Shown piece after piece: positions 1 through 64,000 of a stretch of 64,000 bases of DNA. Source of the stretch: Octopus vulgaris (taxonomy: Eukaryota). Where the stretch lies: positions 47,492,001-47,556,000 of the forward strand of contig OX597815.1 in NCBI GenBank assembly GCA_951406725.2, written 5' to 3'. The translations under genes were made by a program, and so were the position numbers. The notes under the pieces were generated by a model. It worked only from the letters and a program-made list of their open reading frames with translations, did no database searches and was not told the DNA's origin. The first letter of the stretch is position 1. Each line of letters opens with the position of its first letter.

Positions 1-99
1 TCTCTTAACTATTATCTGTTTAACAATGGTAGCAAACATTTTACTTGAACCAGACGATCAAAGGAGGAGAAAGCAAACGCCTACAACTTTGAGGGGAGG

Positions 100-272
100 T
101 GGAAGTCGATTATATCGATTGCAGTATACAACTGGTACTTTTATTATTGACTCCGAAAGGGTGAAAAGCAAGGTCGATCTCTGGGGTATTTAGACTTAAA
201 ATATAAAGGCAAAAGAAATGCAGCTAAGCATTTTGTCCGGCGTGCTAATGCTTGTGTCAGTTTGCTATCCTT
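100..272 (-). mobile_element. SINE family A, decayed copy
   Basis: Reverse complement matches the family A core (ctttcatcctttcggggtcgataaa..aagtaccagtt) seen at 3038-3440. Confidence 0.7.
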
Positions 273-539
273 TTAAGTGAAGGAATGTTAACATGGAGTG
301 TTGTTTCTCTTGAATTCATTAGTGTGACATCATGTCATATTTCAAAAGTAATATTTTTAAATCAAGGGCTATGAAATACCCAATGAACAAAAGAAACTGC
401 GAAATCCCTAACTCGAACTTCAAGATGCAACCGAAAATGTCAATATATGTCAGAGGTTGGCAGAATACATAACACATTTAACTGTCCAATAATGTCATCA
501 ACGTTGTATCCAGGCATGATAATATTGCTAAAGTAATTA

Positions 540-1102
540 TTAGGTTGTCCGGAAAGTTCGTGCCGATTTTTAAAGGAAAGAAAAAGATCAATAAATACTT
601 GCCATTACATTTTTTAATCAACCAAATATAAACCATTTTGTTGCACAATGCGTCTCCACCTTTCCGTTAACTTGCAAATACCCTCTTCCCAGAATTGAGG
701 TGGTTTTATGACAAAGAATTCACCAAGGTCTCTTTTTACGTCATCCAATGAATTTAAATTTTTACCATTAAGACTATTCTGCAGAGACCTGAATAAGTGG
801 AAATCCGAAGGAGCAATATCTGGTGAATATGGAGGGTGGGATAACACATCCCAGCCGAGCTGCAGCAATTTTTGTCTGGTTCCGAAAGCATCAAGTGCCG
901 AAAATAAACTTATCTTCCATTTTAAAGGGTTACAGTATTAACACAGGTTATAGGAACATAAATCTTCTTCCACAAAAAGATAACTTAAACTGTGTTCTAA
1001 ATGGAGGTGTAGTCAAATCCTATTTTATGGACTCAACCATGTTCTAAAATAAGTCGAAAGGTAAGCTACTATAAATCGGCACTAACTTTCCGGATAACCC
1101 AA
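540..1102 (-). mobile_element. Internally deleted mariner transposon (563 bp) with TIRs and TA TSD
   Basis: 30-bp TIRs ttaggttgtccggaaagttcgtgccgattt (540-569) and aaatcggcactaactttccggataacccaa (1073-1102), 27/30 match, TA on both sides. ORF 614-868(-) contains HPPYSPDIAPSDFHLF, the mariner YSPDLAP motif plus third catalytic D. Confidence 0.93.
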
Positions 1103-1991
1103 TACTTGTCGTGCTGGCTATAATTTCTATAGAAAATATGTTGAGATAACCTTAAGATATAATTTAATAGCACTTCTAACACAGTAGAACATAGTGTTGA
1201 CTTATAAAGCGAATAATATACTTTGTAGTATATTATGGTTGCATAGCTAAGTACGGTGTCCCTAAAAGTAATTAATATTTACGCACCAGCTGCTAGGAAT
1301 GTGTTTAATATGTAAAATCGTTATATCCAATAATGTTACACCGCTAAATTTAGTGGCTTTTTAAGCAATGTATTTATAGATGATTAATGAATTGGATATG
1401 GTGTTGATGAAGGAGCAAAACTCCTGAAATATGGCATGTACAACCATTACCAATTTTTCCATCTTCGATTGCATTAGCCGTATTCGGATACGAAACGTCG
1501 TAACAATCCAGTGTTAGCTATACTATCTATAGAAAATCTGTAGAGATAATCTGAACATGTGATGACGTAATATACAATGCCAATAGTAGTAAAGACTGCT
1601 CGGAGTTCTGAAGAGTGTAAAACAATACCTTAGCCACAACTGTTCCAATATCTACTCTAACCTGGAGTAGTGGCTCCTTTTCAGGGTCCCAGCTATGGAT
1701 TAAATATGTACCCACAGAATCAATGTGCGTTGAAATCACCGGATGAAGTATGGTGGATGTGAACTATGTCTGCAAATGAACTTCTTGAGTCAAAGGTGAA
1801 CATCACTAGATGATGTGCGAATAAACAGGCAACAAACAGTCAACGGTTTGAGTCAAACAGTTCAGTTAGAGAAGAACTGATATCATCTGAAGTCGTGGTG
1901 TTCGCACATGAGATATCTCAGCTAGCGGAATACAAGTGAGACTAAATCCGGACCAGACGTTCGACCAGTGCAAACATAAAAGGCTTAAAAT

Positions 1992-2145
1992 CAGTGACGT
2001 GGATTGAGTGAGCACCTTGTGTGCCACCCCTCACCGGGTCCCCAAGCCTGTACTGTCTTCTACAGCAGACCCCAAAAGTGCCGCTCCATAAAAGCGTTGT
2101 CAAGGGAGGAATGCACCCCTCGCCTCCACCCCAGTTAAGCTACTG
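1992..2145. mobile_element. Possible decayed MITE (CAGT...ACTG ends)
   Basis: GC-rich 154-bp island bounded by cagtgacgtgg and ttaagctactg; TIR match is poor. Confidence 0.3.
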
Positions 2146-3037
2146 ATGCATATATACAAATATATGTGTATGTTTATGTAGGGGTCATATATATACGTGT
2201 GTGTGTGTATGTGTGTGTGTGTGTGTAAGTATGTATGTATATTCATATATGTAAGTATATGTGTATACTGATACAGTATTAATATATATGCATAATATAT
2301 ATATATATATGTGTATATGTGTGTGTTTGTGTGTTTGTGTGTGAATGTATGTATGTGTGTGTATGTATATATACATGCGTGTGTGTGTACGTTTATGCGT
2401 GTTTGCGTGTCAGTGTGTGTGTGGGTGTAATTAATAATTATTCATCCTGTCCTGAGATTTTACATTTCTTTCAAATTGTGATTATGGCGACACAATCTCC
2501 TTAACGTTTTCTTGTCAGTTTTCTTTTCAAATAAATTTCAGTCTCTTTCAACCTTTCGCGGCGATTAGAGTCTAGGGAATGTGTGTAACAGGAGTCTCGC
2601 CCAAACATCTGAAAACTTGTACGAAGTGACGGTTACCTTCATCTTGTTTTTGGTGTTTGTGGAGATGTTTTATGCACCTTTAAGTTCTTAAACACCCTCT
2701 GTGACATGCTGGTTGGTATCATAGTTACAACGTGTCCAGTAGTGTTCCTTTATCCGTATGAACTCTTAACCAGGCAATTTCAGGACAGAAAATCTGGGGG
2801 GTCCAAACATAAACTTATAACCCGTCCTCCATATATTCATTAAAAATATTTCATTGTAAACGGTTGTGTGACTGTAAAGAGAATGTGACATCATATAACT
2901 AGTAATATTATGGACTCGAAATAAAGGTAACTCAACATATAGTCATACGTATATCAAGAGAGAATAGTAAAAAACTTGGTAAGTATTTTAGTAAGTTTGT
3001 TGTTATTAAATATGTTTGATAATATTTTCTAGACATG

Positions 3038-3440
3038 AAGGCGGCGAGCTTGCAGAAACGTTAGCATGCCGGGTGAAATACATAGCGGTATTTCGTCTGC
3101 CGTTACGTTCTGAGTTCAAATTCCGCCAAGGTCGACTTTGCTTTTCATCCTTTCGGGGTCGATTAAATAAGTACCAGTTACACACTGGGGTCGATATAAT
3201 CGACTTAATCCCTTTGTCTGTCCTTGTTTGTCCTCTCTGTGTTTAGCCCCGCGGTGGGTAGTAAAGAAATAGGCATTTCGTCTTTACGTAAATACGTTCT
3301 GAGTTCAAATTCCGCCGAGGTCGACTTTGTCTTTCATCCTTTCAGGGTTGATAAATTAAGTACTAGTTGCGTACTGGGGTCAATCTAATCAACTGGCGCC
3401 CTCCCCCAAAATTCCGGGCCTCGTGCCTAGAGTAAAAAAG
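3038..3440 (+). mobile_element. Dimeric SINE family A (Deu/Nin-like core)
   Basis: Head ggcgagcttgcagaaacgttagc with B-box-like gagttcaaattcc; core occurs twice with two different tails; flanked by aatattttctagacatg / aatactttctagatatg (15/17 TSD). Confidence 0.85.
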
Positions 3441-3464
3441 AATACTTTCTAGATATGCAAAGCG

Positions 3465-3630
3465 GTCCGTGGCGGACAAAATGCCAAGCGGTATTTCTCC
3501 CGTCTTTACGTTCTGAGTTCAAATGCTGCCGAGTCGAATTTACTTTTCATCTTTACGGATTCGATAAAAGAAGCATCAGTTGAGCACTGGGATCAATATA
3601 ATCGACTAAACCCCTGCCCCAAATTTTCTA
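3465..3630 (+). mobile_element. SINE family A, decayed copy
   Basis: tacgttctgagttcaaat..ttttcatctttacggattcgataaaa..cagttgagcactggg. Confidence 0.7.
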
Positions 3631-3859
3631 GTTAGGTATTAAAGTAAAATGAAATTCATTGTTCGTTAAACTTCAGAAACTCACGTATCTCCTTGTATAT
3701 AAAGGTTAATGTATATGGGACTTTGTGTATAAACGTAGAGTTTGTATCTATCGGTTTCAGTCTCAGTCTCTCTCTCTTTCTCTCTCTTTCTGTTTCTTCT
3801 ATCCATTGTCTCTCAATATTCTACACAATTTTTTCTCACTTTCTCTCTTTCTCACCCCA

Positions 3860-3957
<98 letters not shown>

Positions 3958-4336
3958 TAAAATATGATGAAGCGTTTTTACAGAAAAAAGATTTCATCAG
4001 AAAATGTGGCAGCATATTAAAATACCTTTAAGGTTAAAATTATAAACAACTTATAAACAAGGGCTAAAGAAAATTATTTCTATGCCAATATGCTGATAAC
4101 AGACTTTTAAATCGTCAATTTCCACATATTATTTACTCGCTACAGAAAACCCGTAGAGCTGAAATCGAGGAAAGCTGGCCAACAGACATTTTTTTTTAAA
4201 GTTCGAACTTTTCATTGTAAACGGTTGTGTGACTGTAAAGAGAATGTGAGTAAATAATATGTGGAAATTGACGATTTAAAAGTATGTTATCAGTATAATG
4301 GAATAGAAATAATTTTCTTTAGCCCTTGTTTACAAG

Positions 4337-4427
<91 letters not shown>

Positions 4428-5219
4428 TACATACGCATGTACGTAAGTGTGTGTATGTGTATAAGTAAGTACGATTTAATGTTTATGTGTAATTCATCTT
4501 TGCTTACGCACACGCACGCGCTCACATGGTATGGACTTTCAAAGAGTTACGTTTGCTGTCGTCCCTAAAATTCTGTCCTCCACTTTTAACTCGCTTCCTC
4601 ACCTCGGCTTGTTAAATTATTCACTCTGGCAAAATCAGAAACACGAAAGTGGAGCTCTCTCACCACAAGTAGATATATATCTCTTATTTCACAACTTCTT
4701 TTCACATCTTTTCTCTGATGCTTTCCTATCGTAAATATCTTACTATAAACAAAGAGAATGTGACGCTATGTAACAACATTGACGTAGCTAGAGTGCGTAA
4801 TTCTTGGGGCTACCATTCGGTTGGCACAATCGCTTGAGCATCGGAGAGAACTCCTTGTCGTCTTCTATTTTTTTATTGTTCTGGAATTACAAATTGCTCT
4901 TGATAAATTTGGCTTCCAAACTTATGTGGGTGGAGAAGATACACTATTAATCCAGTAATCGGGTCGATGGCATCGAATTTTAACCCCTTACCTCCGAATT
5001 ACTAGCCATCTGCCAAACTCAGAAACCATTTTTGGAGAGTTGGCAGAATTGTCAGAGAATACGAAAAAAATGCTTTTAAGCTCTGATTTTTAATATCACA
5101 GTGGTAAGCTAAATTTTTTCATCCCTCCGGAACCAGTCTAATTTCGCTTGAATTTACTAGCTAGAAATAATGTAAATACCTCTTATGGCAACCCCACAGT
5201 TTTCGAAAATTCATAAACG

Positions 5220-5428
5220 CGGTAAGCTGGCAGAATCTTTAACGTACTGGACGAAATGCTTAACAGCATTTCTTCCAACTCTTCGCGTTCAGGGTTCAAA
5301 TTACGCCGGGCTTGACTTTACTTTCATCCTTTAGGGTCTGATAAGGTCTAGTCGCTTGCTGGGGTTGATGTAATCGATTAGACGCCACCCACTGACATTT
5401 CAGGCCTTATGCTTATAGTAGAAAGCAT
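5220..5428 (+). mobile_element. SINE family A, decayed copy
   Basis: ctggcagaat..gaaatgctta..gttcaaat..ctttcatcctt. Confidence 0.7.
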
Positions 5429-5435
5429 TATTATT

Positions 5436-5730
5436 GAATGAAAGATCAGCGCATGCCATCAAATGACACTGGGGTACAAATATGCAAATCCCAAATTACT
5501 CTGCATGACTACTCGTCTGATAAATGTATACCAGGTCCATATACCACAACCACACGATGACTTTATATCAAAATAAAGAGCACATGACCTTATGGTAGGG
5601 TCCAGTTAGAATTTTCTTCAAGTTGAGTAACACAACCAGAACAAAAGATCTCTGAATAAGTGTTATATAAGGATGATGAATGAAACACCAATGTTTCCAG
5701 GAGTGAATTATTAAAACTCCAAAGCATTCG
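5436..5730 (-). mobile_element. Repeat family E, partial copy
   Basis: Homologous to 40434-40740 (catgccatcaaa.tgacactggggta; catgacctt..ccagttagaattttcttca). Confidence 0.7.
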
Positions 5731-5760
5731 TAGCTATCTTCTTTCTTTCTTTCTTTCTCA

Positions 5761-5792
<32 letters not shown>

Positions 5793-6239
5793 TTCTTCTT
5801 CTTCTTCTTCTTCTTCCTCTCTTCTTGTTATTATTATTATTGTTATTATTATTGTTGTCGTTGTCGTTGTTGTTCTTGTTGCTGTTGTTATACTGCTGCT
5901 TGAAACGAGAGCTCTCCAGATTAAATGTCTATCAATATTTGCTCTTGTTTCTCTATATTCTTGATCGAAATCCCACATGGCTTCAGTTTGCCTTTTATCC
6001 ATCTCGTACCAGTCATGCATCGGGGTAGAGTCAACCAATTATATCACTCTCATACAAATATATGGCGTTGTGACAATATGAAAAACGATACCATAATATT
6101 ACTTTCCGCATATTTGAGTTCATTTACATATATTACTATAGTTTTTCATTGTATGCATACTTGTACACAAGTACGAATTAATATACACATATGATGTATG
6201 TACGTACTTGTACATATATATATATATATACACACATAT

Positions 6240-6278
<39 letters not shown>

Positions 6279-6317
6279 TATATATACATATACATATATA
6301 TAGGACATATATAGTAC

Positions 6318-6364
<47 letters not shown>

Positions 6365-7059
6365 TGGAGTTAACATACGTGTACCAACATACCAACATAA
6401 GCATACAAGCATGCACATACACACACACACACACCGATGTATATGTGTGCGTGTGATGTCTGCCTGTATGTGTCTATGTATGTATATTCGACTACACTAC
6501 CAATCCCAGGAGCACCTTCAGAGATAAAGTATCATAATAAAAATAAGACTTTTACCAGCAGTCAAGCAATAAACAGAAATATACACAGCCATAAAATAAG
6601 TACTTAACCCGAATCTGAAACATGCTTTATGCTATCTCAAAGATAACATCAAAATCGTTATATGCAAATGCGATAAAAGCTGCTTATTCCTTATTATGGA
6701 ACGGAGAAAGATGGCTATATTACAGACAATAGCAATGTACTAAGTGGTTACAGTACATTGAAAAAAAGAACTATAGAAGAACTACATGTTTTAGCAAGTA
6801 ATTAAGCTTGAGGACTAATTACTGCCCGAAATGTAGACGCAGTATTGTTGGATGGCGAAGAAATTTGCTTCGCAACCTTAAGGATGGCGTTCGATCTCAA
6901 CACGTAAAGTTTTTGGTTAAATCTTATTTTCTACAGCCTTAGGCCAACCCATACATTGTGAATTATACTGAGTGAAAGGAAACTCCGGAATACTTTGAAT
7001 GTATTGTGTATGCAATTGAAAGATGTAGCGGTTATACACACTGTATGACATTGATTCTA

Positions 7060-7345
7060 TGAAGTCACATGGCTTAGTGATTAAGGTCTTGTACTAATGA
7101 TCGCGAAATTGTGATTTAAATTCCTGAAGCAGGAGGTGTATTTGTATTCTTGAGCAAAACACTTCATTTCACGTTGCTCTCCTGACATTTGGCACACCTG
7201 TGTACCTGCCTAAGCAACGACGATTTCACGGAGGGAGGGAGCTAGTGTATAGCACAAACATTTGATAATCGTAAGCAAATCATTTGAGCTGGTTGTTCAA
7301 AAATAAATTGCAGAACCATCTTTCTCGGACAACGTGAAGCTACCA
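7060..7345 (+). mobile_element. tRNA-headed SINE, family D head with variant tail
   Basis: atggcttagtgatta head followed by ttcttgagcaaaacacttcatttcacgttgctc. Confidence 0.6.
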
Positions 7346-8066
7346 TCATGACATTGGTTCTGCCGAAGAATTATCTCCGAGAACAGGATTCTGTGAAACA
7401 CTCAGACACTCCACAATTTTTTTTGTTTTTTTGGACTAGTAAGAGGTAATGAGGTTATAGATCCTTGCTTCGGTTGAGAGTGAATAATATAAATTTTGTT
7501 CTATTTAAAAAAAGTATCGAAAGGTGAATCCCCATCGTCGAACGAAGAACCATCCACGACTTTAAGGATAAACATTCTAATTATTCCGTTTTACGTAACT
7601 GACAAGAGTTCATCTCAGCTTTTAGTTGCGGAACCGTTAAAAATTACCCAACATCATAACCATCACCGACTCGTGATTTTCGAAATACGCTACCTATAGG
7701 AGTATGATGATATTATCCAAGAATATACATAGAGTATAATGTATATCACACATTCATCGATGTGTTTCGTCTCTCAGTTTTAGTACAAGCAATCGAGATC
7801 TCTGAAAAACCGATTATTTCGATAATGTTGCTTTCACAGCTCATCAACTATGTGATGCGCAACACTTGTTTATATTCCTTCTTGAGAATACTGCAGCTTA
7901 GGTCGGTCTGTTTCTTAATGTTAAGAAGAAGGTAAAGAAGTACATGACAACCAATGGGGATGAAAGCTACTTCTCATTTTATTTCAACTATTGCGACTTT
8001 AAGTAAAGTGAGTCATACGGATACATTTGTGTGTATGTGTATGTCTGTGTAAGCATGTGTATGTTT

Positions 8067-8111
<45 letters not shown>

Positions 8112-8345
8112 TGTGTGTGTGTGACTGTGTGTTGGTTTCTTTTCGTATGTGTGCGCGTGCTGCGTGTATGAGTGTGTGTGTATGTATGTATGTATGTATG
8201 TATGTATGTATATACAGATAGATACAATATGTCACAGTAATTCTGATGGACATATCAATTCAGAAATAAATGCATGATAAACACATGTATATTAGTAATT
8301 TCATATACCAATAAATTTGCATAAAATATATACATATACGTATGA

Positions 8346-8380
<35 letters not shown>

Positions 8381-8837
8381 TGTGTGCGTGTGTGTGTGTC
8401 TGTTTGTGTATGTGTGTGCAATGCATAATATTTGGAATTTAAATATTATAGCAATATAGAAATAATGTAAATATGCTTATAATTTATATTACATTCTTAA
8501 CATTATAAAACATTCAAACATAGCCAGAAACACTAGCCATTGTGCATTGAAATTCAAATTAAATTGCTAAAATATGATAATCAATTGAAAGTTATCCATT
8601 TGAGATACATATAAATATTTATGTAAATAAGAATGCATGTGAATGTGTAAATTGCTACATGCATGTATGTGTGTGTGAGTATGTGAGTGTATGTGTGCGT
8701 TTCATTAGTATTTATTCGACGATTGAAAAACATTTATTCACAAACCTTGATTTGATTTCATTGGAAAAATCATCAGCTGTTCTACTTTGTCTCTTTTTCC
8801 TCCGCTCCGGAAAAATAATAATATAGTGAATAAGACT

Positions 8838-9060
8838 GTTGTAGTTGTTTAACCCCAGGTATAGTCTGATCGTACAGGTCCATAAACAACCAACGTAATT
8901 TTATCTTTAACTATCCTGTCTTTTGAGTCATAGTGTAATCTTTAACTACGTTATGCATTATGTCTTTTTTTCGTTTATTCATGTTGATAGTTTGTGATTT
9001 AATAGTAATTTGGTTGCTATTTCTGGTAGGTTGAGAAGCCACATAGAGATTCACTCCTTG
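8838..9060 (+). repeat. Dispersed repeat family F (other copies near 48240-48510, 48680-48765, 49740-49925, 50125-50290)
   Basis: Shared motifs ttgtttaaccccagg..ctgatc and tttggttgctatttct.g.agg..ga across copies; class unknown. Confidence 0.5.
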
Positions 9061-9075
9061 GTTGAATAAGAAATA

Positions 9076-9311
9076 CAGTAATCCCTCGACTATCGCAGAT
9101 GTTTTGTTCCAAAACTTTTCACAGAAATAATTAAAATCTAAAAATATATAATTACCTATCGGCCGCAGAAATCCGCAATATACTGAGAAGTCCGTGATAT
9201 AAATTTACATATATTAGCCAGAAAAATCTACGATGTACTGAGTGCGCAGTAAGTGAACCGAGATGATCTGAGTGCACAATAGGTGAACCGCAATATGGCG
9301 AGGGCTTACTG
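9076..9311. mobile_element. pogo/Tigger-type MITE (236 bp)
   Basis: TA|cagtaatccctcg...cgagggcttactg|TA; internal subrepeat tgagtgc.ca.ta.gtgaaccg twice. Confidence 0.85.
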
Positions 9312-9334
9312 TAATTTTAAAAGATGGAATACGG

Positions 9335-9578
9335 AGCACTCTGAAAAAAAATGTCCATCAGCTGTGCAACCTCTCAGTGCCGAATACCCAAGTATTCCGT
9401 GCTAAACCGAAAAATACTTGGAATATTCCGATGCAGAGACCAAATCGGGACACTATTCCGTGCCTGGTAATCCACCACCGTTCTGAAATTAAGGAAATTG
9501 TTCGAGAACACAACGCACCCCCGGTTTGAGAATCGAGATCGAGTGTGATAGTTAAACCTGTAGGCTACGCTCTTTGAA
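9335..9578 (-). mobile_element. SINE with family D-like head and a distinct tail (sister copy at 13115-13378)
   Basis: Both copies share atattccgat.cagagaccaaatcggg, ttctgaaat.aaggaa and acaacgca..gtttgagaat. Confidence 0.65.
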
Positions 9579-10189
9579 ACTCTGTCTTTTTCACATACAT
9601 GTATATTAGGGTTATGACTTTTCTACAACTTAATAACCCTATACTGTAATTCGATGAATAATTTTATACAAGTCAGGAAACTAACATTTATTTTGCTTTA
9701 TTTCAAAAAATGTGACCGCCAACTTAAGAAATCGATCACCACTTTTGACACAAATCATGCAAAATTCTAGGGGTTTACCAAACTTAGTGTGCTGAGTCAA
9801 TGCAATGCAAAAATAGTATATCTGAAATTCTAGCTTTCTAGTTGAAGTAGTTTTGGAGTTATGAGTTTTTAAAATTATCATCACTAGGTTGCACTAGGTT
9901 CACACTTCAGTATTTCTGTTGGCCAAATCCTTGTAAACGCAAGAGAGATGTGGAATAAAAGTTCATTTATACATTTTTAAAACTACTGAATTGAAATTGC
10001 TCAATGCAAAGGTTCAAAACTAGACTATTTTAAGACAGAAGCCACTAGAAGCATTCGATAACATACAAAATTTAAAAAATACATATTTTTAACTTTAAAG
10101 GTCTAATTCCAATTTTAAATAACTATAAGATAAAGGGTGCTGAATGTTATCAAATTTTTAAACATAACAAAGAGTCATTAGATTTTGTT

Positions 10190-10918
10190 AGCTAAAATAA
10201 ATCGAAGCTAAAGTTACTCCTATTTACAAACATATAAAGATCTTGAAGGCACTAGATTGCCTGTTCGGCACTCTGATTTGTTCTAGGAATTTTCAGTTTT
10301 GATGGTTCTCAACTCCAAAAGATTTTTTACAGATTTCAATGCTTTTTTATGAACTTCTGATAATCATGTGCATTGAACATTTAATCAGTAAATCAAAAAT
10401 CTACCAAGCTGTAAGAGATGAATCGACAAACATTGAGAAGTAAAACTCTTTTCTCTGATAGAAGAATAAATGCCAAAAGAGCTAATATTGATCAAGAATT
10501 CCATCTTACTTTACTTAAGTTGGATATTTTTTTTAACTTCACAATAAGAAATTTGCCGGTTTCTTCAAAGTAACGAAAAACTCTCGTCAAATGAAAGAGA
10601 AATTTCATGTCATCTCACCATCTTCCTGATTCAGTAATCTTTTCTTCACCATTGTCGAAATTAGCCTGGAGTTTCTCGTAATTACTTAGAAGCTCTGGGA
10701 TAAATGTATATTCAATATTGGGAAATGACTTTTTTCTCCAAGTTCGTTATCCATTACAACACAAAGAACTCTCTCAAGGATATGATGCTGATAACCAATA
10801 AATTCATAAATCTATTTGTTTTGGTATCATAACTAAGTAATAAATATAAAATTCTGGCTGTCTTTTTTTAAATTTGCCCGATTTTATTGAAATAGATAGT
10901 TAATTCTGGGACACCCTG
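10190..10918 (-). pseudogene. Decayed hAT-superfamily (hATm-like) transposase fragment
   Basis: Manual minus-strand translation gives IGYQHHILERVL..PNIEYTFIPELL..W*DDMKFLFHL..NLSKVRWNS*SILALLAFIL..CRFISY..TNQSAEQAI (CxxH-like, RW and SAER-like motifs), with stops and frameshifts. Candidate end cagggtgtcccag at 10918. Confidence 0.6.
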
Positions 10919-10967
10919 CATATTGAAGCAAACATAGAAAATAGATTATTTTCACGCTTGAAAATGT

Positions 10968-11780
10968 CGAAGTGGAAGAATTTTTAGCACGTCAGACGAA
11001 ATGCTTAGCGACAGTTCTTCCGACTTGTTACGTTTCCAATTCAAATTCCACTAAGATCGAAGTAGCTTCTCATCGTTTCTATGTCGATAAAAGAAGTAGC
11101 AGTCAAGTACTTGGTTGAAGGTAATCGACTAGCCCCGTCCCTCAAAATTGTTGGTCCTCTGCCAAAATGTGAAACCAATACTTTCACGTCTGGAGATGAT
11201 AATCATTTAGTACAACGGTTATCAAACTGACGAAAAGCAGCCATTAGCACCAAAAATGAAAGAATTTTCAGCCCTTAACGAAAAGATGGAATATAGTTTG
11301 TATCTGATTTCTCTGTTTTCTTTCATTTCTCAAAACCCAAATTATGAACTATTCATTGAATAAGATATAAAAAGCCAGAATAAAGCAGAGAGCTGACAAA
11401 ATAGTTGTCAAACCGAGCAAAATGCTTATCGGCATTTCGTCCGTCTTTACGTTCTGATTGCAAATTCTGCCAATGTCGATTTTGCCTTTCATTCTTTCGG
11501 AATCGATAAAATAATTACCATTTTAGCACTGGGGTCGATGTAATCGACTTACTCTCTCCTGTGAAAGTGCTAACCTTGAGCAAAAATTTGAAATCTATTA
11601 TAAGAAATGAGAATTAGGCGGTGCACTGGCGGAATTGTTAGCACACCGGGTAAAATGATTAGCGGCACTTCGTTCATCTTTACGTTTTGAGCTTTCTCGG
11701 AGTCGATAAAATAAGTACCAGTTGAGCACCAATGCTTACTAATCCTCCGAACTTACTGGTCTTGTGCCAACATTTTAAAA
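10968..11780 (+). mobile_element. Three co-oriented SINE family A copies (~10968-11180, 11390-11600, 11617-11780)
   Basis: Repeated aaatg.ttagcg/atcg..ttacgtt..gtcgataaaa.aagta cores. Confidence 0.75.
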
Positions 11781-12269
11781 CATTATAAAAAAACGAGAAT
11801 ATGCTCTTTCAGGGGAGTGTCTCTACTCCCTCTTGTAAATTGCTCTGTTACTTTTAAAGTTCTCTGTATTACTACGCCTTGACTTGTTTCCCATTGCGAA
11901 GAGCCCCTCCTTTCAGCATGATACAACAAAGGTTTGAAAGAAATAAATGGTAATTTTATCGAACATAACATTTTATCTATCCCCTTTTTAATCCCCAACC
12001 TCCACACACACACACACACACGCACAAACACACACATTTAATTTTAACTTACAGTCTCGATGATATTCAAACAGTCACGGTTTTCACAAGTATAAGAGAA
12101 AGATGATAATCTGACATATGTTGGTCAAAGAAAACAGTGGCCAGGTTACAGCTTTCAGAGGTGGAATATGTAGCTCCCAAGATATTGGATTTTAGGATTA
12201 TTTTTCCTAAAACAGTTTTAACATTATATCAGCCGAATTTTCAAGTATTGATTTCAAATTTGAGCACAT

Positions 12270-12786
12270 GTCCAGTAATTTCGGGTGAGGGGTAGGTCGA
12301 TTACATCGACCCCAGTGTTTTACTGATATTTATTTTATCGACGCCGTAAGAATGAAGGCAAAGTGGACTCCAGTGGCATTTGAACTCATAACGTAAAGTT
12401 GGAAGAAATGCCACTAAGTATTTTAAAATATTGGCTTCAAATTTATGTACAAGGGTAGCAGTTACCGAGGATGGGCTAAGAGCGACCTCACTACTCAAAG
12501 GATACCTATCTTATCGACATCGAAAGGATGAAATGCAAAGTAGACCTCGTCAGGAAGCATTTTAAAATATTCTTTTCTACTTTAGGCACAAGGCTCGAGA
12601 TTTTGGGGGAGGAAGCCAGTCGATTAGATCGACCCCAGTACGCAACTGGTACTTAATTTATCGACCCCGAAAGGATGAAAGGCAAAGTCAACGTAGGCGG
12701 AATTTGAACTCAGAACATAAAGACGGACGAAATACCGCTAAGCATTTTGTCGAGCGTGCTAACGTTTCTACCAGCTTCCCGCCATT
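12270..12786 (-). mobile_element. SINE family A cluster on the minus strand (best copy 12572-12786)
   Basis: cgaccccagtacgcaactggtacttaatttatcgaccccgaaaggatgaaaggc; flanks gcattttaaaatatt / gcacttgaaaatatt resemble a TSD. Confidence 0.8.
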
Positions 12787-13114
12787 GCACTTGAAAATAT
12801 TAACCCCAAAAACTAAAGCCTCAACAAAGCTCTGTACAAGCAGAGATTAATATAACTACTTTTAAGTCGCAAAAATATATAGCTGTATATTATATATAAA
12901 TACCATTTTAAAAATATATGCAGCAACTCTTAAACATAAAACAATAACACGTGTCTCTTGTTTTATTGACTGTAGAGTTATCGGTTTATACTATATCAGC
13001 GCTAGGACACTGTGTCTATAACAAATTTAGCAAAAGATTCAAATAGGCCAATTCATAGATTCTATGATCAAAAATGTTAAACTGGGACAAACCATCTTTT
13101 GTCATCAGATACAG

Positions 13115-13378
13115 AGAACTGAAGAAAAATATCCAACAGCTGTGCGATGTCTCCTTACTGAATACTCAAGCATCTCTGCGCTGAGCGAGCCTAAAAATAT
13201 TTGGGATATTCCGATACAGAGACCAAATCGGGTCTCAGTTCCGTGTCTCGTGATCCACCGGTGTTCTGAAATGAAGGAATTTGCTTAAGAATACAACGCA
13301 TCGCCTGTTTGAGAATTCAAATCATAGTCTCGCAATTACGAGTACAACAGTCAAACCAGTAGTTCACGCGCTTTGACG
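13115..13378 (-). mobile_element. SINE, sister copy of 9335-9578
   Basis: Colinear similarity to 9335-9578. Confidence 0.65.
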
Positions 13379-13442
13379 CTCTCTGTGTCTCTCATACAAA
13401 TATGTATATATATATACACACACACACACGCACACACACACG

Positions 13443-13521
<79 letters not shown>

Positions 13522-13589
13522 ATGCACACGCACTCATATATATATAAAATATATCTATGTATGTATGAATGTATGTATGTATATATCTA

Positions 13590-14837
13590 CAGGGTGCGAT
13601 GGGTAAATTGTCGCAAGTCTATATTTCTATTTTATGCATGCGCATTATTTGTTTTATTTTTCCTTTTGTTGATTACACAGTATAGTAGGGTCAGTTGGGC
13701 ATCGTCTGTGAGAAAACAGCGCCATGATGCAATTCACTCTGCCAGAAATTTGGAAACATGCTGTACTGCTTTGCATTCGTGCCGGAAGCTCCAATACGAA
13801 TATTTCAGAGTGTTCGGGTGTCAATCTGAGGATTCGGAAAGAGTTGAATGAATCTAATGGTGATTACGAAGGCACGGCAGCTGGAAAAACTCACCCTGAT
13901 CGTTCTAATAAGAAAATAACTCCTGAATTTGTTGGTGAGATCCAGGCCATGATTGACAACCATCTCTCCAAGTCAATCACGTCCATCGCCAGTAACATAG
14001 GAGTGTCTGAGGCTCTTATCAGACAGGTAGCGCATGAAGAGATTCAGTATCCCTCATACAAGATGAGAAAGGGCATATTTTTATTCCAAGCCATCGAGGA
14101 AAAGAAAAAAGTCCTCAGTAAGAAGCTTTTGAAGAAGCTCAAGCATCCTCTTTATGCCTTAGTTTTTCTTAGACGAGAAAATTGTCTGCCAAGATCAGAT
14201 GGTGAACAGAACAACCGTTGGTTTGCCGTGTCCTCAAAACATGTACCGAGAGGGATAAAAATCAAACATCCAGTCAACATCATTGTGTTTGAATTGATCA
14301 CTAGTGATGGTAACGTTATGCCTCCATTCATTTTCCTACACGGTCTCATACTCAACTCGGAGGCCTACATCAAATGCCTGGAGGAGGTAATGCTCCCCTA
14401 GGTCAAGAGGGTAACTGCTGGAAGACCCTGTGTCTGGAAGCAGGACTCTGCACTATGCCACACAAGTAGAAAAACCCAGTTAACGCTGTCAGGCAATTTC
14501 TGCGACCACATCACCCCCTAACATCTGGTCACGTAACTACCCAGACAACAACCCCCTTGATTATTATGCGTGGAGCGCTGTTGAGTGAGAGAACAACTAA
14601 ACGCCTTGTAACCCTAAAGATGAACTGAAGGCAATGATTATGGTAGCATTGGCATTTAAGAGGTTCCAAAGTCGTCTGGAGGCCAGGGTTGAAGCCAATG
14701 GCGATTTTATTGAATAAATTACTGTTTAATATTTCAAGATATTTTTATGTAATTTTGGTAAATATATCCGTTAAAATAATGTGTCGGTGTTATTTTCATT
14801 TTTACGTATTTTTACACAATTTATTCATTGCAGCCTT
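13590..14837 (+). mobile_element. Near full-length decayed Tc1/mariner DD37D (maT) transposon
   Basis: TA|cagggtgcgatgggtaaattgtc and degenerate right TIR acaatttattcattgcagcctt|TA. ORF 13724-14401 is HTH-like. Downstream reads WKQDSALCHTSRKTQ..(frameshift)NIWSRNYPDNNPLDYYAW, with 37 residues between the second and third D. Confidence 0.88.
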
Positions 14838-14883
14838 TATGCATATATAGATGTGTTTACATATACACACATGCACAGACACA

Positions 14884-14985
<102 letters not shown>

Positions 14986-16616
14986 GACACACATGGAAAT
15001 TAAATGATAGAATAAACGATTATCTCATGAACTACATTAGCTTACAGCTGTTTCTGCTATAAGCTGTAGTAGTGGACTCATAGTTTAGTGCCTGAATAAC
15101 ACTTCGTAACATTATTGGGGCCTTGAGTTCTACTCCAGGTTATCTGCCTCGCATTCCTTAAGCGAAGTATTATGTGTGTATGTATGTGTGTGTGTGAGAC
15201 TGTATGTGTGCGTATGTATGTGTGTGTGTGCGGGTGTGTGTGTATGAGTGCGTGTATGTGCAGGATGGTCGTTCGGGTGTATGTGTCGGTGTTAGTGTGA
15301 CCAGTAATATACCGGCTCAAATTTTGACTAAGACGAAAGGAATACTGAACCGATATTAGTGACAAAACATGGTTAGGCATTACCCCGGAGAGCAGTAAAA
15401 ATAAGAGAAAAAGAAAAGATGTAACACACACACACACACACACACGCACATACACACGCATACACACACATACACATACTCAGTTACCTACACATGTTTT
15501 ATTGTACAAATGTTTCCACTACAGGCATTCCAACAATCATTTATGCTGGAATCAAGTCTCAATAGTTCAATTCAAATCATGAATATTTTCCTAATCACCG
15601 CCACATACACACATACACACGTACACACACACATTCTCATACATGTACACAGGTTTATAATCATACATGTACACACACTTACAAACGCATATAACATAGT
15701 ACACGCGTACGCATATGAATACATGTGTAGATACATATATACGCTCAGTCGTTCAATCATTCAAATTCTAACGCTTTCTCTCAGTTATAGAATTTGCCCA
15801 ATATTGGCACATCCTTTGCATTGGTTTTATCAACTGTTCCTATGCCGTGTCACTGATATTTAAAAGACGGTGACAGGCGATTTGACCTTTTCAGAAGGTT
15901 AAAACTCTCCCTAAAGATATTCTCATGAGCGCATTTTATAAATTCAACAGCATAGAAGCATACATACATACGTGTGCGTGTGTGTGTGCGTGTGCGTGTG
16001 CATGTGCGTGTGTGTGTGCGTGTGTGTGTGTATGTGTGTGTGTGTTGTGTGTACGTGTGTATGTATATATATGGATATATATGGATTTCTTTTCTAATTC
16101 TCTACTCCATTTTGTATACATTTTGTTCTCCTCTGCCTGTGTGCCTGTATAGATGTTCCTGCGTGGATAGGTTTTCGATGGGGGATCAGTTGCGTATGTG
16201 ATGGGGGTGATATTAGTCTCTATATATGCATGTATGTATGTATGTATGTATGTATGTATGTATGTATGTACATGTGTTTGTGTCTATGTATGTGTAGATG
16301 TGTAAATGCTTTGGTGTGTGAATGAATGCGTATTATACATGAAGCTAAGTGCATTGACAGATGTGCATGCGTGTATATATGTGTGGGGTCTCCGTGTGTG
16401 TGTGTATGTGTGTGTGTGTGTGTGCGTGTGTTTTTGTGGGTGTTTGTGTGTGTCGCTATTAATGCGTCTGTGTAAGTATTCCTGAGCGTGAATGCGCCGA
16501 ATGTAGCTGTTTCTCTACGCACGGCTATTTACACGTGTCTTGCACACATGTGCGTATGTGTATGCTTTGCTTTCTGCGAGTGAATGCGGGCATGCATCTA
16601 TGTGTGCACACGTGTA

Positions 16617-16670
<54 letters not shown>

Positions 16671-17105
16671 TGTGTATGAATAGATATATATATGTGTGCA
16701 TGTGTGTATGTGTGTATGTGTGTTTCTGTGTGTGTATAAATGCGTGTAAGAATACATGTATATACATTTCTGTCACCTTCTACATAATGAGTGTATATTT
16801 TATATAGTTTCTGTTCGTACACAGTTCTTATATTTACTTATCTTTTCGTGCTGGGTAGCTGGTTTGTAGACTGGGAAAGTATCTCTCTTAGAGACGAAAG
16901 TATATAAGTTTGCATATGCATACATACATACATACATACCTACATACCTACATATATGTATATATATACATATACGTACATATATAAATACATACATATA
17001 CATATATATATATAAATATATATATATATATTCATATATGGATATATATATATATGTGTGTGTGTATTCATATAAACATATACATACATACATATATATA
17101 TATAT

Positions 17106-17158
<53 letters not shown>

Positions 17159-17210
17159 ACATACTATAAACATACATATATCTTTACATATAGATACAGA
17201 ATTATATATA

Positions 17211-17246
<36 letters not shown>

Positions 17247-17320
17247 TGTATACACATATGATTGTTATTCTCTGCTGTAGTCTTTTTCATCCTAGAATTA
17301 TTTGCTTCCATGTGTATATA

Positions 17321-17365
<45 letters not shown>

Positions 17366-17701
17366 ATGCGAGTTGTGCTTATATTCTTGTATAAGCGCGC
17401 GCGCGTAAGTGTTTCCAGCCTCCTGCCTTTCTGCTTCTCCGCGTGTGTCAGCCTGGGTCTGGCTTCCAAACTCTATACAAATCGTTATTCAATCACACAG
17501 AAAAAAAAAAGAAGACAAAAAAGGAGGAGGCATAAAAAAGATTGAAGCAAAATAAATGAACACAATATAAAACAAATTCATACAAAACAACAATCTACAG
17601 AAAACCCGAAATTAAAGAAAAACATGGGTAAAAAAATATATAAATAATGAAAAAAACTATAAATTCGGTGCAAAAGTATAATGGAATAAAAACGTCGACA
17701 A

Positions 17702-17735
<34 letters not shown>

Positions 17736-17778
17736 ACATATATTCACATACATATATTTATCTTCGCATATATATATG

Positions 17779-17811
<33 letters not shown>

Positions 17812-18148
17812 ATATATAAGTATAAAAATATGCATGTATATGTATGTATATATATATATACATATATATATGTGTGTGTGTGTGTATGTGTGTGTGTGTG
17901 TATGTGTATATGTGTGTGTGTAGATATAAATAGATATTCTTACTCTGACTTGTATATATTCACACACGTATATATATTTATACATATACATATATACAAA
18001 TACATATATACTTATATACACATACATGCATAAAAGCACACTCTTATACAGAGATGCATACATTCACGTACATACGCATTTATATTTTTACATATATATT
18101 TTTAGATATATGTACGAACGTACATATGCATGCGTTCTTTTATGTATG

Positions 18149-18191
<43 letters not shown>

Positions 18192-18522
18192 TGTATATAT
18201 GTATTTATGGATGTGAACATACATACGTACACACATACATACAAACATACATACATACATACATACATGCATACATGCATACATACATACACACATACAT
18301 ACATACATGCATACATACTTCGCAGTGATCAGATACATTTGAAATATCTAGCCATTAAACTGCAATAACATTTATTTGGGGTTTTTCTCTGCACCAACGG
18401 GCAAAGGTCATGCCGTGCTATTTTATTCTCCCATCGTTATTTCGTATTTTTTGTGGTATTCTTTAAAACTTTATTTTATGCTCCCCCTATGTGTATCTGC
18501 GGGCGTGCATATATATACATAT

Positions 18523-18573
<51 letters not shown>

Positions 18574-18770
18574 TCTTTACTCGTGTGTACATAGATACGC
18601 CTATCTACACATGTATCTATACATACATGTATGTATATGCATGTTTCTGTATATATATGTCGATGTGTCTGCACATTTAGACAAATCTGTATAATACATT
18701 TGTATATATATCTACATATATATATATATATATATAAAAGAAATATTCAAATATACATCCAACACACACA

Positions 18771-18834
<64 letters not shown>

Positions 18835-19039
18835 GGAGTAATTTCATCGAATCCCCAAGTCCTTAATACAGGATATCCTAAACTTCATACAATCAAGGTA
18901 TCCTTGGCTTGAAGGGTAGCTTGCAGTGTACCCACCTCGTTTGGATAATTTACTACTTATGATGTTCCGAAAGTTACGAAACATATATAGCGTGAATTCC
19001 CGAACCTCCATTCCCTAATTTTCGGATTCTTTTTTTTTT

Positions 19040-19257
19040 TGTTCCTTTACTCGTTTCAGCCATTTGACTGCCGCCATGCTGGTGCACCGCCTATAGTCGA
19101 ACAAATCGCCCCCAGAACTTATTCTCTGGAAGTCTAATACTTATTCTATCCGTCTCTTTTGCAGAAACACTAAATGACAGGATCGTAAACATACCGATAT
19201 CGGTTGTCAAGCGATGTGGTGTGGACAAACACAGATACACAAATACATACATCTATA

Positions 19258-19260
<3 letters not shown>
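19040..19260 (-). mobile_element. SINE family B, 3' half (further pieces at 19545-19695)
   Basis: ctcgtttcagccatttgactgccgccatgctggtgcaccgcct..ggttgtcaagcgatg. Confidence 0.75.
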
Positions 19261-19323
<63 letters not shown>

Positions 19324-19328
<5 letters not shown>

Positions 19329-19471
19329 AATATTAGGGAATAAATCCAAATTTACAGGGAAAAATCAGATTTAGGACTGAATCCAATTTTATAGTAATTT
19401 ATATAAAATTTTTTATGTATTGGATTAAGTCTTTCTTTGTTTGATTTGCATAATAGTGGTTTTGTCTCTAA

Positions 19472-19480
<9 letters not shown>
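19324..19480. mobile_element. Imperfect palindromic AT-rich element inserted in (TA)n
   Basis: aggactgaatccaat pairs with attggattaagtctt; outer arms also pair; (TA)n on both sides. Confidence 0.5.
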
Positions 19481-19529
<49 letters not shown>

Positions 19530-19696
19530 ATATATATATATATTATACGAGGGGCTTCCTTCAATTTCCTTCAATTTCAGTTTTGATGTGTTCAATCAAA
19601 GATATTGATCTCTTTTCTTATATTGAATACGGTACTTATCCTATCTCTCATTTTTTTTTTTTTTGTATTTTTGACGACCGCTAAATTACGTGGATC

Positions 19697-20245
19697 CCCC
19701 CTCTTAATTCCTTTGTTCATCTTTTTCTCTCTCTTCTCCCCCTCCTTAATTCCTTTGCTCCTCTTTTTCTCTCTCTTCTCTTCTCACGTGACTGCTGGCC
19801 AACTATAGCCCTTTTGCTTCGGACCACGGGCACAGTAACATCGCTGTATTCGTCTGTCGTAAGGCTTAATTCTCAAATACGCTAGCTGAATCCAATTCGT
19901 CTCGAGTCGAAAGACGCCTGCTGTTATGTCCTATTATTATTATTATTATTGTTTTTTTTGTATTTATATTCGTATGGTTTTTTTTTTCGTATTTATATTC
20001 GTGTAACATCGTCCGTTTTTCTGTCCTTGTTTCGTATACATTCGATCCTTTTTCCAAGGAATCTAATGCTCTTAGCTTAGTTTTTCCTTGGGGCTGGTCA
20101 GATTGGAGCAATCTCAAAGATTAATCAGCCGAAATTACGAGGATGATCCGGTTCTTGACTGAAGATTAGAGGCTTCGAATAACCCGTCCGTGTTTTTTGT
20201 ATCGTCTATTTTGATGTTTTGCGTTTTTGTCCCATTTTGCATTAT
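19697..20245 (+). mobile_element. Possible Penelope pseudo-LTR-like non-coding segment
   Basis: Pyrimidine-rich 43-bp tandem duplication at the start; gccgaaa..gactgaaga..cgaa..gtc motifs; ends at (TA)n. Similar style to 38400-38800(-). Confidence 0.3.
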
Positions 20246-20250
20246 ATATA

Positions 20251-20305
<55 letters not shown>

Positions 20306-20522
20306 CGGCGTACGTACACTTTGTTCTCTTATATGTAAGTATATATATATATATATATATACCAGTGCATGTTTGAATGGGTGAATGTGCACACGTGTTG
20401 TGTGTCTTCATGTGCGTACGGTGTATTTGCGCGCACCCGCGTGCGTACGGTGTATTTGCGTGCGCCCGCGTGCGTACATACACACTCACACACACACACC
20501 CACACGCACACATACATATACA

Positions 20523-21522
20523 GTAGTAATGCATCCCGGCGTTACTCGGGTATTATGACCTACTGCCGCATTATATTATTTCTTCCTTTCTTTTGGGCAG
20601 AATCGACACAGCTGATATATAGCGAACTGTATCTTTGGCGTAATAGAAGTTATTTTTTCTTCAAAAGTGAAGGGGGATGGCACAATATGTATGGGTTTGT
20701 GTGGAAGTGCTTTCTGTTCTAAGAAGAATCACAAACTATGTATTATTTCATAGTATAAAAGGGGGTTTATACAATTTTTGGCGAGAAATCCCGTTTTCAA
20801 AATTTTAATGTCACCCCGTCCCCACAGCAATTTCTTAATTTGTAACTTTTTTCGACATTTTTTTAATCCAGAAAATAGAGATTACGAATCTGGGAAATAT
20901 ATACTTTTTTCAAAGTTTAATTTTTCTTAAAGAAACACACAATCCCTCTTCCCATACCTTGCCCACCCATCACTTAACCGCTTTTAAAAGCTAAATGTTT
21001 CACTTTCGTATGATGTTTCACGCTTGCGTAGAATTGTACTGAAATAGCAGACGTAAAAAATAGCAGACCACAACCAGAAAATCTAACATGCTAGAAACAA
21101 CAGGTAAACGATATTATTTCTGAAGAAACTTCCCCCCTTTCTAAAAAGCTAAAAGAGAAATACTGAGAGTTTGTAGCTTTTTAAAAGTGGAGATGTCATG
21201 GGTGGATGTTTGGGAAGAAGATTTCTTGGATAAAAAAGGAAGAAGAAATTTCTTAAAGATTCCTACCCTCTGTTTTTTCTCTCCGTAGATTATAAAGAAA
21301 AAAATTTGGAAAATCATAAAAAGAATGAAGAAATTGGGGTGGGGAGGGAGAAAATTAAAATATTGAACATGTGTTTTGGGGGCGAAATCCTAATCTCTTG
21401 TATCGAAAACATAGGAATGGGAAGAAATTTAGGAAAAAAATTAGGTAGAGGCGCAAATGCTAGAAAAAACAGGTAAAAGACAGGATTTCAGGGAAAACTT
21501 CCTTTTAACTTTATATTGAAGA
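20523..21522 (-). mobile_element. Probable decayed non-autonomous Helitron (~1 kb)
   Basis: Minus strand starts TCTTCAATATAAAG and ends with the hairpin cccgagtaacgccggg then CTAC (CTAG decayed). Internal ~45-bp direct repeat atgctagaaa.aacaggtaaa at 21088 and 21457. Confidence 0.4.
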
Positions 21523-22173
21523 CAAGGTTTTTAAATACTCTCATCACAAACATGAATTACAGAATAGAAAAAGGTCATTTCAATCGGATCGGATTGAAGC
21601 AAAAAATTTGCGCGTGCACACAGAGATAACATAGTTTGTACAGAGGTTTTACCGAGTGTGTGTGTGCGTGTGTGTGCGTGTGTGTGCGTGTGTGTGCGAG
21701 AGGAAGTTATTTTATGGCATTCTTTTGTTTCAAGCAGCAAATTTGTCAACTCGATCATATTGCTGATCATATGTGATCATATGATTGTTCGTTTATTTCC
21801 GTAATTTAAAAAAAATTTTTATGCAGAGAATAGAAATTGAAAGAGAGGTGAAAGTGAAAAGGTGACATTTGCTTTGAAGTGAGAGCAGAATGTCAAAGAG
21901 AGGAGAAAATGAGTGATGTATGTACATGTATATGAAATGGACGTGTGTGTGTGTGTGTGTATGTGTGCGTGTGTGTGTGTGTATGTGTGCGTGTGGGTGA
22001 GAGAGAAAGAGTGTGGGTGAGAGAGAAAAAGTGTGTGTGAAAATGAGTGAGTGAGAGAAGGTGTGTACTGTCATGTGGGTATTTTTTTCATGCGTAAGTG
22101 ACTCTCACTCGCTCACTCTTTCTCTCTCACCTCTCTTTCACTCACACATACACACATTATTTTTCATATATAT

Positions 22174-23090
22174 CAGTGGTTCCAGACCAGTGGTACGCGA
22201 GGGTTTTCCAGGTGGTAGACAAGAACTTTCGGAGTAATATACGGTTTTTAGTTTGCGCCGTTTCCAATATTTGGCCAGCATGTGATTAATGCTTTCAAAT
22301 CAATCAACCAGTAATCAGTACTTTTCGATTACTAGCATACTATTAGTTGCCTTTTATTCGCTCTCTGTACAGTGATCAGCACCGTCCAAACAATGCACGT
22401 GACCTTGAGCATGTCGTGATGCTATGTGTGACTTTGAGAGACACGAAAGTATAAAATGCACCGTGTGATCATTAATAAATGACAGTTGTTTGTTTGTTTG
22501 GTTTCTGGTGCGTGTCTCTGTACTCTCTGGGCTGGGTAGAGGCTGACTAGGGGCTAGCGAGGCGGGCATGTCGTTACAAGTTAATATTTTCTTCAGAAGA
22601 ATGTTTCCTGCCTTACACAAAGTAATTTGGCAACGATTTGCTACTTTCATACCCATACTTTTTTTATTGTGTATATTATTACAATTAATATTAATATTAT
22701 TTTGTATATATTTTTATTTTTATATTTCTTTATTTCTTGATTGATTAATTTCTTTTTACTTTTTCACAGGATTTGATAACATGCCGAAGCGAAACTATGA
22801 TCCTGCATGCATAAAGTATGGCTTCATTGCAACTGAACGTGGAGGAGAAGCTCTTCTGCAGTGTGTGGTCTGTATGAAGTCCATTTCCAATGCAGCCATG
22901 AAACCCAGCCTGCTCAAATGCCATCTTGAGACGAATCACGCTGACAAGAATGACCGAGATCAGAGTTACTTCCAACGAATTGACGAGAACGTAAAGCGGC
23001 AGCGCATAGACAAGACTAGACAGATCTACCAGAAGAGGGCAGGAATTGTGAAACTATTGTTACTTTCTAATGAAGCCTGGTCGTTGTAGA
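22174..23090 (+). mobile_element. hAT Charlie/Buster-type transposon 5' fragment with BED zinc finger
   Basis: Starts cagtggttcc. ORF 22781-23089 MPKRNYDPACIKYGF..QCVVCMKSISNAAMKPSLLKCHLETNH is a ZBED5/Buster-like BED finger. No catalytic domain and no right TIR seen. Confidence 0.85.
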
Positions 23091-23242
23091 GCGTGTCTTT
23101 CAAATAACTATAGCTGGTTGTTGAGAAAACGTAAAATACGTAAATAAAAATAATGTTTATTTGGTAGCCGAAAGATTACTGAATCTTTTGATACACCCCC
23201 ACACAAACTTTCTTATATATGAGTGTGTGTGTGGTGTGGTGT

Positions 23243-23310
<68 letters not shown>

Positions 23311-23430
23311 AATGATGTACTCCGAATGAATAAGGTGAGGTAATCCAATAGTAGAAATTCACGAATTAGGTACTCCAAACCAGTCGGAAGGACGCGATCC
23401 GTGTATATATTTAAATGCGAATGTATGTGT

Positions 23431-23650
23431 TGGCAGAATCGTTAGCACGCCGGGCGAAATGCGTATCCGTATTTTGTCTGCCGTTACGTTCCGAGTTCAA
23501 ATTTCGCCGAGGTCGACTTTGTCTTTCATCCTTTCGGGGGTCGATAAATTAAGTACCAGTTACACACTGGAGTCGATGTAATCGACTTAATCCGTTTGTC
23601 TGTCCTTGTTTGTCATCTCTGTGTTTAGCCCCTTGTGGGTAGTAAAGAAA
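23431..23650 (+). mobile_element. SINE family A, tail type 1
   Basis: tggcagaatcgttagcacgccgggcgaaatg...ccccttgtgggtagtaaagaaata. Confidence 0.85.
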
Positions 23651-23964
23651 TATATATATACATGTGTGCGTGTGCGCGTGTGTGGGTGAGTGTGTGGGTG
23701 TGTGTGTGTGTGTGTATCCATTTGTGCGAATATAATGCATGCATGAGGGATTTTGAAGAATTTCGTTTTGTATTTCCTTTATTCTGAGAAAGATTCTGGT
23801 GCGTGTCACATCAGATAAGCTTCCTCCGTCTGTCAGATTGAACCTGTTCCTGATCAGTCACCCAAATTGGTGGCAGGATTTAACAGAATCACATAGTAAT
23901 TGTTTAACTTAAAACTAGTCCACTGTTGCTAACAACCAGTCTAGGTTCGAGTCTGAAGATATGA

Positions 23965-24214
<250 letters not shown>

Positions 24215-25499
24215 CATTTATCTCTTCTCTCCTACTCCATCATTAACCAGTATCGGAATCTTTGCAAAAGCTTATAGCGACTGCATCTCCTCTTCTGACT
24301 AAGCTACTAAAAAGTAAACAATAAATAATAATAAAATACGCATGATTGAAAACGTTATGAATTTGAATATATAATATTATTCTATCACATCCTAGACACT
24401 CTAGCAATGATAATGGAGATTAAGGGACTAGTGCACTGTGGATTTACAATAATAGACACAAAAATACTAGTTATAGCATCCAGAAATTATTTTAGGAAAG
24501 AAAAAGACATCAGAAATATCAACATTAACATAAATATGAGTGATAAATGACAATGAAAAAAATGGATATGGATTCTTTTCATATCAGTTCTGCTAACTCA
24601 ACGAAATCCCACAAATGATGATAAATAAAATAAAATTATGGACAACAAAATGACTCATCATAGAAAATATGATAATAAACAATGGATGGGCGAAAACGAG
24701 ATGTATGAAAAAGTTACAGTAATGATAGTTAATGTAATATACGTTGAAGATTCGGTATTTCTAATTCCAATTATAGAATCCTACAAATTAACAATGATAA
24801 CGATAAATAATCACACGTGCAGACACACTATATGTTTGTCTATACACATAAACACACACACTTTCATGCAGGCATATATCATATATATATGTGTATATTT
24901 GTGTATATGTGTATAGGAACACCAAGGGAAAATGAAAGAGTCCAAACTGGTTCGTGGTGCTTACAAAAATACATATAGTTATATATATACACACACCGCA
25001 TGTATTATATGTGTGCATGTGCGTGTGTGCATGCGTGTGTGTGTACGTTGTATGTATGTAGGTATATAATGCATAAATGTCTTTATGTGTGAGTGAGTAT
25101 CTGACCCAGAATGTCATCTTTGCTTTCTAAAGTTTTGATGGCCAAATCCGATGACTCGGGAAGGTGGTGGATGATAGACATTTCACGAAATTCCTTAATC
25201 ACCACTTGATTCACCAGTTTAGATTAGGATATTTGCAACGTTCCACTATTGCTGTCTAGTCTTACAGCAAAGATGTGCTGTCAGATAATTGGTTCTATGC
25301 AGCAATACCTGGAGCCGTAGAGTTTATTTATTCCATCAAAGAAATTGAGTTTACTGTGTCTTTCTCCATGCATCTAGATCTTTTGAGCTATTGCAATCCG
25401 TCCAACATTTCTTCTTTCTCAACGCCTCCACCCCGTTTTTGTTACCTTTCAGTGAGTTGGTGTTTTTCTGCACTATATGCAATTAGCAGCGGTCCTTAA

Positions 25500-25900
25500 C
25501 ATGTTACTCCCTTTGCGATTATCTCTCCATTTTCTTCTAGATAGTGTTTTCTGCATGTCACCTGTAGTTTGTATTATCTCTGTTTCACTTCATTAGGTAG
25601 ATATAGTCCAGTACTTTTTATGATTTTTCGCTAGTTCATAGCTTTATCAGGTATTTTGTCTCATGAAATTATCTCAATGCCATTTCCACATATTTTCAGT
25701 TTCTTCTTTTCATAAAGATAAATCACCATAAATAGGAGAAGATTTACATCACTCTTCGTTCCCTGTGACTACCCAGTCGAAGATTAATTAGGAATGATCG
25801 ATAATGACATCAAGGCGATTATGAACAAGATACGAGTACCTTTCCCTAGCTCCATCGATGCATTACGTTTTCTAACAGGCATCTAGCTTTTTTGAGACAT
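25500..25900 (-). pseudogene. Highly decayed non-LTR reverse transcriptase fragment
   Basis: Minus-strand translation has LFIIALMSLSII then VNLLLFMV.YLYEK, resembling the SPLLFIIALIPLS and NHLLFMDDLKLY motifs of R4/Dong-type RT. Confidence 0.45.
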
Positions 25901-26169
25901 TGAAGAGTTCTCGGTATCTCTTGGTCTACGTCTTGGGTCTAAGTCGTACGTTCTTCTATAACACTGAGAAACAAAAATTTTTATATATTTCTTCTATTTC
26001 TTTTTTTTTTTTGTCTTTGGTCAGTGTTATATTCTATTTGCTACTATATAGAAATTAAAGGAAATGACTACCACTCCCTTCAAACTCCTTTTGTGACCTG
26101 GACATAAATGTTTTGAAATTGACCTATTTTCCATTACATTTCAAACAAATTCAGCACTGAGGTGCTGAA

Positions 26170-26352
26170 GCAGAAATATCGTTATAACAAATATTTTGCT
26201 CAACTGCACAGATATGCTCGTCAGGTGCTTTACTTTAACCACTTGAGCATATCCCTTAGTGGCTGATAATATATGCATCTCTGCTCATGAACAGGAGTAG
26301 TGGGGAAGCATCATAACCATGTGGTGAGAGGGATTCTTTGGGGTTTAAATAA
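26170..26352 (+). mobile_element. Repeat family E fragment
   Basis: Reverse complement of ~40715-40885 (ttgagcatatcccttagtggctga..gagagggattctttggggttt). Confidence 0.7.
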
Positions 26353-26416
26353 ATATTGTAAGAAAAGCAAGAGCCTCAGACAGATAATACTTTAAGATAT
26401 GCGAATAATTATTTTT

Positions 26417-26432
26417 ATCATCATCATCATCA

Positions 26433-26497
<65 letters not shown>

Positions 26498-26504
26498 GTT
26501 ATTA

Positions 26505-26548
<44 letters not shown>

Positions 26549-26730
26549 GAGTGAGAGAGCAGTTCATGCCATCAAAGTGACATTATTATTATTATTATTC
26601 TGCCGAGGTCGACTGTGCCTTTCATCCTTTCGGAGTCGATGAAATAATTACCAGTTACGCACTGGGATCGATGCAATCGACTATTCCCTTCCCAAAAATT
26701 TTGAGGCCTTGTGCCTATAGTAGAAAGGAT
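26417..26730 (+). repeat. (ATC/ATT)n, family E end stub (26549-26582) and SINE A 3' half
   Basis: Read directly. Confidence 0.75.
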
Positions 26731-26914
26731 CATCATCATCATCATCATCAGTTAAAACGTTTCCAATTTTATGAACAAAACAAAGCAGTGGATTGCGAGA
26801 AACGGTACAATGATTTTTACCTCTATGTTCAAACACACACACACACATGCATGCATATACTCAGTATGTATGTATGTATGTATGTATGTATGTATGTATG
26901 TATGTATGTATGTA

Positions 26915-26987
<73 letters not shown>

Positions 26988-27409
26988 TTGAATGATAGTG
27001 TAAAATAAATTCGTATATGTTCCGGAAATTATAATTCCTTATAACTAATCTACACATCCCCATCCTCAAAAATTTCATCTATATATAGAAAACATATTTA
27101 TTTAAAAAAAAAAAGAAAACTAAAAACTCCAATAAATTATTCAATTACGAATTAGAAACAGTGCGGGAGTTGTAAACATTATCGCTTACACATACTCAGT
27201 GTACGGTTTTCACACTATTTGTATATAGTGATAGACTGGTGATTTAATTTGTCCCAGGTTCGATCCAGGTACGTGATGTTGCTAAGCCACAAAAATATCG
27301 AAATATCGATATCTATCTCCCCTGAATGCGATTAGGGGCCTGTCGTCTTGCCTTCTATGACTTTTAGGTGTTTTAAGATCCAGTGGTTTAAAGAAGTTAT
27401 CTCCACCGT

Positions 27410-27840
27410 GATGAAAATAGTCTCGATGATGATCAAATAGAAAACTTTGAGGAAACTAGGGCAGAAACTGATTGAACTGGAGGCCTTAGGATCAGTTAAT
27501 TTGAGGACAGTAAATCGAACTAAGGTTAAAGAAAAAATACAAAGTAATCTGTGTGATATATAAGATTACACTCGAAAACATTAGAATTCAGTACATAAAG
27601 AAGGGAGAAGTGCTGCTAAGCACTTTCCCCGGCATGCTAATGATTCTGCCAGCTCGCCGCCCTATCAACACATTAATACTATCATGTGCTAATGTAGTTT
27701 CAGAATTTTTGCAGAAAAATAAAAGAAAGACCAACAGGAACCCTAGTAGAAAAGGCAAGCACTAATGAAGATTAGTGACCTCGATAGAAATATTAGTAAT
27801 CTGGATTAGTTGAAGCATAGTAAACTAAAGAACAAGCAAA
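27410..27840 (+). pseudogene. R4/Dong-like LINE N-terminal fragment interrupted by a SINE A head (27585-27662, minus)
   Basis: NLRTVNRTKVKEK..KITLENI | INTLILSCANVVSEFL..QEP**KR resembles the region upstream of RT in R4/Dong-clade ORFs. Confidence 0.5.
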
Positions 27841-28394
27841 ACATACACTGAGTATATGCGGTTGATAATGTTTACAACACTAGCGCTGCTTCTAATTCAC
27901 AATTTAAATTAAAATGCTACGTTTGTATCGTCGTGGCATACCAGCAAATGGTTTTTACACTATTTCTATATACTCATAGACTGGCGTTTCTTTTCGCCCT
28001 ATTTCAATGCAGTGTATGATACTGATAAGCCACAAAAATGGCGTAATATCGGTATCTGTCACTTCTGGATGGGATTAAGGACGAGTTGTCTGACCTGTTT
28101 ATGACTTTCAGGTGTTTTAATATCCACTGTGCTAACGGCAGTATACTGGTGAACAAGCATAATAAATACATTGAGAATGTGCGGTCGATAATATTTCCAA
28201 TAAATATATATATTATTCAACCCTTAGAAAAAAAATCAAATTAGGATTCAAACTAATAATATATATAAACGTAACCCTTATGTATCAAAAATAATATAAA
28301 ACCATAGGGATGATTAAAAAAACAAAGAAATCACAAAAATTCTGATCGACATAATCATAAAATCCAACTTTACAGGTTCAATTAAAACGATTCT

Positions 28395-28703
28395 GAGACC
28401 CCCTTCGGTCACGACACTGACCATGGGATTGCACCTAGAAAGGTACCCTCCGAGGCACAAGTCCGGGCAAGGTTGTTCATGGAAGACCAGCAGTCGCCCA
28501 TGCATGCCGGCCTCCCCTTTCACGCCACCAGTGTTATCCAAAGGAAAGGCAAGGGCCGTTACAGCTTGGCACCTATGACGTCGCAACTCATTTCTACAGC
28601 TGAGTGAACTGGAGCAACGTGAAATAAAATGTCTTGCTCAAGAACACAGCACGCAGCCCAGTCCGGGATTCGACGCTCTAACCACTGAGCCATGCACCTT
28701 CAC
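28395..28703 (-). mobile_element. SINE family D
   Basis: tRNA-like head atggctcagtggttagagcgtc; body ttcttgagcaagaca..cacgttgctccagttcactcagc; end gaccgaagggggtctc. Confidence 0.85.
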
Positions 28704-28771
28704 ATTAATATTAATATCGATTAATATCCTAATTAATATCATAATAGTCGAAAAAATATTATCAATACCAG

Positions 28772-29250
28772 CTTTTATCTTTTATCTTTACTTGTTTCAA
28801 TCATTAGACTGCGACCTTGCTGGGGCAACGCCTTGAAGAATTTTTAGTCGAATGAATAGACCCCAATATTTTTTTCCTTTAAAGCCTAGTGTTTATTTTA
28901 TCGATCCCCTTTGCCAAGCCTCAAATTTACGGAGACGTAAACACACCAACACTGGTTGTCAAACGGTGGCGGGAGACAAACACAGACACAAAGATACTCA
29001 CACACACACACACATATACAAGGCACATACATACATACAAAGCACATACACACACACACACGCACACACACATATATATGTATATACTCGGGCTTCTTTT
29101 CCGTTTCCGTCTACCAAATCCACTCCCAAGGCTTTGATGGGCCCGAGGCTATAACAGAATAGACTTGTCCAAAGTGTCACGCGGTAAGACTGAACCCGGA
29201 ACCATGTGGTTGGGAAGCAAGCTTCTTGCCACACAGCCATGCCTGCGCCT
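28772..29250 (-). mobile_element. SINE family B, full length
   Basis: aggcgcaggcatggctgtgtgg head, internal CA/TA tract, gaaacaagtaaaga tail. Confidence 0.85.
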
Positions 29251-29538
29251 CCATATAAAACAAAATAAACTTTTACTTCAATCTACTTTACTTTAACTTC
29301 CAATGTTATTGTATTTGTTTTGCAAGATTCTTCATGTGAAACGTGTGCAGAAACAGATATTGTTACACTCCAGTATGGTCATTTTTTGCCAATTAAACCT
29401 ACCACAGAATGACAAAATAGAATAGTCAAGGCAAGAGGAGACACATGGAACACAGTTGCTGAAGTGTTCACAGAATGTGTGACAAAAACTTTGACGGATA
29501 AATACTCGAAAAAAATAATAATAATATTGAAGCTCAAA

Positions 29539-29843
29539 AACGATAAACGTCGCCCTTTCCAAGCCTAGCCAGGCTCATGGGCCTGGTTTCTCGGTTTCTA
29601 TGGCGTATGTTTTCCCCCAGCTGAACGGGACGCCAGTCCATCGCAGCGTTACTCAAAAAACAGGAAGTGAGAGTAAGTTGTGGCGAAAGAGTACACCAGG
29701 GTCACCCCCACCCTCTGTCGGAGCCTCGTGGAGCTATCTTTTATGTGTTTTCGCTCAATAAAAACATACATCGCCCGGTCTGGGAATCGAAACCGCGACC
29801 CTCCGACTCCGCTGCCCTAACCACTGGGCCACTGCGCCTCCAC
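29539..29843 (-). mobile_element. SINE family C head with tail shared with 50538-50803
   Basis: ggaggcgcagtggcccagtggttagggcagcg head; TSD attgaagctcaaa / attaaagctcaaa. Confidence 0.85.
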
Positions 29844-30228
29844 ATTAAAGCTCAAATGAAGATCAAATAAATAGTCCGTGTGTTTAATTGGCAAAAATGA
29901 CTGTCCCCAAATATAACAATTTCTGGTGTTATTATTTTCCAATAAACTATTTGCTGATGTACACAAACCATATAAAGTTGCTAAAGTCCCTCATAAAAAT
30001 CAAAATTATTAATACACACAGTAAATATTTTTTCCAAATTAAATATATTAACAAATCGAAACGATACAGAGGATAACTTGCACGAACCCAAATAAAGAAA
30101 ACTCCTCAATGAACCAACTCCCAATGATATACTTAAACCTTTAGAAATAATCAAAAGCCCTCCCGAACAAAACAAAGACCAACATAAAAACTTTATAAAT
30201 AAAATGATACAATATTGCCTCACTGTTT

Positions 30229-30631
30229 GTAGGCGTGGCTGTGTGGTAAGAAGGTTGCTTTCTAACCATATGATTCCAGGTTCGTTGAAAAGCTTATTTT
30301 CCAGGTAGCTTCGGAAAGTTTATTTTACCATAGCCACGGACCGACCAATGCCTTGTGAGTGGATTTGGTAGACGGAAACTGAAGGAATGTGTGTGTTGTG
30401 CGTGTGCGTGTGTTTTTGTGTCTGTGTTTGTCCCTCTTCACCACCTATTGACAAGCGGCTTTGGTGTGTTTACCTCCCCGTAAATTAGCGGTTAGGCAAA
30501 AGGCTTCGATAAAATAACTGCTAGGCAGTAAAGAAAATAAGTACAGGGGTCGGTTCATTTGACTAAAAATTCTCCAAGGTGGTGCCCCAGTTATGGCCTC
30601 AGTCTCAGGACTGAAACAAGTAAAAGAATAA
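30229..30631 (+). mobile_element. SINE family B
   Basis: gtggctgtgtggtaag...gccttgtgagtggatttggtagacggaaactga...gactgaaacaagtaaaaga. Confidence 0.85.
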
Positions 30632-31082
30632 CAGAATATCCAGCCATAATTATACAAAATGTACATTGTTCAACATATACAACCTTTTTTAGTTGTGCTT
30701 AAATAGCGATTTGGCTGGCATTTCTAGCAAAACAACTGACCTAGTAGTAGAAGGTCTCTGGACTTCCTCGTATGCGATGTATTATACAAGTCGCTATAAT
30801 ATAGGTCACTGCTATCAAATCTATACGTCTTCCATACATATTTCTGGCCTTGTGCCAAATGTAGAGAATCCCCATTATGAAAGAAAACGCTATCCTACAT
30901 AAAATGGCAATATAATATATTCTTCGGTTACACAGACTTCTAGTCAGACAGTGTTTTATCAAGGGAATTGGATGTTGTAAAGAGTACTCCGTTCCCTGAG
31001 ACATTCGCAATATAAATGAGTTAAAACGGCTCCAATCTGTAATCAACACCGGGTCATATACATATATATACATGTATATATG

Positions 31083-31173
<91 letters not shown>

Positions 31174-32293
31174 ATTATATATATGTACGTATCTATGTAT
31201 GTAAGCATATACGTGTATACGTATGTATATATACATAACACATAATATTTTTATACATACATATGTATGTATATTTGTATATATATACACACACACTGTT
31301 TATAAGTATAAATACATATTACATACATATGTTTGTATATGCGTCCATGAGAATGAGCGTTTGTATCTATGGACGTGTGTGTGTGTTTTTTTTTTTGGGT
31401 TGGGGTACGGAGCATATATTTCAAGCGCTGAACTTAATATGGTTTGGAAATAAAAATTTTTTTTTACTTTTTTTAAACCATCCAGAGAGGTTTGCAAAAG
31501 ATATTCTCCCAAAATGAATTTCCACCGTGTCATTTGTTTAAAAACTGGACCGAAACCTTTGTTCAATTAATAATCTTACAAGATTTCTTTTCGATTTAAT
31601 TATAAATTCTATCTGTATTTTCAGTTGGACAGTTAAAACAGTAAGGTAAGATTTTATTTCAAATTCTAACAGTAGTTTTTAAACTTCATTCATTATTTGA
31701 AAGAATAGAAGTTGCATTCGGAAATTTCCTCTTCCAGTAAAAAACTAATTATACAATGTGGCTTCTACAAACAAGACGGCAGTTTACTTTTATCTGCACT
31801 CTATGTATTATACTTTGAATGAGTCTACAATACTTTTTCGAACATAAAACTGTTTCTTCCTGAAAGAAATTGATATCTGTCAGGAGTTAAGCATAATGCT
31901 GTCTTTGGAAAATGTTAGTCGAGAAGAAAAGGACATTTGCGTACTTTAACTATACAAGCTCGACACACAACATGCACAAATACATACCACTCACAATACA
32001 CGCGATCCCTGCAATTTCCTGCATGCTATATGATCCTGTAGGGGATGGGCCACCTTTCACTTTAAAAAAGAGAGAGAATAAGAATGCGATAAAGGTAAAA
32101 AAGAAATATGTATTCAATAATTACTGCTAGCTTTGTACTCACTTTTTACAAAGATTTCTTTCAGAGAATTTTTGGGACAAAGTAGAATAGTCCTTAAAAG
32201 TACACATACCTATAAATCAGTAATTATATGAAAGCATTATTGCTGTTAAAAACAGCAATAATGAGGCGGTTAACAAGACTTCTACCTTGAGCT

Positions 32294-32628
32294 GAGATCC
32301 CCTTCGGTCATGAATGATCATGGGATTGCACCTCGAAGGTTACCCTCCCAGGCACAAGTCCGGGCAAGGTTGTTTATGGAAGACCAGCAGTCGCCCATGC
32401 TTATCGACCTCCCGTCTTTACGCCACCAGTGTTATCTAAGGGAAAAGCAAAAACCGAGACAGCTTGGCACCAGTAACGTCGCAACTCATTTCTACAGCTG
32501 AGTGTCTGGAGCAACGTGAAATAAAGAGTCTTGCTCAAGAACACAACACGCAGCCCGGTCCAGGATTCGAACTCACAACCTCACGATCGTAGGCTCGACG
32601 CTCTAACCACTGAACCATGCGCTTTCAC
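32294..32628 (-). mobile_element. SINE family D, full length
   Basis: Colinear with 28395-28703; tctacctt occurs on both flanks. Confidence 0.85.
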
Positions 32629-33160
32629 TCTACCTTAATAGGTATAATATTAAATATTTGAATAAAAGAAGGGTAAAAATACCGCTTGCCAAAGATGAAA
32701 GCAAAAGCTTTAAAAACCACTAATCCTACAATAAATACACACACGATAGTTTTTTCTTTAAACGGAGCGGAACGTTTTAAGTTCGAAACGCACACGAGTT
32801 TGACGTAGGAATATTTTGGAAATAGATGTTATTATCTCCAACTGAAGATTGCAAAGCATGTTTACTCCTGAACAGCATGAAATCAATTGATATTGGGGTA
32901 TGTAAACTATCTCCAAATTCCATCCTGAAGGTAGGCATATTTTTTAAAGTGTTCATTGCTTTGCTCGTGTGTGTATTTATCGTAGGATTGGTGGTTTTTG
33001 AAGCTTTCGCTTTTATTTTTGGCGAGCGGTATTTTTGCCCTTCTTTTATTCAGATACCTGTAAATCGATATAATTGTAGTCTACATCGCAAAAACCTATG
33101 GGTAAATAAAGTTAAGATGCGTGAAATGTCACCCCCACCGACTCATTTTACGTTCCTTCC

Positions 33161-33682
33161 GTGTCAGTTTCCAGCAGTCACGCCTTGAGCACAGACGTAT
33201 ATTGCATTAAGTTTTACCAAAAGCTTGCTGATATTACAGCTCAAATCACTCAGAAGATACAGCAAGCCATTGATGATGATGCCATGGGCAAAACTCAGAT
33301 GAAGGAGTGGCACAACCGCTTCAAACATGGCCAGACCTCAGCGGACAGCAAGGCATGTTCGAGCAGAGCATCTGCAAGCCGAAACGAAGAACCGACTGAG
33401 AAGTTTCGGTGAATAGTCATGGAAGATCATTATGTAGCAGTGAAGAACATTGCTTCCGAAGTAAAAATAAGCACAGAATCAATGCATTTCATCTTAAAGA
33501 AGGATCTGTGCCCGCGGAGAGTGTCGTTGAAATTCGCCCCCAAGATGCTGGCGGAGCAGCAGAAGCAACTCTGTATGGAAATTGCTCAGGATATGCTGCA
33601 CTCTGCAAACCACGAACCAGGCTTCAAGAAAACCACCATCACAAGTGAAGAGACACGGGGTTATGGTCTCTGCTCCATGTGA
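33161..33682 (+). pseudogene. Mariner transposase N-terminal half, truncated by SINE A (33683-33805)
   Basis: YCIKF..KL..IQQAIDDDAMGKTQMKEWHNRFKHG..*..KFAPKML (WVPxxL motif)..TITSEETRGYG (decayed TGDETW). Confidence 0.85.
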
Positions 33683-34346
33683 GATCGACTTTGCCTATCT
33701 TTCCTTCGGAGTCGATAAAATAAGTACCAGTTGAGCACTGGGGTCGATGTAATCAACTTACCCCGTCCTCTGAAATTGCTGAACTTGTGCCAAGATTTGA
33801 GACAAATATTTATTTGAAATATATTTTATAGAGAATGCTATTTATTCAACTGTAACTCATTCTAATGAGTGCTTGCGTCTAGGATAACTAATGTGATTCA
33901 GAGCGTAAATAGAAATCAATGACAAACTGTATCCCTAAAATTTCGGAATCTTACCATCAGTTTGTGTATACGGACATTGAAAGTTACTCTCAAAAATGTA
34001 TCTATTGTAAAATAAAATGTATTTTTCACAAAAATTAATTCTATCAATTATAGAACTGAAGTTATACAGATTGGAAATTGCAGAATGATTGTATACAAAC
34101 CTGTATTCGTAAGGGCATAATTATATATTCATATATCTATAAATAAGCACATACATGCTGTTCAGAGCATGTACATGAGCTCGAGTGTACATGTACGTAT
34201 TTATGTGTCTACGTATGTATATACAAATATATGTAAAAACATTTATATCTTTATGTGTGTGTATGTATATGTGTATATATGCATATATAGATATGTAATG
34301 TATATATGTGGGTGTTAGTATGTGTCTCTCTCTCTCCCCTTCTCTC

Positions 34347-34398
<52 letters not shown>

Positions 34399-34957
34399 GG
34401 TTGTGTGCATGTATGTCATGTCAGTTGGCAAACTTTGTGTATGTGTGTGTGTGTTTGTGTCTGTGTGTGTGCGTTAGCTTGTCTCTGTTTGAACTAAAAA
34501 CATATCACTTCTACTAACAGCGAAGATAATAATATGGAGAATAAACGAAAAACAAAACAATCAAATAACACTCAAGAAAGAAAATCAAATTAAAAATATA
34601 AGGAAGAACAAAAAAAAAAATGGTGACAAAATATGATGACGATAATGTTGATGAAATAGAGTTTTTGGGAGACAAGGAATGATTTCTTTTTCCCGATTTC
34701 TTTTTTATTCGTTAGAAAAATGTACGCCTCAAAATTGGACTGCAGTTTACACAGACATATTTCGACGCAATTCGGGGAAAGCTATGACGCCATATTACAT
34801 GGTTTTTACATGATTCAAAATGGTTGATATAACAAAAACATGTATGCTTCGGAAGAGCTCGAACACACAGTAAACATACTACTCTATTAATTGGAAGTCG
34901 GGTGTGATATGATCTTCGTAGGAAGGTAAAAGATAAACAATAATAATAATAATAATA

Positions 34958-34990
<33 letters not shown>

Positions 34991-35280
34991 ACAACAACAA
35001 CAACAACACTAGTAATAATAATGACAACGTCAACAATTGTGGTAGTAATGGTAATAATTATAACAATAATAACAACAACAACGACAAGAAAAGGAAGAAG
35101 AGGAGGAGGAATAGGACGGTGATGATGACGTGAACTAGAAGAAGAAAGAACGAAGACAGGGTGGCGAGATAGAAATTATTTTCCGTATACGTGAGGAAAA
35201 AATTATGTATTTTTCTTTATCTTTTATTAAGCATCCTTCTTGTTGAGTTTTCAAACATGTGATGAGTGCGTATGTGTGTG

Positions 35281-35364
<84 letters not shown>

Positions 35365-35609
35365 CAAAGAGAAAGGCAAGCAAACAGATTGAAAGAGAAA
35401 GCGTGAGAGAGGGGACAGAGAGAGAGAGAGACCGAGAGAAAGAGAGACAGAGAGAGAAAGAGAGACCGAGGGAGAGAGAGACCGAGAGAGAGAAATACCC
35501 AGAGAGAGAGTAAAGAGAAAGACAAGCAAACAGATTGATAGACAAAGAGAGAGAGAGGGGGACAGAGAAAGCGACCGAGTGAGAGAGAGAGACCGAGTGA
35601 GAGAGAGAG

Positions 35610-35646
<37 letters not shown>

Positions 35647-36096
35647 GAGAGAGAGAGAGATCATTCAAAACATTTCTTCGTTCATATACCATCTGATGAT
35701 TACCTCTCAGGCAACAATCTGAATAAATATGAAAAAAATATTGTCAACTTTCGCGATAATATACGTAATATTATATAAACATAATGAGATACACACGCAC
35801 ACATCCACACACGCACACATGCAAACACATGCATTTATACTCACAGGCACACCGATACACATCCACACACACATCCACACAGACATACACACATAGACAT
35901 ACATATGCCTATACGTCGTGTGGCGTGGGTGGTGGCATATATTTTCGTTTTGTTTGCTAACTCACCATATTAATTAAGAACGCCGAATTATCTTTCCTTT
36001 CCACGCTCTTCTGTCGTCACAGCATTATTTCATGTCTTGTTAACAATATCTGTTATCATAAAAACAAAAAAAACAAATAATAGTACTGCTTTTCAC

Positions 36097-36167
<71 letters not shown>

Positions 36168-36467
36168 TAATAATGACAATATAATATTACTCATAATGAT
36201 AACAATGGCACCAGACAACAAAAACAGTTAGCTTAACACTAATAATATTGATTTTATTATTCCCTAACATCACCAATATTACCATCAGCGGCATTTTTAC
36301 TATTGTTTTATAAGTCTTCTTGGTATTGTTGTTATGTTGTTTTTTTTACGTTATTAAGATTCTTCTTAGTTTCGTATAATTCTAAGTTTTAGTTTTCTGT
36401 AACATAATAGTCAGAAAACTGGATAGGTTATTACATAATTATATGTGCGTGTACGCGTGTATTTGTG

Positions 36468-36686
<219 letters not shown>

Positions 36687-36820
36687 GCAAAGGGGTAGGG
36701 ATGTAGACATAAGCGAATCAGCTGTATTGATTGCTTACACGCACTTTCAAGAATGAGATAACTCGATATTGTAAAAAAAAGCATACTAGTACAGTAAAGC
36801 TCAATTGACATTTCTAGTAC

Positions 36821-36860
<40 letters not shown>

Positions 36861-37271
36861 TCATATACATATGCATATACATATACATATATATATATGC
36901 GCGTGTGTTTGTGTGTGTATGTATGTATGTATGTATGTAATTATATACATACATACGTGCATGCATGTTTGTGTATATTTGCATGTATGTATTTATGTAT
37001 GCATATGTATATAGATGTGTACATGAATATATACTTATATGTGTACGTATACATCTTTTTCCCTCACCCGACTCTTTACTTCAATCACATCTCTTCATTT
37101 CATACTTCTTTCCTTTTACCTCTCTCTCCCACTGATTTTCCCTGCTACAACTTGCTGCTCTTTGTACGAAGCTCCCGCAGTCCTGAATAGTTCCTTATCA
37201 GTTATTGTCAGTTTTCTTACTTAGAGAATGTAAAACAAAACCTACTCTCTTTAGTTTCTCTCCTCTCAACT

Positions 37272-37306
37272 TTTTTCTGATGAAGGATTCTGTCCGAAAC
37301 GTTAAG
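37272..37306 (+). ncRNA. Minimal hammerhead-ribozyme motif
   Basis: CUGAUGA-A-GGA(UUCUG)UCC-GAAAC-GUU; palindromic AACGUU stem III; weak stem I. Confidence 0.55.
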
Positions 37307-38164
37307 CTTTCCAATCCCCGCAACAATTTCACCGTACCCTTCTTGCAAATCTTGGCGACACAGACCAACACTATGTAGAGTCTATTTCTTCATATGTATG
37401 AACATGTATTATTCTAGTCTTTTATCTTTTTACTTGTTTAAGCTATGCGGCTGTGATCATGCTGGAGCACCACCGTGCATGTATGTGCATATATGCTTGC
37501 ATAAGCAAAATATATTTACACGAACAACGGTATACTATGCAATACATGTGTAGAAATAAATATATGTAATATGAGAGTCTATTACTTCATGCTTACTTAA
37601 TTTACACCCAAAGGATCCTTAGTCGTCTATAAGAATTATTTCATCCTCCATAAAAACCCATATCCCTTTCAAGAGATGTTGATCGTAGCTCTATTGTACT
37701 TAAGATAATAACGCAATGGTCATACCCTATCAGTTTTTAAAAGGAAAGGATTCATGTCTTTCACACCGTTATAAAAACTGATGGTTTAAATTGAAATGGT
37801 TTTGCTATTGTTTTGCTCGATTTGTATTGATTTTGCAGATGCGGGGTCAAAGCAAATGCTACCATATCTCTTCGAATTCAGTATTAACACTTCTATTTAT
37901 TATACAGTGTGTTCTACAACACTAAAGTAATATTAATAACATGTGAATCTGTCATGTGTAATCAACCGTGGTACTTAACATTCAAAGAAATGTATCTCAC
38001 AACAAAAGATATCTAATGTAAAAATACGTGTCAAACTGTGTAAATTTTGGGGAAGAAATTCACAGTGATATGTGAATTTGATGGTATTTATGATGTTGCA
38101 GCATTTCAATCTGACCATCCTACCCGTGACATTTTATTAATTCACCTAAAGAAAATCATTGGTA

Positions 38165-38395
38165 TATATATATATGTGTGTTTGTGTGTCTGTGTTTGTT
38201 CCCCTAGCATTACTTGACAACCGATGCTGGTGTGCTTACGTCCCCGTCACTTAGCGGTTCGGCAAAAAGAGACCGATAGAATAAGTACTGGGCTTACAAA
38301 AAGAATAAGTCCCGGGGTCGAGCTGCTCGACTAAAGGCGGTGCTCCAGCATGGCCGCAGTCAAATGACTGAAACAAGTAAAAGAGTAAAAGAGTA
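38165..38395 (+). mobile_element. SINE family B, 3' half, low divergence
   Basis: cttgacaaccgatgctggtgtg..gtcaaatgactgaaacaagtaaaagagtaaaagagta. Confidence 0.88.
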
Positions 38396-38850
38396 TATAT
38401 ATATACATGCATATATGAGTACAGGACGTCACCAACAGTAAACAACATGAAATACGAAAACAAATGTGTTCATAACAACGAGAGAAACAAATGGAAAACA
38501 GGACAAGTAACACAAAAAACGACCCTTCAGCTATTGTCGGCTCTCTATCTGCTCCTCATTTCGAGCATTGAACGATAATATGAGTTTTCAAAGACAGTTG
38601 CTCCCCATAAGTACCAAAATAAAATTTTGGATTTATGGAGGGTCAAAGTTGGGAACAAAAACAGGACAGTGGAGACATACAAAGAAACCGAACGAAAACA
38701 AACACGGGGTGTAGTTAGAGCAGAAATGGTGTAAAATAGCGAACGTTGAAGAAATATTTTCTCTGAAAGAGAAAAGAGAAGAAAGATACAGAATACGTCC
38801 ATTCCTTATCTATCTATCTGTCTATCTATCTATCTATCTATCTATCAATC

Positions 38851-38929
38851 TATCTATCTACATGTCCAGTCCTTATCTATCTACATGTCCAGTCCTTATC
38901 TATCTACATGTCCAGTCCTTATCTATCTA
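38851..38929. repeat. 23-bp minisatellite, ~3 units
   Basis: Unit ctatctacatgtccagtccttat; catg at 38861, 38884, 38907. Confidence 0.9.
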
Positions 38930-39020
38930 AGTACGTACGTATGTATGTATGTATATATACATTACACATTCATACATGCACTGAGACGCACTCAAAACCA
39001 TACAGATTTATTTTAATAAA

Positions 39021-39108
39021 AACCTAAGCTTTCACCCTATTCTAGGGTTCGTCAGATTATGATTGTATTTTATACCTGATGAACATTGTATCAAAGTGAG
39101 AGCAGGTT
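39021..39108. ncRNA. Back-to-back pair of hammerhead-like motifs
   Basis: Minus: CUGACGA-ACCCUA(GAA)UAGGGU-GAAAGCUU. Plus: CUGAUGA-ACAUUG(UAU)CAAAGU-GAGAGC (core mutated). Stem I is poor in both. Confidence 0.5.
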
Positions 39109-39311
39109 TTCTTTTCTTCAGCTCATTAATCGGTTTCATTAATTATAATTATCTGTTAGTCAGTTATCTGTACGAGTTACTCCGATTCTTTTTAGGATTT
39201 AGTTAATCCTAAACAACCATACCTGTGAACGCGTGTGTATGTGTGTGTATGTCTATCTGTACGTATGCGAGTGTGTGTGTATGTGTGTTTATTGTGTGTA
39301 TAAGTGTATAT

Positions 39312-39620
39312 CACTGCGATCACTGCGACCGACCAGGCTATCAGATGTTGCTACACATCGCTGGTCACAATGCGCTTCGCATTGTTTTAGCCTTCAAATG
39401 ACGCCACACCGCTCGCTAAGCAAGCAGGCCAACAGAAGAAAGAGCGAGAGGAATTTGTGGCGAAAGAGTACAGCAGGGATCGCCACCACCCTCTGCCGGA
39501 GTCTCGTGGAGCTTTAGGTGTTTTCGCTCAATAAACACTCGCAACGCCCGGTCTGGGAATCGAAACCGCGATCCTACGACCGCGAGTTCGCTGCCCTAAC
39601 CACTGGGCCATTGCGCCTCC
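39312..39620 (-). mobile_element. SINE family C, full length, with perfect 12-bp TSD
   Basis: tRNA-like head ggaggcgcaatggcccagtggttagggc..ggtttcgattccc; TSD ataagtgtatat at 39300-39311 and 39621-39632. Confidence 0.92.
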
Positions 39621-40310
39621 ATAAGTGTATATGCTACTAAAATTGTATACGCTCGCACATAGAACAGTAAGTACGGAGGTAGCTTAAACGGCTGATGTAT
39701 TTTCTTCAAGGTGTATTTTTCTGGTTTACAAAATGTTCTTCTCATCGTCTCAATTCGCCACTGAACATTTACTGTTCCAGTCCTTTCTTTTGTTTCTTTC
39801 TTTCTTATTGATAAAGCGGTTGTTGTTAATGATGAGATTATGGCGGCGGTGGCGGCGGCGGTGGTGATGGTGGTGGTGGTGGTGGTGGTGTGGAGGAAGA
39901 GGAAACAGTGTTATGAAGGAGAAAAGGGAGCGGAGGAGAAGGAGGAGGTAGTCGTCACGATGATATGAGGAGAAGGAGGAGCAGGAGGAGGAAAAGAAAG
40001 AAGAGGAGGAGAAAGAGGAGGAAGAGTAGGGAGAGGGGAGGACAACGACGACATCCCCCTCCGTTTTCAAGGCTGCAGTGACCAAGAGGACTGCGACGAC
40101 GACGACATCGACACCCACAACTAAAAGCAATACAAATATTGCTTTAACATGCCGCATAAAATGTTCCGTGGCATATCTTCCAACTTTACATTCCGAGTTC
40201 AAATTCCGCCGTAGTCGACTTTGTCTTCAATTCTTCTAGGGACTATGAAATAAGAAATCGAGACCCTCCCCGAACTTCCTCTCCTTGCGCCAAAATTTGA
40301 AACCATTATT

Positions 40311-40354
<44 letters not shown>

Positions 40355-40359
40355 TATTA

Positions 40360-40421
<62 letters not shown>

Positions 40422-40433
40422 GTTATTATTATT

Positions 40434-40957
40434 GAGTGAGAGAGCAGTTCATGCCATCAAAGTGACACTGGGGTAAAATATACGAAGCCCAATATACCCA
40501 TCATGACTACCCGTCTTATAAAAGTACACCAGGCACATGCATCACAACCATATGTGCACGACATGGTGATCTCATATCAAGATAAACAGCACATGACCTT
40601 GCAGGTGGGGCCCAGTTAGAATTTTCTTCAGGTTGAGTAGCCCATCCCGCTCAAACGGTCCCTGAATAAGGTTTATTTAAGGATGTTGAAAGAACCACCC
40701 ATGTTTCCAGAGGTGAACTATTCAAACCCCAAAGAATCCCTCTCAACACATGGCTATGATGCTCCCCCACTACTTCTGCTCGTGATCAGAGATGCACATA
40801 TCGTCAGCCACTAAGGGACATGCTCAACTGGTTAAGGTCAAACAACTGACAAGCAAATCTGTGGTATTGAGCAGAATATTTGCTGTAGCCCATCTTTTAT
40901 ACCAAGACAAAACAATGTACATGATAACACTTCCAATCAGTTAAGATCAAAAGCCAT

Positions 40958-40958
<1 letters not shown>
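40434..40958 (-). mobile_element. Repeat family E (probable LINE 3' end or SINE with (AAT)n tail)
   Basis: 525-bp unit embedded in (ATT)n; three other partial copies in the window; minus strand ends ctctctcactc(aat)n. Confidence 0.7.
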
Positions 40959-41004
<46 letters not shown>

Positions 41005-41029
41005 GTTATCATTATTATTATTATCATTA

Positions 41030-41632
41030 TTATAAGGGGTTAAAATGATTCGCGTCATTTCGTCCGTCCTTACATTCTGCGTTCAGATTTCGCCGTGGTC
41101 AACTTTGCCATTGGTCCTTTCGGTGTCGATAAAATAAATACCAGTTACATATTGGGATCAATGTAATCGGCTAGTTCCCTCCTCGAACCTGTTGGCCTTG
41201 TGTCAAAATGACGGTCATCTGTCAGAATCGTTTACATGCCAATCAAAATGCTTAGCTGTATTTCGTCCTTACATCACGAGTTCAAATTCCGCCGAGGTCG
41301 GCTTTCCCTTTCATCCTTTCGGGGTCGATAAAATTAGTACCAGTTGAAAATTGTGGTCGAACTCTCAAGCCTTGAGCCTTTAGTAGAAAGGATTGACAGA
41401 ATCGTTACCACGCCGGACGAAATGCTTACCAGTATTTCGTTTGTCTTTATGTTCTGAGTTCAAATTCTACCGAGGTCGACATTGCTTTTCATCCTTTCAG
41501 GGTCGATACATTAAGATACAGGGTCGATACCATTGAAACGCTGAGGTCGATTTAATCGACTAGTTTCATCCCCACAAATTCCAGGTCTCGTGTCTATAGT
41601 AGAAATGATTATTATTATTGTTGTTGTTGTTG

Positions 41633-41687
<55 letters not shown>

Positions 41688-41888
41688 TAATGCGACGAAC
41701 TGGCAGAATCGTAAGCACACCGGGCAAAATGCTTAGCAGCATTTCGTCTGTCTTTAATATTCTGAGTTTAAATTCCACCGAGGTCGACTTTAATGAAATA
41801 AGTACCAGTTGTGCACTGCGGTCGCTGTAACTGACTACTCCACTTCCACCAAACGTTCAGGCCTTGAACCTGTATAATAGAAAGGGTT
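41030..41888 (+). mobile_element. Head-to-tail cluster of four SINE family A copies
   Basis: Repeated cagaatcgt..aaatgctta..gagtt.aaattc..gaggtcg cores near 41040, 41220, 41395 and 41700. Confidence 0.8.
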
Positions 41889-42760
41889 ATTCTTATCATT
41901 AGCTCAGTGATAGTAGACGCGGTGGAGGGTGGTGGACCGACCGACATTGACGACGTGGTACTGATAGGATGTTGTACCGGCAGCTACCGCTAAACCCGAC
42001 ACTTCCTACCGTCTGGCCACCATGTGAGAACATATGAGACCGAAGTGAACACCTGCAAACAGGCTTGGCACGCAATAAATCAAACGTCTACCTAGAAAGA
42101 AGAAGAAAAAATCCTCCCAAATAACTATTCATAGACACTCCCTCACGAATACACAAATGTATATGCATATATCAACACTATATATGTGCGTGTGTGTGTA
42201 TTGTGTGTCTGTGTGCGTATGTGTGAATGTGTGTATATACGTATAAATATATATTTACTATTATGGGCGAGTATACGCGGCTATATATATGTATGTATGT
42301 ATATATATATATGCATAATATGTATATATATATACATAAACACAATACATATGTAGATATGTAATACACACACACACATATATATATGTGTATATATGTA
42401 ATACACACACACACATATATATATATGTATATATATTTATATATCTATAGATATGTATATATATATATATACATATATATGTGTATATATACATATATGT
42501 GCGTGTATATACATATATGTATATATGTATATATGTAAGTACATATACATATATACATAGATACATACATACATATATATATATATACGCATGTACACGC
42601 ACACACATGCGCATGCATACGTAAAGTAAGATATCTTTATGCGTGTTACTAAGAAACGTGTATTGAATAGAGGAAGAGATGTATAGCTATATGTGTGCAT
42701 ATGTGAGTGTGTGTGTGTGTGCGTGTGTATGTGTATATACATGTATATTTAAGTATGCAT

Positions 42761-42803
<43 letters not shown>

Positions 42804-42834
42804 GATACGCACATGTGTATATGTATGTATCGGC

Positions 42835-42974
<140 letters not shown>

Positions 42975-43108
42975 TCTGCGTACGTGTCGCTACATTAACG
43001 AGCGCAGACACTATAAACGCTGACATAAATGCAGAGGAAAAAAGAGATATTTATACACCCTCACTTATGTAGTTATCACTATGTATTGGTATTTTTAAAT
43101 GCATGTAC

Positions 43109-43140
<32 letters not shown>

Positions 43141-43309
43141 CTGCGTGTGCGTATGTATGTGTGTATGCCCACGCGCACGTCTGTCGATGTACATAGACTG
43201 AGAGACGGAGAGAACACTAAGCTGTGATGGCTTCCTGGATCCCTCCGTAGTTAAGGTGACATTCGTTTACGTATACGAGTAAATAAATGTGAACCTCATA
43301 TATGTATGT

Positions 43310-43359
<50 letters not shown>

Positions 43360-43544
43360 ATACATGTATACATATACATATATGTATATATATGTATATA
43401 TATATGTATGTATATATACATACATATATATATATATATGTGTATATATATATATACACATCTACATACATATATATGTGTATATGTTCATACATATATA
43501 TATATACATGTATATACATATATTAACATATACAATTATATACG

Positions 43545-43594
<50 letters not shown>

Positions 43595-44060
43595 ATGTGT
43601 GTATGTATATATATATATAAGTATTCATGTGTGTGTGTGTATATATGTTTGTGTATATGGATATATATATATATAAGTGATTACAATGAAACCAAATCGC
43701 AACCCTTCCAAAAAGTTAACCTTGGCTAAAACATTACTGTACGTATACTGCTTATTCGACCGAACGAGAACATTTTATGAGTTCTAGACTCCTCGTTTTC
43801 GGCCTACCTACGCGATGGATATGTCGTAAAACATCACGTAATACTGCGAGCTGAATAGAAGCCATTGCTCTTGTGTAGTCTATGTAACTATTTCTAGTTA
43901 GCTTTAGCAGGACAGTTCAAACTTTAGTGGACATTTGTTCCTAGTACACTATGCCTATGAAAAAAATACTGGATGGTTACGATTTGGACGTCCGTGATGA
44001 CGGGTATTTTTATGAGAGAGTATATTCTCATTGACTTCCCTCTTGCTTTATATAAAAATA

Positions 44061-45592
44061 CTAGCATTATGACCCGTCGTTGCCGGGTCATACAAAATAC
44101 AAAGTTATATCTTGATATCGCTACAAAGTTATATCTTGATATCGCTAGTGATAACAATATTCAAAATATATAACAGACTGGAATTGTAGGCCCGTCTCTT
44201 GCAATTTCGATCAATTGTATCTTATCCTCCCTCTTGTATAGAAGTGTGGCTACAATCCAGCCTACCTCTACTTCTGGGGGCACATTTTTAATTTTTATCC
44301 GGGACGTCCTACGTAGCATATATAAAAGTAAAAATATTTCCACTTTGCAAGGTTCGAGTCGAGTACTCTCTTGCACGCTCCATTGACTCGAACCTTGCTT
44401 CTATTGTGGCGAATTTACCGCCTCTGGTTAGATATCTTTCATAGTCGCACCAATACACTTTTCGATGGTGCCTTCCTCCAGGTGTTCAAATCTTATTTTT
44501 CTCTACATTGACAATAGTCTTTTCTTTAATTTTATTTTTTATTTCGTTTGGTGGCGTTATCCTAGATTCACCGTCTTTGTCGGTGATCAATCCGAAATAG
44601 GTTTGTATTTCTTCCATTTTAATTTTAATGAGTTCGCGCCCGCCGACGGCTGCAGTGAAATTCATTTTTGGACTTTCTTCAATCAAAGGCATTCTAACAA
44701 ATTGCTTCCGTATAAACGGTGAAAATATTGTTAATTTCCCCAAACAGGGACTCAATTCAATTTTCAAACAATAACCAAAGCTCCTTCTCCCAAAGAGGGA
44801 GGGTTACAGTTTACAATTATTTAACAAATGCAACACAACAACGTTTCCCTTACGAGGAAGCAACAAACGTGATAACAATAGTTAAACAGTAATAATAAGA
44901 AGAACAAACCTTACGGTGAATCAAAAAGCAGTATGCAATTGAAGCTATAGTCCTTTATGCATAAGAAATAAACCAACAGCAGTACTCAGTTGAAGCGGCT
45001 GCTCGAGAAAACAGACATTACATACAGCCAAACTTCATATAGATACTTAATGCTAGCTAATTAGCTGATAATCTAATGTAAAAGCCGTGGTAAACGGTAT
45101 ATGCACAGCTCCATCTGAACTATTCCATTTTTGCACACTAATTTTATTTTTATTTATTCCCATTCATGTGAAACCACTTATTCAAGTTCAAGTCATTGAT
45201 ACAATTTTATACCAATTGCTATTTTTACTTTTGTTTTGTTACGATTATATTATACTTTAGTTTGATTTTAATTATTACTTCCTACATGTAATTCAATTGT
45301 TATTATTATCTCTAATTTTTATTGTTTTATCTGACATAAAATAGAGAAATGTTTTTGTTTCACTTTTAACACGTAATACTGAAATAGTGGAGAAAATATG
45401 ATATTGCTATGGGCTCGCCCTAGGCAAGAAGTTGAACATTTTTTTTGCCCATGAAACTACATGGACCCTAAGTAAGGCATGTGTAAAATTTGAATGAAAT
45501 TGGTTGTGTAGTTCTCAAGTTTTAGGGAAACAGACAGACAGACAGACAGACAGAGAGACAGACACATATTATCAGTTTTATATATAGAGAGA
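44061..45592 (-). mobile_element. Non-autonomous Helitron (1532 bp)
   Basis: Minus strand A|TCTCTCTATATATAAAA..(tctg)n..; perfect 9-bp hairpin tatgacccg/cgggtcata (44068-44092) just before terminal CTAG|T; AT target; no TSD. Confidence 0.85.
44165..44720 (-). pseudogene. Frameshifted coding fragment inside the Helitron, possibly LINE ORF1-like
   Basis: Joined frames read KIKEKTIV..EEGTIEKCIGATMKDI/RYLTRGGKFATIEARFESMERAREYS..YMLRRTSRIKIKNVPPEVEVGWIVATLL. The ORF1 assignment is inference. Confidence 0.45.
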
Positions 45593-45868
45593 TTATTTCT
45601 CATTGCCTTGAAATACTTATGATGACAACAACGCACAAGTCTCGCTTGTAAGAGTAATGTTTCTAAATATACAAGATGCGGGTTCGTGTGCCGGGGAAGG
45701 CGTTCAACTTGATTGTTTTTTTTTCTCCGAAAGTGTGGTTCATCATCCCAGTATTCGCAGGCTGGTAATTATATCTTTATGTGCTTCGTGATCCACTGTT
45801 CCGACGAAGAAATATATTCATTAAATTTATAAAATAAAATCTTTCGTATTAGAAGGTATGTATATATA

Positions 45869-45920
<52 letters not shown>

Positions 45921-46154
45921 GCCCTATCTAGGTTTCGGCGAAAAAATCGACCTCAGCACTTTTCAAAGCCTGGTATTTATTCTGTCAGTGTTTTATGCAG
46001 AACCGCAAACTTACGAGGACGTAAACACAGCAACACCAGTTGTCAACCTGTGTGCGTGTGTGTATATGGAGAGATGGACCAATCACAAGCACAATTACAC
46101 ACACAAACTAAAAGAAGTCTGTCCTTTATGTATACATATACATACATACATACA

Positions 46155-46185
<31 letters not shown>

Positions 46186-46590
46186 GTATGTATGTGTGTG
46201 TGTGTATGTGTGTGCATTAAAGTACATGATTATAAAAACAATTATGATTAAGGGCACTGGAACGCCAGTGCCTATACGTTAGAAGTAGATGTGAAATACC
46301 TATAATTCACTTTAAATTTATTCTCTATTTATAACCCAAGGCCAAATGCGAGGAAATGAGCAAGAAGGTTTACAAATTTCGAATAATCCTAATCTTAAGA
46401 TTTTGTGTTCTGTAATGAAGATTACTTTGTACTCATCCGTAGAGATAAACCGACAATACAGAAATGAAAAATATATATATACCTATTGATACATTTTTGC
46501 GTACAGATACCAATACAAACATGCATTTCCCGTTTATATATTACATCTAATCGCCTATCTCGTAATATACACGCGGGAAATGCATACATG

Positions 46591-46666
<76 letters not shown>

Positions 46667-46673
46667 GAGAGAG

Positions 46674-46722
<49 letters not shown>

Positions 46723-47064
46723 CGCGCACATGCATAACTGACCTCATTCATCCATCATTCAAATGTCTTAAGACGCAGGCGCATTTGACCTGCCACATAC
46801 TCGTGTCGTGGCATAGTTATGGGTCTTTTACACAGTACCAAAGGTGCAAAGCATTATTTTACATAGATGTCAGTGTTATGGCCACAGGATGGGTTCTACT
46901 CGTAAATTATGCACTTCTGCCAGTGATTCTAGATTTTTCCTACAATTCCGTATGTATCCAACTGTTATGTGAGATTTTAGATACTTTTAGTATATTTATC
47001 CTTGGACACAGCACGAGACCAGGTACCTTTGTCTGTCTGCCGGTCAGTCTGTCAGTTTGTATGC

Positions 47065-47115
<51 letters not shown>

Positions 47116-47649
47116 ATTCAATCTCAATCTTTTTGACTTCTGCAAACACACACACACAACATACATAAATGCGTACATAGACACATATGTTTATATCTTT
47201 ATGTGAATATATATATATATATATGCATGTATATATACATGTACCAGCTTTCATTCGTTGTAAAGCGTCACTTTCTCCCTGTGACATTTACTCCTTTATT
47301 TGATCAAATTATTCAAGACAAACATAACATTCTTCTGTCCGCATACGGATCTTTTTCTTTGTTACAAACTTTAGGTCAAAGTTTAAAATGTTGATTAAAA
47401 TGTAATTTTTTTGTTTTTGTTTTAAAACTTCCTGTTCTCTCAGATAAATAGGTTAATATCCTAGTGCAGTCGATGCCATTAAATAATACTACTCTCCCTA
47501 TGAAATATTGACCTCTAACAAGTCTATAACACCTTTTGTAGCTGATATAGCAGATTAGCATCTCATTGCCGGTTTTTTTTTTCATCTATTTTAACTATTT
47601 TCCTCACTTCGACTTTCTTAATTTCTATGAGAAAACAAAATTCGTTTCG

Positions 47650-48100
47650 CCATTGCGTGACTTTGTGAGCGAAGGGGCACGAAGGGTGTTGTCCACATAA
47701 AATTTAGGCTTGCATTTTAGCATCTCATATTCTAACTTGGAGGCTAAAATGTGAGAAGTACGTTCTGCTGCAACAGCTTCAAGACAAATCCTGCTCTGTG
47801 TTGCATATGCAGCGATTCTTCCCGAAACGCTTTTGTCCTCGCGGTCAGTCCTGAGGCACTCTTAGTGGAGGTGACAAACTGTTGGATGAAGTGTCATCAC
47901 GCCTCGCAATTATAGAAGATCAATAATGACAGTCAATGTGAAAACACCAAGAACTTTCTTCAGAAACGCATTTTAAATTTTCTTTGATGTCACTGTCTTG
48001 GTGACCAGTGAAGAGTTTGCCGTTCAACACAGACAAGCGGTGGTCCTCAATACTTTCTCAAGTTTGATATGGAGATCTGCCCAATGAGGTTTGTAGCTAG
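47650..48100 (-). pseudogene. RTE-clade LINE 3' fragment
   Basis: Minus-strand translation EDHRL..LNGKLFTGHQD...LKKVLG..IDCH resembles the RTE C-terminus (EDHRLPK.VLYGEL.TG.R..LKKSL..C.ID). Confidence 0.6.
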
Positions 48101-48543
48101 GACATGAAAGGCCTTTTCTGTGGAAACCTCTACTAATAAATTTGCTAAGAAATTCACCCCAGTGACTAGACAAGACAACAATCACAGTCCATTAAAACGA
48201 TCGGTCGACTAACTAGAAGATCTACTTAATTAAGGTTGGATTAAACTTAAAAGCAACGAAAGTACCAATTCTCTCACGAATCAGTGCAAGAATTCTTACC
48301 TGATCGGCCGGCCACCAAGAAATATCAATAAAACTTTCCCTTAAATCACTTTCTAATTGACTTTAAAAATTAAGAATATATAAATATATTGTCTAATATG
48401 TATTCCTATGCAATTTCGAAATAAATTTGATGATAGTCACGGCTCGAATGCGCATGGTTATAATTCTACTCGTTTAGAACCGACTTGTGACTAAACACTA
48501 ACAACAACAATAACATCAACTAAAGCACAGGCTCACTTCTCTT

Positions 48544-48574
<31 letters not shown>

Positions 48575-48593
48575 GTTGCTCTCTCTTCCTTCT

Positions 48594-48634
<41 letters not shown>

Positions 48635-49123
48635 TCTATCTTAAAAGTAAAATGTTGGTGAGATTGGAAAACACAATTTCAGCTGGAGCAGCGGGGCTGA
48701 ATCACGGCAAGAATGTCTATAATCAGCGTGCTCGGTCAGAGCTGACCTGAGACTAAATGACAACATATGCATGGATAAATCCATATATGAATTTAAACTC
48801 AAAAGATATGTGAATACTCTGCAAGTATATGGGCAACAGTTGAACAACCTTCTTAAATCACATTATACAATATTATGGAGACAAATGACTCCTTTGAACA
48901 CGTTTGTTCAAAGAGGACTTGGTTACAACTGGGCTGTCTTGAATCATGGATCTGCTCGATGAAATCTGACTAGTGGCTAAACTAAAAGTATTATCCAACT
49001 ATAATGTTACTCAGCGACATCACACTTAAACAGCATTACATCTCATTATTGCTCTGTTGTGCAACTCTGGTTTTATGCCACCAAACTAAACTAATATTTC
49101 TCCGCATCACAATAGTACACTAC

Positions 49124-49631
<508 letters not shown>

Positions 49632-50537
49632 GTACTCTGTACTATTACACTACAACCTAAATTCTTCCATCCTGTTGTATCTCTACACTGCACAAAAATA
49701 CTGATAGTTTACAAAATGTCTCTTTAAGTTCTTTCGACCAGCTAAAAACATGTCAAATTTCTATCAAATTGCACCTTGTTTTCTTAAAAACTGAGAGACA
49801 CATCGCATAGCGTAATTTTATATATATCAAACCTTCGTTATAAAATAATTTGATGGCCACACCTGGAACATCTTTCATCATAGATTTCCTAAATTAGTTC
49901 TGAGCTGGGGATCACCAACAATAACATCAACATCGCAATCAATATCGTACCATATGTTGCTATATATTCTCTGAAGATTTACTCTAAATCACCGTAGTAA
50001 CGCTGCGCACGATTTCTTATTGTCTGCGATGAAAGGATTTTTAAGCTATTGATACTTGTCTTAATCTCCTGGTAACTGTCTAAACAGATGGAAATTATTC
50101 ATGTATATCCGAGACTGACTGTTTGCAGCAACAATTTCGCTTAGCCTCAAGTCAGATCGATCATTGCCAGCTCATTTTATTTCTTTTTTCTCATATGATT
50201 TTTTTGTTGCTAAAACGGTAAGCTGTGGTGATTTAGCTGCTATTTTTAGCAAGCTGATCAACTGTCGGGAGATCCTATCAACGGCCCTATCAAAAATATA
50301 TAGAATCGGAAACTCGCTTAAGCACAACTGTCAAGTGTTTAAATTAATATTAATAAACTCATAATTTTCTGAAACTCGCTCTATATGCCCCTTCAAGTCC
50401 TCATTTCATGAAAACAACAGAACATTTGCTAATACATTAAAATATCAACTAATTAGTAATATGACTTTATACTATATCTACAGCATCGTTTTCATTTCAT
50501 AGTTTCAATAGGCATCGAGATGTTAACATTAGGTAAT

Positions 50538-50803
50538 AAAAAATAATAAGTAAACGTTTCCTTCTCGAGCGATGCCAGGCTCATGTGGGCCTGTTTCCCG
50601 GTTTTATTGGCGTATATATTCCCCACTTGGCCGGGACGCCGATCCGTCGCGGGATTACTCTTTTTTGCCAACTGAGTGAACTGGAGCAACGTGAAATGAA
50701 GTGTTTTGCTCAAGAACACAACGCGTCGCCCGGTCCAGGAATCGAAATCGCAATCTTACGATCATAAGTCAAATACCCTTACCACTAAGCTACGCACCTC
50801 CAG
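50538..50803 (-). mobile_element. SINE family D head with tail shared with 29539-29843; perfect 14-bp TSD
   Basis: TSD taacattaggtaat at 50524-50537 and 50804-50817. Confidence 0.88.
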
Positions 50804-51722
50804 TAACATTAGGTAATTCGCCTCTAAAATTTTCTTTGGTGGCCTCACTATAGGTTTGTAAAAGAGTATACATATACATGCACACGCATACACACACACA
50901 CGCACACACACACGCACACGGACAGAGAGACAGAGAGACAGGCAGACAGATAGATAAGTAAACCATTTATATAAATAAAAATGAGTAACGAGAGATAACT
51001 CAGAGGTCAGTAAAATGTACTTGAATAGCATAGGCAAATACGGGTATATCAACTAATCTACGGCAGTAATTTATTATGATTTTCTTCACTTCTAGAGGAT
51101 GTGTTATAATTATCAAATTGCAATTAAAAGCGCCTCCATATGATGAAGGAAAATAATTTCAAGAATCAAGTATTCTCAAAATTTGACATGCCTTAAAAGA
51201 AAAGGGTACATTTACTGTCTGGAGAAAAGAGGCAGTCATGGACATGTGCTTCTTCTACCTCACTAGGCGTCATCAGCACGACAATTGTCGAACCTTATCT
51301 TTAAATCCCTTGTGGCTCAGCAACTTAAATATATACAAAATGTAGGACACATTTATGACTTGAATAATTTGCTTTATTTAAGCAAAATGAGCTACAAGAG
51401 ATGATTTCGATCGAACAGTGGTATAAATTTAAACAACATTGATAAATACAGTATATCAAATGCAATACATCATAATTTCTTGATATATTAATATTATCTT
51501 TATATTTATATGTATTTATATAGTGGAAGTCGATTCGTGACCAAATACCACCACTTCTTCAATTCCAGTAAGTCCATGTAAACGTTCCGAGAGAGCAAGA
51601 AGCTCCTTGTGCGTGAGTTTGTTTTCAGTAGATAAAGTGCTGCACTGCACTGATCCCACTTCTCAGCAAAATCAGCTATAAAACCAGGGGCACAAAAAAA
51701 GGTTGAGACTAGAAACCAAACC

Positions 51723-51950
51723 TATTTCTTTATTACCCACAAGGGGCTAAACTTAGAGGGGACAAACAAGGACAGACATAGGTATTAAGTCGATTACATC
51801 GACCCCAGTGCGGAACTGGTACTTAATTTATTGACCCCAAAAGGATGAAAGGCAAAGTCAACCTCGGAGGAATTTGAACTCACAACGTAACGGCAGACGA
51901 AATACCGCTAAGCATTTCGCCCGGCGTGCTAACGTTTCTGCCAGCTCGCC
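51723..51950 (-). mobile_element. SINE family A monomer with perfect 17-bp TSD
   Basis: TSD agactagaaaccaaacc at 51706-51722 and 51951-51967. Confidence 0.93.
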
Positions 51951-52574
51951 AGACTAGAAACCAAACCATCTGTAGATCCACTAACTGCCTGGAGGTGGCA
52001 ATGCGCCACCAACTGGGCAAAAGAAAAGTAATTATTAGCATAAGTGTTGTAGGTTCGTTAGTGAACGTAAGTTCAGTCTCTGGGTCAGTGAAAATTTATC
52101 TACTCTTGTTAAACTGTTACAAACTATTAGATTCATAAGAAAAAGAAACTGGAATGGAGAGTATCACGTATATAAGCGACAGATTGAGCGATCTATCTCC
52201 GGTGGATTTAATACATCAAGCATTTGGAAAGGCCGGAGAGTACAACAACTGAAACGTTTTAAATTTTGGCAAACGGCCAAGAAGTTCGGGGAGGGGGTAA
52301 GTCGATTACATTGACCCCAGCGCTTAGCTTATATATCGTGCAAGTTTCTAAATTTGTGTTAGAAACAGCACAATAACGTAAACATACATAATCACATACT
52401 CAATATATGTGTGTTGTCAAGCGTTACAAGGCAGTCTTTTGTAAATCGCTTCGGTAGTGGAGGATGTGACACAAATGAGCGTGAATAAACTCGAAATATA
52501 GGTGTCTGTCTCTCTCGTTCACTTTCGAGGCAATCTCGTTTCGACTAGCCTTGAAATATGCTGTGCTTTTTAAC

Positions 52575-52605
<31 letters not shown>

Positions 52606-52687
52606 GTCCCGGGTTGATTCGGGGTTAACCACAGTAAGTAAGGTACTCAATACATAGCAGAGTAAAATTAATTTATTATATAGAAGG

Positions 52688-52738
52688 AGCTTCTACAGGA
52701 CTAGTACTGTTTCATTCAAGAGAAATCTTCAGGAAGCT
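52688..52738 (-). ncRNA. Type I hammerhead ribozyme (left arm)
   Basis: Exact reverse complement of 54891-54941. Confidence 0.75.
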
Positions 52739-53113
52739 ATTTAACAAGAATTGTATTAGCATTTATACATTTAGGCAGGTTTAAAGGAGTGGTGGTGGGG
52801 GACTTTTTGGGGGTAGGCATAGCGCAAAATATCATACTTGGGGGAGTGGTCAAGGAGTCAGTGGTAAGTTAGATGAAAGAATAGATAAATAAAAAAATAA
52901 AAAAATAAAAAATAAAAAAATAAAATAAAAAAATAAAAAAATAAAAAATATAAAAAATATATATAAAAAAATATATATATAAAATATATATATAAAAAAA
53001 TATATATAAAAAAAAGGGGGGATAGAGTTATAGGTAAATAAGGAGATTCTCACTTATACCTATACACACATGTATACGTATCTACACACACATACATACA
53101 TACACATATATAT

Positions 53114-53162
<49 letters not shown>

Positions 53163-54459
53163 CATATGTACACACATACATACATATCTACATACACACA
53201 TACATACACCCGCCCACATATACAAATTTATACACATGCACATGCCTATACCTGTCTACACATACACACACGTATATATGCATACACTCACTCCCATGCA
53301 TGCACGCATACACACATGTATATATATATATATATATATACCCACGACCACACATACATATATACACATAAAAATATATATTCATACGCACATACACTCA
53401 TGCACACACAACACACCTAGTTCCCTATATACACATATTTACACCTATATATACATACACCCACATACACCTATGTACACATATATATATATAAACATAT
53501 ACACGCATACATATATATACATGTGTGCACATACATACATACACACATATATACATACACATACACATACACATGTGTACCTATACATACCTACACATAC
53601 ACACATACATACATACAAATATACATATACATATATATATATACAATCCAATACAGGCCCATTCCCTAATTTTAATTTTATTATCTTCATTTATTACTTT
53701 TGTTATCTTTGATCGCTAGGGCTAAGAATCCTGGCAATGGCTGCATGTCCATTTGTCTGTCTACTAGAAGGCAAGTACTCATTCCCGCACGCACACTCAT
53801 TAGCACGTACATTCACCCATTCGTACACTCATACACATACACGTACGCACGCGTTATATTCATACATACAAACATCTACATACGTTCACGTATATACACA
53901 TACGTACTCGTACCTACAGATTCGTGTCTACACTTTAGGAGGCTAGTCTATACATATACACCAATAAATATACATATATATATATATATACCCGCATATA
54001 CATACACACACACACATATATACTCCTACATACAGATACATACCTATATATATATATACAATATATATATATATATATATATATACATACATACACATAC
54101 ACATACACACATACATATACACACACATACATACACATATATATACATACACAAACATATATACACACATATATATATACATACACACATACACACATAC
54201 ATACGTATACATACATACATACATCCATACATCCATACTTACATGCATTTATACGCATACACACACCCACACATACACGTGGGTATATATATATATATAT
54301 ATACATGTGTGTATGCGTGCATGCATGGGAGTGAGTGTATGCATATATACGTGTGTGTATGTGTAGACAGGTATAGGCATGTGCATGTGTATAAATTTGT
54401 ATATGTGGGCGGGTGTATGTTTGTGTGTATGTAGATATGTATGTATGTGTGTACATATG

Positions 54460-54512
<53 letters not shown>

Positions 54513-54890
54513 ATATATATGTGTATGTATGTATGTGTGTGTAGATACGTATACATGTGTGTATAGGTATAAGTGAGAATCTCCTTATTTACCTATAACT
54601 CTATCCCCCCTTTTTTTATATATATATTTTTTTATATATATATTTTATATATATATTTTTTTATATATATTTTTTATATTTTTTATTTTTTTATTTTTTT
54701 ATTTTATTTTTTTATTTTTTTATTTTTTTATTTTTTTATTTATCTATTCTTTCATCTAACTTACCACTGACTCCTTTGACCACTCCCCCAAGTATGATAT
54801 TTTGCGCTATGCCTACCCCCAAAAAGTCCCCCACCACCACTCCTTTAAACCTGCCTAAATGTATAAATGCTAATACAATTCTTGTTAAAT

Positions 54891-54941
54891 AGCTTCCTGA
54901 AGATTTCTCTTGAATGAAACAGTACTAGTCCTGTAGAAGCT
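54891..54941 (+). ncRNA. Type I hammerhead ribozyme (right arm)
   Basis: AGCUUC-CUGAAGA-U-UUC(UCUU)GAA-U-GAA-ACAG(UACUAGUC)CUGU-A^GAAGCU: 6-bp stem I, intact core, 4-bp stem III with palindromic ACUAGU loop, GUA site (cleavage after 54935). Confidence 0.75.
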
Positions 54942-55328
54942 CCTTCTATATAATAAATATATATATATATATATATATAGTGTTAAAAAACACAGCATAT
55001 TTCAAGGCTATATATATATTTGTATATCTTTTTATGTATTTATATATTTATAATGCCAACGTATTTTTAAATATTAAATATGTATATGTTTATATACTTG
55101 TGTTTTAATACTGTATTATCTGAAACTTTATACTGATTGATTAATGTCCAATGAAAGTACACGTATATATTGAATGTTCTATTGGATAATAGGTCATGTT
55201 CTTCTAGTTTTCCGCTGGTATTGCCTCCTTTGAAATTATAAATTGGAACTTAGCTCAATTAGAGGACTTTAATTCTAACCTGTTTCTTAGCATTGTTAAA
55301 GTTAACAATCTCTACATAACATTGTGTA

Positions 55329-55368
<40 letters not shown>

Positions 55369-56728
55369 AAGGATCACCCATAGACGAATTACCGCAGCTT
55401 TGTAGTGTTTAACAACACATAAACTGATGTTGATAATGAGTTGCATTTAATACAAAATTCGAATTCTCTTTTACTTGTACGATGCTTTTGCATATCAGCA
55501 CATGAATTTTACGCTATTTGTATATATACTTCTGACTGGCTGTTGCGATTCGTTTCGGAGTGGAGGAGTATGTGACACTAATGATATCGGTATCTGTCGC
55601 ACTCATTCACTTTCGGAACGATTTCGCTTCACCAAGCTATGAAGTATGCTACTTGTTTTCAAAACTATACGTCTTTAAAGGAATCGCTCTCATACAAAAT
55701 ACTGCAACTTTGTGGTGATATTGGTAATGTATATATAATGTATTCTATCATAATATTTCCACATCGTTTCATTTTATTGAACCTCATTTTATGCCCGTTT
55801 TACTTCTGCTAATTCGTTTTTTCTTCTTGATGATCTTGAAATGACTATCTGAATAATGGTTAACTTTTGAAGTGTTAAAAATATTGATATAGCCTAAATC
55901 TTCAGCCATTTTGTAGTTTTTTTCCGTGACATTTCTTCATCATCATCCTAGCTTGTGAAAAAAAAAGGAGCAAATGTAATAAATAAAAGCTTATCTTGAA
56001 TCAGCAATAAATCTATCATCGTCACCTGTTCTTTTGCTCCGTTCTTCTTCCGGTCTCAAGAGCGCGTCCATATTGTTTCATGTTTCGTTGTTTAATGTAT
56101 TTTTCTCTCCAGTTAACAATAGTTAATAACTTGACCGTTTTTTTATAGTATGAGCATGCACGTGTGTGAGTGTGTGTGAGTGTGTGTGTGGTTGTGCGCG
56201 CGTGCACGTTGTATAATTTTTAATGAATAAGTTTGTTATTTATTTGTTATACTTTGCTGTTTGTTAATTTGTGCAATTTGTATAGAATGCATAGCAACCG
56301 GACACGGTTGCAGTAAATCTCTCAACAGCCTCTCGTATAATCGCATATTTGTACCAATTCCTCGGCGATACCATAAATCAAAAAGCGGAACCCAGAAGAG
56401 AGAGACAGAGAGGAAAAGAGAGAGAAGGAGAGAGAGGGAAAAAGAAAGAATTCTTGAAATATTGTTTCTTGCAAGTTTTCATTACTTTTTTTTTTTTTTT
56501 TTGTGATGTATTTTTAAATCAAGCAGATAAACACAGTTGAGCTAATACTATGTAATATCATTAATGTAGGGTCTGAATATGCACACTGGCAATATATTAG
56601 CCAAAATAGAATATAGTTTAACGTGTACGTGTGTATATATCTGAATGCGTGAGTGGTATTTGTCACTAACGCGCGCTTCCCATTAGTGCATCTGTTCAAA
56701 TACACGAGTATATATATGGTGTACAGTG

Positions 56729-57239
56729 TGGAAGCGCAATGGCCCAGTGGTTAGGGCAGCGGACTCAAGGTCGTAGGATCGCGGTTTCGATTCCCAGACC
56801 GGTTATTGTGAGTGTTTATTGAGCGAAAAAGGCCTGAAGCTTCACGATGCTCCGGGAGGGGGTGTGAACCATGCTGTACTCTTTCGCCACAACTTTCTCT
56901 CACTCTTTCTTCCTGTTTCTGTTGTACCTGTATTTCAAAGGGCCAGCCTTGTCACACTCTGTGTCAAGCTGAATCTCCCCGAGAACTACGTTAAGGGTAT
57001 ACGTGTCTGTGGAATGCTCAGCCACTTGCACGTTAATAAATGAGCTGCGACGTCACTGGTGCCAAGCTGTATCGGCCTTTACCTTTCCTTTGGATAACAT
57101 CGATGGCGTGGAGAGGAGAGGCCAGTATGCATGGGCGACTGCTGGTCTTCCATAAACAACCTTGCCCAGACTTGTGCCTCGGAGGGTAACTTTCTAGGTG
57201 CAATCCCATGGTCATTCATGACCGAAGGGGCTCACAACA
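56729..57239 (+). mobile_element. Chimeric SINE: family C 5' part fused to family D 3' part within one TSD
   Basis: Junction cacgttaat|aaatgagctgcgacgtc near 57037; TSD atatggtgtacagtg (56714-56728) / atatggtctacagtg (57240-57254). Confidence 0.85.
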
Positions 57240-57610
57240 ATATGGTCTACAGTGAAAAAGTTTGTGTGCCTATAAAATACATGTGTGTGTGCTTGTGTTT
57301 GAGAGCAATTTATTGTTTAGCAATAGGTCAACGCTGAACCGAAAGACCACTAACGATAGATGCTACAACCATGACTTTCTCAAACACGTATCAACATTAT
57401 GCAAGGGTTTGGTCCTCTTCCTTAAAACTATATGCGGTAGCCTGAACAAAATTTTGTTACTATTTCCAGCAAATTAAACCATCTCGAGAATATTCATTTT
57501 ATGATTTACAATTTTATTTTGCCCCTATTTATCAGTCCACTTCATTCTTCAGTGTAGCTTGCACAAAACAAAAATACTAAAATTGCTACACGCGAAACCT
57601 ACTAAAGGAC

Positions 57611-57988
57611 AAATAAATTGTTATATTTCGGGATGGACATTTTTTCCTTGCCAAATAAGCACGCGCACTATATATTCGTTCTTCACTCGATTATTTTGTT
57701 CTTAATCTATATCATGTCCATTGTCTGGAAATCTTTCGTTACACTTCTGTGACCTCTTCAGCAACTCTTCTGTCCATGTGTTTTCTCCTATTCTGTTTAG
57801 TTCATTATGGACTAAACAGAACAGCATGAACCACGTAGATGGAAGAGATCACAAATGTGTGACGAAAGATTTCCAAACAATGGAAAATAAGGACAATAAT
57901 AGACGAGGGAAGAACGAATATATAGTCAGTGCGTTTATTTGGCAAGAATAAAAATAAAAACCATAGCGAGATATAACAATTTCTATTT
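57611..57988. repeat. ~380-bp imperfect palindrome (foldback/MITE-like)
   Basis: Arms pair in blocks from aaattgttatat.tcg through cttgccaaataa, actatatattcgttcttc and tccattgt.tggaaatctttcgt.acac to ttctgtttagt.cat at the centre (~57806). Confidence 0.8.
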
Positions 57989-58990
57989 CAACACAACACA
58001 ACACAGGAATCTTGCAAAATAAATTCATAAATGTGACAAATAGGTTAATTATGAGAAACATGAAAGTGTAGATGCAATATCTCAGTGATCTGAGAGAGAA
58101 AGCGTAGGTTACTAGATATAGTAGTCTATCTCAGACTGAGCCCGCTTTTCGCTAAATCTAGTTCTGTACAGGAATAGTTTACAATATTTTTCCATTGGAA
58201 TTAAAATTTATCAGTCGTTATTCATCAATCATACTTTTCGATACACATTTTATATAATCTGTTTGGATTTCCTTTTTCCTAATCTTAATACCTGGAAGAA
58301 CTCAATGGTAGTATATCCTTATACCAAACACCTGAGGTGACAAAGACCGCACTGAATGATGCAACACAACTAGATGTACAGTATCCTACGCGTAAGGGAG
58401 AGCTGCAGGATGGATCGAAACGATTGTCGCATTGAATAAAGATTCATACCACATCTATTTTCCCTTTCCCTCATCAATAATGTGTGTATGTGTGTGTAAG
58501 TATGTTTTTGTGTCTGCATGTATGTATGTATGTATGTATGTATGTATGTATGTATGCATGCATGTATGTATTTATGTATCCATCTGTGTATGTATGCACG
58601 TGTATTAATACGAATGCAGAGAGCAAAATACGTTTGAAAAAAATATTTCAGACTTTCATTGCCTACATCTGTTTCAATAATCCTAATGTGTCATTATAAT
58701 TGTATATTTATATAATTGCACATAAGTATTTACATTCACAAGTTTCAATATGTTTGTATACAAACAATTTCATATTCAAATCAAATTTCAATCATTGAGT
58801 TTGATAGTATTATTTTATCCTTTCTTCACGCCGCTCTGTTGCGTACGGCTGTTAAGATGCATCTCCTTAAACGCATAGACGTACAGACGACATCCATCGC
58901 CAGGGTGTCATCATCTGATTTTTCAGAGAAATCCACCTGAATGCTCTCATTGAAAGAAAATACAAATATATTCAGCTGCGAGATATTAAC

Positions 58991-59187
58991 TCTTCTTCTT
59001 CTTCTTCTTCTTCTTCTTCTTCTTCTTCTTCTTCTTCTTCTTCTTCTTCTTCTTCTTCTTCTTCTTCTTCTTCTTCTTCTTCTTCTTCTTCTTCTTCTTC
59101 TTCTTCTTCTTCTTCTTCTTCTTCTTCTTCTTCTTCTTCTTCTTCTTCTTCTTCTTCTACGTCGTCGTCGTCGTCGTCGTCATCGTC
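58991..59187. repeat. (CTT)n followed by (CGT)n microsatellite
   Basis: Read directly. Confidence 0.97.
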
Positions 59188-59616
59188 GATATTGAGTTGA
59201 CCTGATATGATCACAGACATCACAGCTGTGATACAAAAGGCTAATTCGTTCAATGTTTTCTTCTTTATTTAAGATATTAGGATACCAATGTACATACATA
59301 CACATACAAATATACATACATTCATGCACACATACACGCATACATACATGCATGTATGCGTGCATGTATACATACATACATACATACATACATTCATATC
59401 TACATACATACATACATGCATCCATCCATCCATCCATCCATACATACATACATACATACATACATACATACATACAAAACATACATACATACATACATAC
59501 ATACATAATACATACATACACACATACATACATATATACATACATACATACATACATACATACATACATACATACATACATACATACATACATACATACA
59601 TACATACATACATACA

Positions 59617-59900
59617 TAGGCTTGTTCATTCCCATTCCCGTGGACAAGTGTCTTCCATTGCAATCTTGTGAGTGAATTTGGCAGACGGACACTGAAGGAA
59701 TCCCATCTTACCTCTACCAGCGCTTGACAACCGGTGATGGTTTGTTTATATTCAGTAATCTAGTGGTTCCGCAAAAGAGACCTACAGAACAAACAGCCGG
59801 TTTAAAATAAGTACAATGGTCAATTTGTTCGACTAAACCCTCAAGGTGGAGCTCAAGGCTAGCCTCAATTCCATGACTAAAACGCATAAACAAGAAAAGG
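59617..59900 (+). mobile_element. SINE family B, decayed
   Basis: caagtgtcttc..cttgtgagtgaatttggcagacgg..cgcttgacaaccgg. Confidence 0.65.
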
Positions 59901-60019
59901 TTATATATTGAACATATATATATACACACACATACATAGAGAGAGATATGGAGGGAGAAACAGACAAGCAGGGAGATAGACAGACTGACAGACAGACAGA
60001 CAGACAGACGGATAGATAG

Positions 60020-60062
<43 letters not shown>

Positions 60063-60776
60063 CATACACGCTCTCTCTCTCTCACACACACACGACAGAC
60101 TTAAGTGTTGTTTTTGCGGTCAAATCTCAGTCACAAGACAATGACCACTATGGGGCTAAAACAGTTGAAGACAGTTGCCTTTATCTCAGGGGTTGGTACG
60201 AAGGAGTTGAACTTGGAACCACTTTACGAATCAAACGTTTTAACCAGACAGCCAACAGCTATCGCTGCACCAGGTGTTTTGATCAAAATCTTCTCTTCAA
60301 AATTCATTGATCGTGTCTCGTAAATATTTGTGTATTTCAATTGATTAAACAATGCGAAATTGAATTTTGTATCGCAGACGAATGTTTCAAAAGAAATAAT
60401 CTTTTCTTTATTTAAAAGGAATAATGAAATCTTTTGTATATCCATTGTTAAGCAACGCAATGTTTGGCTAATCATTTAAAGCACTTTGTACACAGTATAT
60501 TATGGTATATACCATAGTCATTTGTTTCGTTCCCACTGTTTTATGTTCAGCGAGGAGCTGCGTATTAATGTGTCCAATGATGTTTTGCAAATTCATCTAC
60601 ACACACATAGACATATAGATTCTTTTTTTATATATTTGGAAATGTTAATATACCTCGTGTTGTACTTAATAGCCAGGTCAGGTAATAAATAGTCAGGTCA
60701 AAGGCCCCGTGAAGTTTAACTTTGCCACCTGGTTTGTGGGTAGTATTTGCTGAGTGCGCTCTGATGCAACTATTCT

Positions 60777-60990
60777 TATTTCTTTATTGCCCACAAGAGG
60801 AGACAAACAAGGACAGAGAAAGGGATTAAATCGATTACATCGACCCCAGTGCGTAACTGGTACTTAATTTATCGATCCCGAAAGGATGAAAGGCATTGTC
60901 GACCTCGGCAGAATTTGAACTTAAAACGTAACGGCAGATGAAATACAGCTAAGCATTTCGCCTGGCATGCTAACGTTCCTGCCAGCTCTG
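60777..60990 (-). mobile_element. SINE family A, tail type 1
   Basis: cgaccccagtgcgtaactggtacttaatttatcgatcccgaaaggatgaaaggc. Confidence 0.85.
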
Positions 60991-61324
60991 TCTGGTTCCC
61001 TTTCTGCTTGCCTTTTATTTTTTTTATTTTCTGCAGATTTTAACTTGCTTCTATTCAACCTGATCTTCACTCACATCAGTCTGAACAACCTTGGTGAGCC
61101 ACAAAAACAAAAACAAAAAAAAATTGCGCGTCTCTCCAACTGTGGCTAAATATTGAAAGAAACATCCAACTAAATTAAACGTTTTAAACAGCATGTCTAC
61201 TTCTGAAATATTTACATTATTTGTATAGTTATTCGATGAACGACTTCATTGTGAATTTTTCTATCTTTTTGCCTTTTCCGAATCGCTAAGTTACGGCGAC
61301 ATAAACATACCAACACCAATTGTA

Positions 61325-61567
61325 ATTATTTACATTATTTACATTCGATGGATATTTGTCTTCATCTTGTTTGTTGTTAACACAACGTTTCAGCAGATAT
61401 ACACAGCAGCCTTCGTCAGGTGTCTGATGAAAACACCTGATGAAGGCTAGAGGGTACATCAGCCGAAACGTAGTGCTAACAACAAACAAGATGAGGACAA
61501 ATACCCGTCGAATGTAAATAATGTAAATAATGTACACAATCCCTCATCTCTTAAATATAGAACTGTA
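61325..61567. mobile_element. Palindromic mini-element with two outward-facing hammerhead motifs, inserted into a SINE B copy (61265-61715, minus)
   Basis: Arms 61325-61423 and 61433-61531. Plus motif CAC-CUGAUGA-A-GGCU..AGCC-GAAAC-GUA^GUG (61434-61475); minus motif ACAC-CUGACGA..GAAAC-GUU^GUGU. Confidence 0.7.
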
Positions 61568-64000
61568 CCACTTGTCATGTAGTGATGGCGACAAAAATAA
61601 ACACTAACACACACACACACACACACACAGTTTCCGTCTGGCAAATTCACTCGCAAGCTATTCGTCGGTTTGTGGCTATAGTAGAAGACATTTGCCGCGC
61701 ATAGCGACCTTCGTAATCACACAGCCATACCTGAAATCTCTGTTACATAGCTTTAAGAATCTTGAGAAACTTGTCTTATCGAGTATGTACGCATAAATGA
61801 AGAGGTTGAAAAGTCGATAAAGTTGTTAGATTATCGGATAGAATGCATTGCGAAATTTGTTCCGACAATCAGAGTGCTGAGTTCAAATCGTGCCGGTGTC
61901 AGTTTTGCCTTTCATAGTTTCAGGAGTCAATAATAAAATAACAATCCAGAGTAGTACATTAGCAGAACTGTAAGACCATCGGATTTATTGCGATATTTCT
62001 TCACTCCAATTGTTTTCTCAGTTCCACTCTTACCATAGATGGTAGAATTTTATCCATCATCCGTTTTTGCAGTCACCTCGTATTTTGCGGACCTTTAGCG
62101 GAGTCCACTCTGTTGCAAGCATTCGAGTCACTTCTCCAATTTGAGTATACCTTCCTCTTTCATTTTCTCCTCGCATTAGTTTCGGAGGCCGTGCGAAGGG
62201 TCAAGAGCATTGCCTTTCCTCCTTATTAAAAATAAAAATAAATAGTTCAGATGTATAAAGTTTCAAAATGATTGATATCTTAAGACATTATCAGTATCGA
62301 TTACTTGTTTTATATGAATACAGAATTTATACCAATTAATAATAGTGAACATGAAGTAATACGATAAGAGAAAATAGTAGTAACCTATTTGTAATGATGG
62401 AGCGAGAAAAGTGTATCAAATTGGTGAGCTCTGTTTCAAAAATTTTGATAGCTCATTTATCAAACGTTGGAAGTGAACTCTCCTTGGTAAAGAAACTCGA
62501 GATGTGTTTTTTAATGGTCAAAGCTAATAAGCTCCAGAACACAACGAAACATACCGTACACTAATATGACAGCTTCTTACATTACGTCAGGGATGGATTT
62601 CCTCTGGGAATTAAAGACATTGGTGTTTGCATGCTTAATACACCTTCAAATCGGATAATCCATTTATAGTATTTGATAGTATGTGGTGGTGTATAAAATT
62701 CGGGTGATTTCTTCATAAGTAGATTTTTTTCTACTTCACCTATTTTTGATATACGTGGTTGAAATATAAGAAGATAAGTACATATTTGAGGGGTTCTGTA
62801 AACACTATGTCTCTATATAATCTTTTAATAATATTTTACCTTAATACCGCACCTGCCAAATTTTCTACCGTACAAAGTTATGAATGATTTCGTTTTGCCG
62901 GAATGCATATACGAGAAAAGTATGTGTATGTTTGTATAGATCGTGCATACACATGTGCATATTTGTTCATACTCACAAAAATAAACACGCGTCTACACAC
63001 ACCTATGCATACCTACCTACCTACCTAACTACTAACCTACCTACCTACCTACCTACCTACCTACCTACCTAACTACATACATACATATATACATACATGG
63101 GGAACTTACATCTTTTGTATCCTGACTGAATTCTTATTTGTAGCTATCATCATAGGTGCATTAAGGTATGTACCAACAAATTTGCACAAAAATTTAGAAA
63201 TACTCGGTTTCACCGAGAAATAGCAAAAGAACCTGACGTGGATTCTCCAAACCCAATCTGTTAGTGGCACAGTGAAGACATTCCAAAATTTCTCCATGTG
63301 AGATTATTATGTGAATAGATGCACAAACTTGGGTGTATGTATCGATAATTCAACCTACACACCAATTCATCAGCATATTTACAAACACCGGGAACTCTCT
63401 TAACTCAAAATGTTTTGTCGCTTTGTTAGCGACTGGCTTGACCTCTCACAAGAAAAACTTTAATAAAACTCAAAGGCAAAAATCCATAAGTGAATAGCTT
63501 TCCTTTTAAATTCTAGTTTTATCAAGATTTATAAAATATTTTTCTGTGAGTTCCTTGCAGAATGTTTGGATCAGTAAACTCCCCAAACGCATTCTCAACG
63601 TTTCTCATGCTACCAACTAGAAAATGAGGGTGGGAAGGTTTCGGAATGGTAGGTAAACGTTGACTAAAGCACATTGATTTTCAATACATATGTGTGATTA
63701 TGTATGATGATGAACTAATACTGGTGTATTTCATCTATTTTCTTATTGCATGGTACTGATTTTTTAAGAACCGGAAATAACAAGTGTTTGTTATTTGAGA
63801 TAGAATCTCATTACATACCTGACGATTTGTTGTATAGACCAGGTAAAACATAACATTAAGCACCGCGTTGTGTTTATGTGCGTGTGCGTGCGCGCGGCAG
63901 TGCGTGCGTGTGCGTGCGCGCGGCAGTGCGTGCGGTCGTGAGTGCATGCGTGACTGCGTACTTGGGTGCGTGTGTGCTTATGAAATGGCGAAACTGAGAA

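Follow-up and report, generated by a model that had tools for sequence, protein, structure and literature searches.

The element at positions 52602-54958 of the window, the whole 64,000 nt stretch of Octopus vulgaris DNA analyzed here, is very probably an insertion of the Penelope-like element (PLE) type, be its body that of a truncated coding element, that of a non-autonomous one, or captured host DNA. The reading that we favor, as about an even call, is that a high-copy Penelope-like retrotransposon, which in longer copies would have its coding part further 5′, inserted here recently and in 5′-truncated form. A link to Penelope had already been proposed from the letters alone, and it is borne out by the high-copy 3′ end of the element and by its layout, which is that of PLE insertions described in the available parts of three published studies (PMC8557442, PMC3846280, PMC4209133). 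Architecturally, the copy is therefore of a known kind: an inverted 5′-truncated copy is located next to the 5′ end, a tail is present on one side only, and a type I hammerhead motif lies near the 3′ end. In addition, as far as its last 285 nt are concerned, the element belongs to a dispersed multi-copy family that displays variable truncation and microsatellite targets.

Anatomy of the element

Alignment of the two arms showed that a left arm of 676 nt (52671-53346) and an inverted right arm of 681 nt (54278-54958) differ by one substitution and nine gap columns, the latter corresponding to five short indels that are all located in A runs or CA/TA runs. The near-identical inverted arms of about 680 bp noticed in the sequence-only reading are thus present (676 and 681 nt). 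That reading also regarded the element as a foldback, and here only the arms stood: the left arm carries an outward extension of 69 nt (52602-52670, minus strand), visible as a gap in the arm alignment, which the right arm lacks. The inverted repeats therefore do not extend symmetrically to both ends. This one-sided tail argues against a DNA transposon of foldback type or a MITE, whose long inverted repeats would form the termini and whose hammerhead motif would be incidental. Such an origin would account for long near-perfect inverted arms, a TA context and the lack of an ORF; it fits poorly, however, with inversion points that vary among copies and with sequence variation that spares the catalytic core except for position N7 (see below), and we consider it highly unlikely.

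The arms are separated by an unpaired spacer of 931 nt (53347-54277, minus strand), in which two CA/TA-rich blocks flank a less repetitive block of about 315 nt (53646-53960). On the plus strand, CA+AC outnumbers TG+GT in the spacer (314 versus 40) and in the left arm (103 versus 15), and the reverse holds for the right arm (15 versus 105). Since the spacer shares the strand composition of the left arm, the two read as a single copy of 1,676 nt on the minus strand, running from 54277 to 52602 with the tail at its end. This main copy, which is probably 5′-truncated, has a GU-rich sense strand, and no coding frame was found in it. The shorter copy on the plus strand (54278-54958, 681 nt) is, according to the arm alignment, a tail-less inverted copy of its 3′ end, positioned head-to-head with it, and a CACGTG palindrome is present at the junction (54276-54281). 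The tail-less 3′ boundary is marked by overlapping TATAWAA and AATAAA motifs at 52672-52682 (minus strand), mirrored at 54947-54957 (plus strand); by their consensus we take these to be TATA-box-like and poly(A)-signal-like, respectively, with presumably corresponding functions.

Alternating purine-pyrimidine runs make up 1,145 of the 2,357 nt (49%) of the element, and two A/T-only tracts of about 130 nt are present besides, one at 52887-53015, which is U-rich in the sense RNA, and its mirror image at about 54612-54741. The earlier description of a low-complexity (CA/TA) body is in agreement with this, and so is that of a (TA)n setting, since (TA)n tracts adjoin the element on the left (52576-52601) and on the right (54957-54979). 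Because of these adjoining tracts a direct target duplication is unreadable. The element was also correctly described as ORF-less: its open frames are of low complexity only, and no Pfam match was obtained for the four element frames scanned. Accordingly, the frame listing and these Pfam scans revealed no ORF encoding reverse transcriptase (RT) plus GIY-YIG in this copy. Neither a direct pseudo-LTR nor a partial tandem was found in the 64 kb window, where the inverted arm is the sole match to the region of tail and hammerhead, and the spacer gave only low-complexity matches elsewhere in the window. The lack of an RT or GIY-YIG frame and of a direct pseudo-LTR or tandem unit speaks against the favored reading, as do a tail exceeding the 30-40 bp reported for PLEs and the departures of the hammerhead from the animal PLE form (see below). 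The same applies to the observation that half of the 1.7 kb is microsatellite-like, a kind of PLE 3′ region not found in the portions of the literature consulted.

A copy of 1.68 kb without coding trace could also be a member of a dedicated non-autonomous PLE family, that is, a non-coding, microsatellite-rich unit of at least 1.7 kb for which a coding PLE with the same 3′ end supplies RT and endonuclease, and which inserts by the same mechanism. We regard this as a serious though rather unlikely alternative. Precedents are described in the available sections of the literature (MRC1 and Chlamys-N4), and the alternative bodies found behind 52812-52819 in other copies (see below) are as expected of several bodies on one 3′ end. 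On the other hand, a single ORF-less copy is uninformative, 5′ truncation being the rule for PLE copies according to the parts consulted of PMC8557442, PMC8969392 and PMC9977147, and no tandem junction after the tail was present among the loose ends listed for the family. As a truncated coding element with a long 3′ region would look identical, the absence of an ORF does not establish non-autonomy. Room for an ORF plus such a 3′ region is indicated by the 329 recently active Penelope insertions given for O. vulgaris in the accessible part of PMC13282606, which have a mean length of about 5.5 kb (1,795,539 bp / 329).

The hammerhead motif

A descriptor scan detected a hammerhead motif in the main copy (52688-52738, minus strand; predicted cut after 52694) and an identical one in the inverted copy (54891-54941, plus strand; predicted cut after 54935). 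The core (CUGAAGA...GAAA...GUA) is complete and of type I, with a helix I of 6 bp, a helix III of 4 bp and an 8-nt loop. The claim that each arm carries a type I motif with a GUA site is therefore upheld, and none of 200 dinucleotide shuffles of the window yielded a motif with helices I, II and III of at least 6, 3 and 4 bp, thresholds that were chosen post hoc with the motif already known. An unrelated site in the window, at 32842, falls just short of these thresholds. The AATAAA motif starts 10 nt past helix I, at the distance noted before, which corresponds to 17 nt past the predicted cut.

The motif is not, as had been claimed, fully paired. Helix II consists of 3 bp closed by a U·U (positions 10.1 and 11.1 are both U), and the hammerhead fold (-7.3 kcal/mol) is not the minimum-energy fold (-8.5 kcal/mol). 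Depending on the allele, the active fold is predicted to lie 0.3-1.2 kcal/mol over the minimum, with a predicted probability of helix II formation of 0.06-0.27. The fold energy was no better than that of shuffles, and an Rfam search of 52600-52890 did not match a hammerhead at E≤10. The features of a typical animal PLE minimal hammerhead, i.e. a G10.1-C11.1 pair, a long helix II and an absent or very short helix III, are not those found here. A helix II closed by U·U is, however, known from a ribozyme that cleaves: in the accessible part of PMC7229834, axolotl HHR_Amex2, which carries it, is reported to reach 22% monomer cleavage in 1 h and to cleave better as a dimer. We predict that the octopus hammerhead is a weak cutter, helped by dimer formation, whose substrates would be tandem precursor RNAs of other family members.

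In this copy itself the two hammerheads are of opposite polarity, such that on each strand only one of them is in sense. All 51 hammerhead nucleotides of a read-through transcript are predicted to be paired with the far arm. From this arrangement, the twin hammerheads are predicted to be unable to cooperate here. This bears on the proposal that the element is retrozyme-like, with twin hammerheads that excise a unit RNA which then circularizes and re-inserts. The non-coding nature of the element and its type I hammerhead fit this proposal, as does predicted loop III pairing between copies, with energies of -15.2 kcal/mol and, for two loops of the CUAG variant described below, which are still able to pair, -12.8 kcal/mol. 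However, owing to the opposite polarity, this copy cannot release a retrozyme circle, and known retrozymes consist of same-strand, head-to-tail units of 150-450 bp (PMC7229834) or 51-972 bp (10.64898/2026.07.22.740005), as given in the parts of these sources consulted. Retrozyme origin of this non-tandem copy hence seems to us scarcely credible, and the twin-ribozyme reading of it is not retained.

The 3′ end belongs to a high-copy family

Copy number had been named as a check of the earlier reading. We aligned contigs from sequencing runs to the 3′ end only (52602-52886, 285 nt). This end was present in 20 of the 24 runs listed, which represent eight studies (six after two with a possible source sample are dropped) and three organism labels. 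For four runs from three studies, the numbers of aligned contigs were 12,506 (X1), 1,327 (X9), 105 (X7) and 22 (X18); most contigs are at least 90% alike, no listed piece covers all 285 nt, and summed depth does not equal copy number. The 3′ end is evidently not single-copy, and clearly belongs to a high-copy repeat. The annotation of O. vulgaris in PMC13282606, as far as accessible, contains 190 Penelope-like families accounting for 6.83% of the genome, and its repeat library may already include the family with this 285-nt end.

The tail (52602-52670) is deeply covered in X1 and X9. Among the loose ends listed, tail-less ends with (TA)n located directly at 52671/52667 were found in 19 contigs of X1, in 14+4 of X9 and in 1+1 of X7, and these recurring junctions reproduce the tail-less end of the right arm. 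Likewise among the loose ends listed, inversions centered on AGCT at the 5′ edge of the hammerhead were present in 19 contigs of X1 and one of X18. Breakpoints at 52738 were also observed among family contigs. The recurrence of tail-less (TA)n ends and hammerhead-edge inversions makes a lone artefact unlikely. An assembly or chimeric-read foldback, in which one real copy is mirrored by an artefact, would be in line with arm differences that are mostly run-length indels and with a mirror image that extends to 30 bp of flank. Yet the mirror omits the 69-nt tail, stopping at the very point at which (TA)n begins in other copies, leaves a 931-nt spacer unpaired and resumes in unrelated flank; moreover, inversions recur in contigs of two studies and the layout is typical of PLEs. 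We therefore consider an artefact very improbable.

Loose ends that run into the A-rich tract beyond 52886 were found in 42 contigs of X1, 11 of X9 and 2 of X7. This observation is relevant for the possibility that only the last few hundred bases are mobile and that the microsatellite-rich body goes back to a single capture of host DNA, which has since moved with them. Capture of host DNA has been reported for Adineta Penelope in the available part of PMC3846280, including non-coding DNA between solo pseudo-LTRs, and the body is similar to the (CA/TA) background present in the window; against it, the family reaches at least 52886 and, in three of the four runs, extends into the A-rich tract. 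A single capture thus appears improbable. Other bodies that share only the last ~215 nt are located behind 52812-52819 (2+2 contigs of X1 and 1+1 of X7). With respect to tandem units, which a retrozyme would require, in one X1 contig (depth 30.7) 52738 is connected to 52677 with a single letter in between, which may represent a short tandem arrangement of the motif.

Within the core, N7 is the only position that varies at 3% or more in X1 and X9 (18% and 11%, respectively). Since variation is confined to this free position, the pattern fits selection on the hammerhead. The palindromic ACUAGU loop described from the window is present there but is a minority allele in the family: at loop III base 52705, a letter other than that of the window accounts for 72%, 88%, 88% and 56% of the depth in the respective runs, which reduces the palindrome to the 4 nt CUAG. 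A common variant at 52678 (4-41% of depth) alters the W of TATAWAA alone and leaves AATAAA intact.

Flanking DNA and other features of the window

Outside both (TA)n tracts, the 30-bp left flank (52546-52575) and the reverse complement of 54981-55010 are identical at 29 of 30 positions, and one further difference is located where they adjoin the TA run. An older dispersed repeat ends with the left flank; according to self-comparison of the window, a short TA run and then flank of unrelated sequence lie beyond the inverted duplicate of this flank on the right. A second, diverged copy of this older repeat is located near 55470-55660. At the substitution rate of the arms, one change in 30 has p=0.04 and two changes in 31 have p=0.001. 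The window contains 44 (TA)n tracts of at least 16 nt, eight of which lie within or border the element. At the other 36, every high score for inverted flanks was due to microsatellite sequence (30 nt judged by eye), and the absence of comparable inverted flanks there indicates that the 30-bp duplication is unusual. It concerns one locus, and may reflect a pre-existing hairpin target, with which the low probabilities given above would agree, or copying back that continued into host DNA.

The window as a whole is AT-rich, microsatellite-rich DNA of animal type, and what we take to be a SINE is present at about 51756-51955. A Pfam scan of 143 frames, three of them from the element and 140 being the longest among 229 non-repetitive ones, gave two weak matches, none of them in the element. 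One, to GIY_YIG_domain (45825-46217; 22.1 bits, cut-off 21.4), is located outside the element, on what is presumably the translation of a SINE. No tRNA genes were found in the window, and the Rfam search of the whole window at E≤5 gave chance miRNA-type matches on microsatellites among the 150 of 399 matches listed. A strict hammerhead pattern had no matches in a metagenome scan. A loose pattern had 19 metagenome and five viral-contig matches; as none of these 24 had a helix III plus a helix I of at least 4 bp, or a BLAST match to the element, they were attributed to chance.

A proposed route of insertion

It is established for PLEs that a GIY-YIG endonuclease nicks the target, that reverse transcription is target-primed and that copies are truncated at the 5′ end. 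If the element is a truncated Penelope-like insertion, as we favor, then a PLE GIY-YIG endonuclease would have nicked a (TA)n tract, and priming in (TA)n would have allowed the RT to copy the RNA from its tail end, via the hammerhead and the microsatellite-rich 3′ region. Reverse transcription would have stopped after about 1.7 kb, upon which synthesis may have switched to the newly made strand, copying it back for some 680 nt. This copy-back would have ended at AATAAA and joined (TA)n without a tail. The second hammerhead would then be a by-product of copy-back without a separate role. The copy-back step is our own proposal; self-priming on an antisense template, the interpretation given to PLE inversions by Arkhipova et al. 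2013 in the available part of that paper (PMC3846280), is an alternative explanation for the same inversion.

A-to-G changes at the predicted cleavage site

A-to-G changes (on the hammerhead strand) at 52691, 52694 and 52702 account for 6-12% of the depth in X7 (9-11 contigs each) and for 3-4% in X18 (2-3 contigs) versus 0-0.04% in X1 and X9, in a comparison without matched DNA in which X7 and X18 are presumed RNA runs and X1 and X9 are of unrecorded kind. Position 52694 is the predicted cleavage-site base, and G at this position of a hammerhead blocks cleavage. As a weak hint, the excess would be in keeping with a foldback RNA that undergoes A-to-I editing, or with uncut molecules being those that survive. 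X7 and X18 are, moreover, enriched in a rare diverged copy that carries mixed changes, and an expressed diverged subfamily therefore explains the excess as well. That a non-autonomous, Penelope-dependent family exists and that, in addition, its RNA is genuinely affected at the cleavage site strikes us as improbable. Such a non-autonomous family may exist in thousands of copies, with a body that is about half CA/TA microsatellite, and may seed its own new (TA)n targets. Its copy-back could extend to host DNA, as in the 30-bp inverted flank, and either editing of its foldback transcripts at the adenosine of the cleavage site or survival of uncut variants would then report on PLE hammerhead activity in vivo.

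The results add an abundant, young, hammerhead-bearing family of PLE type with an unusual variant of the motif (U·U-closed helix II, 4-bp helix III), which is of use in annotating the repeats of an animal genome rich in microsatellites. Should all members of the family have this body, the family would be one source of the microsatellites of this genome. If the A-to-G excess is real, it would provide an in vivo test of the role of hammerheads in endonuclease-bearing PLEs, a role stated to be unclear in the part of PMC8557442 consulted.

Comparison with known systems

The comparisons below refer to those parts of the cited sources that were available. Our literature search, which covered neither Repbase and Dfam nor subscription papers, revealed no description of the family with the 285-nt end, of a cephalopod PLE hammerhead or of an inverted flank duplication at PLE insertions. 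PLE insertions are 5′-truncated, and a truncated copy in inverted orientation often adjoins their 5′ end; they carry a tail of 30-40 bp that is often one-sided and hammerheads near the 3′ ends, and show a bias for microsatellites (Craig et al. 2021, PMC8557442). Inverted PLE junctions carry palindromes and captured spacers of 0.9-1.5 kb (Arkhipova et al. 2013, PMC3846280), and coding PLEs with long non-coding 3′ spacers of 0.9-1.5 kb are exemplified by Pen1_Av (PMC3846280). Hammerheads are located in PLE terminal repeats, and pairs on opposite strands, 100-700 bp apart, probably derive from truncated PLEs (Cervera and de la Pena 2014, PMC4209133). Non-autonomous PLEs have also been published, namely MRC1 (PMC8557442) and Chlamys-N4_cRei (PMC8557442, PMC9977147), the latter source also describing the Chlamydomonas pair Chlamys-9 / Chlamys-N4.

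Of animal non-LTR retrozymes, the element shares the non-coding nature and the type I hammerhead; a dependence on PLEs has been proposed for retrozymes. It differs from them in that it is not tandem, has hammerheads of opposite polarity and forms a unit longer than any consensus reported in the parts of the sources consulted. With the Octopus Naiads (Naiad_Obim and Naiad_Ovul; supplement of PMC8557442) it has the (TA)n preference in common. Naiads, however, lack canonical hammerheads and are old remnants in cephalopods, as far as the available material describes them, whereas the element has a complete type I motif. Four short motifs of the element had no matches in the consulted part of the Naiad supplement, of which one strand was compared and in which line breaks may hide matches.

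The likeness to animal PLE hammerheads (PMC4209133) consists of the type I core, a palindromic loop III suited to dimers and the opposite-strand pair, and the U·U at the base of helix II is a likeness to HHR_Amex2 (PMC7229834). The motif differs from the animal PLE form in lacking G10.1-C11.1, in having a helix II of 3 bp instead of 6-8 bp, and in its longer helix III (4 bp, with an 8-nt loop). In its non-coding body on a PLE-type 3′ end and its microsatellite targets the element resembles MRC1, Chlamys-N4_cRei and the Adineta captures; unlike the element, most Chlamys elements are described, in the portions consulted, as without canonical hammerheads.

Differences from Penelope/Poseidon and Neptune insertions are the lack of an ORF and of a direct pseudo-LTR, the tail of 69 nt instead of 30-40 nt, the body that is half CA/TA low-complexity DNA, and the 30-bp inverted flank duplication. 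With these same insertions, as described in the available sources, the element shares an inverted shorter copy, a tail at one end, a 3′ hammerhead, a microsatellite target that hides the duplication, and a palindrome, here CACGTG, at the head-to-head junction.

Sequences next to the hammerhead

Directly 3′ of the minus-strand hammerhead of the probable Penelope-like element (PLE) insertion at 52602-54958, a TATAWAA motif overlaps AATAAA (52672-52682, minus strand). Because a common variant at position 52678 preserves both motifs, this overlap may, besides providing a poly(A) signal, constitute a putative promoter for the next unit.

On the hammerhead strand, A-to-G changes were detected at positions 52691, 52694 and 52702, one of which is the predicted cleavage site. 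In X7 and X18, two small sequencing runs presumed to be RNA, their frequencies were 3-12%; the large runs X1 and X9 gave 0-0.04%. Either editing, or the expression of a diverged subfamily, would account for the excess in X7 and X18.

Contigs of both the large run X1 and X18 displayed an inversion at 52738, located at an AGCT sequence at the 5′ margin of helix I; inversion at this position would therefore generate mini-palindromes consisting of hardly more than two hammerheads. The consensus of the X1 contig parts that run off the element sequence at 52738 (agreement 0.76) suggests a subfamily in which U-A replaces the U·U of helix II.

Flanks of the element

A 30 bp stretch of flank is duplicated in inverted orientation, with one copy on each side of the insertion (52546-52575 and 54981-55010). 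This duplication is either a hairpin target that was present beforehand or a product of the insertion. The flanks also contain two diverged copies of an older repeat, at about 52380-52575 and 55470-55660 (about 75% identity over the best 67 nt), the first of which extends up to the element's (TA)n target.

Other repeats and hammerhead-like motifs in the window

The repeat at 51756-51955, which also occurs at other sites in the window, is SINE-like and is taken by us to be an octopus SINE. A decayed Tc1/mariner-like transposase fragment is located at 33125-33409 (plus strand; Pfam HTH_48 match below cut-off), and we assume, by resemblance only, that 614-937 (minus strand) and 13712-14401 (plus strand) are decayed fragments of the same kind. 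The marginal Pfam GIY_YIG_domain match in the translation over 45825-46217, a stretch that we take to be a translated SINE, is probably spurious.

Hammerhead-core-like motifs are present at 39018-39055 (minus strand; helix II of 6 bp, helix I of 4 bp) and 37277-37299 (plus strand). Minimal hammerhead-like cores without helix III, at 61419 (minus strand) and 61437 (plus strand), lie inside an older, head-to-head inverted pair (61321-61423 and 61433-61536), whose arms of ∼100 nt are about 88% alike and which looks like the stump of another PLE family.
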